Below, in pieces: positions 1 to 25,324 of a DNA stretch of 25,324 nt. Position 1 is the first letter of the stretch. Every line of letters begins with the position of its first letter. The translations under genes were made by a program, and so were the position numbers. Under the pieces are notes generated by a model that did no database searches, was not told where the DNA came from, and worked only from the letters and a program-made list of their open reading frames with translations. Source of the stretch: Eledone cirrhosa (Eukaryota). The DNA is taken from assembly GCA_964016885.1 (NCBI GenBank), contig CAXHJY010000324.1, forward strand, positions 1-25,324, read 5' to 3'.

Positions 1-232
1 GCTATTAACTAATTGTACTCCAACTTTGCACAAAGCTTTTCCATCTACAACAAGACATTCATAGAAACAACAGCAGTATATTCATAGAGACAGTGGCAAG
101 ACATTCACAATGAAGACAAGATATTCACAGCAATGGCAGGATGTCATTGAAACTTTTACAGAATTTCTCAATGTCTTTGATAAGCTACACATTCCATTGA
201 ATTCAAACAGTGTTCATAAAAAAACAATTTAC

Positions 233-364
233 CTGAGGATTACATTTATGTATGTGCTGCATCATTTCAACAAGTTGTGGCCTACCGAAGTGTGTTTTAG
301 CTTTCAAACCTGTAAAAACACTTCTTCCCATTGACAGTTTTTGGAAATATTCTTCACAGATAAA
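233..364 (-). CDS. DUOX: Dual oxidase (DUOX) internal exon, NADPH-binding domain; the terminal exon lies outside the window
   Basis: ttgtag|TTT...CAG|gtaaat; 132 bp, phase 0/0; FICEEYFQKLSMGRSVFTGLKAKTHFGRPQLVEMMQHIHKCNPQ contains the NOX/DUOX TGL..THFGRP motif. Confidence 0.93.
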
Positions 365-795
365 CTACAATATTGAGAGAAAGTAATTATTTTTTAGCAT
401 ATTTGCATTTAAAATGTTTCAAATTTTTTTTAATTGACAAACAAGAGCTAGTTTCTAAATTCTTTAAATTTGGAGGTTAGCCAACTTAGGATTGAACAAT
501 GAACAGTTTTCTTAACAAGTTTTACTTGGAAAAGTATAATTTTATCACAGTTGTATAAATTTACAGTAGAAGAACGTGGCCAATATGTTTTAAATATATA
601 CATAAATAACATAATGAATACGTAAATAACATTATAAATTGCTTGGAATTCGTTCAGAAGGACAAATGTCTAAACTGTGTATAACAACACAATAATATAA
701 ATTCATGAATAAAAATGATAAAGGAAAGAAACAAAAAAGGGGGAGGGGGATTCACCACCAAGTGTGGTAATCAGCCGCATCTCACACCTTAAGGC

Positions 796-883
796 CTAAC
801 TGCACACTTTTTGACAAGCCAACATGCTTGCAGCATTACCACGGGTGATGGCAAAGCTTAAGGCACTGAAATAACCAGGCAGT
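796..883 (-). mobile_element. Degenerate 3' ORF end of a CRE-like (restriction-like endonuclease) non-LTR retrotransposon
   Basis: With one frameshift reads TAWLFQCL/SFAITRGNAASMLACQKVCS*, resembling the C-terminal WLFQRLS.A..RGNAAS.L motif of such elements (recognised from memory). Confidence 0.55.
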
Positions 884-1069
884 TTTACTTTGTTTTTCAA
901 CTAATGCAAAAGAAATTAGAAAGGAAAAAAAAATGAAATGTGCATTTTTTCAAAAGAATTTAATTTTAACAAAAGATATTTTTCATGCACAGTATTAATT
1001 AAATAAGTGGGGAAATTTAGAATAATTTAAATAAAAAACAATAATAAAAGAAAGATAAATTTAATATAC

Positions 1070-1225
1070 CATCATTGCTGTTCTCAAATCATAATTCTGA
1101 AAGAATTTAGTGATAAAAATCTCCATTTTAACCAATCCTTTTGTGTCAACAGTTTCCACCTCTCGAAGAATATCAATAAGCCATTCAAAATGTCTGTGAC
1201 TGCCAGTGACCCAAATAAAATACAG
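1070..1225 (-). CDS. DUOX: DUOX internal exon, NADPH-binding domain
   Basis: ttttag|CTG...ATG|gtatat; 156 bp, phase 0/0; LYFIWVTGSHRHFEWLIDILREVETVDTKGLVKMEIFITKFFQNYDLRTAMM (YFIWVT...FEW and FIT...DLRT.M motifs). Confidence 0.95.
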
Positions 1226-1468
1226 CTAAAACAGAAGTTTTATGAAAATATTTTTTTTAAAGCCATCAGTGTGTTTATATCACTTATCAAATATTCAGGT
1301 GATAAAAGAATATTTACAATATAAAAAAAGAAACCAATCATCAGACCAGACTAAGGAAACTGTTTCCATTGATATACTGTTTGGCGATCATAACTCCTGG
1401 CAGGGGGAGGCAGCATTTGAACTCAGAACACACAAAGCATCCTGTTCAAATTTTTAATAATTCTACCA

Positions 1469-1570
1469 CTCCTAAAGAATGAAAGACAAAGTTAACTTTG
1501 GTTGGCTCTGTACTTTGGGTCCTGAGAACCAGAACAATTACTGATGCTCTACAACTCTGCCAATTCACCA
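1469..1570 (-). mobile_element. Degenerate tRNA-derived SINE fragment, probably the same family as 6737-6921
   Basis: Reverse strand ggtgaattggcagag... and gttaactttgtctttcattcttt resemble gtggattggcagta... and gttaactttgcctttcatcttt in the 6737 SINE. Confidence 0.5.
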
Positions 1571-1797
1571 ATATTCCAGATTGATTATTTACAATATTTC
1601 AATGAAATAAGATTGTCTGCAACAGATTTTATAGGGTTAGATAAATTAGTCTACTGCAATGATTTCCAAAGTTATTTTGTTATGGAACCCTTTTTTTCAA
1701 TTAGGATGGTAGGAATTGTCCATAAATTGTATGTATGTGTTTTATGGCTGTTTTGAAAATTGTATAAGACATTAAATGAAACAAAAAATTGTTTTAA

Positions 1798-2005
1798 CCC
1801 TTTACCATTTACATTATTCTATATTTACTATTCTATTTTTGTGGTAAAGGCTTTATCTTAAATAATTATCTCACATAATATTGAATCTATGAGATTTTAA
1901 TATTTATTTTGAGAACAATACCTTAACATCAGTATGTGCAGCTGGTTACAGCTGGTTTGAGCAGAAAGAGGTGAGAGCATTCTGTCCAGATTAAATGCTA
2001 AAGGG
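1798..2005. mobile_element. piggyBac-like MITE
   Basis: Ends CCCTTTACCATTTA / TAAATGCTAAAGGG form a 13/14 inverted match; TTAA lies immediately left (1794-1797); the right TTAA is decayed. Confidence 0.5.
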
Positions 2006-3239
2006 TATTGATATAGAAAAAATGTTAATGAAATTATATCAGAAACTACCTTATTTTGTCAAGCCCACTAATTTTTTCAAAGCGTTCACTTTAGGAAACA
2101 ATCTTCTGAATTAACCTCAGTGTATTAGTGAGTCTCTACATGGCTACTCAACCTGTTAGAAATAACAGCCAAATCCCTCTAAAATCACACCCTACTGTCT
2201 TAGAAAAGGCAAAATGCATTGGATAATGTATGCTTAGATGCATTATGGAAAAAAACAAAAAGATGGGATTATCATTGTTGGAAAGTCTGAGAGATGAACT
2301 GCAATGAAACAACAATTTTCAAAATTGCTGCCTACAGCATTTGAACTGAAACCCTAGAGAAGAGGTATTTTAGTGATACGTTAATTTTTGTAACTTTCAT
2401 TATCCTTTTATACAGTATCTGCCTATATTCTACCCTCATTCATACATTCAATTTTTGACAGGGTTTCTATTGTTTGATGACCTTCCTAATATCAACCACT
2501 TTACAGAATGAACTTAGCACCAACACTAGAGATGTTGTTATGCTAAAAAATACTATGTCCTCTGCACTGTACCCAAGCATCAGAAACATGTAAATAAAGA
2601 AGAAATTAAACTTTACACTTAACAAATTCCTTCTAGTCAATGATATATCTAAAACAGAAAAATATTTAATTAAATGTTTATCTTTATAGATAAATTATTT
2701 TATTTATTTAATCAATTTAAATGACCCTATATAGCTAGTAAGCCATGACAGATATGGGGAGGTACCTAGAACTCCTTAGAATTAAGAAAAACGAGAGTGA
2801 GAAATTAAAAAAAAGAGGTGTGAGATGGTGGGTGAGGAAGGCCAGCAGGATGCAAAAGAAGTATAAGGTTAAAAAATGGTGAAAAACTAGGGTAGTTATA
2901 AAGCAGCTAAATATTTCCATTGTTGAATCTTTTCATGGCCTCTATGTACTGAAGGATCTTGTTTATAGTTCAGAGCTGGCACCTGGGTATTTACCATATA
3001 TAATAGAACACTTGCTTAAGATACTACAGTGTGACTGAATCTGAAACCAAGTGATTCTGAAGTGAAGTTCTTTACATAGGTATGCTAACACCTGAGCTAC
3101 TAAGAATGAATAATTTTGTTAATAGACTGTACAGGGCCACTTGATCCACTACAAAAATGCAGCCAAACCTCCCTTAAATCACACCAGACCATTTTTAAAA
3201 GGTCCATTTAGTTGTGTCAAGGACATGACATCCGTCCTA

Positions 3240-3537
3240 GTGCTGGTGATCTACACAATAAAAGCACCCAGTACATGCTGTAAACAGGTTGGTGGTAGAA
3301 AGGCCATCTAGCCATAGAAAGCTTGCCAAACAAGGGGTTAGGAGAACCCTTCAGTTTGTGTCAGAAGACATGACAACTTCTCTGCACTCAATATGATTGT
3401 ACATGAGCAGGATACAGGCCCCTTGACCTGTCTGGGAGGTCAGTAGCCTCACTTCAGTACTGACTTGGTCTATGTAGACCTGTCCAACCCTTGTTAGTAG
3501 GGAAAACAGACTTGATGATGATGATGATGATGATGAC
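3240..3537 (+). mobile_element. Degenerate SINE/RTE-related repeat with (GAT)n tail
   Basis: Ends gtccaacccttgttagtagggaaaacagact followed by a (tga)n run; the tail resembles 10370-10413; the 5' boundary is approximate. Confidence 0.55.
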
Positions 3538-3847
3538 ATTGAGTAATATAGTCAAAAATACACAAAAAGACCAGACAGTCATGGCAGGAACATCGTTGAT
3601 CATTGGTCTGTCTGGTCTGGGCTGACCTGTGGCTAAACAATAAAAACAGTAAACATGCAATTCAAGTTGACTAAAAATGTTTTGATAAAGTTCAAAATTC
3701 TAGCAAAATATTCAATATGAATACCAAAGAATTGAATCATTTTAAAACAGTATTAATATGCCATTCAAGAAATTCAAACATTGTATAAATACACTGTTAA
3801 AATAAATATTTCAGCAGTGTTAATTTTAATTATATTCTATAACTCAC

Positions 3848-4012
3848 CTTTTGACATTTCATCTTGTATGTGTTTTTTATAGCAGACATTTTCACAAAAT
3901 CCTTTAAGATTGAAGCATATGGGGTTACGCCAATCCCAGCACCAACCAAAACACTGATGTCAAACTTATACCAATCTTGTTGTCCAGCACCATAAGGACC
4001 ATCTAAATATAA
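3848..4012 (-). CDS. DUOX: DUOX internal exon, start of NADPH-binding domain
   Basis: ttttag|TTA...AAG|gtgagt; 165 bp, phase 0/0; [55 protein letters not shown] (DGPYG and VGAGIGVTP motifs). Confidence 0.96.
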
Positions 4013-4417
4013 CTAAAAATAAAGCAAAATTAGACATGTAAAACAAAAGATAAATATTCCTAATAATTAACACAGATCAACATTTTCATTAGTTGGAGTC
4101 ACCACCTCTATCAATTCACAGAGAAATACTCAATTCATGGCCACTAATAGTAAAATCAGTGAATTGGAAATTCCAAGTTCAATATTAGGATATGAATTGA
4201 ACAGTCTAAAAGTAAAACATTTCATTCTTGCTCCCAGTATTTCTGCTCATATTGCAGAAACAACACATCCTTTCATCTCCCAGCAATATTTCTAGTTAAT
4301 ATCCACAGAGCAGGTGGAAACCCTTGTCTGAGCAGAATTCTCATGAAACATTGTTATGTATCATCCAAAATGCCTCTAGGAGAAATTAGTTAAACCAAAT
4401 TTGTGAAACACTGCAAG

Positions 4418-5090
4418 TCTTCTTCTTCTGACTTATTCCTGAGAGGATTGTGGTGGCAGAGTCTTCAAACACTTCTTCAGCAGGTCTTGTCAGAAAAACC
4501 ATTTCCAAATGATCTGGCTGGATCCCCAAACAAGACCAGCTGAGCTCATGTATGTTATTCAATCAATTTTCTCAGGGTCTACCCCTGGGTCTCCTGCCAG
4601 TTGGTTTTGCCCATAAAATCTGTCCAGTGATTCTTTCCCCAAGACATTCTAACCATATGTCCATAATACCAGAGCTGAGATCTCTCAATTCAAAGAAGTA
4701 CCTGGAGTGACTTTGATCTCCGAGTAACATTACTACAAAGCCACTTCAGAGGAATCCTATTTTAGCCACTTGTATTTGCAATCATATTCTTTTATTCCTT
4801 ACCAAAGAATTATGACCATAGATAAGGGTTGGATGAATATCGAAGTGAAGATAGTGAGTTTGGCTTTTATTGATTACCTAATGCTGAATCTGGCACATTA
4901 CTGCCCCTGCTCCTGCAATTCTTGCACTCAATTCAGCCTCATGGCATCTATCACTCATGAACACAGCCCCCAGATACTTAAACTTCTCCACCTACTTCAG
5001 TGGAACTCCATTCACATGTAGAGCTCACTATGCAGGCTTCCTTGAGAGGACGAGTCTCTCAGTTTTTGCAGCATTTATTTTCATTCCAAC
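4418..5090 (-). mobile_element. 5'-truncated, decayed RTE-clade LINE (end of RT domain and C-terminus)
   Basis: Broken frames give VGMKINAAKTERLVLS..VEKFKYLG, KAKLTIFTSI..PTLIYGH, IERSQLWYYGHMVRM and PTGRRPRGRP; (AAG)n tail near 4418-4429; many stops and frameshifts. Confidence 0.85.
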
Positions 5091-5566
5091 TTAGCTTTTT
5101 ATTGTTTTGTGGTTGATATAATAAAACACCAGTCAAGGGTATTAGATTGACTGAATTGTTCTGACACTTTGGTTCCCGAGTTCAAATCCTAATGTAGCTA
5201 ACTTCAAAGATACACATAATCCAAAACCTAGTTTAACATCACCACTAGACCTTTGGGTGCCTTTAGTAGATCCCAGTCTGTTTCAAGCATTAGGACCAGG
5301 TCTCCAGCTGGAGGAAAATTTCTGTCTTTCCTCCCTACTAATCTCAAAGTTTCGTTTTACTGTTTTAGTCAAAGAGAAAATGCAGTCCCCATAACTTTTC
5401 CAAAGCTTAAGTAGCCCATAATTTTTTTAAATGCCTGTTTTTTTTAATGCCATATTTTATTATCATATTTTAATATTATAAATCAATCAACATCCAAAAT
5501 ATAACAAGATATTTTTGATTTTATGTGCCGAGTTGGAGATATTAGAAATACTGGTTTAGAATTTAC

Positions 5567-5796
5567 CTTTGGATAAGGTTCATCTTTTAAGTTTGCAGGA
5601 TCAAATATTCCTCGCATTTTCCAGGTCCATGGTCCAAGTGCTCTTATGTGCACTGAAAGTGTATCTTCATAAGGTGCAGATGTCAAAGTAAATGGATGGA
5701 ACTCTCCCGCTCCAACTGAAGCACAAGCTATTTTTACCCATTGTCCTGATTTGTAGTCAAATTCTTGAGGACGTTTAAACTCAATATAAGTTACAT
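5567..5796 (-). CDS. DUOX: DUOX internal exon, FAD-binding domain
   Basis: tttcag|AT GTA...AAG|gtaaat; 230 bp, phase 1/0; (D)[76 protein letters not shown]; YKSGQWV.IAC and HPFTLTSAP are DUOX-typical; splices in frame to the next three exons. Confidence 0.96.
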
Positions 5797-6277
5797 CTGA
5801 AACAGTAGGAAATATGCACCATTGTAAGAATAAAAAAAAATAGAGAAAGTAAATACAAACAAAAAAAACCTGTCTTTAGATGAAAAGGCCATCATGAAAA
5901 AAATATACTATATTTTCTAAACTCAAATACTGCCAGGGTCTTTCTAAGAGTCTACAGAATTTATAACTACTACTGTTATTACTACTACTACTGAAGTTTA
6001 TCTGGAAAAGTTCACATGTCAGAGGACAGTTGTGTGAGACAAGGTATTTAGGATGATAGGCAAGTTCAAATTCTCACAACTATGCACCTCATTTTCCCAA
6101 ATAAAATAATGTCAACTTATAGTTTTGTAAGTTTACAAACCTAGTTTCCGACAGTTCTTGCTTTGACCAATCTAAGAAAATTAATAAGCTTGCATTTTCC
6201 ATTACACAGTCCTCACTCACTCAAGCCAAATCATGTGACAAGTCATAACATTATACAATGCTGTTCATTGTTTGGAA

Positions 6278-6485
6278 AAATTTGTATATTATATATGTAA
6301 TTTCCTGCAATCAAAATTTATCGCTAAACATCTTGGCTGCATATCAGTGTTGTGGAAATCATCATCATCATTTAACGTGGAAAATAGACATTAACTGATG
6401 ATGATTTCGATAACACTGCTTTGCAGCAAAGATGTTTAGCGATAAATTTTGATTGCAGGAAATTACATATATAATATATAAATTT
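6278..6485. repeat. Fold-back inverted repeat with ~90-bp arms and a ~28-bp spacer
   Basis: aaatttgtatattatatatgtaatttcctgcaatcaaaatttatcgctaaacatctt... is mirrored at 6396-6485 with about 6 mismatches. Confidence 0.9.
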
Positions 6486-6607
6486 GTATAAAACTGATCA
6501 TTTAACAGTCAGTAATGGACCTCTCTAAAGACAGTTGCGTAGCTGGCCTTCATGGTAGTACTAGCATTATTGTGAGATAAATGTTAGATATTTATAATGC
6601 ATTACAC

Positions 6608-7010
6608 CAGTAGTTCTCAACCTTGTTTACCTATGGATCCCTTTGATTGCTATTTTACTCTGGTGGACCTCCATATTCATTTCATATTCTAAAAGATCCT
6701 ATTGTATTTTTATAATTAAATATTATTAAGAACTAGGGCAGTGGATTGGCAGTATCGGTAGAGGGTCGAACGCCATGCTTTGCAGCACAGTTACATCCCT
6801 TTACGGACTGAGTTCAAATCCTGCCAGGGTTAACTTTGCCTTTCATCTTTACGGGGTCGATAAAATAAAGTACCAGTAATAGACTGGGATAATTGCTGGC
6901 CTTGTGCCAAAAGTAGAAACAATTATTAAGAACTGGATAAAAAATAGTTAAAATATTTTGTGTATTGTAGAAGTATAACCAATTTTATGCACACATACTT
7001 TAGCAACTAA
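6608..7010 (+). mobile_element. Probable hAT/Charlie-like MITE (left end only), interrupted by a SINE
   Basis: Starts CAGTAGTTCTCAACC, close to the CAGTGGTTCTCAACC Charlie-type TIR; no right TIR found; the right boundary is approximate. Confidence 0.45.
6737..6921 (+). mobile_element. tRNA-derived SINE with target-site duplication
   Basis: A-box-like TGGCAGTATCGG and B-box GAGTTCAAATCC; central gcctttcatctttacggggtcgataaaataaagtacc; 13-bp TSD ATTATTAAGAACT at 6722-6734 and 6922-6934. Confidence 0.85.
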
Positions 7011-7165
7011 TGAAAATTCTTTGCGAAATGTATGTTCAGTAAGTCATACATGTACAAATTATGAAAAATATGAAGAATTTCTTACCATTTCCAAATTACA
7101 GGAAGAAAAGTGCCTTTTGAAATATAACACTCCAACAATAACAGTAATCAGTTTCTATCTCTCTC

Positions 7166-7195
7166 ACTATGTGTGTGTGAGAGTGTATATGTATG

Positions 7196-7228
<33 letters not shown>

Positions 7229-7261
7229 AAATATGTGTGTGGGTGTTTGGGTGTATGTATG

Positions 7262-7295
<34 letters not shown>

Positions 7296-7415
7296 TGTAT
7301 GTATATATGATATACATATATACATGCACCCAAACACATGTACACATACATATACACACACACACAAACACATACATATACACACACACACAAACACATA
7401 CATATACACACACAC

Positions 7416-7466
<51 letters not shown>
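7166..7466. repeat. Compound (TA)/(TG)/(CA)/(GA) microsatellite
   Basis: Directly visible. Confidence 0.95.
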
Positions 7467-7467
<1 letters not shown>

Positions 7468-7565
7468 AAATTGAGGTTGGTAATGGCACATGGAATATAT
7501 AAGAGACAGAATACTTTTTTGTGAAAAAACAATTTTATAAGGTAAGGAAATAATAAAGGGTATAA

Positions 7566-7613
7566 AAAATGACCGGTTTCGATGGGTCTGCAAAAGCCAT
7601 CTTTTCAAATGTT
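7566..7613 (-). ncRNA. Type I hammerhead-like ribozyme, U3-A8 core variant (left arm)
   Basis: Exact reverse complement of 10042-10089. Confidence 0.6.
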
Positions 7614-8169
7614 GATTAATATTAAGAAAAATTAATAATACGAAGAGTTAAAATTTGAGACTTGAAAATTCAAGTATAAAATTCATTGTGGGATTTCATA
7701 GCAGTTTTCATCTTGGTAGCAACAACAGGTTGACTGCTGTGTCCCTTTCTGGTAGTGAATGAGAAGTTATTTGGGGTGTGGGTTATTTTATAAAGGTCAG
7801 ATTTAGCAATCGCCAGCTGCTGGTCAGTGAGGGGGTGGAAGCAATATACATACACATATCTTCCTGTGATGGGTAGGAGAGTGGAGCGTGATAGAAAGGG
7901 ATTTAGTGCACTTACACCTATATATACACACATACCTTCATCCACACATACATACATATACATATACATATATACACACATACATACACACACACATACA
8001 TACACATATACACACACACACATATATATATATACACATACACACACACACACACATATATATATATACACATACACACACACACACACATATATATATA
8101 TACACATACACACACACACACACATATATATATATACACATACACACACACATATATATATATACACAT

Positions 8170-8224
<55 letters not shown>

Positions 8225-8281
8225 TATATACATACACATACATCCAGATACACACATACATACACACACATATATATATAT

Positions 8282-8337
<56 letters not shown>

Positions 8338-8907
8338 CCCCACACATACATACACACACACACACATATATATACATACACACATACAAACATACACACA
8401 CACATATATATACACACACACACACACACACGCATATATATATATATATACACACATACGCATACATCCAGATACCCACATACATACACACACACGCACA
8501 CACAATACATACATCCACATGCACACACATACACACACACACACATATACACATACATACACCCACACACAGAGAAATGGCCTTCAAATATATATATATA
8601 TATATACATACATACAGACACATATTTTTTCCATAATATAAGAAGTTGGGGCAGTGAAATTAAAATACAAGTCATTCTGATCACATTGAGTTCTTCATGT
8701 AGATTGGGCCCCGCAACCGACAGTGGTGAATTCTGTGTGCGCATATATATATAGATATATGTGTGTGCACGTGCAGGGTTTAACATGGATGTGTTGGTCA
8801 CACAAAGGCATGGTCTGTCAATGAATAAACCTGATTCTACAGAATTGGTCTCTGGTCTTTAATAGTAGTGATTCCGTGCGTATGTGTGTTTATATTTTAT
8901 GACAATT

Positions 8908-8949
8908 CTATTGGGGTGATAACCCGTTTAGTTTTGGTTTAAATTTGTT
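8908..8949 (-). pseudogene. C-terminal remnant of a Penelope RT/GIY-YIG ORF
   Basis: NKFKPKLNGLSPQ*; (I)xxFKPxLN is the typical end of the Penelope GIY-YIG domain; the match is short but lies upstream of a hammerhead-bearing 3' region on the same strand. Confidence 0.6.
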
Positions 8950-9305
8950 AAACCCTGCACGTGCACACACATATATCTATATATATATGCGCACACAGAA
9001 TTCACCACTGTCGGTTGCGGGGCCCAATCTACATGAAGAACTCAATGTGATCAGAATGACTTGTATTTTAATTTCACTGCCCCAACTTCTTATATTATGG
9101 AAAAAATATATGTGTCTGTATGTATGTATATATATATATATATATATATTTGAAGGCCATTTCTCTGTGTGTGGGTGTATGTATGTGTATATGTGTGTGT
9201 GTGTGTGTATGTGTGTGCATGTGGATGTATGTATTGTGTGTGCGTGTGTGTGTATGTATGTGGGTATCTGGATGTATGCGTATGTGTATATATATATATA
9301 TATGC

Positions 9306-9337
<32 letters not shown>

Positions 9338-9401
9338 GTGTGTGTATGTTTGTATGTGTGTATGTATATATATATGTGTGTGTGTGTGTATGTATGTGTG
9401 G

Positions 9402-9471
<70 letters not shown>

Positions 9472-9536
9472 ATATATATATGTGTGTGTGTGTGTGTGTA
9501 TGTATGTGTGTATCTGGATGTATGTGTATGTATATA

Positions 9537-9587
<51 letters not shown>

Positions 9588-10041
9588 ATGTGTATATATA
9601 TATATGTGTGTGTGTGTATGTGTGTATGTATATGTATGTGTGTGTGTATGTATGTGTGTATATGTATATATATATATATATATATATGTATATGTATATG
9701 TATGTATGTGTGGATGAAGGTATGTGTGTATATATAGGTGTAAGTGCACTAAATCCCTTTCTATCACGCTCCACTCTCCTACCCATCACAGGAAGATATG
9801 TGTATGTATATTGCTTCCACCCCCTCACTGACCAGCAGCTGGCGATTGCTAAATCTGACCTTTATAAAATAACCCACACCCCAAATAACTTCTCATTCAC
9901 TACCAGAAAGGGACACAGCAGTCAACCTGTTGTTGCTACCAAGATGAAAACTGCTATGAAATCCCACAATGAATTTTATACTTGAATTTTCAAGTCTCAA
10001 ATTTTAACTCTTCGTATTATTAATTTTTCTTAATATTAATC

Positions 10042-10089
10042 AACATTTGAAAAGATGGCTTTTGCAGACCCATCGAAACCGGTCATTTT
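10042..10089 (+). ncRNA. Type I hammerhead-like ribozyme, U3-A8 core variant (right arm)
   Basis: AACAU UUGAAAA GAUGG-cuuuugcagac-CCAUC GAAA CCGG UC|AUUUU; perfect 5-bp stem II, palindromic stem III ACCGGU, GUC site at 10084; stem I is weak. Confidence 0.6.
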
Positions 10090-10359
10090 TTATACCCTTT
10101 ATTATTTCCTTACCTTATAAAATTATGTTTTTTCACAAAAAAGTATTCTGTCTCTTATATATTCCATGTGCCATTACCAACCTCAATTTTCTCTATAACC
10201 TTCGCTTTGTGTAGAAAATTACACTTTTCATATATATATATATATATATATATACATACAGACACAAATATATATACATATATACACATATATATATACA
10301 TATACACACATCAGTTCCCGTATGATCAAGACACGGTCAGCCGACCGCACACTGCCCAC

Positions 10360-10413
10360 AGCAGGACAACTCGTCTAACCCATGCTAGCGTGGAAGAACA
10401 TTGTTGATGATGA
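10360..10413 (+). mobile_element. SINE 3' tail fragment with (GAT)n
   Basis: gtctaacccatgctagcgtggaagaacattgttgatgatgat resembles the tail at 3482-3537. Confidence 0.5.
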
Positions 10414-10458
10414 TACATATATACACACACATATATATATATACACATATATACATAC

Positions 10459-11511
10459 ATGGTGGCTGCCAACTCGATTGTAAACGTACTACTGATCTTT
10501 GTTATTTACCGATTATTAAATGTACCATTATGTTATGTTAAATTTTGTAAATTCTGTAATATCTTTATATTTTTATAATTTTTGTAATGTTTGGATAATA
10601 TTTATTTATTTACACCAATTGTATAGAAATTTGACCTCCATCTGTTTTTCTTGCAATGGTTTTGATATTTTTCCAACATAATTTTTCCAACATAATTTAG
10701 TTCTGTACAATATTTTTTCTCACCCGGTCTGTAACCCTATATGATTTGTTAAGTTATATGCCATTATATTATAATATTGTTATTATAGTGTTATTGTAAC
10801 ATTTATATTGTTTGTGCAAATTAACTGGAGATTATCTATTATATAATTATATAGTTTATTATATATTATATGTTTAGTTTTAATCATTTATTCTTCATTT
10901 TATACTGTAAATAATATATGTATTTTATTTTTATTTTTATTTTTATCTTTATTCTTATTATTCTTATTATTCTTATTTAAACTCTTAATAAGGGTTAGTT
11001 TGTGCTTGTATTGATGGAAATGTGTATTGATATATATGTATATATGTGTACATATGTATATATGTGTACATATGTATATTGGGCCTTTTAATATTATTTT
11101 ATTATTATTATTATCATCATCAATTATATATTATATTATATTATATATAGTACAATAATTCCCTCTCTATATCACCACCTTTGTTTAGCTTTTGCATTGG
11201 ACTATATTTGTAATATGGTTCAAAATGTTATTCACTTCCTTAGCAATTTTTACTTGATGTACACTCCATATTCTTCTGAGTTTTTGGCTTGTATTGGCCG
11301 ATAGTGCTTCTTATAGCTTTAATTGCCCTGATGAGTCCTTAATAGGACGAAACATTGTTGGCTAATAAAGACTTTTGATGTATTGAAGGCTTCTTTGGTT
11401 TATTTTCATAATTCTTCGGCTCTGTTTAATTTCATTGAGCTATACTTTTACTGTCATTTCTATAATACGAAGAGTGTGTTTAACTCCAACACACTCTAGT
11501 ATTTAAATTCT
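10459..11511 (+). mobile_element. ~1.05-kb non-coding hammerhead-bearing element (Penelope 3' region/pLTR-like) between TA microsatellites
   Basis: Very AT-rich with no ORF; hammerhead at 11317-11370; 10-bp hairpin at 11471-11497; first 18 bp identical to 22038-22055. Confidence 0.6.
11317..11370 (+). ncRNA. Type I hammerhead ribozyme with canonical core
   Basis: cuuuaauuGCC CUGAUGA GUCCU-uaau-AGGAC GAAA CAUUG UU|GGCuaauaaag; perfect 5-bp stem II, minimal stem III, predicted cleavage after 11359. Confidence 0.85.
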
Positions 11512-14635
<3,124 letters not shown>

Positions 14636-14794
14636 ATTGGAATAAATGCTCTGAAATAGCGATATATATGTGAATATAGACATAGAATATTCGAAAATAT
14701 TCTGTATGTTTATAATAAACATTTTGAAGACCTAATCGCTATAGAATAGAATACGTCACGTATTACAATTAGATTCTCGATAAAAGCAAGGGAA

Positions 14795-14837
14795 GTAATC
14801 TACGCGTTTCATTCTCGTTAGAAATCATCAGGACTAC
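14795..14837 (-). ncRNA. Type I hammerhead ribozyme (310-bp monomer 1)
   Basis: GUAGUC CUGAUGA U UUCU-aacg-AGAA U GAAA CGCG UA|GAUUAC; 6-bp stem I, palindromic stem III ACGCGU, cleavage between 14801 and 14800. Confidence 0.88.
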
Positions 14838-15104
14838 ATATCCAGTGCTTTTATCGAGAATGACACAGCTAGAGACTTATAGAATACTTAGCTGTGTACA
14901 GGAACTGGTTTGAAAGAGCGGTTGCCGGTCCGGCAGAAATTAGAAATTGGAATAAATGCTCTGAAATAGCGATATATATGTGAATATAGACATAGAATAT
15001 TCGAAAATATTCTGTATGTTTATAATAAACATTTTGAAGACCTAATCGCTATAGAATAGAATACGTCACGTATTACAATTAGATTCTCGATAAAAGCAAG
15101 GGAA

Positions 15105-15147
15105 GTAATCTACGCGTTTCATTCTCGTTAGAAATCATCAGGACTAC
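15105..15147 (-). ncRNA. Type I hammerhead ribozyme (monomer 2)
   Basis: Identical to 14795-14837. Confidence 0.88.
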
Positions 15148-15414
15148 ATATCCAGTGCTTTTATCGAGAATGACACAGCTAGAGACTTATAGAATACTTA
15201 GCTGTGTACAGGAACTGGTTTGAAAGAGCGGTTGCCGGTCCGGCAGAAATTAGAAATTGGAATAAATGCTCTGAAATAGCGATATATATGTGAATATAGA
15301 CATAGAATATTCGAAAATATTCTGTATGTTTATAATAAACATTTTGAAGACCTAATCGCTATAGAATAGAATACGTCACGTATTACAATTAGATTCTCGA
15401 TAAAAGCAAGGGAA

Positions 15415-15457
15415 GTAATCTACGCGTTTCATTCTCGTTAGAAATCATCAGGACTAC
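15415..15457 (-). ncRNA. Type I hammerhead ribozyme (monomer 3)
   Basis: Identical to 14795-14837. Confidence 0.88.
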
Positions 15458-15723
15458 ATATCCAGTGCTTTTATCGAGAATGACACAGCTAGAGACTTAT
15501 AGAATACTTAGCTGTGTACAGGAACTGGTTTGAAAGAGCGGTTGCCGGTCCGGCAGAAATTAGAAATTGGAATAAATGCTCTGAAATAGCGATATATATG
15601 TGAATATAGACATAGAATATTCGAAAATATTCTGTATGTTATAATAAACATTTTGAAGACCTAATCGCTATAGAATAGAATACGTCACGTATTACAATTA
15701 GATTCTCGATAAAAGCAAGGGAA

Positions 15724-15766
15724 GTAATCTACGCGTTTCATTCTCGTTAGAAATCATCAGGACTAC
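15724..15766 (-). ncRNA. Type I hammerhead ribozyme (monomer 4)
   Basis: Identical to 14795-14837. Confidence 0.88.
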
Positions 15767-16448
15767 ATATCCAGTGCTTTTATCGAGAATGACACAGCTA
15801 GAGACTTATAGAATACTTAGCTGTGTACAGGAACTGGTTTGAAAGAGCGGTTGCCGTCCGGCAGAAATTAGAAATTGGAATAAATGCTCTGAAATAGCGA
15901 TATATATGTGAATATAGACATAGAATATTCGAAAATATTCTGTATGTTTATAATAAACATTTTGAAGACCTAATCGCTATAGAATAGAATACGTCACGTA
16001 TTACAATTAGATTCTCGATAAAAGCAAGGGAAGTAATCTACGCGTTTCATTCTCGTTAGAAATCATCAGGACCTGATGATTTCTAACGAGAATGAAACGC
16101 GTAGATTACTTCCCTTGCTTTTATCGTTAGAAATCATCAGGTCCTGATGATTTCTAACGAGAATGAAACGCGTAGATTACTTCCCTTGCTTTTATCGAGA
16201 ATCTAATTGTAATACGTGACGTATTCTATTCTATAGCGATTAGGTCCTTCAAAATGTTTATTATAAACATACAGAATATTTTCGAATATTCTATGTCTAT
16301 ATTCACATATATATCGCTATTTCAGAGCATTTATTCCAATTTCTAATTTCTGCCGGACCGGCAACCGCTCTTTCAAACCAGTTCCTGTACACAGCTAAGT
16401 ATTCTATAAGTCTCTAGCTGTGTCATTCTCGATAAAAGCACTGGATAT

Positions 16449-16491
16449 GTAGTCCTGATGATTTCTAACGAGAATGAAACGCGTAGATTAC
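16449..16491 (+). ncRNA. Type I hammerhead ribozyme (inverted monomer)
   Basis: gtagtcCTGATGAtttctaacgagaatGAAAcgcgTAgattac read directly on the + strand; cleavage after 16485. Confidence 0.88.
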
Positions 16492-16615
16492 TTCCCTTGC
16501 TTTTATCGAGAATCTAATTGTAATACGTGACGTATTCTATTCTATAGCGATTAGGTCTTCAAAATGTTTATTATAAACATACAGAATATTTTCGAATATT
16601 CTATGTCTATATTCA

Positions 16616-20799
<4,184 letters not shown>

Positions 20800-21068
20800 A
20801 AAGTTGTAATAAAATGAAAACGAAATTTCATTTCTCACTCTTAATTTTTATAAGGAAAGTATCTACTTTCGAACGTTCAACCATCTGGCAGAAGGGTATA
20901 CGATGCTGATGATAGCTAACAAGCTTGAAACTAGTACATCGTTCTGTGTCAGTGTTGAACAAAAAGGTGACGTGGTTGCCTTAACACCGTACGGCATAAA
21001 TTCAGGCTGTTCAGTTGTTTACAAACGAACAAAGCGGCGCTATAATAAGCGTCCGCTAAACTGATACG
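20800..21068 (+). mobile_element. ~270-bp hammerhead element (solo pLTR or retrozyme monomer), copy 1
   Basis: Unique island in the TA array with a central hammerhead and further hairpins (agcggcgct-ataata-agcgtccgct); repeated at 24942. Confidence 0.7.
20900..20942 (+). ncRNA. Type I hammerhead ribozyme
   Basis: ACGAUG CUGAUGA U AGCU-aaca-AGCU U GAAA CUAG UA|CAUCGU; perfect 6-bp stem I, palindromic stem III ACUAGU, cleavage after 20936. Confidence 0.88.
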
Positions 21069-21096
21069 TACATATATGTATGTGTACCTGTATGTA

Positions 21097-21144
<48 letters not shown>

Positions 21145-21459
21145 TGCTACTGTACGTCTGTATACATATATGTATGTACGTATACATACATACTTACATA
21201 TATATATATACATATTATATTTATACATATACATATACATATATATATATATATACATATACATATACATATATATACATATACATATATATACATATAT
21301 ATATATAATACATATATATATATACATATACATATATATATATACATATATATATACATATATATATATACATATATATATATACATACATATATATATA
21401 TACATATACATACATATATATATATACATATATATATATACATACATATATATATATAC

Positions 21460-21506
<47 letters not shown>

Positions 21507-21525
21507 CATACATATATATATATAC

Positions 21526-21590
<65 letters not shown>

Positions 21591-21881
21591 CATATATATA
21601 CATACATATATATACATATACATATATATACATATACATATATATATATATACATATACATATACATATATATATATATACATACATATATATATATATA
21701 CATATACATATACATATATATATATATACATACATATATATATATATACATATACATATACATATATATATATATACATACATATATATATATATACATA
21801 TACATATATATATATATACATATATATACATATATATATATATACATATATATACATATATATATATATACATATATATAC

Positions 21882-21959
<78 letters not shown>

Positions 21960-21973
21960 ATACATATATATAC

Positions 21974-22028
<55 letters not shown>

Positions 22029-22037
22029 CATATATAT
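21069..22037. repeat. (AT)nAC compound microsatellite
   Basis: Directly visible. Confidence 0.95.
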
Positions 22038-22594
22038 ATGGTGGCTGCCAACTCGTTTTCGAGTACGGCCACTACTTTATATCCATGTAGGAGAACCCCT
22101 ACCGATGCGCTAAACGAGTGACTTTTTAGTCCAGCCAGCGACTTGAAAACTCTGGTACAAACACTACACTTGTGACAATTATTGACACATAGTGCTGGGC
22201 CCATGGTACCATGTGACGACAAGTGCAGAGAGATCTCCAGATATAAAGCAATGCCTGTGCCGTGAAGCTTTTATAGTGAGCAAAGGCACTGCACAAAGCC
22301 AGTCCCACTCTCTAACCAAGATGATATTTACCAAAAAGAAGAACAAGTCAACATCATTGGATACCATCAGGGTTGCAGGTGTTATATCAGAGTTTTCCTT
22401 CTCCTAGAATTCTGCCTTGACAAAGGCTAAGGGGTCATCTCTCCCGGTGATTTTGGATGGCCATTGACTCTTAAGAGCTCCTTTGCCCTTTGACAGGTTT
22501 TGTTTTTAGTCCTGCAGGATGTCCAAAGTCACCCTCCTCACCAAGAAACCTTGGTGGGGTTGCCAGTTTAGTCGCCAACGACCGACCATGAGAC
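22038..22594 (-). mobile_element. Non-autonomous, internally deleted RTE-derived element (5' UTR-like part + C-terminal zinc-finger remnant + 3' end with TA tail)
   Basis: 22118-22174 encodes [19 protein letters not shown] (C2H2-like RTE ORF end); the 5' part with ctaggagaaggaaaactctg resembles RTE 5' UTRs; ends gagttggcagccacca(ta)n. Confidence 0.65.
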
Positions 22595-24941
<2,347 letters not shown>

Positions 24942-25212
24942 AAAGTTGTAATAAAATGAAACGAAATTTCATTTCTCACTCTTAATTTTCATAAGGAAAG
25001 TATCTACTTCGAACGTTCAACCATCTGGCAGAAGGGTATACGATGCTGATGATAGCTAACAAGCTTGAAACTAGTACATCGTTCCTGTGTCAGTGTTGAA
25101 CAAAAAGGTGACGTGGTTGCCTTAACACCGTACGGCATAAATTCAGGCTGTTCAGTTTGTTTACAAACGAACAAAGCGGGGCGCTATAATAAGCGTCCGC
25201 TAAACTGATACG
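24942..25212 (+). mobile_element. ~270-bp hammerhead element, copy 2
   Basis: Matches 20800-21068 apart from homopolymer indels and one substitution. Confidence 0.65.
25040..25082 (+). ncRNA. Type I hammerhead ribozyme (copy of 20900-20942)
   Basis: Identical 43-nt motif. Confidence 0.85.
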
Positions 25213-25240
25213 TACATATATGTATGTGTACCTGTATGTA

Positions 25241-25302
<62 letters not shown>

Positions 25303-25324
25303 TGCTACTGTACGTCTGTATACA

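What the first reader, a model, noticed from the sequence alone, without database searches (positions are those of the whole stretch)
14636..16071. 310-nt viroid-like retrozyme monomer predicted to yield a circular RNA
Seen: one hammerhead per monomer and dense self-complementarity: a perfect 16-bp helix extending stem I (14773-14788 with 14846-14861), ACACAGCTA/TAGCTGTGT, TGCCGG-T-CCGGCA, AATACGT-C-ACGTATT, TGTTTAT-A-ATAAACA and TAGCGAT/ATCGCTA; no ORF. Established: tandem hammerhead repeats of this size in metazoans are processed into monomeric linear and circular RNAs, and palindromic stem III allows dimeric cleavage between adjacent copies. Near-identical copies suggest a recent insertion, possibly by rolling reverse transcription of a circle.
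Basis: partly seen in the sequence, partly recalled or inferred. Interest (0 to 1): 0.85.

Follow-up and report, generated by a model that had tools for sequence, protein, structure and literature searches.

The report
Two-armed octopus retrozyme insertion
This is one of an estimated 1,500-2,000 recent back-to-back insertions of a 310-base non-coding unit carrying a predicted self-cutting RNA motif in a likely octopus genome, and their fixed end points suggest that a Penelope-type transposon enzyme copies one likely circular RNA round and round onto both ends of a DNA cut.

Summary
The 310-nt unit, its minus-strand type I hammerhead motif, the 16-bp helix and the lack of an ORF are real.

The family is young and large. 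In 58 of 66 loci examined, two arms are joined at their 5' ends. In all 58, one outer end lies near unit position 130-139 (one at 147) and the other at 163-172, nearly always in (TA)n. This matches the Penelope-like element (PLE) footprint: inverted copy, one-sided 30-40-nt tail, TA targets.

Both arms share one haplotype in 51 of 52 loci (chance 0.22). Arms reach 27 units, cross the cut site seamlessly and stop at uniform positions, which points to a monomeric circular template. Older subfamilies show compensatory changes in the ribozyme (including C3-G8 to U3-A8) and in the domain beside the start sites.

'Viroid-like' is overstated: the fold is branched, only one strand has a ribozyme, and nothing indicates RNA-to-RNA replication. 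Cleavage, expression and circles are untested, and the helper PLE was not identified. Verdict: a known kind (non-LTR retrozyme) with unusually direct genomic evidence for its proposed mechanism.

The parts
14636..16072 (-). Left arm, 4.64 tandem units; outer (3') end at unit position 165, the tail-bearing end, joined to the microsatellite
16072..16141 (.). Inner junction with two short strand switches (55 nt sense, 18 nt antisense) at the 5' border of the hammerhead core
16141..16615 (+). Right (inverted) arm, 1.53 units; outer (3') end at unit position 130-139, the short end, joined to the microsatellite
14795..14837 (-). Type I hammerhead motif, first copy; predicted cut between 14801 and 14800. 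Further full copies at 15105-15147, 15415-15457, 15724-15766
   Evidence: covariation
16449..16491 (+). Full hammerhead motif in the inverted arm; copies with truncated stem I have their cores at 16063 (-), 16073 (+) and 16144 (+)
14773..14861 (-). 16-bp helix extending stem I (14773-14788 with 14846-14861); 9 of 15 scored pairs change on both sides among relatives
14967..15051 (-). Conserved structured domain (unit positions 60-144: closing helix plus two hairpins) that contains the short end; likely the site the PLE protein recognises (inferred)
14636..14670 (-). About 35-nt tail (unit positions 131-165) present at this end and absent from the other; its central 14 nt are shared with older subfamilies
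14876..14885 (-). ATTCTATAAG, invariant in 17 of 17 aligned relatives; possibly a TATA-like promoter element (inferred, untested)
11512..24942 (.). Long (TA)/(TACA)-type microsatellite that holds the insertion; C-rich on the plus strand on both sides, so one tract was interrupted

Best explanation
This is one of an estimated 1,500-2,000 young, non-coding, two-armed insertions of a 310-nt hammerhead-bearing unit (a non-LTR retrozyme) in TA microsatellites of a likely octopus genome, likely made when a Penelope-like enzyme copies one predicted RNA circle repeatedly from two fixed start sites onto both ends of a DNA cut.

Steps:
(1) An array is transcribed (inferred).
(2) Neighbouring hammerheads pair through the palindromic stem III and cut at GUA|GAUUAC (motif shown; cleavage predicted). 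A lone monomer has a weak stem III and would cut poorly, so the circle would persist.
(3) The monomer is ligated to a circle (inferred from family knowledge and from seamless junctions).
(4) A PLE protein binds the conserved domain, nicks both strands of a (TA)n tract and primes one cDNA at position about 130-139 and the other at about 163-172 (ends shown; enzyme inferred from the PLE footprint and from in vitro work on an anole PLE).
(5) Each cDNA rolls round the same RNA for up to 27 turns (single haplotype shown; circle inferred).
(6) The two cDNA ends join at short microhomologies, giving the head-to-head array (junctions shown).
For: Architecture: 58 of 66 loci are minus arm then plus arm, none tail-to-tail. 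All 58 pair a short end with a tail end. Subsets free of selection on the second end: 10 of 10 two-armed loci picked by the core, and 33 of 33 two-armed loci among 35 picked by the tail end alone. An alternating TA-type tract flanks 57 of 58 tail ends and 49 of 58 short ends.

The same footprint is described for PLEs (PMC8557442, PMC3846280, passages). An anole PLE protein cuts and extends both strands and starts at two adjacent internal sites that bound the tail (PMC11167929, parts 1-2 of 4).

One template per insertion: arms share the ribozyme-region haplotype in 51 of 52 loci against 0.22 expected, and 7 of 528 units differ from their locus majority. Variants seen in one locus only are fixed in all units of both arms, for example 22 of 22, 18 of 18, 17 of 17 and 14 of 14.

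No RNA end: 601 of 605 cut-site junctions match one of four recurring haplotypes. The 114 inner ends do not depart from uniform (p=0.09), with 2 near the cut site against 3.7 expected. By contrast, 19 of 30 matches of a PLE terminal repeat in the same genome stop within about 12 nt of one point.

Selection on structure: 1 of 23 locus-fixed substitutions breaks a pair or the core, against 27 of 72 singletons (p=0.0015). Across 17 relatives, 23 of 70 pairs change on both sides (slid controls 5-9), and the core pair is C3-G8 in 8 and U3-A8 in 9, a known natural covariation (PMC4209133, passage).
Against: No RNA, cleavage or circle was observed.

No PLE sharing the tail sequence or the 35-nt offset was found. 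Three autonomous-type families examined have offsets of about 140, 70 and 70 nt, and a profile search over 51 further loci gave only retrozyme copies and weak hits.

The window's own haplotype has U.U at the base of stem II, and stem II forms with probability about 0.15 in the folding model (0.9 in the natural A-U haplotype), so it may cut weakly. In the anole system uncleaved linear RNA was the main substrate, and priming needed no homology (PMC11167929). Eight of nine Xenopus retrozyme dimers did not cleave in vitro (bioRxiv 10.64898/2026.07.22.740005, part 3).

A few arrays are mixed (L066, L071, L088, L055, L079). Five loci have one arm only. All fetched loci come from the first 115 Mb of one chromosome. 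Relatedness inflates the covariation counts.
Confidence: 0.66

Rival explanations
1. Same PLE twin priming, but the template is an uncleaved linear multimeric transcript of a parent array; no circle is needed and the ribozyme is a passenger.
For: Uncleaved RNA was the dominant substrate for the anole PLE in vitro (PMC11167929). A homogeneous parent gives homogeneous daughters. No circle was seen here.
Against: Linear copying can only shorten arrays and cannot fix a new variant in every unit of both arms, yet 13 variants seen in one locus each are fixed and arms reach 27 units. Selection acts on the ribozyme helices. Inner ends show no transcript start.
Confidence: 0.16
2. One arm is made by target priming; the second arm is a fold-back or second-strand copy of the first, and the tail comes from how the endonuclease resolves the intermediate.
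For: It explains the shared haplotype directly. Self-priming and endonuclease resolution were proposed for PLE inverted copies (PMC3846280, PMC8557442, passages). The window's own junction is nearly mirror-symmetric (277/279).
Against: Only 7 of 57 inner junctions are within 15 nt of mirror symmetry, against 5.7 expected by chance. Either arm can be much the longer: the tail arm is longer in 33 of 58, with extremes 370/8459 and 5881/1001 nt.
Confidence: 0.09
3. Short PLE-derived monomers insert and then grow in place as minisatellites by unequal crossing-over.
For: Proposed as a route for vertebrate retrozymes (bioRxiv 10.64898/2026.07.22.740005, part 3). Scattered shared variants in L088 (6 of 28 units) and L055 (3 of 15) look like local exchange.
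Against: Both inverted arms are multimeric with one haplotype, outer ends are fixed and inner ends are random. Variants at positions covered many times in both arms are fixed together.
Confidence: 0.05
4. An autonomously replicating viroid-like RNA that is occasionally reverse transcribed into the genome.
For: Size and self-pairing; several haplotypes; identical 340-nt single contigs in runs X1 and X2, filed under other organism codes.
Against: Branched fold and a ribozyme in one polarity only. There are thousands of genomic templates. A 340-nt contig is what an assembler makes of a tandem array as well as of a circle, and the run type is unknown.
Confidence: 0.03
5. The inversion is a long-read or assembly fold-back artefact.
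For: The window is a 25-kb unplaced contig with another large inverted duplication.
Against: The same polarity and the same asymmetric ends recur in 57 chromosomal loci with different inner junctions.
Confidence: 0.01

Closest known systems
Metazoan non-LTR retrozymes (coral, mussel, axolotl; PMC7229834: sections 14 and 17 and passages read)
   Same: Non-coding tandem units of 170-400 nt, one type I hammerhead each, self-paired, thousands of copies, PLE proposed as helper. A U.U at the base of stem II is also reported in one axolotl family.
   Different: There the circles and cleavage are shown; here they are not. The passages read give no two-armed inverted insertions, tail or microsatellite target (searched terms: invert, orientation, microsatellite, target site).
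Endonuclease-bearing Penelope-like elements (Hydra, Neptune, Poseidon, Naiad clades; PMC8557442, PMC3846280 passages; PMC11167929 parts 1-2)
   Same: Head-to-head inverted copy, tail of 30-40 nt at one end only, (TA)n preference, hammerhead upstream of two start sites, palindromic stem III.
   Different: No ORF. Both arms are long runs of a 310-nt unit rather than one full and one truncated element. No PLE with the same tail sequence was found.
Vertebrate retrozymes as non-autonomous PLE derivatives (bioRxiv 10.64898/2026.07.22.740005: parts 1 and 3 of 5 and passages read)
   Same: Same conclusion on origin; terminal-repeat similarity is echoed here by 26 of 28 nt shared between this ribozyme core plus stem II and a Hydra-like PLE terminal repeat.
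   Different: That work rests on co-occurrence and phylogeny and leaves the mechanism open; here the evidence is the shape and haplotype of individual insertions.
Avsunviroidae viroids and viroid-like satellite RNAs (features recalled, not looked up)
   Same: Size, hammerhead, predicted circle.
   Different: Encoded in the genome, ribozyme in one polarity, no evidence of RNA-to-RNA replication or infectivity.

Membership tests
Type I hammerhead ribozyme | Core CUGANGA...GAAA...UH with three helices, stem I open | tested here: met
   no locus-fixed change in the core; Rfam models do not score it
Type I hammerhead ribozyme | Covariation of stems and of the 3-8 core pair | tested here: met
   3-8 pair C-G in 8, U-A in 9 of 17; double changes in stems I and II; sequences are related, so counts are not independent
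Type I hammerhead ribozyme | Purine-pyrimidine pair at 10.1-11.1 | tested here: not met
   U.U in the window; A-U in a natural haplotype fixed in 9 loci; G-C or A-U in most relatives
Type I hammerhead ribozyme | Self-cleavage | not testable with these tools
   needs in vitro transcription
Non-LTR retrozyme | Tandem 170-400-nt units, one hammerhead each, no ORF | tested here: met
Non-LTR retrozyme | Dispersed multi-locus family without LTR features | tested here: met
Non-LTR retrozyme | Expressed as linear and circular monomers | tested here: inconclusive
   only contigs of unknown run type were available
PLE-mobilised element | Inverted 5'-truncated copy joined head to head | tested here: met
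   58 of 66 loci, none tail-to-tail
PLE-mobilised element | 30-40-nt tail at one end only | tested here: met
   58 of 58 two-armed loci; offset about 35 nt (26 nt if the AT microhomology is counted as element)
PLE-mobilised element | (TA)n target preference | tested here: met
   57 of 58 tail ends, 49 of 58 short ends
PLE-mobilised element | Autonomous partner sharing the terminal sequence | tested here: inconclusive
   not found; the search covered only part of the many PLE families in this genome
Autonomous PLE | ORF with reverse transcriptase and GIY-YIG endonuclease | tested here: not met
   longest ATG frame 30 aa
Hammerhead viroid | Ribozymes in both polarities | tested here: not met
   core occurs on one strand of the unit only
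Hammerhead viroid | RNA-to-RNA replication without a DNA template | not testable with these tools
   thousands of genomic copies exist

The most novel reading that the evidence does not exclude
Each array is a fossil print of one circular RNA molecule, copied at once from two start sites by a PLE dimer, and the print records what had happened to that RNA. A-to-I editing would be written back into the genome: A>G makes up 9 of 24 locus-fixed events against 4 of 72 singletons, all in A-U pairs, and recurs on three backgrounds at a UAG. The young subfamily would also have taken its ribozyme core from a Hydra-clade PLE (26 of 28 nt). Octopus retrozymes would then be a natural assay for PLE twin priming and a case of heritable RNA editing.
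Probability: 0.3. Interest if true: 0.82.

Novelty: new variant of a known kind. Interest (0 to 1): 0.6.

Why it matters
How animal retrozymes get back into the genome, and why Penelope-like elements leave inverted copies with a one-sided tail, are both open questions in the papers read. This family ties them together in countable genomic features: two fixed start sites, one RNA haplotype per insertion and no trace of an RNA end. It supplies a 310-nt template and candidate enzymes for a direct in vitro test. If true, the hammerhead has a selected role in making the template, and a compact RNA could direct rolling multimer insertion by a PLE protein. The retrozyme itself is an expected kind of element in a mollusc.

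Tried and rejected
Rfam: no hammerhead hit at E up to 10 over two units; the window-wide hits are microsatellite noise.

Sequencing runs: no RNA holder listed. X1 and X2 each hold one 340-nt contig, which fits a circle or a tandem array equally. Laying four runs on the neighbouring Duox region showed X4 to cover introns like genomic DNA and left X1, X2 and X6 undecided. None of this bears on expression.

Partner search:
- PLE-1 (830-aa frame, CxCX5C linker, young tandem copies): ends about 140 nt apart, no shared tail.
- PLE-3 (Neptune-like): found joined to an older retrozyme copy in L163, but its ends are 70 nt apart; 1 of 29 further PLE-3 loci held a retrozyme piece.
- GIY-YIG family search with 50 loci fetched: no shared tail.
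- PLE-H: shares the ribozyme core only.

Other ideas:
- Snap-back origin of the second arm: rejected as the rule.
- Telomerase-like synthesis of the flanking microsatellite from the AUAUAU stretch: no strand bias in the flanks.
- An empty allele near Duox: the exon is single-copy in the assembly.
- Target-site duplications cannot be read inside TA tracts.

Rows left out of counts: L096 (no match); L057 and one misaligned stretch each of L070 and L079 in the variant tests; L041 in the inner-junction tests; duplicate sequences in alignment A1.

Full report
Setting. The window is the whole of contig C351 of a 3.0-Gb genome. Four exons at 230-5800 on the minus strand match residues 1234-1463 of Octopus bimaculoides dual oxidase at 91-96%, so the host is likely an octopus. 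No earlier exon lies in the window, so the array probably sits in an upstream intron (inferred). Unit positions below count from the predicted cut site (1 = G of GAUUAC; the core starts at 280).

Observation. The 310-bp units, the 16-bp helix, the palindromes and the lack of an ORF are as described. The hammerhead motif is on the minus strand, has a palindromic stem III (predicted dimer duplex -9.5 kcal/mol) and a U.U at the base of stem II. Rfam misses it. Folding beats shuffles (z -4.3 linear; -4.8 circular). Only stems of 8 bp or more exceed chance. The circular fold is branched, with 60% paired.

Family. One 38-nt core haplotype has 4,198 exact matches, control 0. Patterns for the two end types give 998 and 778 forward-strand hits, listed once per end, so I estimate 1,500-2,000 insertions. 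I parsed the window and 65 loci from the first 115 Mb of C1: 10 picked by the core, 20 from the end lists (several as visible pairs, hence biased), and 35 by the tail end alone. Of the 66, 58 are a minus arm followed by a plus arm, five have one arm, one has a 7-nt second arm, one runs into Ns and one runs off the stretch. None is tail-to-tail. All 58 have one outer end at about 130-139 (one at 147) and the other at 163-172. This includes 10 of 10 core-picked two-armed loci (the window among them) and 33 of 33 tail-picked ones. TA-type tracts flank the ends. Inner junctions fall at unrelated positions, mostly with 0-7 nt of overlap; one holds 272 foreign bases from a repeat clustered on C25.

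What makes this footprint. PLE insertions carry an inverted 5'-truncated copy, a 30-40-bp tail at one end and, in several clades, a (TA)n preference (PMC8557442 and PMC3846280, passages). A purified anole PLE protein cuts and extends both strands of AT-rich DNA and starts at two adjacent internal RNA sites that bound the tail (PMC11167929, parts 1-2 of 4). The retrozyme shows each of these features. Autonomous-type PLEs in this genome show the same two-ended layout with their own offsets.

One template, probably circular. Arms share the ribozyme-region haplotype in 51 of 52 loci (expected 0.22; 41 of 42 without core-picked loci), and 7 of 528 units deviate. Thirteen variants seen in one locus each are fixed wherever covered, up to 22 of 22 units. 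Of 605 cut-site junctions, 556 equal the window's, 45 are three other recurring haplotypes and 4 are isolated changes, so there are no template-jump scars. The 114 inner ends do not depart from uniform (p=0.09) and do not gather at the cut site. In the PLE-H terminal repeat, 19 of 30 matches (some are the two arms of one insertion) stop within about 12 nt of the core, about 30 nt after a TATA-like box, as expected for a linear RNA end. Against this reading: L066 changes haplotype within one arm, and L071, L079, L088 and L055 are partly mixed. A cell dominated by one homogeneous source array could also give concordant arms.

Structure is under selection. Locus-fixed substitutions break a pair or the core in 1 of 23 cases, singletons in 27 of 72 (p=0.0015; 41% expected at random). 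Older subfamilies (5,372 matches of the tail motif) show the same two end types (24 tail and 21 short ends in 30 loci). In 17 aligned units, 23 of 70 pairs change on both sides against 14.7 in shuffles and 5-9 in slid controls; relatedness inflates these counts. The stem I extension (94% paired), the inner stem I, stem II, the 3-8 core pair and the two hairpins beside the short end are supported. The ACACAGCUA and AAUACG helices are not kept in register. U3-A8 is a reported natural covariation (PMC4209133, passage).

Editing lead. After reading an earlier AI note that mentioned A-to-I editing, I counted 9 A>G among 24 fixed events (four frequent ribozyme variants set aside as background markers) against 4 of 72 singletons (p=0.0004). 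All lie in A-U pairs, with three backgrounds at the UAG of position 276. Tolerance of G-U pairs explains part of it. The equally tolerated C>T in G-C pairs was seen 0 times (p=0.02 by events, 0.08 by sites). This is suggestive only. That cephalopods edit RNA heavily is recalled, not looked up.

Helper. Not identified. PLE-1, PLE-3 and the families found by a GIY-YIG search share no tail sequence. PLE-H, with a Hydra-type CxCX5C linker, shares 26 of 28 nt of core plus stem II, including the U.U, but has a 70-nt offset. L163 joins an older retrozyme directly to PLE-3 coding sequence, a single case.

Comparison and novelty. The element meets the sequence criteria for a non-LTR retrozyme (PMC7229834, sections 14 and 17 and passages). 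That paper proposes rolling reverse transcription of circles with PLEs as likely helpers. A 2026 preprint (parts 1 and 3 of 5) supports PLE origin by phylogeny and leaves the mechanism open. I found no paper describing two-armed, tail-bearing retrozyme insertions or octopus retrozymes in searches. The library lacks most subscription papers, and I did not see the supplements of these papers (notably Figure S9 of PMC7229834, Figure S2 of PMC11167929 and the preprint's tables), which may bear on this. Earlier AI notes reached the same reading for this and other octopus families; my counts on architecture and haplotype were made before that call, and those notes are not independent support.

Verdict: a new variant of a known kind; interest 0.6; mechanism confidence 0.66.

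Noticed in passing
window 230-5800 (-): Four dual oxidase exons (residues 1234-1463 of the O. bimaculoides protein); the exon searched is single-copy in the assembly, so this unplaced contig holds the end of the gene.
   Followed up: yes
window 20797-21060 and 24939-25204 (+): Two copies of a second hammerhead-bearing family (cores at 20906 and 25046, palindromic stem III ACUAGU); tandem copies about 500 nt apart occur in L037 and L248.
   Followed up: partly
window 11322-11360 (+): A third, solitary hammerhead-like motif with a GUCC/GGAC stem II, read by eye.
   Followed up: no
window 7419-8785 and 8946-10253: Inverted duplication of about 1.4 kb (86-89% identical), rich in microsatellite, head-to-head like a PLE-type insertion.
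   Followed up: no
window 6278-6485: Fold-back element of about 210 bp (86% self-complementary) ending in AT-rich sequence.
   Followed up: no
window 22031-22600: Non-repetitive island in the microsatellite with a zinc-finger-like reading frame on the minus strand, resembling the 3' end of a LINE (resemblance recalled).
   Followed up: no
G000:C1:183.737-183.760 Mb (L127-L130): PLE-1: young Hydra-like PLE, four tandem 6.67-kb units with intact 830-aa frames and an inverted truncated copy; hammerhead-like motif with a stem II insert of about 100 nt. Pfam gives no hit.
   Followed up: partly
L291, L292, L259-L288: PLE-H: Hydra-like PLE whose terminal repeat (8,362 core matches) forms many tiny head-to-head insertions ending at a likely transcription start.
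   Followed up: partly
L163:16-1530: Older retrozyme copy joined directly to PLE-3 endonuclease coding sequence within what looks like one head-to-head insertion.
   Followed up: partly
L055:1499-1770: 272 foreign GC-rich bases captured at the inner junction; at least 39 copies of the source cluster on C25 at 19-24 Mb; no Rfam match.
   Followed up: partly
L042, L057, L072, L034, L049: Retrozyme insertions sit in the TA tracts flanking or inside PLE copies, so these elements nest at shared targets.
   Followed up: partly
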